A stretch of 6,480 nucleotides of DNA. Source: a virus. Taxonomy: Duplodnaviria > Heunggongvirae > Uroviricota > Caudoviricetes. Positions 1 to 6,480 of this stretch are shown here, piece by piece. The stretch lies in IMG/VR virus record IMGVR_UViG_2537561716_000021, one strand, 5' to 3'. The notes under the pieces are model-generated. The model did not search any database. It was not told the origin of the DNA and saw nothing but the letters and a program-made list of their open reading frames with translations. A program made the translations under genes and the position numbers. Numbering within the stretch: position 1 is the first letter of the stretch; each line of letters starts with the position of its first letter.

Positions 1-42
1 ACCAAGCCTTTGATATATAAGTGTTTTCTCTGTTAAGCGTGA

Positions 43-97
43 GCTACGTGAAAAATAATTTTTAGTGGGTATATCTGTTCAAGAGATTTCACGTAGC
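43..97. repeat. 11-bp perfect inverted repeat GCTACGTGAAA / TTTCACGTAGC with 33-bp AT-rich spacer
   Basis: Arms at 43-53 and 87-97. Lies in the non-coding stretch downstream of the tape-measure gene. Confidence 0.8.
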
Positions 98-144
98 ATT
101 CGACTATTCATAGTTGAATCGTCATACTAGATAAAGATTAATAG

Positions 145-162
145 ATTGCCATGTGTGGCAAT
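145..162 (-). terminator. possible weak terminator hairpin downstream of the tape-measure gene
   Basis: ATTGCCA-tgtg-TGGCAAT, a 7-bp stem with 4-nt loop, 25 nt past the stop at 187. On the minus strand it is followed by a U-rich but interrupted tract (CUAUUAAUCUUUAUCU). Could equally be an operator palindrome. Confidence 0.25.
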
Positions 163-186
163 AAATATTAGTAGTTCTAACATTGT

Positions 187-2265
187 TTATTCCTCTGGGT
201 AAGCTGAGCTAATCAAGGTATCTTCCTGCATACGATTAATATGTGATGTTGTCCTTTCATCAATAACTTTCCCATCAAGTACCGTCTGAGTTGTGATATT
301 GATTGTCTGAGGCTGAATATTTACTGACGGCTTGATAAGCTTTAAATCTTGTGTGAATGTTTCCACTCGACCTTTCAGATTATTTAATGCTTCAGGTGAA
401 AACTGTGGAACATCTTTTGATTTGCCCTGAACCATAGCCCATAAAACAGTGGCTAAAGAGTTCATGTCACCAGTTAATGCTTGGTCTGTGGGTTCCACCT
501 TTGACCTTACAACTTTATCAATTGGATTATCTGACTTACTCATCTGACGTTCACAGAACGGTTTGACAATGGCATTAATCACATCAGTTGCCATACCGAC
601 AATCATTACTTTGGTAATTGCATCAGCTACAGATAGCCTACTTTTTCCACCTTCAACACTACCAGTAGAACGTGAATTGATTCTTCCTGCTGCTGTATTT
701 GCCACATTTCCAAGCGTGGAAATGGCCCTAATTAAGTTCCAGATACCACCTACAGCACCAATCCCAGACCTTACAGCGACTATACCAGCAAGCCCCTTTA
801 ATGCACTTAACAGGCCATTTGCAAGACCATCAGCTACAGCTTTTTGAGTGTCATTTAATTCTCTGTAAGCAAGGGTCACTCTGTCAAAGAATCCCTGCAC
901 TCGGTAGCTAATCGTGGTTAAGTCATCAATACCGTTTGACATGCTTTTCATCAGGTCGCCAAAATGTTCACCAAGATTTTTAGATTGACCACCCAGTGAA
1001 TTAAGTAAATTAGTCAGTGACCTTGTAAAGTCTGTTAAACCTTCCTGTGAACCGTCGAACATTAAGGCCAAATTATTATTCCATGAATTACTTAAGCGGC
1101 CTAACTGCGTCTGAGTAGAGTTAATAATCTTTTCCCATCCCCCAGCTTTAGCAATCATATTACCCATTTCAGCGGATACTTTAGGAAGAACATCTTTAGA
1201 AAGAACTTTACCGTTCTTCATAGCTGCATCTAATTGCTCGGTAGTCATCCCAAGACTTCTGGCAAATAACTGAAAAGCACCTGCCATTCTGTCCCCTAAC
1301 TGACCGCGTAATTCTTCAGCTTGAATCTTGCCCTTGCTCGCCATCTGCTCAAAAGCTTTTAAAATCCCGTTAATTTCATCGGTGCTTAAACCCATTAATC
1401 TGGATGTACCAATCACATTAGAAAATAAGGATTCTTTCTGGCCTGTATCCATATCACCAGCACCAGCGGAAAACTTAGCAAAACTGCTTAATGTTTCAAT
1501 CTGGTCAACACCAGTATTATTAGCAAGATTCTTAACAAATTCTGTAGCTCGTTTAGCACCTTCATCACCTAAAACGAATTGTGCCGCTCGTTGTGATGCT
1601 TCTTTTTTCAGACCAATCTCCATAATCTTCCTATAAGCTTCTAAGGCTGTCTGAAAACTATAAATGGCTGTACCTGCTTTGATTGCACTTGTAGCTAATA
1701 CATCCAGACCATTCGAAGCCTTTTCACTGTGATTGTTTTTGCTGGTGGTCTTGTTAAACTTAGAAAGTGTTTCACGTAGATTTTGATTTAACTTTGCTAA
1801 CTCACGATTAAAAGCTTCGTTTCCAAGTGTCTTGGATTTACTACTTAATGCGTAAAACTGACTCTTAATGTATTTCTCGACAATTGGGTTAAGACCTTTC
1901 AGCTTGGTCATATTCGCTGAATAAGCTGCTGTGATTGCTCTGTTGCCGCTAATTCGTGGCTGTCTTGATTGTTTTGGAGGATTAACAGTGTCATTAAATC
2001 TGGTGGCAAACTGAAATGCTTTTGTGCTTCTTGCTCTCTGTTCAATCTTGTCAAAGGCCTTATTAAACTTCCTTTCAAGCTGCCCTAAAGAAGCCGTTAA
2101 ATTGCTATCAAGCTGCTTTGTATTAATCCTGAAACCTTTATTTAGGTTCTTTTCAATTCTTTGTGCTGACTGCAAAGCTGCCTTTTCAACTCTTTGCAAG
2201 CCCTTAATAACGTTCTCGCTGAAGCCTAGCTCAACGATAAAACTATCAACTGTGAATTTGCTCAT
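187..2265 (-). CDS. phage tail tape measure protein (tape-measure domain family)
   Basis: 692-aa ORF from the track. ATG at 2265..2263 with GAGGTGA 9 nt upstream. Internal stretch KAFEQMASKGKIQAEELRGQLGDRMAGAFQLFARSLGMTTEQLDAAMKNGKV matches the conserved tape-measure domain motif as I recall it. Gly/Ala-rich hydrophobic segment GLANGLLSALKGLAGIVAVRSGIGAVGGIW and helical, K/E/Q-rich N-terminal third are typical of this family. Not verified by search. Confidence 0.75.
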   Translation of the reverse strand: MSKFTVDSFIVELGFSENVIKGLQRVEKAALQSAQRIEKNLNKGFRINTKQLDSNLTASLGQLERKFNKAFDKIEQRARSTKAFQFATRFNDTVNPPKQSRQPRISGNRAITAAYSANMTKLKGLNPIVEKYIKSQFYALSSKSKTLGNEAFNRELAKLNQNLRETLSKFNKTTSKNNHSEKASNGLDVLATSAIKAGTAIYSFQTALEAYRKIMEIGLKKEASQRAAQFVLGDEGAKRATEFVKNLANNTGVDQIETLSSFAKFSAGAGDMDTGQKESLFSNVIGTSRLMGLSTDEINGILKAFEQMASKGKIQAEELRGQLGDRMAGAFQLFARSLGMTTEQLDAAMKNGKVLSKDVLPKVSAEMGNMIAKAGGWEKIINSTQTQLGRLSNSWNNNLALMFDGSQEGLTDFTRSLTNLLNSLGGQSKNLGEHFGDLMKSMSNGIDDLTTISYRVQGFFDRVTLAYRELNDTQKAVADGLANGLLSALKGLAGIVAVRSGIGAVGGIWNLIRAISTLGNVANTAAGRINSRSTGSVEGGKSRLSVADAITKVMIVGMATDVINAIVKPFCERQMSKSDNPIDKVVRSKVEPTDQALTGDMNSLATVLWAMVQGKSKDVPQFSPEALNNLKGRVETFTQDLKLIKPSVNIQPQTINITTQTVLDGKVIDERTTSHINRMQEDTLISSAYPEE

Positions 2266-2277
2266 TCATATTTTTCA

Positions 2278-2317
2278 CCTCATAGACTTCGGATAGAAGG
2301 CTATCCTCATATACAAA
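2278..2317. repeat. ~36-bp hairpin-containing repeat, copy A (just upstream of the tape-measure gene start)
   Basis: ATAGACTTCGGATAGAAGGCTATCCTCATATA at 2282-2313 contains the hairpin GGATAG-aagg-CTATCC (2291-2306). Matches copy B with one mismatch in the loop, and flanking bases are also similar. Confidence 0.85.
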
Positions 2318-2357
2318 AAAGGAGAGTTACCCAGATTGCCATCCAGATAATCTCTCC
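2314..2357 (-). terminator. possible intrinsic terminator between the 72-aa gene and the tape-measure gene
   Basis: On the minus strand GGAGAG (2357..2352) and CTCTCC (2326..2321) form a 6-bp stem followed directly by TTTTTTG (2320..2314). The 25-nt loop is long for a classic terminator. Confidence 0.3.
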
Positions 2358-2373
2358 CGTAGATTTTTACTAA

Positions 2374-2592
2374 CTAACCAACAACTGATACCCAATGATA
2401 ATCACCATCTTCACGAATAATTCTTGAACCAACCGGAATACGGTCAATGCACCACGAAGGAATTTTGCGAATCTTTATTTTGCTGTTTGAGGTGACAGGC
2501 TGATGCTTACTCTTTACCGTTTTTGGTTTACGTGGTTGGTTTTTAAGTTTTTCACAAACTGCCTTGATAGTCTCTAAACGTTCTTCAAACAT
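2374..2592 (-). CDS. hypothetical small basic protein (72 aa)
   Basis: ORF from track. ATG preceded by AGAGGTGA. Starts 22 nt downstream of the 236-aa gene stop, so probably co-transcribed. Lys/Arg-rich N-terminal half. No recognisable motif. Confidence 0.5.
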   Translation of the reverse strand: MFEERLETIKAVCEKLKNQPRKPKTVKSKHQPVTSNSKIKIRKIPSWCIDRIPVGSRIIREDGDYHWVSVVG

Positions 2593-2614
2593 TAATCACC
2601 TCTTTAATTCATAA

Positions 2615-3325
2615 TCAAACAGCCTTGCTATACTTCTGAGAAATCTTCGTTAACTGCTCAATATCAGCCATTAAAGCAATCTTCTTCTGCGACTCATATT
2701 CACTAACAAGCTCTTTCATGCTATCAAGTTCTTTTCTAAGTTTTTGCTTTAACTTATCCAGTTTATCGGAGTAATGCTTAGTCAAATTAGCTTCAGCTAA
2801 CTGAAGAATCTCTTCATCTGTTTTACCAGTCATCAGAATAAATTGACCAGAACCCCTTAATGCTTGTCTGACATCAATTAACCGGAACCCTTCAGGGATA
2901 CTTTGAAGAACTTTAGGAACGTCTTCAATCGCTGTACCAAAACCATCATTAAAGTTTCCTTCATAATAGATAAACGGGTTTGACTTAATCTCGTAAGCAA
3001 TATCATATTCTGAAGGTTTCGAGGTTTCTTCGAAGTTCTTAACAGCATCGTAAGCAATATCAAGTCGAATACGTTGTTCTTTCAGCTGTGGGTAATATTT
3101 CTTTTCAAGCTCAAGTAATGCTTCACCCTTGCAAATATCAGGCATCTCTTGAGGTTCAGGAGCCACAAAGATGGTTGTTTTTGGTGACATCTTTAACTCT
3201 TGCTCAAGTGCAATTCTTTCATCGTGTTCTTTACGCTGAATAGCGATAGCTGGATGTTCAGTCTGTGGTGACCAGTCACCGAAGCTGTCAACCTTTTTAC
3301 CGTTAATATATAAATCGTTTGTCAT
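2615..3325 (-). CDS. hypothetical protein (236 aa) with Lys/Glu-rich, probably coiled-coil C-terminus
   Basis: Track ORF 2615..3370 begins at a GTG (3370..3368) with no ribosome-binding site. The internal ATG at 3325..3323 is preceded by GAAGAGGG at good spacing, so the start is trimmed to 3325. C-terminal ~60 residues (DKLDKLKQKLRKELDSMKELVSEYESQKK) look coiled-coil. No family recognised. Confidence 0.6.
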   Translation of the reverse strand: MTNDLYINGKKVDSFGDWSPQTEHPAIAIQRKEHDERIALEQELKMSPKTTIFVAPEPQEMPDICKGEALLELEKKYYPQLKEQRIRLDIAYDAVKNFEETSKPSEYDIAYEIKSNPFIYYEGNFNDGFGTAIEDVPKVLQSIPEGFRLIDVRQALRGSGQFILMTGKTDEEILQLAEANLTKHYSDKLDKLKQKLRKELDSMKELVSEYESQKKIALMADIEQLTKISQKYSKAV

Positions 3326-3347
3326 TGTTTTTCCCTCTTCTAAGTAA

Positions 3348-3437
3348 TATTCAGTTTTTAAAAAGCACACCTGACAGCCTACGAACTTAGAAGAGACTTA
3401 AAAGCGTTTGCCAAGTGTGCTTTTTAAAAACTGAATA
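3348..3437. repeat. perfect 23-bp inverted repeat (TATTCAGTTTTTAAAAAGCACAC) with 44-bp spacer
   Basis: Arms at 3348-3370 and 3415-3437 are exact reverse complements. Each arm contains TTTTTAAAAA. The left arm ends 22 nt upstream of the ATG at 3325 (minus-strand sense). Confidence 0.9.
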
Positions 3438-3530
3438 GCCCTAGATAATTTCTTATAAAGGGCCATTCATAAGGTGAAGAAATTAAAAGAACATCTAAAG
3501 GATTCAAATGAATGAACAAAGATTTTTGAT

Positions 3531-3562
3531 ATGGCCTATTTAGTGTGGGCTAAATAAGCCAT
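3531..3562. repeat. 13-bp near-perfect inverted repeat ATGGCCTATTTAG / CTAAATAAGCCAT with 6-nt loop
   Basis: Arms 3531-3543 and 3550-3562 with one mismatch. No adjacent T-run on either strand, so not a classic terminator. Confidence 0.7.
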
Positions 3563-3643
3563 GACGAAAAGCATTGCACCTTTCAGAATAACTATCCCTA
3601 GATGTAGATGGAATTGTTGAAAGAAATAAGAGAGAATTGCTCT

Positions 3644-3685
3644 CCCTATAGACTTCGGATAGAAGACTATCCTCATATATACAAT
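3644..3685. repeat. ~36-bp hairpin-containing repeat, copy B (in the long intergenic region)
   Basis: ATAGACTTCGGATAGAAGACTATCCTCATATA at 3648-3679 with hairpin GGATAG-aaga-CTATCC (3657-3672). Immediately preceded by the small hairpin GAGAG-aattg-CTCTC. Confidence 0.85.
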
Positions 3686-3736
3686 TATGTCATGCTCAAG
3701 GTTATTTGTCAACAGCTTTTTAACAGATTGGTAACA

Positions 3737-3814
3737 TCAATTCTTATTTACCGTATTACCTACCCAGCAACCAACCAATAAGCCAAGCAACGTCCAAGCA
3801 ATTATTAAACCCAT
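3737..3814 (-). CDS. possible 25-aa hydrophobic peptide (MGLIIAWTLLGLLVGCWVGNTVNKN), speculative
   Basis: ATG at 3814..3812 overlaps the TAA stop of the 109-aa gene (TAATG coupling). Hydrophobic stretch ends in a lipobox-like L-V-G-C. Below the track length threshold, and the N-region has no positive charge. Confidence 0.2.
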   Translation of the reverse strand: MGLIIAWTLLGLLVGCWVGNTVNKN

Positions 3815-4143
3815 TAGTGAATCCTCATAGAATCCGCAACCAAAACATTGTCAGCGTACAAAATTGTCACAGCACCTTTCAGAAATTGCTCTGGGCTGAC
3901 ACTAAGTTTGTTTGTCTGTTCGATAATCAATCTTTTCATGTTGCTGTCTTTAATTGGTAGCATCATTCGAGGCTCGTTAAACTCCACCGACTGAATAAAG
4001 TCAGAGATGTTTTCTGCATTATCAGCCATCAAAGCTAACAGCCGGTCAAAGTCAATGCTAATACCTGCATCAGTGAAGTGTTGAAGCATGGTCACTGTGT
4101 CGATATCAAGCATAATTTGTAATGGGAAGTTTAATTCTCTCAT
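3814..4143 (-). CDS. hypothetical acidic protein (109 aa)
   Basis: ORF from track. ATG at 4143 with AAGGAG upstream. Lies immediately downstream (minus-strand sense) of repeat copy 1. No motif recognised. Confidence 0.55.
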   Translation of the reverse strand: MRELNFPLQIMLDIDTVTMLQHFTDAGISIDFDRLLALMADNAENISDFIQSVEFNEPRMMLPIKDSNMKRLIIEQTNKLSVSPEQFLKGAVTILYADNVLVADSMRIH

Positions 4144-4173
4144 TTCTTAAAATCTCCTTTTTACCAGACCTCC

Positions 4174-4291
4174 TCAATCGCTCTGTAACGAGCTAAACAG
4201 TCTTTTTCAGGGGTAGCCTGTACAGTGGTATTACCCACCCTAAAATAGGGTAGTTTTTTGCGTTAGAATGCGATTGAGAGCGTCTGAGAAG
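4174..4291. repeat. bipartite intergenic repeat, copy 1
   Basis: Left flank TCAATCGCTCTGTAACGAG (4174-4192) and right flank AGAATGCGATTGAGAGCGTCT (4265-4285) are identical to copy 2. The 72-nt core is divergent and holds the hairpin ACCCTA-aaa-TAGGGT (4237-4251) followed by T6 (4254-4259). Confidence 0.85.
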
Positions 4292-4299
4292 CTGTTTTT

Positions 4300-4587
4300 C
4301 TAATTTCGCTTAAAGTCTCGGACTTGCATAAGGTTTTTTGGTCTGGTATCGGCTCTGTTACCATTTCGATGGATAATTTGCTTATTGGATTGATAGCCAT
4401 GATAAAGGAACCAGACAACATATTTCACATAGAATGTGTATCGACCTATATTAAATGTTTTGTTGCCGTAGTCGTCGGTATTTATCGTGACTGACTCCCC
4501 ATCAGACCAGCACAGGGAATCACTGGATTCATCATAGATAAGGTGTTCTGCAAAATATCTTCTAACATCTTCATGCCAAGGTTTCAT
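4300..4587 (-). CDS. HNH endonuclease (HNH_3 / homing-endonuclease-like, 95 aa)
   Basis: C-terminal IIHRNGNRADTRPKNLMQV fits the H-x-x-G-x-x-x-D-x-x-x-x-N-L HNH core. Preceding aromatic-rich block (YTFYVKYVVWFLYHGY) resembles the region upstream of the HNH motif in small phage HNH proteins. Strong GAGGAGG site. ATGA start/stop overlap with the upstream gene. Confidence 0.7.
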   Translation of the reverse strand: MKPWHEDVRRYFAEHLIYDESSDSLCWSDGESVTINTDDYGNKTFNIGRYTFYVKYVVWFLYHGYQSNKQIIHRNGNRADTRPKNLMQVRDFKRN

Positions 4588-4799
4588 AAAACCTCCTCAC
4601 CCCAATAACCTAATTCAATCTTATGACGTTCAAACCATTCCGGTTTAACTGCTGTTTTCAGTGTTTCATTTGGGCCAATGGCTTTAATGAAAATATCTTT
4701 TGAGTTATGGATGTCACCGAATCCGTTTCCTTTAATCAGGAGGTCGGAGATGTAGCGAATCATTTTATCTGTGTGGTATTCAAAGGTAATGCATAGCAT
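4584..4799 (-). CDS. hypothetical protein (71 aa)
   Basis: ORF from track. ATG overlaps the stop of the 93-aa gene (TAATG) and its own stop overlaps the HNH start (ATGA), i.e. translationally coupled. No motif recognised. Confidence 0.5.
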   Translation of the reverse strand: MLCITFEYHTDKMIRYISDLLIKGNGFGDIHNSKDIFIKAIGPNETLKTAVKPEWFERHKIELGYWGEEVL

Positions 4800-5080
4800 T
4801 AAACCCCCATCGATAGCTTGTGAATCTTGATGCTCAATAGCCGGGCAATATCAATTTTAAAGTTGTTCAGTTCCTTCAGAGTAGCTAGAGCGTTCTGAGT
4901 AATTCTGATGTGTCTGCGACCTTTAGAAACTGGATATTTCAGTAAATCCGACTCAGTGACCTCTTTAGCAATTGCAAGCTGCATAATGGTTTGATGAGGC
5001 AGGTTAGTTGTCTGTTTAATTCGGGTAAGCTCGTGAAAGGCTTCTTCTGAAATACGGGTTAATGTGTGTTTGTTTTTCAT
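4799..5080 (-). CDS. hypothetical protein (93 aa), possibly a small DNA-binding regulator
   Basis: Track ORF 4799..5164 overlaps the 184-aa gene by 83 nt. The internal ATG at 5080..5078 has GAGGA about 8 nt upstream and sits 1 nt after the 184-aa stop (TAAAATG), so the start is trimmed. Function is a guess. Confidence 0.5.
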   Translation of the reverse strand: MKNKHTLTRISEEAFHELTRIKQTTNLPHQTIMQLAIAKEVTESDLLKYPVSKGRRHIRITQNALATLKELNNFKIDIARLLSIKIHKLSMGV

Positions 5081-5081
5081 T

Positions 5082-5636
5082 TTAAAATTCCTCTGCTTGT
5101 GCGTATACGTCAAATTCAAAGTCTGGTTCACTGGTCGTAAGGCTAATATTGCCCACTTCCACATGATGATTGATTGTCTCGATAACTTTCATGCAAATGG
5201 TAGTTAAATTAGCGCAATATTTATCAGATGGTAGCTCGTAGCTAAGTCTGGTTGCTTGACGCTGTAGATAATTTGTTATTGTGCTTGAGCTAATCTTGTC
5301 AATATTTCGTAGTAAATAGAAAACTTTTTGGTGATAATTATCCCTTCCAAAACTGCGACAAGTACCGATAATTGCATCTTCAATTTTTGATGGTAATTGC
5401 TTGTAGCTGTCAAAACTCATCAAGAAAGGTTTCAAGTTATTCTTCGTTGTTTTGCGTACTGGCATAAATCTGTCTCGTGGCGTAATGCTACGAATGACCG
5501 CTTCAATGTTTTTACGTTCGGATTTGGTAAAGGCTGGGACTTCGTAGCTGGTGGGGTTGTTTGTGTAGCTGTAACCGTTGTGTCTGTTGCGTCTCTTGGA
5601 TTCTTCAAGAAACTTTTGAAATTCTCTGTCGTTCAT
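5082..5636 (-). CDS. hypothetical protein (184 aa), first gene of the HNH operon
   Basis: ORF from track. ATG at 5636. Preceded by a candidate sigma70-like promoter on the minus strand. No family recognised. Confidence 0.6.
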   Translation of the reverse strand: MNDREFQKFLEESKRRNRHNGYSYTNNPTSYEVPAFTKSERKNIEAVIRSITPRDRFMPVRKTTKNNLKPFLMSFDSYKQLPSKIEDAIIGTCRSFGRDNYHQKVFYLLRNIDKISSSTITNYLQRQATRLSYELPSDKYCANLTTICMKVIETINHHVEVGNISLTTSEPDFEFDVYAQAEEF

Positions 5637-5686
5637 TCATAAGCTGGCCCTTATAATTGTTAATTCTCTGTTAACTCATATATACA

Positions 5687-5715
5687 ATCCTAGCATTTTC
5701 AAAGGCTAATGTCAA
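5687..5715 (-). promoter_or_regulatory. candidate sigma70-type promoter for the 184/93/71/HNH operon
   Basis: Minus-strand TTGACA (5715..5710), 17-nt spacer, TAGGAT (5692..5687), about 50 nt upstream of the ATG at 5636. The -10 is weak. Confidence 0.4.
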
Positions 5716-5722
5716 GTATTTT

Positions 5723-5752
5723 TTAACATTTTATTAACATCTGTGGTATAAT
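5723..5752 (+). promoter_or_regulatory. candidate rightward promoter with extended -10 (TTAACA, 18 nt, TGgTATAAT)
   Basis: TTAACA at 5723-5728. TG at 5744-5745 followed by TATAAT at 5747-5752. Divergent from the operon promoter. Would transcribe repeat copy 2 and the small ORF at 5934. Confidence 0.5.
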
Positions 5753-5830
5753 GGGTTTATGGGGAGAGTAAAATATAAAGGCGTGGCCATGTATTTGGTC
5801 ACATGGTTATTGCATTGCACACAGACATCT

Positions 5831-5925
5831 TCAATCGCTCTGTAACGAGTTAAATGGCCTCTTCAGGTCAACTATAAGGTCAGGTACTTTTTTGTGTCAG
5901 AATGCGATTGAGAGCGTCTTACAAG
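5831..5925. repeat. bipartite intergenic repeat, copy 2
   Basis: Left flank 5831-5849 and right flank 5899-5919 are identical to copy 1. The 49-nt core is different but also ends in T6 (5888-5893). Confidence 0.85.
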
Positions 5926-5933
5926 GAAAACTA

Positions 5934-6110
5934 ATGGTAAATCTCCCTCAGGAATTGGGGTCACCTGATGTGTGGGCTGGTGGAGGTATTGGACTTATTG
6001 CAGGTCTGCTACTTCGCTACGTCCTCGTCAGGGTGCTTGTTGTCTTTAAACTGTTCGGTCGTACATGGACGCTTGACCTTAAGGATAACGACCATACAGA
6101 CCCCCGTTAA
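5934..6110 (+). CDS. possible small membrane protein (58 aa: MVNLPQELGSPDVWAGGGIGLIAGLLLRYVLVRVLVVFKLFGRTWTLDLKDNDHTDPR)
   Basis: Track ORF 5892..6110 begins with TTG. The ATG at 5934 has AAGGA 7 nt upstream. One clear hydrophobic helix (GIGLIAGLLLRYVLVRVLVVF). Lies in a GC-richer ~200-bp stretch between the AT-rich block and the IS end. Confidence 0.35.
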   Translation: MVNLPQELGSPDVWAGGGIGLIAGLLLRYVLVRVLVVFKLFGRTWTLDLKDNDHTDPR

Positions 6111-6142
6111 AATCCCTCCAAAACCCCCTGTACGAGATGGTA

Positions 6143-6480
6143 TGAACCGCCCCGGGTTTCCTGGAGAGTGTTTTATCTGTGAACTCAGGCTGCCAGATCA
6201 TCGTTTCCGATGGAAGCATAATAAGCTTTTTCTGCTTCTGCCGGAGGAGTATGGCCCAGCCTTCCCAGCAATCGTCGATTGTTATCCCAGTCCACCCACG
6301 TTAGTGTGGCCAGTTCCACTTCTGCCGGTTTTTCCAGCTCTTACGGTGTATTACCTCCGCTTTGTAAAGACCATTGATGCTCTCGCCATCGCGTTGTCAC
6401 GAGTCGCCTGTACTCCCTGTTGATGCCAGTAATCCGGCTTCTTTTAGTCGCTCCGTATAGGCCAGTGACACATACTGAGA
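6143..6480 (-). mobile_element. IS3-family insertion sequence, terminal part (IS629/IS1203-like as recalled), continuing past the window edge
   Basis: Terminal sequence TGAACCGCCCCGGGTTTCCTGGAGAG starts at 6143 and matches the IS629-group terminal inverted repeat as I remember it. Minus-strand translation from the window edge reads SQYVSLAYTERLKEAGLLASTGSTGDS and later ESINGLYKAEVIHRKSWKNR and AEVELATLTWVDW...GHTPPAEAEKAYYASIGNDDLAA, a DDE transposase OrfB C-terminus. Composition is visibly GC-richer than the rest. Confidence 0.7.
6185..6480 (-). pseudogene. IS3-family transposase OrfB, C-terminal portion, disrupted
   Basis: In the frame that encodes SQYVSLAYTERLKEAGLLASTGSTGDS there is an in-frame TGA at 6399..6397, exactly where the conserved YDNA motif should be. 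The conserved C-terminal tail is then in a different frame (shift near 6322-6327) and ends at TGA 6187..6185. Hand-translated. Confidence 0.5.

Follow-up and report, generated by a model that had tools for sequence, protein, structure and literature searches.

Possible tail parasitism by a chromosomal island

The PLEs of Vibrio cholerae carry a serine recombinase and parasitise the virulent myovirus ICP1 (Mathur, Boyd et al., Nature 2026, PMC12987554). Their tail assembly chaperone (TAC), tape measure protein (TMP) and hub protein BhuB are 20%, 20% and 41% identical to the ICP1 proteins, respectively, and PLE chimeric tails are 10 nm shorter (PMC12987554). In the cryo-EM structure of phage Bas63, the product of the gene that follows the TMP gene (gp17/gp18) is the tube initiator (TI), and the last 25 TMP residues touch the hub and the puncturing apparatus (PMC12609058).

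The locus described here contains a TMP and a TI gene, each homologous to its counterpart in the virulent Felix O1-type myoviruses, where the two genes are neighbours in this same order. The presence of these two phage-derived tail genes on an integrative island suggests an element that hijacks or sabotages the tail assembly of Felix O1-type phages.

An integrative island with two tail genes

The TMP gene of the window (the whole stretch of 6,480 nucleotides that was analysed) belongs to a conserved integrative island of 11-13.5 kb that also encodes a large serine recombinase. In O157 the island lies between the two halves of yecE, and the locus measures ~12 kb, or 13.5 kb including a 1.3-kb IS629. 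SpLE2 of O157 Sakai is listed at 13,459 bp as a 'prophage-like element', a figure that corresponds to the ~12-kb island plus the IS629; size and map position match SpLE2. The gene order is recombinase, TI, TMP, p72, p236, p109, HNH, p71, p93 and p184, the genes from p184 to TI reading leftwards. Beyond p184 come ~1.3 kb of conserved non-coding DNA and then a variable end. IS629 is extraneous to the island proper, since the insertion is absent in strain 06-3462.

The same synteny was found in 13 copies (the 12-kb island and 12 others) at two integration sites and extends over E. coli, E. albertii, Salmonella and Citrobacter. Of 5426 complete E. coli genomes, 468 have TMP relatives, always on the chromosome. 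The matching phages count the hosts of the island (Escherichia, Shigella, Salmonella and Citrobacter) among their own hosts.

The island has no tail genes other than TMP and TI. No sheath, tube, hub, wedge or fibre gene was found in the 13 copies, either with the Felix O1 sheath, tube, chaperone, hub and spike proteins as queries or by reading gene and Pfam tables, which rules out a tailocin. All ten island genes are under purifying selection (dN/dS 0.02-0.39), and the core order is fixed across genera. Selection on every gene and synteny across genera argue that the island is neither a decaying remnant nor a tailocin, although some copies are disrupted by insertion sequences (the O157 window, the Citrobacter TMP and strain Vac_07.1). 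Mosaicism of TMP and TI is seen both in comparison with Felix O1-type phages and between island variants. The earlier note on this DNA had proposed a mosaic or remnant tail module or a tailocin-type arrangement; only the mosaic part of that proposal holds.

The tape measure and tube initiator genes

1-186, minus strand: window part of the TMP-TI spacer, non-coding, with palindromes
187-2265, minus strand: TMP gene, 692 aa, island-type allele (PF20155, TIGR02675, phrog_4036)

The 692-aa open reading frame encodes a real tape measure protein, as the earlier note had proposed. TMPs were recognised by a profile score over the curated cut-off in a long, mostly helical protein. In profile searches this helical product matched PF20155 (TMP_3) at 1.5e-18 and 67.7 bits for a cut-off of 41, TIGR02675 at 1.4e-15 and 57.3 bits for a cut-off of 21.35, and phrog_4036 at 1e-97. 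Its full-length identity to the 742-aa Felixounavirus TMPs is ~29%, rising to 73-76% in residues 1-45 and 87% in the core at ~300-330, with 10 of the last 13 residues matching. Island TMPs are 682-692 aa long throughout, versus 742 aa in Felix O1. The previous description of 692 aa as short does not hold: such a length is ordinary for a myovirus tail of ~105 nm, and the Felix O1 protein is just 50 aa longer. No phage record holds a TMP more than 60% identical to that of the island. Among island variants the dN/dS of TMP is 0.14-0.23, with 62-81 synonymous changes. Relative to the phage gene its synonymous sites are saturated, and the capture of TMP is therefore old; a fit of the island TMP to the present-day phage is only presumed.

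The next gene in the same left-reading direction is that of TI, a Dit-like protein of 257 aa (PF21821 at 4.7e-20) whose ATG lies 234 nt past the TMP stop and 48 nt left of window position 1. The earlier note had regarded the downstream side as non-canonical and had named a tail gene adjoining position 1 on the left as evidence to the contrary. TI is such a gene, and a distal tail/tube initiator gene directly after TMP is the canonical order of long-tail modules. Left of TI come the gene of the large serine recombinase, then the yecE junction. This recombinase of 507 aa comprises Resolvase, Recombinase and Zn-ribbon (Zn_ribbon_recom) domains; a recombinase follows TI in every island copy extending that far, and at the second att site it is of a 547-aa type.

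TI is 81% identical in amino acids to Felix O1 ORF68, with 92% nucleotide identity over 558 nt. Its N-domain (residues 6-185) is ~97% identical to the Felixounavirus TI and its C-terminal ~70 residues are island-specific. The first ~90 codons are nearly identical to the phage in DNA (dS 0-0.19), which, set against the saturated sites of TMP, indicates a recent exchange with phage DNA. All of the 299 phage records matching TI, grouped by their organism names, are Felix O1-type phages and relatives on Erwinia, Pectobacterium and Hafnia. With tblastn and blastn against the whole 86-kb Felix O1 genome, only TMP, TI and HNH gave matches, and no promoter or regulatory/non-coding motif common to Felix O1 and the island was found. 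The parts of TMP and TI conserved in the island are the interface parts of the Bas63 structure.

The upstream genes

2266-2373, minus strand: p72-TMP spacer of 108 nt with an intrinsic terminator, a small hairpin and the TMP start signals
2374-2592, minus strand: p72, 72 aa, small basic protein, pI 9.95
2615-3325, minus strand: p236, 236 aa, acidic, mostly long-helix, ATG start as in RefSeq

The neighbourhood of TMP is unusual on its upstream side, as had been supposed: p72 and p236 are not recognisable tail assembly chaperones. The two genes lie in different frames without overlap and the p72 frame is closed by a TGA two codons before its ATG, both of which had been read from the sequence before. 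There is therefore no G/GT-type frameshift arrangement, and no frameshift-joined overlapping chaperone ORFs lie directly upstream of TMP. Profile and structure searches gave no TAC family or fold, in agreement with the earlier view of these proteins. Neither protein matched anything in Pfam, PHROGs, NCBIfam, PADLOC or PDB sequence and profile searches, and tblastn found no similarity between the Felix O1 TACs and the island.

The p72 family comprises 27 clusters only and is hypervariable, with 51-55% amino acid identity among variants whose flanking genes are more than 90% identical. Its AF2 model (pLDDT 77.6) consists of a helix, a basic linker and a small beta domain, which is not TAC-like; Foldseek found no fold match for it in PDB and BFVD, only coiled-coil noise. 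An exhaustive HMMER search among 1.84 billion representatives yielded 18 clusters only, at 50% identity, for the p236 family. The p236 model (pLDDT 67) is made of long helices, with no significant match in Foldseek (PDB) or PDB-profile searches beyond coiled-coil noise. The p236 slot is occupied by two allele classes that are only ~24% identical. Some p236 homologues are labelled 'transposase' in RefSeq; no transposase family was found in any search.

Spacers, hairpins and conserved non-coding DNA

3348-3437, minus strand: long hairpin, 29-nt arms, 93% complementary, directly 5' of the p236 Shine-Dalgarno
3629-3712, minus strand: sigma70-like promoter, TTGACA-17-CATAAT, 11/12 matches
5687-6142, minus strand: where the conserved non-coding DNA, ~1.3 kb in all, begins
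5715-5687, minus strand: promoter-like site, TTGACA-17-TAGGAT
5822-5925, minus strand: inverted-repeat element, ~125 nt
6143-6480, no strand assigned: end of IS629/IS1203 (IS3 family), inserted in the conserved non-coding region of the island

Sequence and RNA fold both agree with the earlier reading of positions 1-186 as non-coding DNA with palindromes. The TMP-TI spacer contains the palindrome ATTGCCA-CACA-TGGCAAT and folds at -20.6 kcal/mol (z -2.9). It also holds, at ~32-98, a conserved cassette, GCTACGTGAAA-N33-TTTCACGTAGC, then TCACGCTTAACAGAG. The cassette stands 5' of TI in the five variants aligned (5/5), Citrobacter included, and one variant (L006) has a second copy ahead of the TMP gene. 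Felix O1 lacks the cassette.

A terminator-like hairpin and a repeat had been reported between the upstream genes and TMP, and both are present. The terminator has a 17-bp stem (about 2357-2320) followed by U6 (-29.7 kcal/mol, z -2.4), and its stem is kept in three further island variants (L005, L006 and the Citrobacter copy L008). On its 3' side come the hairpin GGATAG-CCTT-CTATCC, the Shine-Dalgarno GAGGTG and the TMP ATG. The 49-nt repeat (2270-2318, in the spacer before TMP) is 84% identical to 3636-3684. The promoter at 3629-3712 precedes both a copy of the TMP-leader hairpin and a hairpin resembling a terminator. The long hairpin 5' of p236 is 84-93% conserved over most of its length in eight further island variants, some of them with the divergent p236 allele.

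In the ~1.3-kb non-coding region, identity is 75% with the Citrobacter copy and ~91% with other E. coli copies. No convincing iterons or tandem repeats were found in it, and an Rfam scan of the island gave no match at E<=1. A 108-aa plus-strand ORF within the region is taken as non-coding, because the Citrobacter copy has no intact ORF of at least 60 aa there. An invertible switch was also considered, on account of a 16-nt perfect inverted repeat that flanks the region, and was set aside as the pair occurs in only 2 of the searched loci.

Other genes of the window

3814-4143, minus strand: p109, acidic, pI 4.6, dN/dS 0.25-0.39
4300-4587, minus strand: HNH endonuclease, 95 aa, PF13392 at 1.8e-8
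4584-5636, minus strand: operon of p184 (5082-5636), p93 (4799-5080) and p71 (4584-4799)

HNH is the most conserved gene of the island (98-99% amino acid identity among variants, dN/dS 0.02-0.08). The 95-aa protein is 30% identical to the Felix O1 HNH ORF95, and an AP2-HNH protein of the island is 47% identical to it. The p184-p93-p71 operon has a dN/dS of 0.10-0.29; the p184 family occurs in E. coli, Shigella, Salmonella, E. fergusonii and Citrobacter. A weak match of p93 to the DndE N-terminal family (E 0.0011) was observed, and p93 is possibly a ribbon-helix-helix DNA binder. The Pfam, PHROG, NCBIfam and PADLOC searches gave no family match for p184, p71, p109, p236 and p72 and only weak ones for p93; in all, seven island proteins have no detectable family. 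The sole match to PADLOC 2.0 defence models was that of p93 to PDC-S26, marginal at 14.8 bits, and no catalogued anti-phage defence system was recognised. Nothing in the island could be identified as a replication initiator, terminase small subunit, pac/cos site or capsid-remodelling gene, and none of its proteins matched a tyrosine integrase, AlpA, primase/Rep, Rpp/TerS, capsid or Sid/Psu/Delta family in Pfam, PHROGs or NCBIfam.

A candidate parasite of Felix O1-type phages

We give roughly even odds (about 0.5) to the reading that the island parasitises Felix O1-type phages in the manner of a PLE and provides a TMP and a TI of its own. During infection, the island proteins would enter the tail-initiation complex of the phage (hub, TI hexamer and TMP). 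The tube-like N-domain of TI, the N-terminus of TMP and its hub-contacting tip would be kept phage-compatible, the remaining TMP and the baseplate-spanning C-extension of TI being island-specific. The outcome might be chimeric tails of benefit to the island, ~7 nm shorter for want of 50 residues at ~0.15 nm apiece, or dead-end assemblies that stop the production of phage progeny, or both. Dose or timing of expression may be set by the terminator ahead of TMP and by the hairpins ahead of p236, TMP and TI, and the hypervariable p72 is a candidate arms-race factor. Several results weigh against this reading: neither a TAC, which PLEs do have, nor replication, packaging or capsid-remodelling functions were identified, no non-coding motif is shared with Felix O1, the capture of TMP is old, and IS-disrupted copies exist.

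A more specific version is put forward tentatively and is rather doubtful: the islands may form a new enterobacterial satellite family that replaces the TMP and TI of Felix O1-type phages and builds shorter chimeric tails for its own transfer, p72 acting as an Rta-like inhibitor of the tail proteins made by the phage. If so, satellite-made chimeric tails would have evolved independently a second time, and Felix O1-type phages would have their first known satellite, a family whose TMP relatives occur in roughly 9% of complete E. coli genomes and which is also found in Shigella, Salmonella, Citrobacter and E. albertii. In the literature, no paper tying SpLE2, yecE islands or Felix O1 to a satellite was found.

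Clearly less probable than parasitism is the reading of a pure anti-phage defence island without self-transfer in phage particles. TMP and the TI with its altered C-extension would then be dominant-negative poison subunits, which nucleate or cap Felix O1-type tubes unproductively and so protect the population. Conserved interfaces and diverged interiors are as compatible with defence as with parasitism, no packaging or replication genes were found with Pfam, PHROGs and NCBIfam, and the strong allelic diversity and mosaicism of p72, p236 and TMP are those expected in an arms race. Tail-assembly interference is moreover established for Tai systems (PMC11364771) and for Rta of PLE11. These known tail-interference proteins are nevertheless small inhibitors and not full-length structural homologues, and PADLOC gave no hit beyond the marginal one of p93. 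The constant TMP length (682-692 aa) suggests that a tail is still measured, and the recombinase and cross-genus spread show that the island moves by some route.

It is improbable that the island is the cryptic remnant of a larger temperate phage, or an island that once gained phage DNA through illegitimate recombination, in which TMP and TI are idle passengers. Several copies bear IS insertions, most island genes have no assignable function and SpLE2 is catalogued merely as prophage-like. Against this stand the purifying selection on all genes, including TMP ORFs intact over 2 kb, the identical order in four taxa (E. coli, E. albertii, Salmonella and Citrobacter) at two att sites, and the recent exchange of the TI 5' part with phage DNA. 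Furthermore, no examined copy keeps a further head or tail gene, and Felixounaviruses are virulent, without any temperate relative known from the phage collection. At DNA entry, TMPs interact with entry factors of the inner membrane, and TMP and TI could serve in superinfection exclusion at that step, or as decoys or triggers for an island-encoded sensor with p184, p236, p109 or p306 as effectors and HNH, the most conserved gene, at hand; this is just as improbable, TI having no known role outside the baseplate and both proteins retaining phage gene order and interfaces.

Felix O1-type phages are classic Salmonella typing phages and are common in E. coli and Salmonella biocontrol and therapy cocktails. 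Should this widespread chromosomal island hijack or block their tail assembly, the phage sensitivity of O157 and other strains would depend in part on a factor that has gone unrecognised. Parasitism of Felix O1-type phages would also mean that the 'chimeric tail' strategy of Vibrio PLEs is not unique and arose independently against another virulent myovirus in tractable hosts, and SpLE2, on record for 25 years as a 'prophage-like element' of O157 Sakai, would gain a function. The solved Bas63 virion structure can be used to map conserved versus island-specific interfaces.

Comparison with known systems

In Felixounaviruses the module comprises ORF65/66 (TAC), ORF67 (TMP) and ORF68 (TI), and TMP then TI is also the order of the island. 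The TI N-domain, the TMP N-terminus, the TMP_3 core and the C-terminal tip are conserved between the two, and a terminator stands upstream of the tail-initiation module in both. The phage TMP and TI genes overlap, whereas the island has a 234-nt spacer instead and lacks TAC, sheath, tube, hub and wedge genes. Its TMP is 50 aa shorter and ~70% diverged, and its TI differs from that of the phage in the C-terminal ~70 residues.

The Tai systems (PMC11364771) and Rta of PLE11 are, like the island, carried on mobile islands and have tail assembly as their likely target. They are small inhibitor proteins, in contrast with the full-length structural homologues that make up the island cargo. PICI, cf-PICI and P4-like satellites resemble the island in size, integration, hosts and mosaic variable regions. 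They encode a tyrosine integrase, AlpA, primase/Rep, and Rpp/TerS or Sid/Psu/Delta or capsid proteins, none of which was detected in the island, and they exploit temperate helper phages.

There is no evident sequence relationship between the island and the PLEs. The island is smaller (11-13.5 kb versus ~18 kb), resides in Enterobacteriaceae and has no identified TAC, RepA, TerS or capsid-remodelling gene, unlike PLEs. Chimeric tails were observed for PLEs, whereas those of the island are predicted. The second protein is a Dit-like tube initiator in the island and BhuB in PLEs, and the island TI resembles its phage counterpart much more (81%, including stretches of near-identical DNA) than BhuB does. 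Nevertheless, both are small chromosomal elements that end in a large serine recombinase, both are related to a strictly virulent myovirus through a partial tail module homologous to that of the phage, and both carry no other tail genes, the PLE TAC excepted. In both, the element has its own TMP, shorter than that of the phage and just 20-30% identical to it, together with one hub-proximal baseplate protein that is closer to its phage counterpart.

The tape measure gene and its island

The window sequence is that of the Escherichia coli O157:H7 chromosome and all of its genes lie on the minus strand. The tape measure protein (TMP) gene is preceded by two genes named after the length of their products, p72 and p236.

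187-2265, minus strand: TMP, 692 aa (PF20155 TMP_3, 1.5e-18; TIGR02675, 1.4e-15; phrog_4036, 1e-97)
2374-2592, minus strand: p72, 72 aa, upstream of the TMP gene
2615-3325, minus strand: p236, 236 aa, upstream of the TMP gene
3629-3712, minus strand: promoter and leader repeat, with a strong sigma70-like promoter (TTGACA-17-CATAAT) and a terminator-like hairpin within about 55 nt

The two upstream genes do not overlap, their frames differ and a TGA closes the p72 frame two codons 5' of its ATG. The p72-TMP spacer contains a hairpin (17-bp stem, then U6; folding energy -29.7 kcal/mol, z -2.4) followed, before the TMP gene, by a 49-nt repeat (2270-2318) whose second copy lies at 3636-3684. Positions 1-186 hold palindromes and no coding sequence. 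Since all of this is seen in the sequence, the earlier note described the DNA accurately, from the ORFs, their non-overlap and the closed p72 frame to the hairpin, the repeat and the non-coding left end. Judged by the note's own refuting condition, its part about nothing following downstream fails: a Dit-like gene lies just left of position 1. In the IS-free locus of O157 strain 06-3462 (L001), 234 nt separate the TMP stop from a 257-aa gene, here called TI (tube initiator), which starts with its ATG 48 nt to the left of position 1 and whose product matches PF21821 Dit_like (4.7e-20). TI is followed by the gene of a 507-aa large serine recombinase and by yecE, which is split: its 5' half lies here and its 3' half about 12 kb away on the other side. 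With its split yecE flanks and its recombinase, the locus is thus an integrative island of about 12 kb which, together with IS629 (starting at 6143), matches the 13,459-bp SpLE2 element listed for strain Sakai.

Insertion sequences are found in several copies. IS629/IS1203 (6143-6480) lies inside the conserved non-coding region of the island here and is missing from 06-3462; IS100 lies in the recombinase gene of copy L005 and in the non-coding region of copy L010, and the TMP gene is interrupted by IS21 in Citrobacter (L008) and by IS1203 in strain Vac_07.1.

Conservation and variation

The core order runs from about 1.3 kb of conserved non-coding DNA through p184, p93, p71, a 95-aa HNH endonuclease gene, p109, p236, p72 and TMP to TI, beyond which lies the recombinase. 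It is kept in other E. coli at yecE (L006, L010, L011), at a wrbA-proximal site in E. coli and in a genome labelled Salmonella (L005, L022), in E. albertii (L007, L009), in Citrobacter (L008) and in eight IMG/VR contigs; the recombinase of the Salmonella-labelled copy has 547 aa. TMP relatives occur in 468 of the 5426 complete E. coli genomes, always on the chromosome and at most three per genome. All ten genes have dN/dS values of 0.02-0.39 in comparisons of three E. coli variants (0.14-0.23 for TMP, with 62-81 synonymous changes). Allele classes are shuffled among copies, with identities of 44-95% for TMP, 64-95% for TI and only 24% between p236 alleles. p72 is hypervariable, with 51-55% identity where the genes on either side are more than 90% identical between the variants. 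Given the fixed order, purifying dN/dS, shuffled alleles and hypervariable p72, the pattern is that of an element which functions, recombines and is under conflict-type selection, not of one in decay.

The interpretation in the earlier note is partly right, in that the neighbourhood is unusual and mosaic. Its alternative of a remnant tail module is rejected, the synteny being shared across genera and dN/dS being low in every gene. A tailocin is rejected as well: in 13 copies, examined either by a screen with tail proteins of Felix O1 or through gene/Pfam tables, there is no tail gene beyond TMP and TI.

The p236-TMP slot occupied by p72 (2374-2592) is a diversity hot spot, yet the O157 p72 allele is 90% identical to that of Citrobacter. 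Strain EC19 (L010, 8305-8613) has an additional 102-aa ORF in this slot.

p236 and p72

The check for tail-chaperone families suggested earlier was negative, as neither protein has a match in Pfam, PHROGs, NCBIfam or PADLOC, nor in searches of PDB by sequence and profile. In a set of 1.84 billion representatives, only 18 clusters (50% identity) were found for p236; its AF2 model (pLDDT 67) consists mostly of long helices and has no significant Foldseek match. The model of the basic p72 (pLDDT 78) has a helix connected by a linker to a small beta domain and finds no match in PDB or BFVD. They are not recognisable as tail assembly chaperones (TAC), although they may be a divergent functional analogue. 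Many p236 homologues (2615-3325) carry the RefSeq/PGAP label 'transposase', which appears to be a propagated mis-annotation since no transposase family or fold is detectable.

Link to Felix O1-type phages

TI is 81% identical to ORF68 of Felix O1, a strictly virulent 86-kb myovirus in which ORF68 directly follows the TMP gene. Identity is about 97% over residues 6-185 and about 40% over the last 70 or so; the DNA is 92% identical across 558 nt, and the first ~90 codons differ little at synonymous sites (divergence 0-0.19). This near-identity points to a recent exchange of the TI region with phage DNA. In the cryo-EM structure of the related phage Bas63, the ORF68-type protein is the tube initiator, whose N-domain is tube-like and whose C-terminal extension threads the baseplate, and the last 25 TMP residues touch the hub and puncturing apparatus (PMC12609058).

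Over its full length, the island TMP can be aligned with the Felixounavirus TMPs (742 aa), but identity is only ~29% and synonymous sites are saturated. Conservation is concentrated in residues 1-45 (73-76%), a core at about 300-330 (87%) and the C-terminal tip QEDxLxSSxYPEE (10 of 13 residues shared). Island TMPs (682-692 aa) are consistently 50-60 aa shorter, and no phage record holds a TMP with more than 60% identity. HNH endonucleases excepted, the remaining island proteins have no homologue in the whole Felix O1 genome (tblastn/blastn). Felix O1 carries sheath, tube and two TAC genes before TMP and hub and wedge genes after it, whereas the island has none of these.

The O157 island encodes at its variable end (L001, 27109-27633) an AP2-HNH homing-type endonuclease 47% identical to Felix O1 ORF95, which is a second indication of gene flow between the island and this phage group; other variants have a Dam-type methyltransferase and a small resolvase in its place.

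Regulatory DNA and repeats

Each of the four aligned variants keeps the terminator 5' of the TMP gene. Between the tube gene and the TAC-TMP block of Felix O1 lies a hairpin that resembles an intrinsic terminator, GGGGGAGAC...GTCTTCCCC then T6 (L002, 9039-9111; genome 41168-41240), in a position equivalent to that of the island terminator. A palindromic cassette of ~70 nt lies 5' of TI in every aligned variant, and also 5' of TMP in L006; a hairpin with 29-nt arms 5' of p236 persists also in variants that carry another p236 allele. Neither motif was found in Felix O1.

A short transcript is predicted at 3629-3712, of which 32 nt (UAUAUGAGGAUAGYCUUCUAUCCGAAGUCUAU) would recur in the 5' leader of TMP in the same sense; it could act as a decoy leader or a small RNA. 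In an alignment of the TMP leader from four variants, only the O157 island has the leader repeat (2270-2318). An element of ~125 nt with 26-nt imperfect inverted arms occurs twice (4165-4286 and 5822-5925), once 5' of p109 and once 5' of the p184 promoter, the copies being 83-88% identical with different loops. A perfect 16-nt inverted repeat, TCAGGTCAACTATAAG (L001, 25863-25878 and 26887-26902; first arm at window 5863-5878; chance expectation about 3e-4), encloses roughly 1 kb of the conserved non-coding DNA in L001 and L011 only. An invertible switch is conceivable here, as a small Hin-like resolvase is encoded nearby in some island variants.

Comparison with PLE satellites

The best reading of the locus is a new, PLE-like example of satellites that bring tail parts of their own. 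It is probable that TMP and TI are functional and affect Felixounavirus tail assembly in some way; parasitism of Felix O1-type phages by the locus is given a probability of about 0.5. The two proteins would be inserted into the tail-initiation complex of these phages, thereby exploiting them, and the outcome would be island transfer, phage inhibition or both. Tail length amounts to ~0.15 nm per TMP residue, and 50 residues would correspond to a shortening of about 7 nm. The same value was applied in the PLE study (PMC12987554). Genes for replication, packaging or capsid remodelling were not identified in the island. SatelliteFinder-type surveys reported PLEs in Vibrio cholerae only, and literature searches brought up no satellite associated with Felix O1.

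PLEs are serine-recombinase islands parasitising the virulent myovirus ICP1, with genes of their own for TAC, TMP and a hub protein (20%, 20% and 41% identical to the phage proteins); their chimeric tails are 10 nm shorter, a 2026 finding described as the first such case (PMC12987554). They are the closest precedent for the E. coli island, which follows the same logic as far as its sequence tells, but differs in the phage group concerned and in its protein set, TMP and TI instead of TAC, TMP and hub.

Follow-up and report, generated by a model that had tools for sequence, protein, structure and literature searches.

A putative REP-like hairpin cassette shared by an Escherichia coli integrative island and Felix O1-like phages

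The 6,480-nucleotide stretch of viral DNA analysed here (the window) carries two copies of a short hairpin cassette that belongs to an apparently undescribed family of hairpin repeats, found both in an integrative island of Escherichia coli and in Felix O1-like phages. The reading that we favour, with a confidence a little short of even, is that the cassette is a REP-like element, linked to the replication or packaging of a helper phage, that is recognised in its folded, single-stranded form. It would be selected as a folded single strand, either as single-stranded DNA on the lagging-strand template or as RNA, and would act neither as a duplex operator nor as a promoter. In the manner of REP elements it would have been copied into hairpin-proximal sites while the DNA was single-stranded, and its recogniser would be a factor that works on the phage non-coding region (NCR) in replication or packaging, a region of which the island also copies patches. 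The cassettes in this window are probably only modulatory in effect, and expression of the tape-measure protein (TMP) is independent of both copies.

A search of the window with a 32-nt pattern gave exactly two matches, 2282-2313 and 3648-3679, each of them on the given (+) strand. These are identical at 31 of 32 bases, the sole mismatch (G/A) being at a loop position, which bears out the description of two near-identical hairpin sequences with a core difference in the loop only, as given in an earlier interpretation made without comparative data (the sequence-only reading). A repeat search stretched the pair to 49 nt at 84% identity. The genes in this region are all on the minus strand and, therefore, the element on the coding strand is 5'-GTATATGAGGATAG(C/T)CTTCTATCCGAAGTCTAT-3'. 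Copy 1 (site 1b; minus strand), with the stem-loop GGATAG (2291-2296), AAGG (2297-2300) and CTATCC (2301-2306), is situated between the T-run of a terminator and the ribosome-binding site of TMP, where it abuts the Shine-Dalgarno sequence (2265-2281, minus strand; GAGGTG at 2281-2276 and ATG at 2265-2263). Copy 2 (site 2; minus strand), with GGATAG (3657-3662), AAGA (3663-3666) and CTATCC (3667-3672), begins at about +1 of the transcript from a promoter designated P236. The small hairpin by itself is thermodynamically ordinary (z = -1.0 to -1.6), and its significance comes from the repeat and the comparative data, not from folding energy.

Both copies adjoin a GAGAG/CTCTC hairpin on opposite sides, as the sequence-only reading had noted, at 2321-2358 and 3629-3646. 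The hairpin beside copy 1 is the intrinsic terminator after a 72-aa gene (2315-2358, minus strand), in which a GGGAGAG...CTCTCC stem (2358-2321) is followed by TTTTTT (2320-2315). The entire 105-nt segment 2268-2372 folds with an MFE of -29.7 kcal/mol (z = -2.8), and the terminator stem before TMP is kept via different sequences in the relatives L004 and L013 (GGGGAG...CTCCCC). The hairpin beside copy 2 is a 5'-leader hairpin (3629-3646, minus strand; GGGAGAG-CAATT-CTCTCT with a T-rich tail) that, in relatives without the cassette, comes first in the transcript; its stem changes compensatorily in relatives (GGAAG/CTTCC) and its loop is inverted in L007. Directly upstream of copy 2 is P236 itself, a sigma-70-type promoter (3684-3712, minus strand; TTGACA-17-CATAAT, with TG) that has 11 of 12 consensus matches in a sigma-70 scan and is invariant in relatives. 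Based on the presence of this strong promoter, copy 2 is the start of a transcript and not a promoter, and the P236 transcript would carry it as a stem-loop at its 5' end. Three TGTT(A/G)A repeats with 11-bp spacing (3706-3738, minus strand; GATGTTACCAA, TCTGTTAAAAA and GCTGTTGACAA), the last of which is the -35 hexamer, have a paralogous copy at promoter P184 and, by inspection only, resemble the iterons of the phage NCR. P184, a paralogue of P236 (5687-5715, minus strand; TTGACA-17-TAGGAT), is followed by the same TGTATATATGAG as P236 but by no canonical cassette, and this paralogy and the shared TGTATATATGAG account for a third, partial match at 5675-5688.

The family consensus on the coding strand is (T)ATGA, a stem of 5-7 bp that opens with G and closes with C around a loop of 2-5 nt (31 nt where an insert is nested), and then GAAT(C), in a unit of about 27 nt. 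The loop sequence is free (ATT, GTT, ACT, TCT, TCTT, CCTT, TTC and others) while the ATGA and GAAT flanks are kept, and the stem pairs include GATAG/CTATC, GGTAG/CTACC, GGATAA/TTATCC, GGATG/CATCC, GGTTTAT/ATAAACC, GTCTAAC/GTTAGAT and GGTAT/ATACC. We aligned the variants with a covariance model in place of plain MAFFT, as the latter is not structure-aware. Among 34 distinct members, 99.1% of stem cells were paired and five of seven pairs had changed on both sides, although the flank invariance and the pairing percentages are partly circular, given searches for variants that demanded ATGAG and GAA and an alignment fitted to the model. None of 500 shuffles was as good, and slid controls reached at most 58% paired. 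An alternative hairpin, CTTC-TATCC-GAAG or ATAG...CTAT, was less well kept across variants than the GATAG/CTATC stem and was rejected.

The window is part of an 11-13 kb serine-recombinase integrative island of E. coli, which is probably SpLE2 of O157 (O157:H7), and islands matching the window are present in 525 of 5426 complete E. coli genomes. Intact islands are found in, for example, strains A0 34/86 and Br_190_kylling, and the Felix O1-like phage wV8 infects O157:H7. In these 5426 genomes, variants A and C of the motif were found in 136 and 114, respectively, with no more than two copies per genome and never on plasmids. Cassettes fill at least eight island sites at low copy number (up to about six per island and 3-5 per phage), with copy spacings of about 60-80 nt or about 1.4 kb that reflect fixed sites. 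Metagenomes had the motif in 48 island contigs; 67 of 120 metagenome matches have unrelated flanks and look like chance. A scan of genome contigs with a strict pattern gave no match, a result of each species having one representative only, and a protein-based locus search found few relatives, indicating that the family is essentially confined to Escherichia. The sequence-only reading was to be abandoned if there were no additional copies and no transcript ends at the motif, and further copies were found in related elements. That the repeat is a chance similarity or a strain-private local duplication, as two copies in the window and an ordinary folding energy might suggest, is scarcely credible given that 0 of 200 shuffles of the window matched the 32-nt pattern and that the motif is present in the 136 E. 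coli genomes, the 48 metagenome island contigs and 88 phage records.

Most of these 88 phage records belong to the Ounavirinae. Felix O1-like phages have the motif in a single iteron-rich NCR only, and no copy is upstream of a phage gene. The whole genome of phage Moogle has four bona fide copies, all in the NCR and divergent around the iteron array, and other Ounavirinae have the same NCR-confined divergent pattern with one exception. Two phage boundary terminators have a cassette inserted in their loops, antisense to the terminated transcript. These cassette-bearing terminators appear to have an unoccupied counterpart in terminator t23 of Felix O1 (gcccctatttaaaggggc; Table 2 of PMC3185647), as judged, without alignment, from its similar sequence and its place at the end of its transcription unit. 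The island has homologs of the phage tape-measure gene and its neighbor, along with patches of the phage NCR: TMP and the "baseplate" protein of the island share 28% and 69% identity with gp66 and gp65 of Moogle, respectively, and positions 13,095-13,300 of island L015 are homologous to the phage NCR, with a 25-nt identical core that covers the hairpin. Transcriptional and replication control in Felix O1-like phages are still described as unknown (PMC3185647).

Comparison of filled and empty alleles showed that each cassette is a clean indel of 27-29 nt. Six relatives were chosen independently of the motif (L002, L003 and L006-L009); none had it at the position of site 2 and only one had a copy before the TMP ribosome-binding site. 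At site 1b, comparison with L002, L013 and a metagenome allele shows the cassette to be an optional insert of 27-29 nt; the filled and empty pairs are L004 versus L013, and a metagenome allele versus L002, where there is a TATGA direct repeat. At site 2, the insert measures 27 nt when the window is set against L006, L002 and L003. Cassettes are, then, optional inserts with sharp boundaries and flanking direct repeats of 1-8 nt (TAT, CTAT, TATGA and similar), and they are located beside or within hairpins that were there already, whether a terminator, the 5'-leader hairpin or a palindromic element of 60 nt, and even in the loop of another cassette. In L069, for example, the cassette is inserted in the loop of the GAGAG hairpin, and in L011 there is one cassette on each side of the terminator before TMP. 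As a short imperfect palindrome with a conserved flank, extragenic and found in both orientations, the cassette resembles REP elements.

These alleles might also be explained by an immobile ancestral functional site, such as an origin or packaging hairpin, that was once present at all positions and whose polymorphism arises only from deletion of the unstable palindrome by slippage between short direct repeats. Supporting this is the fact that short direct repeats (TAT, TATGA, CTAT) border most of the indels and that L014 has a partial deletion at site 2. Similarly, the empty site in an NCR-like patch of the O157 island (L001, about position 29,088) looks like an imperfect deletion that left TGAG, from which we conclude that part of the polymorphism is loss and not gain. 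Site-specific variants are stable across genomes and inherited with their sites, which indicates that movement of the cassette is rare at best. However, two kinds of genome have the 27-nt unit, at 13 or more unrelated sites, and it must therefore have been copied at some point. In addition, one copy is nested in the loop of another (Moogle 76,559), the 27-nt reverse-orientation insert held by the 60-nt palindrome has a flanking direct repeat of only 1 nt, and copies are found in terminator loops that are simple in other phages. We consider an immobile site quite unlikely as the full explanation.

The same alleles bear on the proposal of the sequence-only reading that this is a conserved phage-specific element, acting as a promoter or operator that drives TMP expression or uncouples it from upstream genes. 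The first part stood, in the form of a conserved cis element specific to a phage lineage; the second did not, as the element is optional in relatives. TMP expression cannot depend on the motif, given that a clean indel separates this window from close relatives in which one or both sites are empty. On the promoter or operator view, TMP would gain a control of its own through a motif that attracts a polymerase modified or encoded by the phage, or that is bound by a repressor or activator. Such a phage-specific promoter or duplex operator is in keeping with the dyad symmetry of the sequence and with the position of copy 1 just after a terminator and before TMP, while copy 2 reads ...GTCTATAGGGAGAG, like T7-type promoters, and the + strand can be read by inspection as TAGACT-19 nt-CATATA with the dyad centered in the spacer, as in MerR-like promoters. 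However, a sigma-70 consensus scan of 2150-4350 found no site within either copy on either strand, the motif before TMP is missing in most relatives, and Felix O1 encodes no RNA polymerase (PMC3185647). The variable loop length and covarying stems are also unlike a fixed duplex site, and phage copies are in the NCR only and never upstream of genes. GGGAGAG is part of the pre-existing hairpin and empty alleles read ATATAGGGAGAG, showing that the T7-like string TATAGGGAGA is a junction artefact. The comparative data largely refute the promoter or duplex-operator reading, and we regard it as very improbable.

Specific versions of that reading were considered and rejected. For a T7-type promoter, only copy 2 reads TATAGGGAGA and copy 1 reads TATGAGGTG; the MerR-like promoter on the + strand (TAGACT-19-CATATA) was missed by the scan and is unconserved; and a duplex operator is at odds with the covarying half-sites, asymmetric flanks, loops of varying length with a nested insert in one case, and optional occupancy. 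For annotation of the window, the favoured reading would do away with an appealing but mistaken call, that of a dedicated tape-measure promoter.

A regulatory hairpin at the RNA level, transcribed within the leader (copy 2) or between cistrons (copy 1), would stabilise the 5' end or bind an RNA-binding factor of the helper phage or host that controls read-through of the neighboring terminator-like hairpins or transcript processing. This is unlikely in our estimation, though it has several points in its favor. Copy 2 starts at about +1 of a strong promoter, ahead of a hairpin with a T-rich tail, other family members are in leaders just downstream of promoters (L002:23628, L008:1635 and L015:10484), and copies border the terminator that precedes TMP, on both sides in L011. 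Orientation in the islands mostly follows that of local genes, which an RNA role would explain equally well: 104 of 123 copies run with the main operon, and of the 19 "opposite" ones the majority are upstream of genes that are themselves reversed. On the motif strand G-U wobbles (about five) outnumber A-C mismatches (about two), and the UGA...GAA flanks could make tandem sheared G-A pairs on this strand only; a K-turn or tandem G-A reading of the flanks is a suggestion only. Against an RNA role, the element is unconserved at any given site, five loci have a copy antisense to local transcription within the 60-nt palindrome, and the phage terminator-loop copies are likewise antisense. The loop is free, unlike boxB-type sites, and a search of the window, the phage NCR and island L015 with Rfam 15 covariance models (E <= 1) found no relevant match, the sole matches, MIR9563 (20.7 bits, E = 0.87) and snoRNA sn2343 (20.3 bits, E = 0.52), being unrelated and far below the gathering score.

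Several other classes of element were rejected. The cassette is not an intrinsic terminator, as its stem is A+T-rich with no T-run after it and the terminator-like sites are the neighboring hairpins. It is not a lambda-type nut site, since the loop sequence is free and the cassettes have no adjacent boxA; the boxA-like CGCTCTGTAAC is part of the other repeat family in the window. A CRISPR repeat or solitary unit was dismissed because there are no arrays, and to our knowledge the cassette is unlike known CRISPR repeats. A mini-ORF reading, in which most variants have AUG AGA UAG, copy 1 has MRIAFYPKSMR* and copy 2 has a 46-codon frame, was judged coincidental based on the lack of a Shine-Dalgarno sequence, an unconserved frame and an insert length that is not a multiple of three. 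A recombination site for the small serine recombinase or for AP2/HNH proteins was rejected because islands without these genes carry copies. A 236-aa protein labelled "transposase" by NCBI models as a helical coiled coil, and it was rejected as the cognate enzyme because it has no family, HUH motif or fold match.

Going beyond the REP-like reading, it is conceivable, although we consider it rather doubtful, that the hairpin cassettes, NCR-like patches and TGTTAA repeats are together the cis signals by which SpLE2-type islands parasitise strictly virulent Felix O1-like phages as PLE-like satellites of E. coli, with the hairpins serving as single-strand signals (for priming, nicking or packaging) that are read by helper machinery and spread in a REP-like manner. 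If the favoured reading is correct, a small structured repeat family connects a common but uncharacterised island of E. coli with a well-known group of virulent phages that serve in typing and biocontrol, and provides a handle on both the role of the large NCR in Felix O1-like phages and the question of whether E. coli harbors satellites of strictly lytic phages. It would also be a second system, besides REP/RAYT, that copies a tiny hairpin into hairpin-proximal sites.

Of the known systems, the cassette is similar to REP/BIME elements with RAYT (HUH Y1) and to IS200/IS605-derived elements in being an extragenic imperfect palindrome of about 25-35 nt with a conserved single-stranded flank, dispersed in both orientations, tied to terminators and hairpins, and divided into subfamilies with covarying stems. 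Its orientation switches across the putative origin, as is the case for top-strand, lagging-template elements. Unlike REP/RAYT, its copy number is tiny and none of the island proteins matched a transposase or HUH family in Pfam, NCBIfam or PHROG; it is limited to the NCR of one phage lineage and one island family, its flanks are ATGA...GAAT versus GTAG in REP, and short direct repeats at its borders are untypical of IS200/IS605. Mycobacteriophage start-associated sequences and stoperators are also short lineage-specific repeats near gene starts or promoters and oriented with transcription, but they are conserved duplex motifs at many genes, whereas the cassette is a covarying hairpin that is optional at each site and, in phages, located outside coding regions.

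In the oriV of RSF1010, the ssiA and ssiB hairpins flank an iteron origin and are recognised by the RepB' primase. The arrangement of the phage hairpins is compatible with this, as they have conserved flanks and are on opposite strands around iterons with 11-bp spacing, pointing outwards. Unlike ssi, each side has several copies, the orientation has one exception and further copies are scattered over the island operons. The resemblance to cis-element mimicry by phage satellites, namely PLE of Vibrio cholerae with ICP1 and the cos or pac sites of PICIs and P4, lies in a small island with a large serine recombinase that has sequences homologous to the non-coding and structural parts of a strictly virulent myovirus. 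Unlike PLE, PICIs and P4, this candidate satellite has tail genes (TMP and its neighbor) and no recognisable genes for capsid remodelling or replication.

A 32-nt core sequence, GTATATGAGGATAG(C/T)CTTCTATCCGAAGTCTAT on the coding strand, occurs exactly twice in the window, at 2282-2313 (copy 1) and 3648-3679 (copy 2), and no match to it was present in any of 200 shuffled windows. The two copies differ only at one loop position and their likeness reaches 49 nt at 84% identity, which bears out the repeated hairpin described in the sequence-only reading. That reading had also placed a GAGAG/CTCTC hairpin beside each copy, on opposite sides; both are present in these positions, but they are different in kind. 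The one at copy 1 is an intrinsic terminator (GGGAGAG...CTCTCC stem, 2358-2321, then TTTTTT) transcriptionally upstream of the motif, its stem being maintained by different sequence in relatives, and the one that follows copy 2 downstream is short and carries a T-rich tail. Copy 2 begins ~7 nt past the -10 hexamer of a strong sigma-70-type promoter on the minus strand (P236, 3712-3684, TTGACA-17-CATAAT, 11/12 matches), a geometry that would make it the 5' terminus of the mRNA encoding a 236-aa protein. At the same site in strain TUM9757 (L014 4004-4035), a deletion has brought the motif's 3' arm up against the loop of the hairpin that follows (...CTATCCG followed directly by CAATTTTTCC), and with it the motif's 3' flank and the leader hairpin's 5' arm are gone.

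The minus strand carries all genes of the window: those for the tape-measure protein (TMP, 187-2265), proteins of 72 aa (2374-2592), 236 aa (2615-3325) and 109 aa (3814-4143), a small HNH endonuclease (4300-4587) and three more small proteins. Positions 6140-6480, on the right, are the end of an IS629/IS1203 element (IS3 family) that in this strain cuts short the island's non-coding region; in other O157 strains the element is found elsewhere in the island. Outside IS629, the window had no deposited phage or plasmid match in a near-mode search, and it matched E. coli chromosomes in 525 of 5426 complete genomes (100% in O157:H7 strains). In strain E32511 it lies within an island of ~13 kb inserted in a DUF72 gene beside yecD, where TMP is flanked on its left by a large serine recombinase and a "baseplate protein"; related islands of 11-13 kb with unchanged gene order occupy other sites (wrbA/ymdF, tonB/yciI). 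The window's island is probably SpLE2 of O157 Sakai, an element of 13,459 bp (table in PMC7430833), as size and neighbourhood agree. The island (window 1-6140; L001 17641-30900) also holds small unknown genes and long non-coding stretches. The 236-aa protein is widely named "transposase" by NCBI, a name that looks unsupported: the protein had no Pfam, NCBIfam, PHROG or PDB match, is represented by only 18 cluster representatives among 1.8 billion proteins, and its predicted structure (pLDDT 80) combines a helical coiled coil with a small alpha/beta portion and has no structural neighbour.

Both sites are optionally occupied, the motif being missing by clean indel in relatives with 87-89% overall identity. 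At site 2, that of copy 2, the filled window allele reads ...TGTATATAT + insert GAGGATAGTCTTCTATCCGAAGTCTAT + AGGGAGAG and the empty allele (L006) ...TGTATATATAGGGAGAG. Before TMP, a filled allele (L004; TTTTTTGTAT + insert ATGAGGATAGCCTTCTATCCGAAGTCTAT + GAGGTG) corresponds to an empty one in L013 (TTTTTTGTATGAGGTG), and a filled metagenome allele (GTATATGA + insert GGATAGCCTTCTATCCGAAGTCTATGA + ACACTTAA) to an empty one in L002 (GTATATGAACACTTAA). The sites are filled independently, L004 having the TMP copy only and L005 a canonical copy at site 2 only, and among six relatives (L002, L003, L006-L009) that were retrieved independently of the motif, site 2 was filled in none and the site before TMP in one. 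Variant A of the motif was found in 136 E. coli genomes, with at most two copies per genome and none on plasmids. This optional occupancy rules out an essential TMP promoter or operator; a scan found no sigma-70-like site inside the motif, and we consider any promoter or operator role, as suggested from the sequence, highly improbable. The TATAGGGAGA string at copy 2 is a junction product with the pre-existing GGGAGAG hairpin.

Relaxing the search pattern revealed more occupied island sites: between the 72-aa gene and the terminator (site 1a, 114 genomes), on both sides of the terminator (L011), upstream of an AP2/HNH gene (L015:12231, in an intact island), in 5' leader sequences following promoters (L002:23628, L008:1635, L015:10484), close to the island's right end (L015:13166 and 13966, L003:28372, L006:1611), within the loop of a GAGAG hairpin (L069:2159) and, with the orientation reversed, in the interior of a 60-nt palindromic element. 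The members share the layout (T)ATGA-[G...stem of 5-7 bp...loop...C]-GAAT(C), in which stem letters vary and pairing is retained; the observed pairs are GATAG/CTATC, GGATAG/CTATCC, GGTAG/CTACC, GGATAA/TTATCC, GGATG/CATCC, GGTTTAT/ATAAACC, GTCTAAC/GTTAGAT and GGTAT/ATACC. A covariance model built on ten equal-length members gave 55 matches, 34 of them distinct, in 446 kb of loci, a few weak ones probably being due to chance. The searches demanded ATGAG and GAA and the alignment was fitted to the model, and therefore the invariance of the flanks is partly built in; in this alignment pairing held in 99.1% of cells with both-sided changes in 5 of 7 pairs, a level of covariation reached in none of 500 shuffles, and it fell to 10-58% when the partner was slid by 1-3 columns. 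The freedom of the loop in sequence and length makes a duplex site that binds a dimer unlikely; the motif is better read as a folded single strand. Judging from the letters of the flanks, UGA...GAA might make tandem G-A pairs that continue into A-U and U-A, under which GTGA...GAAC in one member would be compensatory; such pairing would be possible only on the strand reading ATGA. An RNA-level regulatory hairpin, the main rival to the reading we prefer, would suit the leader positions and copy 2; the cassette also occurs in reverse orientation, and we regard this explanation as unlikely.

The relaxed pattern also matched IMG/VR contigs of 87-91 kb, and blastn against a phage collection returned 88 records, nearly all of them Ounavirinae, the Felix O1-like phages (Moogle, Mordin, SUSP2, KPS64 and many Felixounavirus). 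The complete Moogle genome has only four bona fide copies, all in its single 1.6-kb non-coding region (NCR, 75,040-76,680) between convergent gene blocks. This region (L040 31,000-32,700, corresponding to Moogle 75,000-76,700) contains dozens of 11-bp-phased TTAACAAG/CTGTTAAG repeats as well as TATAGCCTCT-type repeats, and two terminators bound the repeat region. The left copies are on the minus strand and the right copies on the plus strand, so they are oriented outward from the repeat array, a pattern seen in other phages with one exception. Some phage cassettes lie within the loop of the NCR-bounding terminators (e.g., AAAAAGCCCC-T + insert ATGAGATAGATTCTATCGAATC + ...GGGGC), and the Felix O1 terminator t23 (gcccctatttaaaggggc) appears to be an unoccupied counterpart, based on resemblance and its position at a transcription-unit end rather than on alignment. 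One Moogle member, ATGA-AGGTAA-CTCA-TTACCT-GAATCA, is nested in the loop of another copy and flanked by a CTAT repeat. The Moogle NCR has no Rfam match or annotated gene; it probably serves as an origin or holds terminal repeats. According to the genome paper of Felix O1, that phage has no polymerase gene, and how its transcription passes many terminators, and is timed, is unknown; the paper does not describe a function for the NCR (PMC3185647). Terminal repeats of 581 bp have been reported for a Felixounavirus (PMC8303462).

P236 has a paralogous minus-strand promoter in the window, P184 (5715-5687). TGTTAA repeats at 11-bp spacing lie ahead of both (3706-3738 and 5709-5741, minus strand), the last repeat supplying the -35 hexamer, and both promoters are followed by TGTATATATGAG; by inspection, these repeats resemble the 11-bp-spaced repeats of the phage NCR. 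Other repeats are also present. A second cassette, ~60 nt long and bordered by 13-bp inverted repeats (GTGCTACGTGAAA...TTTTACGTAGCTCAC), lies at 39-99, between TMP and the baseplate gene; in L003, L005, L007-L009, L012 and L014 it lies instead between the terminator and the TMP ribosome-binding site (RBS), and in relatives it at times adjoins a hairpin cassette or is split by one. Another family (4165-4291 and 5822-5925; ~105-125 nt, 83-88% identical) has internal 26-nt inverted arms, the boxA-like CAATCGCTCTGTAAC and a terminator-like hairpin (4237-4258, plus strand), its copy at 5822 being downstream of a strong plus-strand promoter (5723-5752); this family may represent a small RNA or nut-like leader. 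An inverted repeat at 3348-3437 (29-nt arms, 93% complementary, 32-nt spacer), partly conserved in relatives, stops ~25 nt short of the 236-aa gene's RBS.

The kinship between island and phage extends to genes. The island "baseplate protein" has 69% amino acid identity to Moogle gp65, whose gene is beside the phage TMP, and the island TMP aligns with gp66 along its full length at 28% identity, patches of the nucleotide sequence being ~75% identical. The right non-coding part of the intact island (L015 13,095-13,300) aligns to the phage NCR with a 25-nt identical core that includes the GGTAG hairpin. The hairpin is retained in L015 and the phages; the O157 island (L001 29,080-29,095, outside the window) keeps the NCR-like patch and has lost the hairpin, leaving TGAG (AAAATATCTACA-CTCA-ATTGATGG), and therefore the polymorphism is partly deletion. 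This remnant would fit a history of deletion only, with no mobility, which we consider quite improbable. The cassette is shown to be a discrete covarying hairpin of ~27 nt, optional at each site, hairpin-associated, found in either orientation and common to the phage NCR and the island.

We tentatively favor, at somewhat less than even confidence, a REP-like hairpin cassette linked to the DNA metabolism of a helper phage. Such a cassette would be recognised as a folded single strand and copied between sites, with its home and probable function, replication or packaging, in the phage NCR; the island copies may exploit or mimic that function or merely be carried along. Local effects on transcripts would be modulatory only, copy 2 forming a 5'-terminal stem-loop of the P236 mRNA and copy 1 adding structure between the terminator and the TMP RBS. 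The weakest point of the REP-like reading is that we found no candidate enzyme to move the cassette. A non-exhaustive literature search found no paper describing either a satellite of Ounavirinae or the cassette repeat. The finding goes beyond a local repeat because cis elements shared with virulent Felix O1-like phages link those phages to an island widespread in E. coli, and from these likenesses the island looks like a satellite or derivative of that strictly virulent group.

Follow-up and report, generated by a model that had tools for sequence, protein, structure and literature searches.

Genetic Context of the Inverted Repeat

The DNA analyzed here, hereafter the window, is a stretch of 6,480 nucleotides that matches E. 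coli O157:H7 chromosomes with 100% identity. It belongs to a prophage-like element of about 12 kb inserted in yecE (DUF72), which carries genes for a large serine recombinase, baseplate and tape-measure proteins, proteins of 72, 236 and 109 aa and an HNH nuclease, among others. Every gene lies on the minus strand. The attachment sites of the element are found at yecE, about 6 kb away from the inverted repeat that is the subject of this study. Because of its size and position, the element is probably SpLE2 of E. coli O157:H7 strain Sakai, for which a length of 13,459 bp has been reported (PMC7430833). The end of an IS629/IS1203 insertion sequence (IS3 family) interrupts the element at positions 6143-6480 of the window, and strains that do not carry the insertion match the window up to position 6143 only.

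The 236-aa gene occupies positions 2615-3325 and is followed, 22 nt downstream, by the 72-aa gene (2374-2592); the two genes are predicted to share one transcription unit. A putative sigma70 promoter (TTGACA-17-CATAAT with TG, an 11/12 match to the consensus) is found at 3684-3712 on the minus strand and is invariant in 12 relatives. Transcription from this promoter would yield a leader of approximately 350 nt that contains the inverted repeat, found some 335 nt downstream, in the form of a hairpin.

Two additional hairpins are found in the leader, both with compensatory variants in relatives. The 5'-proximal hairpin, GGGAGAGcaauUCUCUCU followed by a U-rich tail (3629-3647, minus strand), is terminator-like, and its stem is made of GGGAGAG/CUCUCUC. 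The second, AUGGCUUAUUUAG/CUAAAUAGGCCAU, lies at 3531-3562 on the minus strand. Between the 72-aa and the tape-measure genes, a GGGAGAG..(25 nt)..CUCUCC structure followed by U6 (2315-2358, minus strand) also looks like a terminator whose loop is unusually long; transcription of the 236/72-aa unit would stop there.

The window contains repeats of the promoter-plus-leader module (3672-3738 and 5675-5741; 2270-2318 and 3636-3684): the promoter region occurs again, with 70% identity, upstream of the 184-aa gene, and the start of the leader (a GGAUAG..CUAUCC hairpin) recurs just 5' of the tape-measure gene. Both promoter copies harbor TGTTA-N7-TGTTAA upstream of the -35 and a -10-like TATATAT directly after the -10, and these shared motifs may be the site of a common regulator or a pause element. 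Another repeated non-coding module, 83-88% identical, is found at 4165-4291 and 5822-5925; the former copy holds an imperfect 26-nt inverted repeat (4165-4190 and 4261-4286) and a terminator-like site on the plus strand (4237-4251). In addition, an unannotated hydrophobic ORF of 25 codons, MGLIIAWTLLGLLVGCWVGNTVNKN, is found at 3737-3814 on the minus strand, with an ATG that overlaps the stop codon of the 109-aa gene (TAATG). The ORF is conserved in 11 relatives (an example of a variant is MELVIICFVLIGMIAGASIKV) with indels in multiples of three, and its product is probably a small membrane protein.

Many relatives have leaders with modules that are absent from the window (for instance, positions 6298-6816 in L002, 996-1628 in L007 and 765-1322 in L011), which are homologous to window positions 3440-3500. 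One of these modules is a clear intrinsic terminator, GCCCUAAucaugagUUAGGGCGUUUUUU, and a different one an AU-rich hairpin of 16 bp, UUUCUUUAAGAGUUUU..AGCUUUUAAAGAAAG; some leaders also contain a mini-ORF of 8 codons with its own Shine-Dalgarno (SD) sequence. The presence of such modules in the leaders of relatives suggests that expression of the 236-aa gene depends also on read-through or antitermination.

The 236-aa Protein

Searches with the 236-aa protein did not detect any Pfam, PHROGs, NCBIfam or PADLOC family, nor a sequence relative in the PDB. Its homologues number more than 3,000 at 90% clustering, all of them from Escherichia, Shigella or Citrobacter, to which the family seems to be confined, and a scan of genome contigs with the protein found one locus only. 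The N-terminal 60 residues, approximately, are mosaic (MTNDLYING.. vs. MSIRDEHE..), while the C-terminal 170 residues are conserved, with 25-71% identity. An AlphaFold2 model with a pLDDT of 74, of good quality over residues 68-236, shows a helical fold that includes a small alpha/beta unit. Foldseek comparison of this model with the PDB and BFVD did not yield a significant fold match (best E-value 0.036, TM-scores around 0.3). Automatic annotation labels homologues as 'transposase', and this label finds no support in the searches for family, structure or fold; the analysis corrects a misleading annotation.

A Predicted Long Hairpin Adjacent to the Ribosome-Binding Site

The inverted repeat has two perfect arms, 3348-3370 and 3415-3437, with 23/23 nucleotides paired and a spacer of 44 bp, precisely as described in an earlier note on this DNA. 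Each arm can be lengthened to 29 nt (3348-3376 and 3409-3437), over which complementarity as DNA is 93%. In minus-strand RNA, the 5' arm UAUUCAGUUUUUAAAAAGCACACUUGGCA (3409-3437) and the 3' arm UGUCAGGUGUGCUUUUUAAAAACUGAAUA (3348-3376) would form a hairpin with 27 Watson-Crick and 2 G.U pairs and an apical loop of 32 nt (3377-3408). In the window, each arm contains a T5A5 tract, as previously noticed. Between the end of the stem, at 3348, and the ATG of the 236-aa gene (3325-3323) there are 22 nt.

Chance does not account for the repeat: when the window was shuffled 60 times with its dinucleotides preserved, perfect inverted repeats with spacers of up to 100 nt reached a maximum length of 8-12 nt, compared with the 23 nt observed. 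The earlier note, which had made the same claim, also anticipated a very stable stem-loop in the minus-strand mRNA and proposed to fold it. The fold does predict the long hairpin: the minus-strand RNA spanning 3470-3320 (151 nt) has a free energy of -54.9 kcal/mol and a z-score of -7.2 compared with shuffles. A second occurrence of the arm sequence, which the note proposed to seek, was not found within 30 kb around the locus.

Two other readings of the region were discarded. A leader peptide encoded through the 5' arm would have no SD, and its ATG is absent from the window and from many relatives. As to an internal promoter in the loop, only poor hexamers are present, and none is listed in the promoter scan.

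Compensatory Changes in the Hairpin Arms of Relatives

Among 5,426 complete E. coli genomes, 478 carry the intergenic region, with 60-100% identity, and the element family, common as these figures indicate, is also present in gut metagenomes. A set of 68 distinct leaders was gathered from complete genomes, IMG/VR contigs and metagenome contigs; a search of viral contigs with a short loop pattern gave mostly chance matches, which were filtered out. Five hairpin types (A to E) can be distinguished among the 68 leaders, with arms that differ widely in sequence, as illustrated by UUUUUAAAAAGCAC in the window, CUUAAUAGAGCAU in type B and UCGUCAAGUACAC in type E. The T5A5 tract is not conserved: it is replaced by CUUAAUAGAG and other sequences, and pairing is kept. 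The earlier note had considered that arms not conserved in related genomes would speak against its proposal; the sequences are indeed not conserved, yet the changes are compensatory, which argues for function.

RNAfold predicts the long hairpin in 68/68 leaders, and the main stem has 21-31 pairs in the 66 leaders whose structure was parsed by script (L159 and L174 were left out). In a MAFFT alignment (A1), a helix of 26 pairs shows standard pairs in 93.5% of the cells, and 17 of the 26 pairs have changed on both sides. RNAalifold independently recovers the identical stem, with 14 compensatory pairs. One pair (columns 24/85) is C-G in the window, U.G in most relatives and U-A in L155. When the stem was considered together with the helix that the loop can form with the SD region (41 pairs in total; see below), pairing was 89.4% in register and 39-52% with partners slid by 1-3 columns. 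The covariation score of these 41 pairs was 0.372 compared with 0.199 in shuffles, and 0/500 shuffles reached 0.372; however, because the 68 sequences come from closely related elements (around five lineages and two specificity classes of loop and SD, with few independent events), shuffle controls overstate independence.

The strand on which the structure operates can also be deduced from the alignment. Standard pairs amount to 92.5% when the arms are read as the sense strand and to 85.4% when read as the antisense strand, and 70 G.U versus 17 A.C appositions are found on the sense strand across 26 arm variants. The fact that arms change while pairing is kept, together with a G.U bias that favors the sense strand, points to an RNA structure rather than to a protein-binding palindrome. 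Only three pairs, in the middle of the stem, are invariant: A-U (68/68), G-C (68/68) and C-G (66/68). They involve the A-G-C core of the 5' arm (3421-3419) and its partner G-C-U in the 3' arm (3364-3366), a candidate neighborhood for RNase III cleavage.

A covariance model of the motif gave a single match per related element, in sense orientation and always immediately 5' of the 236-aa gene homologue. Scores of full-length matches were 51-114 bits, with the lowest (51.1) in a type C leader, and no match was detected in 0.8 Mb of unrelated viral DNA. The hairpin layout is kept where the downstream protein is only 25% identical, and persists also where the N-terminal 60 residues or so of the 236-aa homologue have been replaced. 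The region occurs at a median of one place per genome, always in the chromosome, and the annotated neighbors are found in the same order in the 18/18 relatives taken from complete genomes.

Co-Variation between the Loop and the Shine-Dalgarno Region

A feature missing from the earlier account is a box in the apical loop, UCUCUUCUAAGU (3385-3396, minus strand), which is a 12-nt complement, with 11 Watson-Crick pairs and one G.U pair, of the SD region ACUUAGAAGAGG of the 236-aa gene (3334-3345, minus strand; the SD core, GAAGAGGG, spans 3340-3333). We will refer to it as the anti-SD box. Duplexes between loop and SD with predicted energies of -13 to -22 kcal/mol are found in 66/68 leaders (stem and loop were not parsed in L159 and L174), with z-scores of about -2 to -6.5 compared with dinucleotide-shuffled loops. 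The longest perfect complement of the SD region averages 9.5 nt in the loop, of around 33 nt, and 6.4 nt in the 110 nt upstream; the complement in the loop is the longer of the two in 62/65 leaders.

The box and its target change together. In types A, B and E, the SD sequence is CUUAGA(A)GAGG and the loop contains CU(C)UUCUAAG, while types C and D combine an SD sequence (A)GAGGUGAA(U) with a loop sequence (A)UUCACCUC(U). Two classes were accordingly defined for a swap test: class 1, CUUAGAAGAGG with CUCUUCUAAG, and class 2, GAGGUGAA with UUCACCUC. Loop and SD of the cognate class gave a mean of -15.3 kcal/mol, compared with -8.9 kcal/mol for cross-class combinations. A caveat on the duplexes of loop and SD is that CU-rich loops pair fairly well by chance with GA-rich SD regions, and shuffle p-values are only 0.02-0.07 in class 2.

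In most type A and B variants, 0-3 nt separate the stem from the paired SD segment; this linker measures 9 nt in some members of type A, and 8-21 nt in types C and D (the longest, 21 nt, in type D); in all these the stem has 22-31 bp. The plain minimum-free-energy fold of the hairpin plus the SD leaves the SD free. In nested folds that include 60-110 nt of upstream context, the predicted probability of the SD being unpaired is 0.19-0.67, and the partner differs among relatives. One such partner is an upstream CU-rich box, AAUUUCUUCACC (3473-3484, minus strand), whose pairing is weaker and inconsistent between relatives; the sequence just 5' of the stem can likewise pair with the SD. Because the upstream CU box pairs with the SD in these predicted folds, the loop may not pair with the SD exclusively, or even predominantly. 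Nested sequestration by the upstream box was considered: it may occur, but it does not involve a consistent partner across relatives.

Proposed Mechanism and Alternative Explanations

On the basis of these comparisons, the inverted repeat most probably acts as RNA of the sense strand and regulates how the 236-aa gene is translated, by pairing of the anti-SD box with the SD. The structure, its strand, the compensatory changes, the co-variation of loop and SD, and a fixed position with one copy per element lend support to this view. A hairpin of 29 bp would form in the 5' leader, of approximately 350 nt, of the minus-strand mRNA of the 236-aa and 72-aa genes, and its 32-nt loop would display the 12-nt anti-SD box, which matches the ribosome-binding site of the same mRNA 40 nt downstream. 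Pairing of the box with the SD would block 30S binding and thereby set translation of the 236-aa gene, presumably by repression.

The geometry of the hairpin raises, however, a difficulty. A linker of 0-3 nt seems too short to bridge a helix of 22-29 bp, so that the full stem and the full 12-bp helix could hardly coexist; partial pairing with the SD core alongside the stem may still occur. RNase III processing is invoked for this reason: a box tethered 0-3 nt away from a stem of 23-29 bp would hardly reach the SD in cis. From the same tether geometry it could be argued just as well that the complementarity does not function in the manner that we propose. RNase III is favored because a simple sequestering hairpin does not need a conserved stem of at least 21 bp, while RNase III does. 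The length needed by the enzyme, about two helical turns or more, is reached by the stems found here (21-31 pairs; 29 bp in the window). In vivo, RNase III prefers paired G-C/C-G at two positions between the cuts, which lie a median of 58 nt apart (PMC6212723). The invariant G-C/C-G in the middle of the stem is compatible with this preference, and cutting there would give about 56 nt.

The long stem with its invariant core may therefore be read as a signal for RNase III. Cleavage at the core would excise a stem-loop of about 56 nt carrying the anti-SD box, and the freed stem-loop would be able to pair with the SD without steric hindrance, either on its own mRNA or on sister mRNAs. A leader hairpin with an anti-SD loop and RNase III processing is, in our opinion, the best explanation for the whole set of observations, and one to which we incline with some reserve. 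Considered separately, excision by RNase III of a leader-derived hairpin RNA with an anti-SD box is a tentative proposal that we hold as possible, short of probable.

The main alternative is an unprocessed structure that acts in cis, which we consider rather unlikely. Within one molecule, the SD would be paired either with the loop box, in a full pseudoknot or a partial one placed alongside the stem, or with the upstream CU box in a nested fold with the hairpin as a clamp, and the gene would be silent until the structure is opened by a helper-phage factor, by a helicase, or by RNase III removal of the inhibitor, the last as happens in the lambda N leader or adhE. RNase III cleavage would thus activate translation instead of repressing it. 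The co-variation of loop and SD applies equally to such a structure, the nested folds lower the predicted accessibility of the SD, and the longer linkers of types C and D (8-21 nt) pose less of an obstacle. The short linkers that prevail in types A and B, the change of nested partner from one relative to another, and a conserved stem longer than simple sequestration needs speak against it.

A protein-binding site appears improbable, be it an operator palindrome in the DNA for a dimeric regulator, as contemplated in the earlier note, or an RNA operator hairpin for a translational repressor. Long palindromes can be operators, the invariant AGC/GCU core in the middle of the stem might be a recognition element, and several small proteins to which no function has been assigned are encoded nearby. 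However, half-sites are not conserved, and pairing is kept when T5A5 and other arm sequences are replaced; mismatches are biased to G.U on one strand; a spacer of 44 bp is unusual for a dimer; and the repeat lies around 335 nt downstream of the predicted promoter. DNA binding leaves, in addition, the co-variation of loop and SD unexplained. The DNA operator was thus discarded in view of the replacement of arms between types and the strand bias of both G.U appositions and standard pairs described above.

Highly improbable is a site that operates at the level of DNA, single- or double-stranded, whether in replication, packaging or recombination, or as a cruciform or miniature transposable element. 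G.T pairs would likewise be tolerated if the sense strand formed a hairpin as single-stranded DNA, and the element does encode a serine recombinase and an HNH nuclease. Against this possibility, there is a single copy per element, always immediately 5' of the SD of the same gene; neither dispersed copies nor target-site duplications are found, hence the rejection of a dispersed repeat or MITE; and the attachment sites lie at yecE, about 6 kb off. A co-varying complement of the SD is a feature of the translation level and therefore unexpected for a DNA site. The recombination or replication site suggested earlier is at odds with this co-variation, with the replacement of arms with pairing kept and with the G.U bias. 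Least probable of all is a transcription terminator, or the barrier that had been put forward before to separate the 109-aa from the 236/72-aa unit: the hairpin is very stable, but it is not an intrinsic terminator as a U-tract is missing after the stem on both strands, in relatives as well as in the window (where UAUUACUUAG follows it, and GCCCUAGAUA on the plus strand), a terminator scan of the window does not list it, and it lies downstream of the conserved, predicted sigma70-type promoter (3712-3684) that would start the 236-aa unit and separate both units.

Comparison with Known Systems

The comparative data indicate that the motif is a conserved, hitherto undescribed cis-regulatory RNA element with an unusual layout, in which an anti-SD box sits atop a stem of RNase III length that abuts the matching SD. 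A cmscan search of Rfam gave no family match either in the whole window (E<=1) or in region 3300-3830 (E<=10); only microRNA-like matches to long hairpins were obtained, below threshold. Searching the literature for reports of this family as a satellite yielded no relevant work. The hairpin is thus a clean RNA motif, backed by comparative genomics and absent from Rfam, and provides a handle on an uncharacterized, fast-evolving protein encoded beside the tape-measure gene.

Sequestration of the SD by an anti-SD sequence is known in mRNAs of type I toxins such as hok, tisB and aapA1, and in the leader of the IS200 tnpA gene. These leaders likewise contain CU-rich anti-SD elements, and the gene is silent until the RNA is processed. 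In those systems, however, the SD lies inside a stem and a long perfect hairpin is not found, unlike in the element described here; furthermore, nothing suggests that the 236-aa protein is toxic.

Translational operators that adopt a pseudoknot are found in repZ/repB of IncI/IncB plasmids, rpsO, the alpha operon and gene 32 of T4. They also have a hairpin loop complementary to the sequence of the ribosome-binding site, a complementarity that is supported by co-variation in our case. Their stems are short and their connecting loops are long enough, in contrast with the stem of 22-29 bp and the linker, often of 0-3 nt, found in our element. A classical H-type fold is therefore sterically doubtful here.

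RNase III acts on leader hairpins in the lambda N leader, the R sites of T7 and adhE. Like the element under study, such sites consist of a nearly continuous stem of at least 20 bp in a 5' leader, beside the ribosome-binding site. The G-C/C-G core found in the middle of the stem is also compatible with the preference of RNase III in vivo (PMC6212723). A difference is that leader sites of this kind are not known to have an anti-SD box in their apical loop; our element has one, and its cleavage is proposed on the basis of structure. Maturation of an antisense RNA by RNase III has a precedent in CJnc190, an sRNA that is cut from an intramolecular duplex and represses a ribosome-binding site rich in G (PMC8687705).

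The C4 antisense RNA of phages P1 and P7, to which the CI RNA of satellite P4 is related, offers further similarities. C4 is processed from the leader of its own operon, and one of its loops occludes a ribosome-binding site located downstream (PMC5320573). Our hairpin is likewise encoded in the leader of the operon that it would control, and its loop is complementary to a ribosome-binding site downstream in the same transcript, with co-variation of both. Specificity in C4 is set by a few co-varying bases (PMC5320573), and small co-varying differences between loop and target define specificity classes here as well. There are also clear differences. C4 folds into three stems with two loops for target recognition, while a single long hairpin is predicted in 68/68 of our leaders, and the C4 model of Rfam gives no match at E<=10. 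Maturation of C4 is carried out by RNase P, while RNase III is the candidate enzyme in our model, and the target is only 0-21 nt beyond the stem, unlike in C4.

In its proposed mode of action, the element is akin to the leader antisense RNAs of the C4/CI type and to the leader sites of RNase III, and is a member of neither. If the processing model is true, it would be a second, structurally independent element of phage type that makes an antisense repressor from its own leader. A bolder speculation, unlikely in our judgment, is that the hairpin might give rise to a leader-derived regulatory RNA of a new kind, a stem-loop of about 56 nt released by RNase III. Acting in trans, this RNA would determine immunity or incompatibility between SpLE2-like elements. 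If so, the two classes of loop and SD would be specificity types comparable to those of P1/P7 heteroimmunity, but the fold would be unrelated and maturation would depend on another enzyme.

Follow-up and report, generated by a model that had tools for sequence, protein, structure and literature searches.

A predicted, structured 5' leader in an Escherichia coli chromosomal island, with conserved complementarity between a hairpin loop and the ribosome-binding site of the downstream gene

Introduction

The question raised by positions 3438-3813 of the window (the whole stretch of DNA analyzed, 6,480 nucleotides in length) is what function is served by a region between a 109-aa gene and a 236-aa gene that holds a series of palindromes in place of a long open reading frame. 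A preliminary description made from the sequence suggested a functional non-coding locus in a compact phage-like genome, with an origin, a packaging site, or a small RNA as candidates, and proposed as checks a covariance-model search of Rfam and a comparison of conservation with the flanking coding regions.

The window matches the chromosome of E. coli O157:H7 at 100% identity and is enclosed by a 13-kb island of 38% GC, so that the setting is an E. coli chromosomal island instead of the phage-like genome originally supposed. The island contains a serine recombinase, a tape-measure gene, and a baseplate gene, encodes HNH endonucleases, and has the minus strand as the coding strand of all its genes. 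The 236-aa gene heads a block that continues on the same strand with a 72-aa gene, the tape-measure gene, and the baseplate gene. Searches of Pfam, PHROGs, NCBIfam, and phage tblastn returned no function for the 236-aa protein, and no domain in Pfam, PHROGs, or NCBIfam backs the name "transposase" under which its homologues are listed. The tape-measure gene is a distant relative of those of Felix O1-like myoviruses. No DNA matches to the region occur in phage or plasmid databases, and a genome-wide 17-mer scan places the genuine matches in Escherichia and one Citrobacter, most of its hits being chance. Related islands are found in 478 of 5426 complete E. coli genomes (~9%, about one in eleven). 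The island looks like a small mobile phage satellite, and the combination of serine recombinase, tape-measure, and baseplate genes points to a type outside the described satellite families; no description of the island was found in the literature. No tRNA or tmRNA genes were found.

Results

Neither strand of 3438-3813 contains an ORF of 60 aa or more, as previously described, and the longest ORFs touching it are 58 aa (3536-3712, minus strand, TTG start) and 57 aa (3608-3781, plus strand). The gap between annotated genes extends over 3326-3813 (488 bp), and this ~490-bp stretch is unannotated in any island-bearing genome of the 478 complete E. coli genomes. The inverted repeats of the preliminary description are all located at their reported positions and comprise GCCCT/AGGGC (3438-3442/3459-3463), a 13-nt repeat ATGGCCTATTTAG/CTAAATAAGCCAT (3531-3543/3550-3562) that is part of a 27-nt imperfect repeat (3517-3543/3550-3576), and the GGGAGAG/CTCTCT hairpin (3629-3647). 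The largest inverted repeat, with 29-nt arms at 3348-3376 and 3409-3437, is placed just left of 3438. The palindrome density holds for the left part of 3438-3813 but not for the right-hand 130 bp, which is non-palindromic and contains a 25-aa ORF and a promoter.

The density of palindromes is well above chance. The predicted 363-nt leader folds with an energy of -113 kcal/mol compared with -71 +/- 4.8 kcal/mol in shuffled sequences (z = -8.9), and the plus strand of the same region has a z of -7.5. In a 180-nt sliding fold scan of the whole window the outliers are 3331-3510, 3421-3600, and 3511-3690 (z = -7.4, -4.4, and -4.2, respectively), with all remaining segments between -3.1 and +1.9. 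A protein-coding leader is rejected, the leader ORFs being short and unconserved (the longest has a median of 35 aa among relatives) with frames broken by indels; insertions and deletions of 2, 4, 25, and 27 nt in the spacers rule out a reading frame. The conserved blocks are better preserved than the neighboring genes, with mean pairwise identities of 0.94 for the promoter, 0.97 for an invariant 20-mer, 0.94 and 0.84 for the two arms of the long hairpin, and 0.80-0.97 over the regulatory blocks as a whole, compared with 0.60-0.68 for the flanking genes. This comparison bears out the proposal of a functional, mostly non-coding locus. The stretch does include some coding sequence, with a conserved peptide of 25 aa specified by 3737-3814.

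This unannotated gene (3737..3814, minus strand) encodes a hydrophobic micro-protein with the translation MGLIIAWTLLGLLVGCWVGNTVNKN. The start codon ATG shares bases with the TAA that ends the 109-aa gene (TAATG), and 7 nt upstream of the start is a Shine-Dalgarno sequence, GAGGA. An ORF of 21 or 25 aa with the TAATG overlap and Shine-Dalgarno sequence intact is present in 105 of 106 related loci, where 41 distinct peptides, always hydrophobic, are found; RefSeq does not annotate it. The arrangement differs from a type I toxin-antitoxin locus, in which the gene for a small hydrophobic peptide has a structured mRNA of its own and a neighboring or overlapping antisense RNA with a separate promoter: here the ORF precedes the promoter and is translationally coupled to the 109-aa gene, and no plus-strand promoter-like site was found in 3326-3813.

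The predicted sigma-70 promoter (3684..3745, minus strand) is the best match in the window, with 11 of 12 consensus positions plus the TG extension. The -35 element TTGACA (3712-3707, minus strand) is separated by a 17-nt spacer from the TG-extended -10 element CATAAT (3689-3684, minus strand), and upstream of the -35 there are an abutting A-tract (AAAAAG) and TGTTRA repeats with 11-bp phasing, which may act as an UP element. From the position of the -10, transcription would start at about 3676-3678. Among 110 relatives the -10 is CATAAT in 91, GATGAT in 18, and GAAGAT in 1, with the TG present in all. The relatives were chosen partly by the -35 pattern TTGACAA[AC][TC]AA, so that the constancy of the -35 is not independent evidence, the -10 being outside this selection.

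Downstream of the promoter the first structure in the window is a 27-nt insertion (3648..3674, minus strand) forming a 5'-terminal hairpin from GGATAG (3672-3667) and CTATCC (3662-3657); it is present in just 18 of 110 relatives, the window among them. It is followed by a 5' stem-loop AGGGAGAG-CAATT-CTCTCT (3629..3647, minus strand), which begins 3-11 nt past the -10, mostly 6-10 nt, in the 110 relatives when the 27-nt insert is computationally removed from its 18 carriers. Relatives show compensating variants of this stem, namely GGGAGAG/CTCTCT, GGGAAGAG/CTCTTCC, AGGAAGAG/TTTTTCCT, AGAGAGA/TCTCTCT, and GAGGAGAG/CTCCTT, and it is probably a stabilizer of the 5' end of the transcript. A simple scan flagged the hairpin as terminator-like, and in the window its tail is U-rich. 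A role as terminator is rejected, since the hairpin would lie at the very beginning of the transcript and the 3' tail is U-rich in some relatives only, and not in many others. A T7-like promoter, TATAGGGAGA at 3650-3640, is also rejected: the upstream 13 nt mismatch when compared by eye, and its TAT comes from the 27-nt insertion that is absent in most relatives.

Further into the leader is the 20-mer GAAAGGTGCAATGCTTTTCG (3565..3584, minus strand), which occurs as a single copy in the island. It is invariant in 11 aligned loci that were found via whole-region similarity; later loci were selected through the 20-mer motif, and their identity in it is therefore not independent. Matches to the 20-mer in phages are at chance level. 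Modeling indicates two alternative folds, either self-pairing of GAAAGG with CUUUUC or use of the 3' half as the lower stem of the adjoining hairpin, termed hairpin F. A potential short ORF in the 20-mer (MLF...) is unconserved, running for 5 to 30 codons among relatives. A T4 MotA-box middle promoter was also considered for this element and rejected, a conserved -10 being missing at the proper distance.

Hairpin F (3517..3576, minus strand) is composed of a lower stem, GCTTTTCG/CGAAAAGT in relatives and weakened in the window, and a 13-bp upper stem (3562-3550/3543-3531). In 17 sequences its eighteen pairs are 97% paired, with the upper helix at 100%, two pairs are changed on both sides, and G-U pairs are numerous. 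The upper stem exists in at least four sequence types among 46 variants. In 35 of 40 variants the hairpin folds more stably on the sense than on the antisense strand. The next structure, hairpin H (AGCCCT...AGGGCT; 3438..3464, minus strand; -12.3 kcal/mol), is present in 100 of 103 leaders, and 81 of those 100 have at least five T residues in the next 6 nt, as an intrinsic terminator would. In the window the U-run is broken (AGGGC-TATTCAG), and TATTCAG follows hairpin H in 15 leaders, this one included. A canonical terminator, T1, is found in 66 of 103 leaders and is absent from the window.

The last structure before the 236-aa gene is a long hairpin, termed hairpin I (3348..3437, minus strand), in which a near-perfect stem of 29 bp (inverted repeat I1, 93% complementary, with arms at 3437-3409 and 3376-3348) closes a 32-nt loop. 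On the minus strand its minimum free energy is -42.9 kcal/mol (z = -6.4), compared with -35.5 kcal/mol on the plus strand, and the sense strand is the more stable in 48 of 53 variants. Counts of G-U and A-C in the outer stem are balanced (36 versus 40), so that the inner stem and the loops account for most of the difference between strands. Across 102 relatives the stem is 19-32 bp (median 27) and is built from five unrelated sequences. Near-perfect duplexes longer than 20 bp are substrates of RNase III; the modeled stem of 29 bp exceeds the ~20 bp of near-perfect double-stranded RNA and is a candidate for such cleavage.

The apical loop of hairpin I contains an 11-nt anti-Shine-Dalgarno segment, CTCTTCTAAGT (3385..3395, minus strand), that is 100% complementary to 3335-3345 (repeat I4). 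This is the Shine-Dalgarno region ACTTAGAAGAG(GG) (3345-3335) of the 236-aa gene, whose ATG is at 3325-3323 (3323..3345 in all, minus strand). The calculated energy of the loop-Shine-Dalgarno duplex is -16.2 kcal/mol compared with -8.0 +/- 2.4 kcal/mol in shuffled loops. Complementarity is found in all 102 scorable relatives (76 unique modules) as 8-13 contiguous nt (median 12, against a mean of 6.1 nt in shuffled loops) ending 1-11 nt ahead of the ATG. The hairpin I types are out of register in the MAFFT alignment, and the complementarity was therefore measured per sequence and not by formal pair counting. It holds over the five stem sequence types and over two Shine-Dalgarno classes, CTCTTCTAAG with CTTAGAAGAG and TTCACCTC with GAGGTGAA, and the pairing is preserved by G-C to G-U changes. 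Hairpin I and the Shine-Dalgarno region recombine as a single cassette with two downstream-gene alleles. The linker between the stem and the Shine-Dalgarno region in the window is 5 nt, which together with a 29-bp stem leaves a tight geometry for the stem and the loop-Shine-Dalgarno helix to form at once in one molecule; the pairing may need processing or may act between molecules. The covariation of Shine-Dalgarno and anti-Shine-Dalgarno segments provides no more than about two sequence classes that are fully independent of each other.

Neither of the DNA-level functions first put forward is apparent in the stretch. An origin is unsupported, as iterons, DnaA boxes, and direct-repeat arrays are all absent: no sequence within one mismatch of a DnaA box is present in the stretch, the direct repeats in 3326-3813 are short two-copy ones only, and a GC content of 0.32-0.37, little below the 0.38 of the island, does not reveal an AT-rich unwinding element. 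Nothing points to a packaging site. The Rfam covariance search matched no family; cmscan of the window and five relatives (E <= 1) returned neither C4 nor any phage RNA family, and a sub-threshold match of the long hairpin to a plant microRNA precursor is regarded as spurious.

Discussion

The observed anatomy, conservation, compensating sequence types, and loop-Shine-Dalgarno complementarity are read here, with a probability of roughly 0.6, as those of the expression-control region of the block headed by the 236-aa gene, acting after initiation by translational repression together with attenuation in most relatives. The translationally coupled gene for the 25-aa membrane peptide would close the upstream operon, and the strong, near-consensus sigma-70 promoter would fire at about 3677 to give a transcript with one or two hairpins at its 5' end, probably as stabilizers. 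An untranslated leader of ~350 nt would follow with the 20-mer, the adjacent hairpin F, which varies among relatives, and hairpin H, which resembles a terminator; to these the family version adds the second, canonical terminator T1 that is missing in the window. With T1 absent and hairpin H degenerate, attenuation may not operate in the window itself. Before the gene, 11-12 nt in the loop of the 29-bp hairpin would pair with the ribosome-binding site of the 236-aa gene, so that only preventing this pairing or removing the hairpin would allow translation. Overall, a constitutive-looking promoter would yield little protein until a signal, plausibly helper-phage infection, lifts termination and/or the masking of the Shine-Dalgarno region. 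RNA rather than DNA appears to be the active form. The small RNA of the preliminary description comes closest of its three ideas, but the anatomy is that of a promoter and a long cis-regulatory 5' leader, from which a small RNA could possibly be derived.

The mechanism is of a known kind, and the element itself is undescribed. As in leaders that sequester the Shine-Dalgarno sequence (translational operators, riboswitch platforms, and RNA thermometers), a structured 5' untranslated region is placed directly before the regulated gene and contains a segment that is complementary to, and co-varies with, the Shine-Dalgarno sequence further down the mRNA. A difference is that the anti-Shine-Dalgarno segment is carried in the apical loop of a 19-32-bp hairpin and not in a simple local helix. 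Pairing over 11-12 bp has a stability well beyond what an RNA thermometer allows, and there is no recognizable ligand-binding fold and no Rfam match. If the leader works as proposed, a satellite-like island silences its tail-gene module behind a strong housekeeping-type promoter, using a compact and tractable switch composed of a 20-mer, a type-variable hairpin, and an anti-Shine-Dalgarno hairpin. The element would be a new RNA family for the catalogue, and its conserved blocks, better preserved than the neighboring genes, go unannotated in about 1 in 11 complete E. coli genomes.

The same complementarity could be used in trans, with hairpin I cut from the leader (for example by RNase III) to bind the Shine-Dalgarno region on other copies of the transcript as an antisense RNA, in the manner of P4 CI or P1 c4 immunity, and with the five hairpin types as specificities; we regard this as doubtful. 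The P1/P7 c4 antisense RNA shares with P4 CI a leader-encoded arrangement, complementarity to the ribosome-binding site, and matched changes of specificity. P4 CI RNA (seqA/seqB/seqC) is leader-encoded and complementary to downstream sites that include the ribosome-binding site, and its types differ by matched changes (PMC4825925). The island resembles these systems as a mobile element with a constitutive-type promoter and a structured, untranslated leader RNA complementary to the ribosome-binding site downstream in the same transcript (promoter at 3712-3684, loop at 3385-3395 against the Shine-Dalgarno region at 3335-3345). The discrete hairpin types, the inheritance of hairpin and Shine-Dalgarno region as a cassette, and the tight cis geometry of a 5-nt linker and 29-bp stem would also suit an antisense RNA. 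However, there is no match in sequence or structure to the C4 model or any other Rfam family, one complementary segment is present compared with two, and the hairpin is long and straight whereas C4 is a tRNA-like RNase P substrate. In some genomes one hairpin type is shared by two or three islands (type A at 199 places in 188 genomes, type C at 237 places in 230 genomes), and this co-residence gives no support for type exclusion. With about two Shine-Dalgarno classes, many of the hairpin "types" would moreover cross-react.

A second precedent for an antisense reading is IsrK of Salmonella Gifsy-1, in which a short RNA that ends at a terminator and a longer read-through mRNA, itself translationally inactive, arise from a single promoter, the downstream gene is translated or not according to which leader structure forms, and IsrK activates translation in trans (PMC4825925). 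Both leaders belong to horizontally acquired elements. The leader described here differs in that its sole demonstrated feature, the Shine-Dalgarno complementarity, would repress, its terminator in the window is degenerate, and there is no sequence similarity. An extended form of the antisense proposal, in which the leader is an RNA control or immunity module of an undescribed family of phage satellites in E. coli that may parasitize virulent phages of the Felix O1-like group, with an excised hairpin acting in trans on the ribosome-binding site of the gene that starts the tail-gene block, five types as specificities, and the 20-mer as a sensor through which a helper-phage or host factor turns the island on, is improbable.

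Processive antitermination, with the 20-mer and hairpin F as counterparts of boxA and boxB in lambdoid nut sites or of the HK022 put RNA, loading a host and/or phage factor on RNA polymerase for read-through of the leader terminators, is also doubtful in its own right and would be compatible with translational repression as its upstream half. An invariant linear element with a variable hairpin is the boxA/boxB pattern, and as in the lambda nut sites the 20-mer, one per island, adjoins a multi-type hairpin between the promoter and terminators that are present in 64-81% of relatives. The lambda N leader also has a long, RNase III-processed hairpin near its ribosome-binding site, similar to hairpin I in its RNase III-cut size and placement. 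The details differ from nut, with TGCTTTTCG in the 20-mer being a partial match by eye to the boxA consensus CGCTCTTA/TGCTCTTTAACAA, and hairpin F having a stem of 10-13 bp and a loop of 6-11 nt compared with 5 bp and a pentaloop in boxB. No N-like or Q-like protein was found in Pfam, PHROG, and NCBIfam scans, and the window has no convincing terminator to read through.

A DNA-level site, whether an origin, a pac/cos packaging site, or a recombination or nuclease target with the palindromes as cruciforms or protein sites, is very unlikely. The conserved inverted repeats are dense and fold on both strands (z = -8.9 and -7.5), and the island, which encodes HNH endonucleases, must have an origin and packaging signal somewhere. 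Against this, iterons, repeat arrays, and DnaA boxes are absent, the stems tolerate G-U pairs and favor the sense strand, and all elements are directly downstream of a strong promoter in the same orientation. The second arm of the nested repeat is always on the Shine-Dalgarno region, 1-11 nt before the ATG, and co-changes with its partner, which is not required of a DNA site. Least probable of all is classical attenuation through a leader peptide (AAGGTG-CA-ATG, MLF...) translated into hairpin F to set the fate of the terminator, for although an SD-like AAGGTG and an ATG are within the invariant block and the ORF extends into the lower stem of hairpin F, the AGGTG-ATG spacing is 2 nt compared with 7-8 nt in island genes, the peptide varies from 5 to 30 codons, and conservation stops after MLF.

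Parts of the region recur elsewhere in the window. The direct-repeat copies at 3636-3684 and 3672-3738 resemble 2270-2318 and 5675-5741, respectively. In the first (direct repeat D2, 84% identity) the 27-nt insertion copies the leader hairpin before the tape-measure gene (2270-2318), and a paralogue of the promoter is located at 5741-5687.

The Intergenic Stretch and Its Micro-gene

The stretch 3438-3813, read here on the minus strand, overlaps no ORF of 60 amino acids or more, in agreement with the preliminary description, and the inverted repeats named there are all found, either exactly in place or shifted by 1-2 bases. The gap between annotated genes is 3326-3813 rather than 3438-3813, with its largest repeat (3348-3376/3409-3437) placed just beyond the left boundary of the stretch and the rightmost 130 bp not being palindromic. 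Folding of the 363 nt between 3678 and 3316 gives -113 kcal/mol compared with -71 ± 4.8 kcal/mol for dinucleotide shuffles (z = -8.9), and the opposite strand of the same segment gives z = -7.5. The palindrome density is a real, local feature, since a sliding 180-nt fold scan of the whole window leaves the background only at 3331-3690 (z = -7.4, -4.4, and -4.2), with all other windows between z = -3.1 and +1.9.

The earlier proposal of a functional non-coding locus is partly right, in that the stretch appears functional and is mostly non-coding, but it contains a gene of 25 amino acids and is better described as a promoter, a regulatory mRNA leader, and a micro-gene than as an origin or packaging site. 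An origin is unsupported because the stretch lacks iterons, repeat arrays, and DnaA boxes, and there is no evidence in favor of a packaging site. The covariance search against Rfam that had been suggested as a check matched no family, and the stretch holds no tRNA. A coding reading of the leader is rejected, as its ORFs are short and unconserved with indels of 2, 4, and 25 nt.

Directly after the 109-amino acid gene is a 25-codon ORF (3814-3737, minus strand) encoding MGLIIAWTLLGLLVGCWVGNTVNKN, the start of which overlaps the stop of the 109-amino acid gene (TAATG) with GAGGA upstream. An intact ORF of 21 or 25 amino acids with the same stop overlap is present in 105 of the 106 related loci that extend far enough upstream, and the 41 different peptides from these loci are all hydrophobic. 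On this comparative evidence 3814-3737 is a real micro-protein gene, which is unannotated.

Promoter and 5' Region of the Leader

The window has its best sigma-70 match at 3712-3684 (minus strand), a promoter composed of TTGACA, a 17-nt spacer, and TG-n-CATAAT, with transcription predicted to start at about 3676-3678. The relatives comprise 110 loci from E. coli genomes, IMG/VR, and metagenomes. Their -10 element, which was not selected on, is CATAAT in 91, GATGAT in 18, and GAAGAT in 1, always with the TG extension; the -35 element served to select them, so that its constancy among them carries no independent weight. In 11 aligned loci, mean pairwise identity across the block from -50 to -7 is 0.94. 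A paralogous promoter copy is located at 5741-5687. Both copies are preceded by TGTTRA motifs 11 bp apart (3713-3745 and 5716-5741, minus strand), the last of which merges with the -35 element, and in both an A-tract abuts the -35; these features could form an UP element or serve an island regulator as its operator. Just upstream of the 109-amino acid gene Shine-Dalgarno (SD) sequence is a second inverted repeat of long range (4165-4190/4261-4286, with 26-nt arms, 77% complementary, and a 70-nt loop), of which a copy with 83-88% identity precedes the other promoter copy (5822-5863/5883-5925). This repeat may likewise form a leader hairpin of this style; no anti-SD sequence is obvious in its loop, and its folding is unremarkable (z = -1.9).

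In relatives the transcript opens directly with a 5' stem-loop (3647-3629, minus strand), the strands of which covary (GGGAGAG/CTCTCT, GGGAAGAG/CTCTTCC, AGGAAGAG/TTTTTCCT, and AGAGAGA/TCTCTCT, among others). A simple scan flagged it as a terminator, which is rejected because its 3' tail is U-rich in some variants only; this, together with its position at the transcript start, leads to its being read as a 5'-end stabilizer. Ahead of it, the window and 17 other relatives have an extra 27-nt hairpin (3674-3648, minus strand) that duplicates the tape-measure gene leader hairpin. The gap before that gene (2266-2373, minus strand) contains a terminator-like hairpin, GGGAGAG...CTCTCC followed by T6, and then a GGATAG-NCTT-CTATCC hairpin directly before a GAGGTG SD, the latter hairpin being the one inserted into the leader studied here.

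Following an indel-rich spacer is the 20-mer GAAAGGTGCAATGCTTTTCG (3584-3565, minus strand), which occurs once per island and is unchanged in 11 loci collected by whole-region similarity; motif-based scans picked relatives through the 20-mer, and its invariance in the loci so picked does not count as independent support. As a leader-peptide start (AAGGTG-CA-ATG, MLF...) it is weak, the spacing being 2 nt and the peptide 5 to 30 codons. The 20-mer overlaps hairpin F (3576-3517, minus strand), the upper stem of which has at least four sequence types, all still paired. In 17 sequences the 18 pairs of hairpin F are 97% paired, with two pairs changed on both sides and many G-U pairs.

Of 103 leaders, 100 have hairpin H (3464-3438, minus strand), and in 81 of these 100 a T-run comes next; in the window TATTCAG stands at that position. 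A canonical terminator upstream of hairpin H (GCCCTAA...TTAGGGC and a T-run) occurs in 66/103 leaders and is absent from the window. Most relatives (loci L012, L014, L016, and L017 and 62 others) have an extra module of ~120 nt between F and H, which the window does not have; it contains the canonical terminator (GCCCTAATCATGAGTTAGGGC and a T-run) and a conserved AAAGAAAGTTTTTCCTGAAACTTCGTTAACG segment. Islands appear to exchange leader modules freely.

Hairpin I and the Ribosome-binding Site

Hairpin I is formed by 3437-3409 with 3376-3348 (minus strand) as a near-perfect 29-bp stem with a 32-nt loop (-42.9 kcal/mol, z = -6.4 in the window). The SD region ACTTAGAAGAGGG starts 5 nt past the stem and leads to the ATG of the 236-amino acid gene at 3325, and the loop holds CTCTTCTAAGT (3395-3385), 11 nt perfectly complementary to the SD region at 3345-3335. 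Hairpin I was not among the selection criteria for relatives, and the pairing was scored in the 102 loci with a placeable start codon, which represent 76 distinct modules. Stem length is 19-32 bp (median 27), and the loop has 8-13 contiguous nt (median 12) complementary to the segment before the ATG, stopping 1-11 nt ahead of it. Shuffled loops have a mean of 6.1 complementary nt and reach at least 9 in just 4.7% of trials, and duplex energies agree with the contiguous-match counts.

The stem has five unrelated sequence versions, and the SD falls into two classes with the loop altered to match each, CTCTTCTAAG pairing with CTTAGAAGAG or CTTAGAGGA and TTCACCTC with GAGGTGAA; one-sided changes are from G-C to G-U. 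Hairpin I and the SD behave as a single cassette, found in recombination with two different downstream gene alleles. The sense strand is the more stable in 48/53 variants of hairpin I and 35/40 of hairpin F. The RNA is taken to be the functional form, because a repeat arm is kept on the ribosome-binding site, for which a DNA palindrome would give no reason, and because of this sense-strand stability. The element has no described homologue, and its type-by-type compensation is unusually clear. A sub-threshold Rfam match of hairpin I in locus L012 (4105-4193, plus strand) to the plant microRNA precursor MIR9563 (32 bits compared with a gathering threshold of 90) is not real, as long perfect hairpins of any kind draw such matches.

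Proposed Mechanism

The leader most likely acts by attenuation plus SD masking, a known kind of mechanism. A strong, constitutive-looking promoter would produce the long leader, and much transcription should end upstream of the gene given the one or two leader terminators of most family members. In read-through transcripts the hairpin I loop could mask the ribosome-binding site, and 236-amino acid gene expression would be low until a signal intervenes, with the co-oriented 72-amino acid, tape-measure, and baseplate genes probably likewise low.

The 20-mer with the type-variable hairpin F is the obvious candidate for a sensing or antitermination element, a pattern similar to lambdoid boxA and boxB, although the 20-mer matches the boxA consensus in part only, hairpin F greatly exceeds boxB in size, and Pfam, PHROG, and NCBIfam scans identified no N-like protein. 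With a 29-bp stem and a 5-nt linker, a one-molecule pseudoknot in the window is sterically tight, not impossible, and RNase III cleaves stems of the size of hairpin I, which together suggest two outcomes. Cleavage may strip the mask and switch translation on. P4 CI RNA and P1 c4 RNA act in trans, and by analogy the excised hairpin I may do the same. P4 CI RNA and IsrK are precedents for control by leader-derived RNA (PMC4825925). An immunity version predicts co-resident islands of unlike type, which is not borne out; type A stems of hairpin I occur at 199 places in 188 genomes and type C at 237 places in 230 genomes.

The 236-Amino Acid Protein and the Island

The 236-amino acid protein has >3000 homologues, nearly all in Escherichia and Shigella, and the same leader precedes two quite different N-terminal alleles depending on strain. 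Neither it nor its homologues match a Pfam, NCBIfam, or PHROG family, and a phage tblastn search gave no match for it. The transposase label common among its homologues in RefSeq and nr looks unsupported.

Positions 2300-4400 match the chromosomes of several E. coli O157:H7 strains with 100% identity, and in strain E32511 the window lies inside a ~13-kb insertion splitting yecE (window 187-6138; 15342-28979 in locus L001). Of 5426 complete E. coli genomes, 478 have a related island, in most cases located between tonB and yciI, and none of the 478 has an annotation over the studied stretch. The only real match outside Escherichia is one Citrobacter contig, phage and plasmid collections have no match to the region, and literature searches gave no description of the island.

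The tape-measure protein truly belongs to its family (Pfam TMP_3, PHROG 4036), and its nearest phage relatives come from Felix O1-like myoviruses infecting Escherichia and Salmonella (~29% identity, full length). The GC content of the island and window is ~38%, and Felix O1-like myovirus genomes are similarly low. No capsid or terminase gene is present in the island parts seen, and the island is a putative phage satellite. The insertion encodes in order a 507-amino acid large serine recombinase, baseplate and tape-measure proteins (by annotation), small unknown proteins, an HNH endonuclease, and an IS3-family element at the end, with all window genes on the minus strand except the IS. HNH endonucleases and many small genes without known function are found in the island. 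The IS3-family element (IS629/IS1203; window 6139-6480) truncates the island at that end, and beside it in strain E32511 RefSeq annotates a partial HNH endonuclease gene.

Follow-up and report, generated by a model that had tools for sequence, protein, structure and literature searches.

Sequence comparison identifies each of the two repeated elements in the window (by which we mean the whole stretch of 6,480 nucleotides analysed) as two oppositely oriented arms of one conserved DNA motif of ~30 bp, separated by a spacer of 50-75 bp. We regard these elements as candidate protein-binding or architectural sites, formed by a conserved cis-acting DNA motif that is paired in inverse orientation across the spacer, and we rate the chances of this interpretation as roughly even. 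The site is assigned to the DNA level because of the sequence homology of the motif, its link to T5-like phages, its helical phasing, its behaviour as a conserved unit, the constraint acting on the whole sequence and its independence of orientation.

The identical 19-nt and 21-nt flanks reported for both copies in the initial annotation are borne out: the left flank TCAATCGCTCTGTAACGAG is found at 4174-4192 and 5831-5849 (chance expectation 0.02) and the right flank AGAATGCGATTGAGAGCGTCT at 4265-4285 and 5899-5919 (chance expectation 0.00), all four occurrences being exact. The inter-flank lengths of 72 and 49 nt, both stretches ending in T6, and the mutual inversion of the flanks, which enables the ends of an element to pair, also stand; ~26 nt are inverted, with 77% complementarity, and the inverted partner is significant in copy 1 (z 6.1) and marginal in copy 2 (z 1.7). 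The cores, which had been taken for unrelated sequences, can in fact be aligned at either end, copy 2 having a deletion of 23 nt in between, and the core of copy 1 is homologous to the core of variant B. The T6 run is restricted to variant A, AAAAT being found at the same position in variant B. The distance from arm to arm amounts to ~105 bp in copy 1 and ~82 bp in copy 2, and these distances are not both multiples of the helical turn, which counts against a DNA site. The motif, found in full in the right arms (Table 1), comprises two or three tandem 10-bp units (TYAGAAWGCG, WTWSAGAGCG and TYTNAGnnnn) preceded by a run of A or T. The right-arm sequence is conserved even without an inverted partner, and the motif is found alone, as direct repeats or as inverted pairs in at least 15 unrelated contexts.

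Table 1. Positions of the two elements, their parts and the neighbouring features in the window
Feature	Position	Strand	Basis or remark
Copy 1 (variant A), imperfect palindrome between the HNH gene and the 109-aa gene	4165..4291		repeat search, conservation
Copy 1 left arm, diverged inverted unit array; minus-strand reading CTCG-TTACAGAGCG-ATTGAGGAGG-TCTGG	4165..4192	-	nhmmer, weak (E 0.77)
Copy 1 core (spacer), holds hairpin ACCCTAAAATAGGGT	4193..4254		folding, terminator scan, alignment
Copy 1 right arm, full motif T6-GCG-TTAGAATGCG-ATTGAGAGCG-TCTGAGAAGC	4255..4295	+	nhmmer E 1.9e-8, copy in training set
Free-standing HNH endonuclease gene, discrete 276-bp insertion	4326..4601	-	comparison of junctions between islands
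Divergent promoter-like sites	5687..5752		motif scan; 90-92% conserved
Copy 2 (variant A, core 23 nt shorter)	5822..5925		repeat search, filled and empty sites
Copy 2 right arm, full motif T6-GTG-TCAGAATGCG-ATTGAGAGCG-TCTTACAAG	5888..5925	+	nhmmer, training-set member
TAATGGTAAAT, 10/11 match to the cer XerD arm (TTATGGTAAAT)	5932..5942	+	overlap with the small-ORF start codon (ATG)
58-codon small ORF for a predicted membrane protein, with copy 2 in its leader	5934..6110	+	~90% nucleotide identity; annotated CDS in L008

The window is part of a ~13-kb island that is inserted into yecE of E. coli O157:H7 and carries a serine integrase, a baseplate protein, a tape measure protein closest to those of Felix O1-like phages, and long non-coding regions; a megablast search with the whole window against phages and plasmids gave matches only at the IS629 end. 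A different family of inverted repeats adjoins the gene of the small serine recombinase. In a survey of ~450 E. coli genomes and metagenomes, copy 1 was present in ~85% of the related islands. Across 31 islands it is 94-98% identical, compared with 70-83% for the neighbouring genes, the identity falls sharply at its left edge, and the entire core is conserved, beyond the stems. These comparisons argue for strong purifying selection acting on copy 1. Copy 2 is found in only about half of the islands that have the same 184/93/71 genes, and the loci examined comprise 30 filled and 18 empty sites for this indel (L006 representing the filled type and L008 the empty one). The search for additional copies proposed in the initial annotation did reveal more of them beyond the window: intact islands contain a third copy, inverted, which makes three copies per island in two orientations. 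In some islands (L142) a TGTGCA-N5-TGCACA palindrome lies to the left of the third copy, with a spacing unlike that of the cer ARG box. A scan of genome contigs with a 14-nt pattern, which was too short, yielded 120 loci, almost all of them chance matches, and Escherichia albertii as the only relevant match.

Both copies had been placed exactly at the boundaries of a cassette formed by the 184/93/71 genes and the HNH gene. This is correct for copy 1, which lies 9 nt past the stop codon of the HNH gene, but not for copy 2, which is located ~190 nt upstream of the start of the 184-aa gene, beyond the promoter of that gene, in the plus-strand leader of the small ORF. The minus-strand promoter-like site (TTGACA-17-TAGGAT) faces the 184-aa operon, and the plus-strand one (TTAACA-18-TATAAT, preceded by TG) faces copy 2 and the small ORF. 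In the transcript of the minus-strand operon, the complete right-arm motif of copy 1 is present as its complement, and in the transcript from the plus-strand promoter that of copy 2 is present in sense. For the 109-aa protein, the homologue search found 3272 relatives, all of them unnamed and without Pfam domains.

Blastn searches with the motif as a query matched 204-482 phage records (best E 1e-6 to 3e-6); among the matches listed, nearly all are T5-like phages of 105-125 kb, with some of the matches annotated as terminal repeat. In T5, repeats B (5285-5310) and B' (6184-6209), annotated as inverted repeats in the first-step-transfer (FST) terminal repeat (Wang et al. 2005, AY587007), are the short form of our motif. 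A long form, which is unannotated, is located at 9264-9300, at the start of repeat region 3, after an annotated terminator and with no annotated promoter nearby. Phage phiR2-01 has five copies of the motif, all within the non-coding parts of the terminal repeat, and a local blastn comparison with the island locus L006 aligned 43 nt at 81% identity (E 4.7e-4). The nhmmer scores of the T5 short forms are weak (IRB: E 0.033; IRB': E 0.028), and the strong score of the T5 copy at 9264-9300 is circular, because this copy is in the training set. The short and the long form (T5 IRB vs the T5 copy in repeat region 3) differ in length by exactly one 10-bp unit, and so do ColE1 cer and the Col156 site, and the left and the right arm of variant B. 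Reading the element as a cos or pac site next to the HNH gene was rejected, as the phage matches fall in the non-coding regions of T5-like terminal repeats and not at known cos/pac sites.

Davison 2020 (doi 10.1101/866236) describes the T5 repeat regions as highly conserved, without a known function, and interrupted in T5 by an HNH gene. The non-coding regions of the terminal repeat, a feature known for decades, belong to the best-conserved parts of T5-like genomes; they have no assigned function and are candidates for the injection stop signal. The finding that the B-type repeat of T5 is near-invariant in hundreds of E. coli islands and is also present in plasmid cer-like sites suggests one shared DNA-binding partner. 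We speculate, with low confidence, that a single protein (a host factor or the T5-like pre-early A1/A2) may recognise the motif in the FST repeats of T5-like phages, in cer-type sites and in these small, previously undescribed chromosomal islands, and that the islands could sense, exploit or interfere with the infecting phage as a satellite or a decoy. If this were true, the island copies would make it easy to study genetically what the T5 repeat regions do, the injection stop signal included. Natural alleles are available for tests: filled vs empty copy 2, variant A vs variant B, and short vs long forms. Apart from a weak HNH match, no homology to T5 pre-early genes was detectable in the window, and as to a T5-type location, the window lies on the chromosome, within an island that occupies yecE and has a serine recombinase, and has no Demerecviridae long terminal repeat. 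Literature searches found nothing relevant for the motif strings and no report of T5 satellites.

The third setting of the motif is in plasmids, where it forms the XerC-proximal end of the accessory sequences in the cer-like sites of the ColE2/Col156 plasmids (MOBQ4); a cer-like site is known from these plasmids (PMC6856555). The right arms of copy 1 and copy 2 agree with the Col156 site in 30/32 positions, and the Col156 version is held by 1287 plasmid records. On the plasmids, an ARG-box-like palindrome lies before the motif, and after it comes GGTGCGTACAA-gaggag-TTATGGTAAAT, in which both arms are identical to the core arms of ColE1 cer. With ColE1 cer itself the motif shares a short stretch (GCGTTTTAG plus GAA), perhaps by chance. 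Two other readings of the plasmid locus were rejected: the apparent RNAI stem-loop and terminator of ColE2 are nearer to rep, downstream of the motif, which lies in the cer-like site and not in an RNAI/rep leader, while Rcd RNA runs from Pcer towards and past the XerCD core, and the inverted-repeat region is upstream of the Rcd start.

What we infer from the observed homology, distribution, conservation, indel boundaries and 10-bp length steps, namely the binding of a protein, the identity of the factor and its physiological role, can be outlined as follows. The phased 10-bp units would be bound by a protein on one face of the helix, the candidate binder being a host architectural factor as on cer accessory DNA (PepA, FIS), or a factor of the phage or the island. 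With two inverted arrays and a bendable spacer between them, the DNA could fold back into a compact nucleoprotein structure, which in the island might organise or insulate the junctions between transcription units. In this reading, copy 1 is a fixed component of the island, and copy 2 a secondary copy, either gained by insertion or lost by palindrome-promoted deletion; the HNH gene is an independent homing-type insertion beside copy 1. Inspection by eye of the motif for the consensus of FIS, ArgR, IHF and DnaA found poor matches, and the window has one weak match to a DnaA box, at 2548. Also by eye, a boxA/nut-like sequence (CGCTCTGTAAC vs GCTCTTTAACAA), a CsrA site (UACAAGGA in copy 2), and sites for FIS, IHF, ArgR and sigma-E gave partial or single-family matches and were not adopted. 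A sigma-70 promoter reading of the motif was rejected, since hexamers and spacings (judged by eye) are inconsistent between families, and so was a recombination site for the small serine recombinase (invertase/resolvase), as the element has no known similarity to hix or gix sites.

The best surviving alternative, which we consider possible but clearly less probable than a DNA site, is a cis element acting at the RNA level, i.e. a transcribed hairpin that serves as an attenuator/terminator or as a stability/processing signal. Copy 2, situated between the strong plus-strand promoter-like site and the ORF, would then attenuate the plus-strand leader of the small membrane-protein gene, and copy 1 would terminate antisense transcripts of the plus strand and fold into a hairpin between cistrons of the minus-strand operon mRNA, as described for ERIC and Correia elements. 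Both strands of both copies fold much better than shuffled sequences (z -2.2 to -5.1). The plus strand reaches -47 kcal/mol in copy 1 (z -5.1) and -31 kcal/mol in copy 2 (z -3.3), and is consistently more stable than the minus strand, by ~6 kcal/mol in all three copy classes; this stability is in line with an RNA element, as is the ACCCTAAAATAGGGT hairpin followed by T6, which the terminator scan called on the plus strand of copy 1 only, copy 2 not being called. However, the intrinsic terminator is not conserved among the homologues: variant B is without the T-run, and the T6 and the terminator hairpin are missing there and in most other families.

The substitutions in the arms can be read in a similar way. 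Some changes in copy 2 are G-U compatible or improve the pairing, e.g. the frequent variant GAGAGCG>GAGGGCG, which gives better pairing and a worse motif, and one 5-bp stem (TRACG/CGTYA) co-varies across families. Further co-variation of the arms between families (CGC/GCG vs CGAG/CTCG; TCAATCGC/GCGATTGA in variant A vs CTGTAACG/CGTTACAG in variant B) would also fit selection for a hairpin of RNA or of single-stranded DNA. Against this, the consensus fold across families has only -2.9 kcal/mol, the single substitutions within classes are evenly split, with no strand bias (~7 plus-type vs ~6 minus-type), and no compensatory double changes were found in the long-range arm pairs within any copy class. 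The Rfam 15 cmscan of the window (E<=10) reported only two matches, both at chance level and elsewhere in the window, so that the elements match no Rfam family, and the tRNA/tmRNA scan of the window found none. The small hairpin GCTC-tgtaac-GAG(C/T), which the initial annotation had proposed within the left flank, lies outside the minimum-energy folds, and a recurrent T>C change (GCCC), present in one copy-1 locus and at least 4 copy-2 loci, breaks its pairing. In addition, conservation extends over the whole core and not just the stems, the T5 long form has the position after a terminator mentioned above, and length steps of 10 bp would be meaningless for RNA. We disfavour the structured RNA of the initial annotation also because the full right-arm motif is antisense in the mRNA containing copy 1 and sense in that containing copy 2.

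A second alternative is a MITE-like or otherwise selfish palindrome, inserted at these positions without serving any purpose for the island. We regard this as unlikely. The anatomy noted in the initial annotation does resemble a miniature inverted-repeat element (inverted ends of ~26 bp, a size of 104-127 bp, and length variants via internal deletion), and copy 2 shows a precise filled/empty polymorphism with the flanks ACA(G)...ACA(AG), and the leader in which it lies has another small palindromic indel close by; the empty site, however, is explained equally by palindrome-promoted deletion between short direct repeats. The resemblance also fails in dispersal and target duplication. There are at most three copies per island, at fixed positions, the 1-7 places per genome fit 1-3 island matches per genome plus plasmid cer-like sites, and none of the copies was at an unrelated locus, all loci examined being either islands of this family or cer-like sites of plasmids. 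Copy 1 is without a target-site duplication (flanks ACC and GAG), and its conservation is far above that of the neighbouring genes. Apart from a 236-aa homologue in some islands, and IS elements, the annotated islands inspected have no annotated transposase.

Slightly less credible still, and in our view improbable, is that copy 2 together with TACAA-GGAAAAC-TAATGGTAAAT constitutes a cer-like Xer site for resolving multimers of the excised island, either functional or decayed only recently, in which copy 2 would be the accessory sequence. Between the T-run and the XerD arm, both included, the region is collinear with the cer-like site of Col156, the XerD-arm match and the TACAA just upstream of it align to the Xer core of the Col156 cer-like sites, and this XerD arm (10/11) is the only such match within the window. 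However, of the XerC arm only the final five bases, TACAA, are left, 9-10 bp are missing in comparison with the plasmid site, and there is no ARG box at the expected distance; inspection by eye revealed no ARG-box-like palindrome to the left of either copy 1 or copy 2. Moreover, the XerD-like arm persists in islands without copy 2, where a conserved ORF has its start-codon region there, and neither copy 1 nor the third copy has a Xer core. A role of copy 1 in Xer recombination is unlikely.

The weakest alternative, that the two copies are recombination or homing boundaries of a mobile 184/93/71/HNH cassette, as initially proposed, may draw on the variable region that abuts copy 1 (with three different right-hand neighbours) and on the crossovers that could occur at conserved repeats, but we consider it very improbable and contradicted by the islands compared, in which the cassette and both repeats do not co-occur consistently (L007 and L008 have the 184/93/71/HNH genes without copy 2, an outcome that the initial annotation had named as refuting the idea), no more than the HNH gene makes up the indel, which has junctions of its own at 35 bp from copy 1, and the 184/93/71 genes have diverged much as the remainder of the island has (73-86% identity). 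The sole mobile unit is the HNH gene by itself, and there is no four-gene cassette. The gene is found in ~45% of the islands, with 94-99% identity, and is inserted to the right of copy 1; it is absent from the same junction in L020, L143 and L006, where the sequence reads AAAGTCTCGGACT|ACCAATA. In the empty-site comparison suggested in the initial annotation, these three islands, which are without this HNH gene, still keep copy 1. The local picture is thereby corrected to a single free-standing HNH gene, mobile beside a conserved site, as in T5.

Among known systems, the PeSL (promoter-early stem-loop) repeats flank mobile gene cassettes in T4-type phages. The island elements are similar to them as repeated intergenic modules beside variable gene content in a phage-like genome, but the genes between the island repeats are not the variable unit, and the repeats contain no consistent promoter. 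ERIC, Correia/CREE and YPAL are imperfect palindromes of 100-150 bp, intergenic or untranslated, with length variants due to internal deletions, and can be co-transcribed as hairpins. The palindromic structure, the internal-deletion variants and the intergenic/untranslated location are shared by the island elements, one copy of which is polymorphic for presence or absence; unlike those families, however, the island copies are not dispersed and have neither a consistent target duplication nor any sequence similarity to them, and copy 1 has a fixed position and appears to be under strong purifying selection. In the comparison with cer-type sites, the left arm is similar, arm, T-rich spacer and arm follow each other in the same order over a similar length, and a partial match to the Xer core follows copy 2, whereas the island has no ARG box and harbours its three copies in two orientations. 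The FST repeats of T5-like phages (Demerecviridae) have the same core, either short (AGAAAGCG-TTTTAGG) or long (TTAGAATGCG-ATCTAGGACG-TTTTAGG). The inverted partners of T5 are hundreds of bp apart and point inward, whereas the arms in the island are 50-75 bp apart, point outward and form a compact palindrome of 104-127 bp, and the island differs from a T5-like genome in being a chromosomal element that has a serine integrase. Nonetheless, the two share the non-coding setting, the inverted pairing of copies and a very high conservation beside poorly conserved genes, and in T5 itself, as in the island, an HNH endonuclease gene is inserted beside the repeat.

The window from 1 to 6140 is essentially 100% identical to a ~13-kb island that E. 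coli O157:H7 genomes carry within yecE and is followed by the end of an IS629/IS1203 element, which is 98.5% identical to copies from Stx phages and is inserted ~30 bp downstream of the stop codon of a small ORF. In strain E32511, the same island carries the IS elsewhere, within a second HNH gene. The O157:H7 island encodes a large serine recombinase as well as a baseplate and a 692-aa tape measure protein, together with several small unnamed genes (all island genes of the window lie on the minus strand), while its right part is long and mostly non-coding. Of 5426 complete E. coli genomes, 525 contain related islands, most of them 80-90% identical, which lie either in yecE or in the tonB-yciI interval; E. 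albertii and gut metagenomes have related islands too. The family (window 187-2265; 17641-19952 in the related island L001) is characterized by a serine integrase, a baseplate protein and a tape measure protein and by non-coding DNA (2-3.5 kb) in which promoter-like sites are numerous. The tape measure protein is closest to those of Felix O1-like myoviruses, to which it aligns over its full length at 29% identity, and the family could represent a phage satellite or a tail-related defence island; literature searches found no published description of it.

Coordinates of the annotated and predicted features (L001 and L006 are related islands)
Feature	Sequence	Position	Strand	Remarks
HNH endonuclease gene	window	4326-4601	-	discrete 276-bp insertion
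Small conserved ORF, 58 codons	window	5934-6110	+	predicted membrane protein with hydrophobic stretch MVNLPQELGSPDVWAGGGIGLIAGLLL...
IS629/IS1203 end	window	6141-6480		
Recurrence of copy 2 core	L001	26883-26903		
Recurrence of copy 2 core	L006	19046-19075		
43-nt inverted partners	L006	12016-12058 vs 20377-20419		
Inverted repeat B (IRB)	T5	5285-5310		annotated; short form AGAAAGCGTTTTAGGCGGCTTATTTT
Inverted repeat B' (IRB')	T5	6184-6209		annotated; short form of the motif
Long form of the motif	T5	9264-9300		unannotated; after terminator 9196-9212, before palindrome D and IRD'

The repeat reported in the initial annotation is real and highly non-random. Its 19-nt left and 21-nt right flanks each occur exactly twice, at the coordinates given there (chance expectation at most 0.02), the arms are inverted across 26 nt with 77% complementarity, and each copy folds far better, on either strand, than shuffled sequence does. 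The similarity between the copies runs past the flanks (4165-4206 vs 5822-5863 and 4249-4291 vs 5883-5925), and the cores, previously described as unrelated, are not, because both of their ends align, with a 23-nt gap in copy 2. The element occupies at most three fixed positions in related islands. Copy 1, which separates the 109-aa gene from the last gene of the 184/93/71(/HNH) block, is present in ~85% of 31 diverged islands, where its identity is 94-98% vs 70-83% for the surrounding genes; at its left edge the identity drops from 0.976 to 0.797. The third copy, present in intact islands in inverted orientation, is the diverged variant B, found in a non-coding region a few hundred bp from the gene for a small serine recombinase; the O157 island instead has a second HNH pseudogene and an IS element in place of this region. 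Variants A and B show homology over their whole length, yet their arms pair in different registers (TCAATCGC with GCGATTGA in A, GCTCTGTARCG with CGTTACAGAGC in B). At the copy 1 position of the related island L142 (9894-10033) we observed a different compact version, CCAGTAACC-atgcg-GGTTACAGAGG, which lacks the core and has nearly adjacent arms.

Copy 2 is filled at 30 of the 48 sites examined. Empty sites read GCATTGCACACAG joined directly to GAAATTTAATGGTAAAT, and compared with them the window contains an extra 98-100 bp, with ACA(G) on one side and ACA(AG) on the other. Copy 2 may have arisen either by insertion or by a duplication followed by patchy, palindrome-promoted deletion. The copy 2 core CAGGTCAACTATAAG (window 5866-5880) recurs inverted in the non-coding region of the islands, ~130 nt past the third copy; hence copy 2 may be a chimera. 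The leader upstream of it (window 5783-5802; 10627-10680 in the island L008) is a hotspot of small palindromic indels, and in other islands the position of the window hairpin GTGGCCATGTATTTGGTCAC is taken by a palindromic insertion of 51 bp with CTATG on its flanks.

The conserved unit of the element is the right arm. An exact-pattern scan of metagenomes (TYAGAAWGCGWTWSAGAGCGT) retrieved at least 120 loci in 21 sequence contexts, several of which are other small islands with integrases, capsid-like or tail genes and small serine recombinases. Among the genuine motif families, about half possess an inverted partner that is significant (z 2.1-9.2) and lies 45-110 nt upstream; in the remaining ones the motif stands alone or in direct repeats. 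Together with ColE2/Col156-type plasmids and T5-like phages, these loci bear out the existence of further copies elsewhere.

Units of 10 bp make up the motif (TTAGAATGCG, TTACAGAGCG and TTTTAGAGnn), and its long and short forms differ by exactly one of them, as seen between T5 IRB and the copy from repeat region 3, between ColE1 cer and the Col156 site, and between the left and right arms of variant B. Steps of one helical turn are a requirement of a protein array on one face of DNA and have no meaning for RNA. The motif sequence is conserved even without a pairing partner, and its orientation toward transcription is not constant: the operon that crosses copy 1 reads the full right-arm motif as the complement, while a promoter-like site upstream of copy 2 reads it in sense. 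In T5 the motif lies beyond an annotated terminator. On the basis of the 10-bp steps, the partner-free conservation, the mixed transcript orientation and the weak outcome of the RNA-structure tests, these sequence comparisons lead us to favour a site acting at the DNA level.

Copy 2, at least, may nonetheless act as a hairpin within its leader, because the arms co-vary from family to family, the plus strand exceeds the minus strand in stability by ~6 kcal/mol, and one common copy 2 variant improves the pairing at the cost of the motif. The initial proposal of a structured RNA is weakly supported at best: an Rfam search returned no match for the element, arm substitutions within the three classes of copies are single transitions split about evenly between plus-strand- and minus-strand-compatible ones, and the cross-family consensus fold reaches only -2.9 kcal/mol, with one co-varying 5-bp stem. 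The suggestion that the copies bound a mobile cassette is contradicted by the islands L007 and L008, which carry the full gene block including HNH without copy 2, and by the HNH gene being a 276-bp insertion on its own; no mobile four-gene cassette is bounded by the two repeats.

The HNH insertion is an event separate from the repeats. The gene is absent at an identical junction, AAAGTCTCGGACT followed directly by ACCAATA and lying 35 bp right of copy 1, in three related islands (L020, L143 and L006). It is present in ~45% of the islands at 94-99% identity, which decays toward the 71-aa side, as a free-standing homing endonuclease gene would be expected to show. An HNH gene also splits the repeat regions in T5 itself (Davison, doi 10.1101/866236), and the island gene exhibits weak similarity to this ORF between repeat regions 1 and 2 (tblastn E-value 6e-5).

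Other repeats were observed in the islands. An inverted repeat at window 3348-3437 (29-nt arms, 93% complementarity, 32-nt loop) lies between the 236-aa gene and a promoter-like site at 3712-3684 and is 83-92% conserved. A promoter/leader module is repeated at 2270-2318, 3636-3738 and 5675-5741 and comprises TTGACA...-10, a conserved start region GTATATATGAG and a hairpin GGATAG-nnTTC-TATCC. Segment 3681-3740 is 95% conserved, and since the copy at 3647-3629 is followed by a terminator-like hairpin, a short minus-strand RNA of ~55 nt is possible. A second inverted-repeat family (GTGAGCTACGTGAAATCT; window 38-110 and 1770-1786) is found in the interval that separates the baseplate gene from the tape measure gene; intact islands have a 43-nt inverted partner 8.3 kb away, adjoining the small serine recombinase gene, and this arrangement may mark an invertible segment.

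Among phages, the motif was matched in 204-482 records, and nearly all of the matches listed are T5-like phages of 105-125 kb, some of these matches carrying a terminal-repeat annotation. Yersinia phage phiR2-01 has five copies, all within non-coding terminal-repeat DNA, and the one at 8857 is identical to island variant B at 35 of 43 positions, flanking bases included. In 25 T5-like phages the repeat regions are highly conserved beside poorly conserved genes and are candidates for the injection stop signal (Davison, doi 10.1101/866236). Small ColE2/Col156-type plasmids, reported to carry a cer-like site (PMC6856555), match the motif at 30 of 32 positions; an ARG-box-like palindrome precedes the element, and the motif is followed, after 7 nt, by the core GGTGCGTACAA-gaggag-TTATGGTAAAT.

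The most likely mechanism, we infer, is a protein-bound fold-back complex. The phased units would be recognised by a protein, and two inverted arrays over a 50-75-bp spacer would fold the DNA into a compact complex, like the accessory sequences in the cer synapse, which in the islands would be seated at junctions between transcription units. Candidates for the binder are PepA and FIS, host proteins with a role on cer accessory DNA, or else a protein of a phage or of the island.

The XerC/XerD core located in ColE1 cer has both arms identical to the plasmid core, and window copy 2 is collinear with the plasmid cer-like site through TACAA...TAATGGTAAAT. At copy 2 this stretch forms the ribosome-binding region and the start of the 58-codon ORF (annotated as a CDS in some genomes), whose start codon falls within a stretch that matches the XerD arm of cer at 10/11 positions. 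The islands thus provide a new version, compact and chromosomal, of a repeat for which T5 already has an annotation and which is related to the accessory DNA of cer.

Follow-up and report, generated by a model that had tools for sequence, protein, structure and literature searches.

What is expressed from the rightward promoter that faces away from the operon in this stretch of viral DNA—a toxin- or holin-like membrane peptide, a small RNA, or something else? The window, that is, the whole analyzed stretch of 6,480 nt, comprises a leftward operon, then a divergent small-gene unit, and then the end of an IS629/IS1203 element at 6143. The leftward operon carries a tape-measure gene (187–2265), an HNH endonuclease gene (4300–4587), and a 184-aa ORF (5082–5636) that adjoins the small-gene region; small ORFs are found within this operon as well. 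For the divergent part, a first-pass annotation had listed a promoter, the second copy of a repeat with a run of six T, a ribosome-binding site, and a 58-aa ORF, and all four were located correctly. Comparison with related islands resolves these elements into one transcription unit (5723–6142) consisting of promoter, leader, ribosome-binding site, a 58-aa gene under selection, and a post-stop hairpin, which is truncated by the IS in the window.

The region matches the chromosomes of 401–409 out of 5,426 complete E. coli genomes (about 7.5%). A megablast search of positions 1–6150 against plasmids gave no match, and phage records match only 95 nt of the tape-measure start. The region belongs to an island of 11–13 kb with a large serine recombinase, hosted by E. 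coli, E. albertii, and Citrobacter and integrated in yecE, between tonB and yciI, or between wrbA and ymdF. Its genes encode a 'baseplate' protein with a Dit-like domain, the tape measure, several unknowns, an HNH_3 endonuclease, the 184-aa protein, and the small ORF; the right arm of 2–3 kb is mostly non-coding and bears variable cargo. The closest phage relatives of the tape-measure protein are found in Felix-O1-like myoviruses, at ~29% identity over the full length. Profile searches on the neighboring genes gave real matches only for the tape-measure and HNH genes, and two weak sub-threshold ones for a 93-aa neighbor. No published description of the island was found in literature searches. 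The island looks satellite-like and is uncharacterized.

The rightward promoter (5723–5752, plus strand) is an extended −10 sigma-70 promoter of the form TTAACA–18 nt–TGgTATAAT, with TTAACA at 5723–5728, an 18-nt spacer, TG at 5744–5745, and TATAAT at 5747–5752. Matching 11 of 12 consensus positions plus the TG, it is one of the two best-scoring sites of the window in the consensus scan and is, as had been proposed, near-consensus and divergent from the operon. Promoter-like sites as such are not above chance in the window (18 found versus 15.9 ± 5.0 in shuffled sequences); hence, the consensus match alone proves nothing, and it is conservation that provides the evidence. The TGGTATAAT block is unchanged in all relatives including Citrobacter while spacer and flanks vary, and the TGGTATAATGG block is invariant in all E. 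coli/Citrobacter relatives that retain the region. The extended −10 itself is invariant in 11 sequences (the window and ten E. coli relatives), in 9 more divergent ones, and in Citrobacter sp. ANG330. From the promoter position, the transcript is predicted to start near 5759–5761.

Back to back with this promoter lies that of the leftward operon (5687–5715, minus strand), for which the consensus scan gives TTGACA at 5715–5710, a 17-nt spacer, and TAGGAT at 5692–5687 with a TG upstream; 7 bp separate the two −35 elements. Alignments show this leftward promoter to be conserved in E. coli relatives and divergent islands, and it belongs to a cassette that is repeated at 3672–3738 and, inverted, in the right arm of the island. 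Promoters elsewhere in the island fall into a cassette family of their own, marked by weak −10 boxes, whereas that of the small gene has the ordinary strong host-type consensus. Host RNA polymerase would therefore probably transcribe the small gene while the island is resident.

The 58-aa ORF (5934–6110, plus strand) runs from an ATG at 5934 to a TAA at 6108–6110, and the Shine–Dalgarno sequence AAGGAA (5923–5928) is positioned 5 nt upstream of the ATG; relatives without the repeat keep an equivalent, AGGAAA or AAGG. Its coding character was assessed on 16 distinct DNA alleles from E. coli, E. albertii, and Citrobacter. The first-pass annotation would have counted an ORF absent or frame-disrupted in close homologues as evidence against its reading; the ORF is intact in all 16. 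The median dN/dS is 0.18 (pairs with dS > 0.2), variable sites are distributed as 31/11/43 over the three codon positions, indels of 9 and 12 nt keep the frame, and both other frames are interrupted by stops in all alleles. Judged from these patterns, the small ORF is under purifying selection and tolerant of in-frame indels. Protein clusters of intact forms hold 527, 264, 144, and 127 members versus a handful of frameshifted ones. Two other readings of the coding region were rejected: a 72-aa version starting at TTG 5892, because this start lies within the optional repeat described below, and a leaderless ORF at the predicted transcript start (ATG 5759), which has 6–28 codons and unrelated sequences among the variants.

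The small gene is a core gene of the island: all variants examined carry it beside the 184-aa gene, whichever of the three integration sites they occupy. The surrounding segment of ~200 bp, whose occurrence in relatives lacking the IS had been marked for checking, is present in all of them. The annotated compositional difference of this stretch is also found, with a GC content of 49.7% for the ORF versus 28.7% for the promoter block, 51.5% for the IS, and 38.5% for the island. PGAP lists the ORF as a hypothetical protein in some genomes and leaves it out in others. Profile searches with Pfam, PHROGs, NCBIfam, and PADLOC left the small protein without a match, and a sequence search of the PDB gave no related solved structure. 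A word-indexed search of 5.8 billion proteins returned only island copies, a full HMMER profile search of 1.84 billion representatives returned 15 proteins—all from the same small-protein family—and among 185,579 species genomes, the protein occurs only in E. albertii and one Citrobacter. Against phage records, neither tblastn of the ORF (50,697 records) nor blastn of the region gave a match.

The annotated good ribosome-binding site and transmembrane-like helix hence belong to a selected gene, whose product is predicted to be a single-helix membrane protein. Of the proposed homology and topology analyses, the former yielded homologues only among island copies, and the latter yielded one long helix: AlphaFold2 predicts a single helix for residues 11–51 with a pLDDT of 72, and the best 19-residue Kyte–Doolittle mean is 2.29 (residues 19–37). 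Protein length ranges from 56 to 63 aa among alleles. In the allele alignment, W14, G17, G18, G20, A23, G24, R28, and R33 are among the residues that never vary; only Gly or Ser occurs at position 16, and only Lys or Arg at positions 39 and 43. A G16xxxG20xxxG24 glycine zipper with basic residues behind it emerges from this, and the order of elements is an acidic N-terminal segment, the glycine-zipper helix, a basic juxtamembrane stretch, and a polar tail. The N-terminal 13 residues hold two acidic and zero basic residues and residues 28–45 four basic ones (−2 versus +4). An acidic N-terminal and a basic C-terminal side suggest, by the positive-inside rule, an N-out/C-in topology. The small protein thus probably resides in the inner membrane in this orientation and forms oligomers via its glycine zipper.

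Between promoter and gene, the leader is modular, and insertions extend it from about 70 to as much as about 220 nt, depending on the variant; in the window, it comprises 175 nt and holds repeat copy 2 with its T6. Common to all variants are a purine-rich 5' end, a hairpin of the type GTGGCyA/TGGTCAC, and the box TTGCATTGCACACAG. In the window, the purine-rich predicted mRNA 5' end AUGGGGAGAG is located at 5759–5768, the ancestral leader hairpin GTGGCCA–loop–TGGTCAC at 5783–5802, and the conserved box ATGGTTATTGCATTGCACACAG, identified by alignments, at 5803–5824 (all on the plus strand). The hairpin stem is kept in relatives: an A–U pair replaces a G·U in Citrobacter, one E. coli allele makes a U·G, and pairing is kept on the plus strand. 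Within the box, TTGCATTGCACACAG is invariant in E. coli relatives and divergent islands and reads TTGCATTACACAG in L030; several relatives carry TTTTTTG directly after the leader hairpin at the box position. This shared leader received two kinds of palindromic insertions—one nested in the hairpin loop, as found in other strains, and copy 2, which sits directly ahead of the ribosome-binding site.

Copy 2 (5822–5925, plus strand) is a palindromic cassette of ~100 nt with the T6 at 5888–5893. It is a direct repeat of copy 1 (4165–4291, plus strand), which directly follows the 3' end of the HNH gene encoded on the other strand. Both are long imperfect palindromes, and each folds into a long closed stem (plus strand, z = −4.0 and −2.9). 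In strain CFSAN061772, the right arm bears a third, divergent copy in inverted orientation, and a differently composed closing stem still forms there. The first-pass annotation had seen in copy 2 a long structured leader with a possible attenuator. Yet, the copy is cleanly missing from L004, L010, L011, L013, and all divergent islands (L020, L022–24, L030), and more than half of the E. coli islands lack it while promoter and ORF remain; 176 of the 409 matching E. coli genomes cover at least 80% of the query, a coverage that requires copy 2. Hence, copy 2 is a facultative late insertion and not the ancestral leader, and neither the T6 attenuator nor the alternatively proposed ~135-nt small RNA ending at the T6 can be a conserved function. 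Copy 1 is missing where the HNH module was replaced (L003, L007, L009, L011). We regard the repeat as a portable hairpin cassette specific to this island; its role may lie in attenuation, insulation, or RNase III-type processing.

A further leader feature, a predicted pairing of the transcript with itself, is shared by all alleles. The predicted mRNA 5' end is complementary to codons 4–6 of the ORF, which are part of AAUCUCCCUC (codons 3–6; 5941–5950, plus strand). Among the E. coli and C. portucalensis (L020) alleles, this segment shows no nucleotide change, and positions 5943–5949 are unchanged in 9 of 9 aligned sequences. In 3 of the 4 leaders folded, the minimum free energy structure has the predicted 5' end (GGGGAGAG or GAGAGAGGG) paired with codons 4–6 (CUCCCUC); Citrobacter sp. 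ANG330 shows a 7-bp version of this pairing. The duplex has an energy of −10.7 to −15.9 kcal/mol over 8 alleles, a range that refers to a predicted start and to low-complexity sequences—polypurine against polypyrimidine—and is only moderately better than in shuffled sequences (fractions 0.007–0.2). The ribosome-binding site is strong and itself unpaired in these folds. The pairing of the 5' end with codons 4–6 is suggestive and tied to the predicted start site.

Downstream of the ORF, the window retains the 5' arm and loop of a hairpin (CCCCTGTAC GAGATG GTA; 6125–6142, plus strand), whose 3' arm is cut off by the IS. Its intact form, CCCCTGTACGTGATGGTATAGGGG plus TATCTTTAGC in L002, is scored as terminator-like. 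The U-tract is poor, and the hairpin sequence is not conserved in divergent islands; thus, read-through into the non-coding right arm might be possible. The end of the IS629/IS1203 (IS3-family) copy occupies 6143–6480 with its transposase on the minus strand, begins 32 nt after the stop codon, and leaves the ORF intact. Strain E32511 (L001) is 100% identical up to 6143 and bears no IS at this site, and the exact IS junction of the window is absent from the complete genomes searched. By three independent insertions, IS629/IS1203 reached this spot: behind the ORF in the window, within the ORF in Rafaela_II, and within copy 2 in O111-type remnants. The island is thus seen to decay in Shiga-toxin strains.

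Which kind of product the unit serves can be narrowed down by weighing these elements against each other. If the ORF were incidental and the product a non-coding RNA—of ~135 nt ending at the T6, or the hairpin cassette—one would point to the long closed stem of copy 2, whose fold is more pronounced on the plus strand (z = −2.9) than on the minus strand (z = −1.4), and to one-sided substitutions in the closing stem, which mostly retain G·U pairs on the plus strand. Against this, cassette and T6 are absent from most islands in which promoter and ORF stay, the ORF is under clear purifying selection, and the U-run is separated by 5 nt from the inner stem and makes a poor terminator. Rfam offers no family either: the window gave zero matches at E ≤ 1, and the IS-free island L002 gave only a sub-threshold rhtB match elsewhere. 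The comparison largely refutes this reading, and it is considered highly improbable. The conservation at the ORF start might instead reflect a DNA site, namely a degenerate Xer (cer/dif-like) site GCGTCTTACAA–GGAAAAC–TAATGGTAAAT. The cassette's 3' arm shares 34 nt with about 42 small mobilizable plasmids, and in one of them (L025), these directly precede GGTACGTACAA–GAGGAG–TTATGGTAAAT, which we take to be cer-like; TAATGGTAAAT of the island matches the XerD arm of cer at 10 of 11 positions. However, the XerC arm matches at 7 of 11 positions only, the 7-bp spacer is atypical, repeat-less islands have a different left arm, and the plasmid match is short (E about 1e-3), with a fold of the plasmid region unlike that of the cassette (z = −0.6). 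A site of this kind is very unlikely.

Two readings take the peptide itself as the product, and for these the toxin- or holin-like architecture of the first-pass annotation holds in part: the peptide traits fit and the predicted 5'-end pairing would be a toxin-like trait, whereas no antisense RNA, lysis cassette, or family match was found. In a type I toxin–antitoxin-like module, a membrane-depolarizing toxin would be translated from a transcript locked at its 5' end, controlled by an unseen antisense RNA, and would stabilize the island. A peptide of 56–63 aa with a single hydrophobic helix, a glycine zipper, and a charged tail fits such toxins, as would the pairing of the predicted 5' end with codons 4–6; in addition, the minus-strand sequence AAAATGCTAAAGAT just past the ORF hairpin resembles the island promoter cassette and is kept in E. 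coli variants, but not in divergent islands. On the other hand, scans show no conserved minus-strand promoter in or beside the ORF, bearing in mind that consensus scans can miss weak promoters. The only candidate in the window, at 5900–5871 in copy 2, was rejected, as its −10 exists only in alleles with a single-base deletion that other alleles do not share. No inverted repeat complementary to the mRNA is found elsewhere in the island, and the IS 32 nt past the stop cuts any convergent antisense promoter off from an ORF that has nonetheless stayed intact. With a strong, unpaired ribosome-binding site and no match in Pfam, NCBIfam, or PADLOC—libraries that hold known toxin families—such a module appears unlikely. 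Glycine zippers are a feature of pinholin channels, and together with one transmembrane helix, a charged C-terminal tail, and the satellite-like appearance of the island, this would suit a holin-like protein or a lysis-timing protein with which a satellite would set off or hasten lysis of its infected host; LidI of the satellite PLE sets a precedent for a small transmembrane protein of this type (PMC7182436). No endolysin, spanin, or antiholin is found in any island variant examined, though, the dual-start motif is missing, and PHROG and Pfam give no holin match. The promoter is a host-type consensus unlike the repeated cassette of the island, whereas LidI is undetectable without infection (PMC7182436). 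A holin-like or LidI-like role of this kind appears unlikely.

We lean, with some reservation, toward the small gene being an accessory membrane effector that is transcribed by host RNA polymerase and damped after transcription. Transcription would take place while the island is resident, and the protein would insert N-out/C-in into the inner membrane and oligomerize through its glycine zipper. Its output would be held low post-transcriptionally by pairing of the 5' end with codons 4–6, and in some strains, the inserted hairpin cassette with its U-run might lower it further. From context and motif, we expect an effector function at the membrane—either exclusion of, or abortive defense against, the phage with which the island interacts, or control of lysis timing. 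This architecture is compatible with a membrane-active peptide kept at a tightly controlled dose. Phage exclusion, abortive infection, or lysis timing is frequently what small membrane proteins from mobile elements determine; a function for this one would hence give a handle on the role of an unstudied island. A strongly conserved core gene has been overlooked here, being annotated in only some genomes and always as a hypothetical protein. The analysis also corrects a misreading: what stands out as a structured leader is a mobile palindromic cassette and not a riboswitch-like control element.

Several known systems share parts of this architecture. The PeSL promoter/stem–loop repeats of T4-type phages and the RNase III hairpins between T7 genes are mobile regulatory cassettes. 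Repeat copies 1, 2, and 3 resemble these in being portable hairpins of 100–135 nt that are placed in intergenic regions or 5' UTRs, in either orientation and varying between strains; they are not known to be related to these systems in sequence. For type I loci, the primary transcripts of tisB, zorO, and dinQ are locked. Like hok/sok, tisB/istR-1, zorO/orzO, and dinQ/agrB, the small gene encodes a hydrophobic peptide below 65 aa behind a long 5' UTR, and the 5' end of its mRNA is predicted to pair with the region of translation initiation. In contrast to these loci, no antisense or divergent sRNA partner and no homology were found, the ribosome-binding site is unpaired, and insertions give leaders of about 70 to 220 nt.

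A likeness in kind is also found among accessory phage genes. HK97 gp15 and T4 Imm are small inner-membrane exclusion proteins, and prophage morons are accessory genes of such kind. As in morons, a single small gene comes with its own host-type promoter and hairpin, its base composition differs from that of its neighbors (49.7% versus 38.5% GC), and the predicted product is a small inner-membrane protein of an element that also carries a tape-measure gene. The small protein has no sequence similarity to HK97 gp15 or T4 Imm, and, unlike a true moron, which is variably present, its gene occurs in every island variant examined.

PLE is integrated by a serine recombinase, and the island resembles it in this respect and in its probable interaction with a virulent myovirus. 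LidI of this Vibrio cholerae satellite is a transmembrane protein of 66 aa that was previously unannotated and is not detectable without phage infection (PMC7182436). By analogy, LidI is the nearest functional analogue of the small protein, which is likewise a transmembrane protein of ~60 aa that annotation often misses—with the difference that the small gene has a consensus host promoter, whereas LidI is undetectable without infection (PMC7182436). Carried to its end, and as a speculation to which we give little credence, the comparison would make the island an undescribed, PLE-comparable satellite of virulent Felix-O1-like myoviruses in Escherichia and Citrobacter. The zipper peptide would then be its resident-state effector, locked in translation by the 5' pairing and unleashed on infection to abort or re-time lysis—and, if true, a type I-toxin-like lock would operate here without an antisense RNA.

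The first 6,142 nt of the window lie wholly inside an island of 11–13 kb, whose counterparts span 12142–25400 in strain E32511, where the near-identical island has no IS at this point, and 12291–23700 in L002, a relative whose island is IS-free. Besides genes for a large serine recombinase, a tape-measure protein, and a Dit-like "baseplate" protein, the island carries an HNH gene and many others of unknown function. It occupies three integration sites—yecE, tonB–yciI, and wrbA–ymdF—and is carried by ~7.5% of complete Escherichia coli genomes as well as by Escherichia albertii and Citrobacter. The nearest relatives of its tape-measure protein belong to Felix-O1-like phages, at 29% identity. A literature search for the island found no description of it. 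One possibility is that it acts as a satellite or as a defence island directed against Felix-O1-like phages.

The right arm of the island contains stretches of more than 1 kb without a plausible ORF (20610–21819 and 22481–23700 in L002). Within these stretches are tandem promoter-like cassettes (20731–20778 and 20826–20873), three iteron-like units CCGACCTTCTTAA (about 20967–21005), and a box, CTGTAACTTCCCTCTTAACGGGAGA, that occurs at 21091 and again at 21708. The ORF-free stretches could serve as an origin of replication or encode a set of non-coding RNAs.

Among the leftward genes, those for the 184-aa and 236-aa proteins are preceded by a recurrent promoter cassette consisting of TTGACA, a 17-nt spacer, and a weak -10 box followed by TGTATATATGAG. 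Upstream of the tape-measure gene, a related box, TGTATATGAG, is found without a clear -35 element. Including the tape-measure one, these sites are located at 2270–2318, 3636–3738, and 5675–5741; upstream of the tape-measure and 236-aa genes, the cassette or box is followed by the hairpin GGATAG-N4-CTATCC. The promoter of the small gene, which encodes a predicted single-helix membrane protein of 58 aa, falls outside this family.

The 236-aa gene (2615–3325, minus strand) bears an untranslated region of ~350 nt upstream, in which an inverted repeat (3348–3437) has 29-nt arms that are 93% complementary. The corresponding region of L002 gives a sub-threshold match to the rhtB sRNA, at 29 bits versus a gathering score of 55. 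The RefSeq name of the 236-aa protein differs between genomes, being either "transposase" or "hypothetical protein", and no match to it was found in Pfam, PHROG, NCBIfam, or PADLOC.

In the leader of the small gene, a nested palindromic insertion, GGTTTATTCGATA...AACCGAATCAACTAT, fills the hairpin loop in some strains (L009, L004, L011, and L013); its inner hairpin, GGGGTTGGNACAAGCCCAAC, is also found close to the island's right end (about 23503–23522 in L002). The predicted transcription start coincides with an ATG, as in leaderless mRNAs, whose frame runs for 28 codons in the window (5759–5845), but in other alleles it spans only 6–11 codons and the sequences are unrelated.

Downstream of the small ORF, the hairpin CCCCTGTACGAGATGGTATAGGGG (6125–6142) has an exactly reverse-complemented counterpart in strain YJ1 (L004, about 9395–9420), the result of a small inversion between its arms. 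Shiga-toxin strains show three different insertions of IS629/IS1203 in this region of 400 bp (window 6143; L027 3055–3060; L005 8950–9000). In O157:H7 Rafaela_II, it truncates the small ORF after codon 19, and in both O157 cases GGTA immediately precedes the IS end.

Finally, within 5888–5942, which takes in the 3′ arm of the leader's palindromic repeat cassette and the start of the small ORF, 34 nt of that arm are also present in ~42 small mobilisable plasmids. In L025 (2990–3070), the sole plasmid read, they directly precede GGTACGTACAA-GAGGAG-TTATGGTAAAT, which has the look of a cer-type Xer site; the ORF start, TAATGGTAAAT, resembles the XerD arm.

Follow-up and report, generated by a model that had tools for sequence, protein, structure and literature searches.

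IS1203 and IS629 are names given to isoforms of a single insertion sequence of the IS3 family, placed by ISfinder in the IS51 group. The element is 1310 bp long and makes its OrfAB transposase through programmed -1 frameshifting, and IS3-family elements move by copy-out-paste-in transposition. Genomes of Escherichia coli O157:H7 carry 22-25 copies of IS629, which generate target duplications of 3-4 bp; 62% of the O157 copies reside in prophages or prophage-like elements, at sites that vary between strains (PMC3271280).

The stretch of DNA analysed here, to which we refer as the window, is 6,480 nucleotides long and corresponds to a whole draft contig of 6480 bp, AOEA01000054.1 (taken as its reverse complement), from assembly GCA_000334995.2 of E. 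coli 99.0816. Its last 338 bp belong to an element of the kind just described, and the rest belongs to the prophage-like element into which this IS has inserted. The main features of the window are the following.

1 to 6142, all genes on the minus strand: part of a prophage-like element, the target DNA of the IS, with genes for a tape-measure protein, an HNH endonuclease and several hypothetical proteins
6140 to 6142: predicted 3-bp target sequence GTA, based on the empty site and on the neighbouring IS copy in strain Rafaela_II
6143 to 6167: right terminal inverted repeat (IRR) of IS629/IS1203, with the same sequence as the IRR of the complete 1310-bp IS1203 of Rafaela_II (L002)
6185 to 6480, minus strand: 3' end of orfB (integrase-core transposase domain, ...SQY to the stop codon), truncated at 6480, where the contig ends

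The right end of IS629/IS1203 at the end of a contig

Positions 6143-6480 are the right end of an IS629/IS1203 element of the IS3 family. A first-pass annotation, made from the sequence alone, had recognised a terminal inverted repeat and an OrfB C-terminus of the IS3 family from 6143 onward, and genome matches and domain searches now make this identification specific. The element starts at 6143 with TGAACCGCCCCGGG... (opening sequence TGAACCGCCCCGGGTTTCCTGGAGA) and is 97-98% identical to thousands of annotated E. coli copies. A megablast search with positions 6100-6480 as the query against 5,426 complete E. coli genomes returned 25,701 places, and the top matches, all annotated as 'IS3-like element IS1203 family transposase', align from about 6130 on with 97.5-98% identity. 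When complete 1310-bp IS1203 copies from three O157:H7-type strains were used as alignment references, 333 of the 338 window bases were those of canonical IS1203 and five reference positions were hit by lesions; four lesions excepted, the stretch 6143-6480 is identical to the complete copy from the terminal base inward. The IRR agrees with the left repeat (IRL) of complete IS1203 in 22 of 25 bases, and it is the right repeat alone that lies on the contig.

The coding part of the element leads to the same assignment. The stop codon of OrfB occupies 6185-6187 on the minus strand, and the 99-residue C-terminus obtained by repairing the lesions matches Pfam rve_3 (E=2.5e-12, above the curated cut-off) and also rve_2. 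It aligns as well to the end of NCBIfam transpos_IS3 (the final 85 positions, 285-369 of 369; E=5e-26), with a score below the cut-off set for the whole protein, of which 99 residues only are present here. The catalytic E of the DDE triad (in the motif AMAES) is encoded at about 6380-6390, and both D residues fall past the end of the contig. So does the region that corresponds to orfA/orfB and the programmed frameshift annotated in near-identical complete IS1203 copies. The IS is richer in GC than the phage-like block, as had been noted at first pass, the values being 0.515 for 6143-6480 and 0.387 for 1-6142. A scan of the whole window with Rfam gave no matches.

Position 6480 is the end of a contig that stops 338 bp into a multi-copy IS, and other draft contigs (L009, L010 and L011) also end within IS629/IS1203. 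A 44-aa ORF at 6185-6319, which includes a Tyr>Asp replacement, was found by exact look-up in AOEA01000054.1 alone in the whole collection; its protein record is ELV42246.1, 'putative transposase [Escherichia coli 99.0816]'. For two ORFs that span the junction between the IS and its flank (151 aa, 5968-6423; 46 aa, 6079-6219), exact look-ups found no gene on record. At the other end of the contig, window position 1 is outside any repeat visible in finished genomes and lies in an AT-rich spacer, 48 bp past the baseplate gene; a coverage gap and a second private IS insertion are both possibilities for the assembly break there.

A strain-private insertion in the prophage-like element of yecE

The element that received the IS is about 12 kb long and splits yecE (DUF72), between yecD and yecN (positions 1556-13617 of L001). 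It encodes a serine recombinase, a Dit-like baseplate protein, a 692-aa tape-measure protein, an HNH endonuclease, a protein with an AP2/ERF domain and several hypothetical proteins, and no capsid or terminase genes are recognisable in its annotation. Pfam TMP_3 and HNH_3 matches are on record for the called genes of the contig. The insertion point, between 6142 and 6143, is within a 1.47-kb stretch of the element without annotated genes.

The empty site reads ...GAGATGGTA up to the insertion point and TAGGGGTATC after it (L001). A 120-bp query over this site is found uninterrupted in 288 complete E. coli genomes, that is, the site is unoccupied in every one of those that carry it; nine match at 99% identity or better, which is the O157-type version of the element at the tested site, and versions at 80-97% are present in about 280 more. 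The junction in the window is absent from the 5,426 complete genomes, where the best coverage of the junction query is 96%, with an unrelated flank. The insertion is genuine, since the join coincides exactly with the terminus of the IS, and because the site is empty in 288 complete genomes and the junction is found in none, it is also recent and, among everything surveyed, private to E. coli 99.0816. The first-pass annotation had taken the broken transposase as the mark of a non-recent insertion or of decay, a reading at odds with the empty site in 288 genomes and with a flank that carries no indels and two private substitutions (three differences against some strains). Nor does the IS set the right boundary of the native sequence, as had been proposed: in strains with an empty site, some 3.5 kb of the element still separate the insertion point from the second half of yecE, so the IS is inside the element.

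Positions 1-6142 differ from the O157:H7-type strains 06-3462, E32511, 08-3914 and DEC3E by two or three substitutions and by no indels, and the comparison with five related strains gives private substitutions at 554 and 4988, a polymorphic site at 5960 and zero indels in 6142 bp. Among the genomes with the element, neither the complete ones nor the DEC3E draft have the substitutions at 554 (C for T) and 4988 (G for A); the tape-measure gene contains one of these and an ORF on the minus strand, 4799-5164, the other. The change at 4988 (TAG>TGG) looks, like that at 6286, as if an A had been lost and the next base gained, and both 554 and 4988 may be lineage markers of 99.0816 or further consensus errors. 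The idea that drafts from the same centre are rich in indels, suggested by a DEC3E product of 112 aa where the window has 184 aa, was rejected: the DNA of DEC3E is the same as that of the window over 6142 bp, the same two SNPs excepted, and the difference is one of gene calling. Near the insertion point there is also an unannotated ORF of 72 aa on the plus strand (5892-6110), which starts with TTG, includes the hydrophobic stretch GGGIGLIAGLLLRYVLVRVLVVF and ends 33 bp before the IS. This ORF, only a putative gene, would be broken by the insertion that Rafaela_II carries at 5988.

That IS1203 copy of Rafaela_II, 154 bp to the left of the insertion in the window, has GTA on both flanks. Together with the empty site, it leads us to infer that GTA was duplicated here too; the second copy would be off the contig, past the far end of the IS, and the partner sequence at the left end is predicted to read ...GGATTTCCGGGGCGGTTCA, then GTA, then TAGGGGTATCTTTAGC. 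The two neighbouring targets are alike (GGAGGTA/TTGG at 5984-5992 and GATGGTA/TAGG at 6138-6146, where the slash marks the insertion point), and this likeness may reflect a local target preference of IS629.

Four lesions in the 3' end of orfB

Alignment to the canonical copies located four differences in the IS, all of them in orfB, which is read from the minus strand.

Lesion 1, at 6286: C for canonical A, giving Tyr>Asp in WVDWYNN
Lesion 2, between 6325 and 6326: 1-base deletion (A), canonical GCACGG, window GCCGG; frameshift
Lesion 3, between 6384 and 6385: 1-base deletion (A), canonical CTCAGCC, window CTCGCC
Lesion 4, 6397 to 6400: 2-base deletion (AT, 6398-6400), canonical GTCATACG, window GTCACG

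As written, the minus-strand translation from 6480 is SQYVSLAYTERLKEAGLLASTGSTGDS, closed by a TGA stop at 6399..6397 where the canonical protein has GDSYDNAMAES. The first-pass annotation had translated this stretch by hand and had read an in-frame TGA at the YDNA motif and a frame change near 6325. The hand translation was right on both counts, and the indels behind them are confirmed on the alignment: lesion 4 converts TCG TAT GAC into TCG TGA C, so that the stop replaces the Tyr codon of YDNA, and the frame change comes from the base lost between 6325 and 6326. Two lesions, those at 6286 and 6384/6385, had gone unmentioned. Lesions 3 and 4 remove three bases in total, with the result that the frame is regained after seven codons and the catalytic Glu of AMAES is again in frame.

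The 338 bp of the IS part therefore contain one substitution and three deletions, confined to a span of 115 bp, and from 6401 to 6480, the final 80 bases of the contig, there is no mismatch to the canonical IS. None of the three deletions falls in a homopolymer run, and each of the four lesions removes or replaces an A on the plus strand. The density of events in the IS part differs from that in the flank with p=2.2e-4 when all events are counted (Fisher test, flank count of 3) and with p=1.4e-4 for indels alone.

None of these lesions is shared by any other copy in the complete genomes. Over positions 6250-6430, the best identity among 22,446 places in the 5,426 complete genomes is 97.3%, and because this is the score of the canonical sequence, no copy has even one of the lesions. 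Among plasmid copies the best match reaches 98.3% over the IS part, with every lesion position still mismatched. Four exact-pattern scans of species-representative genomes and metagenomes gave zero matches, which, as the scans were run without a positive control, is weak evidence. At the lesion positions, canonical IS1203 and a variant at 93% identity have the same bases, and the window has the canonical base wherever those two differ.

Two other drafts have a different frame-breaking change nearby. AIGS01000003.1 (L007, about 2880) and AEZX02000001.1 (L008, about 2890) contain, in mid-contig, IS629-like copies with GGAAAACC in place of canonical GGAAAAACC, and this shortening of a homopolymer from A5 to A4 shifts the frame of orfB immediately before the same 44-aa ORF. 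A sequencing error in the homopolymer and a real variant are both possible.

Origin of the lesions

Comparison of the sequences suggests that the lesions that break the frame are probably artefacts of the contig end and not mutations present in the cell. An IS629 copy has inserted, in E. coli 99.0816 only, into an intergenic stretch of the approximately 12-kb yecE element, and the lesions would be errors in a consensus that has little support where the contig ends. At the rate that the lesions would imply, a recent insertion could not have decayed in place and left its flank clean. Spontaneous mutations in E. coli are mostly substitutions, and indels concentrate in homopolymer runs; since three of the four events are deletions outside such runs, and all affect an A, read or consensus error fits better than natural mutation. 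Three points speak against this explanation. The error-free last 80 bases do not fit a simple drop in quality towards the contig end, so that an artefact must suppose overlapping low-quality read ends or some consensus problem, and the unique part of the contig is free of indels, so the assembly is not generally poor. Truly frameshifted IS629 copies may also exist, as the A4 copies of the two other drafts could show, unless these are errors as well. If the lesions are indeed artefacts, this is probably a normal IS629 copy, intact and potentially active. The earlier view that it is probably dead lacks support, as the contig ends within a repeat and the lesions, unique among about 22,000 copies and mostly deletions outside homopolymers, are likelier to be consensus errors.

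It is also conceivable, if unlikely, that the lesions are real and that the window contains the end of a defective IS629 with a premature stop and a frameshift, either mutated after insertion or already dead and mobilised in trans by transposase from another IS629 copy of the cell. The lesions are, after all, present in the deposited sequence, the intact terminal inverted repeat makes mobilisation in trans mechanistically possible, and the two private substitutions in the flank indicate that the lineage may carry some genuine private change. However, for the copy to have decayed where it sits, events would have had to occur locally at some 25-36 times the rate of the flank (Fisher p ~2e-4), and a predominance of deletions outside homopolymer runs is unlike the natural spectrum. 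Arrival of an already broken copy meets a different difficulty: because IS3-family elements transpose by copy-out-paste-in, the defective donor should persist, and none of the roughly 22,000 copies in complete genomes carries any of the lesions. Moreover, the transposases of this family prefer to act in cis, as established for IS911, which disfavours the mobilisation of a dead copy by another element. That a multiply defective IS629, with real lesions, sits newly at a strain-private site seems to us more doubtful still. Were it so, the locus would represent either a dead copy mobilised in trans or a clustered, deletion-biased burst of mutation in a newly inserted IS end, caused for example by error-prone synthesis during copy-out-paste-in transposition. 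A third explanation, that the 338 bases are a collapsed consensus of non-identical IS3-family copies with gaps where the copies differ, appears very improbable. Relatives of IS629 at 90-95% identity do occur in E. coli genomes (2,177 records), and contig ends inside repeats draw reads from every copy; a mixture should nevertheless affect variable positions, and the lesions are at conserved ones.

Comparison with known IS629/IS1203 insertions

The biological weight of this insertion is small, as IS629 insertions in prophage-like elements of O157:H7 have been amply documented and serve in strain typing. Its lesson is of a more practical nature: a window that ends in a multi-copy IS may simply coincide with the end of a draft contig, and frame breaks at such ends are no basis for claims of pseudogenisation or for dating an insertion. 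The site between 6142 and 6143 in the yecE element is itself valid as a marker specific to E. coli 99.0816.

Compared with the complete IS629/IS1203, the window holds the last quarter only, with orfA, the frameshift site, the codons of both catalytic D residues and the left end off the contig. Its terminal inverted repeat is identical to that of the IS629/IS1203 copies of E. coli O157:H7 (about 20 per genome), and the difference from them consists of the four private lesions, three of which are deletions, that leave the OrfB frame broken as written. Across strains, at least four sites in the yecE element are occupied by IS629/IS1203, always with the IRR towards the tape-measure side. In window-equivalent coordinates they are the following.

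-2022: strain 08-3914 (L004), in the recombinase gene
5988: Rafaela_II (L002); also Vac_07.1, as inferred from an identical match span
6142: 99.0816, the insertion in the window
7415: E32511 and DEC3E (L003/L012), with the same flank, in an AP2/HNH-like gene

The copies at 5988, 7415 and -2022 are intact, with the frameshift annotated, and none of the other copies in the yecE element is at 6142/6143. They are nonetheless the same IS as that in the window, in the same target element and in the same orientation, and the copy of Rafaela_II is, in addition, just 154 bp from the window site, with a similar GGTAT target and a duplication of GTA. Both the location of the window copy in a prophage-like element and its strain-specific site are typical of IS629/IS1203 in O157:H7, and the insertion is of a kind already known, with nothing new to it.
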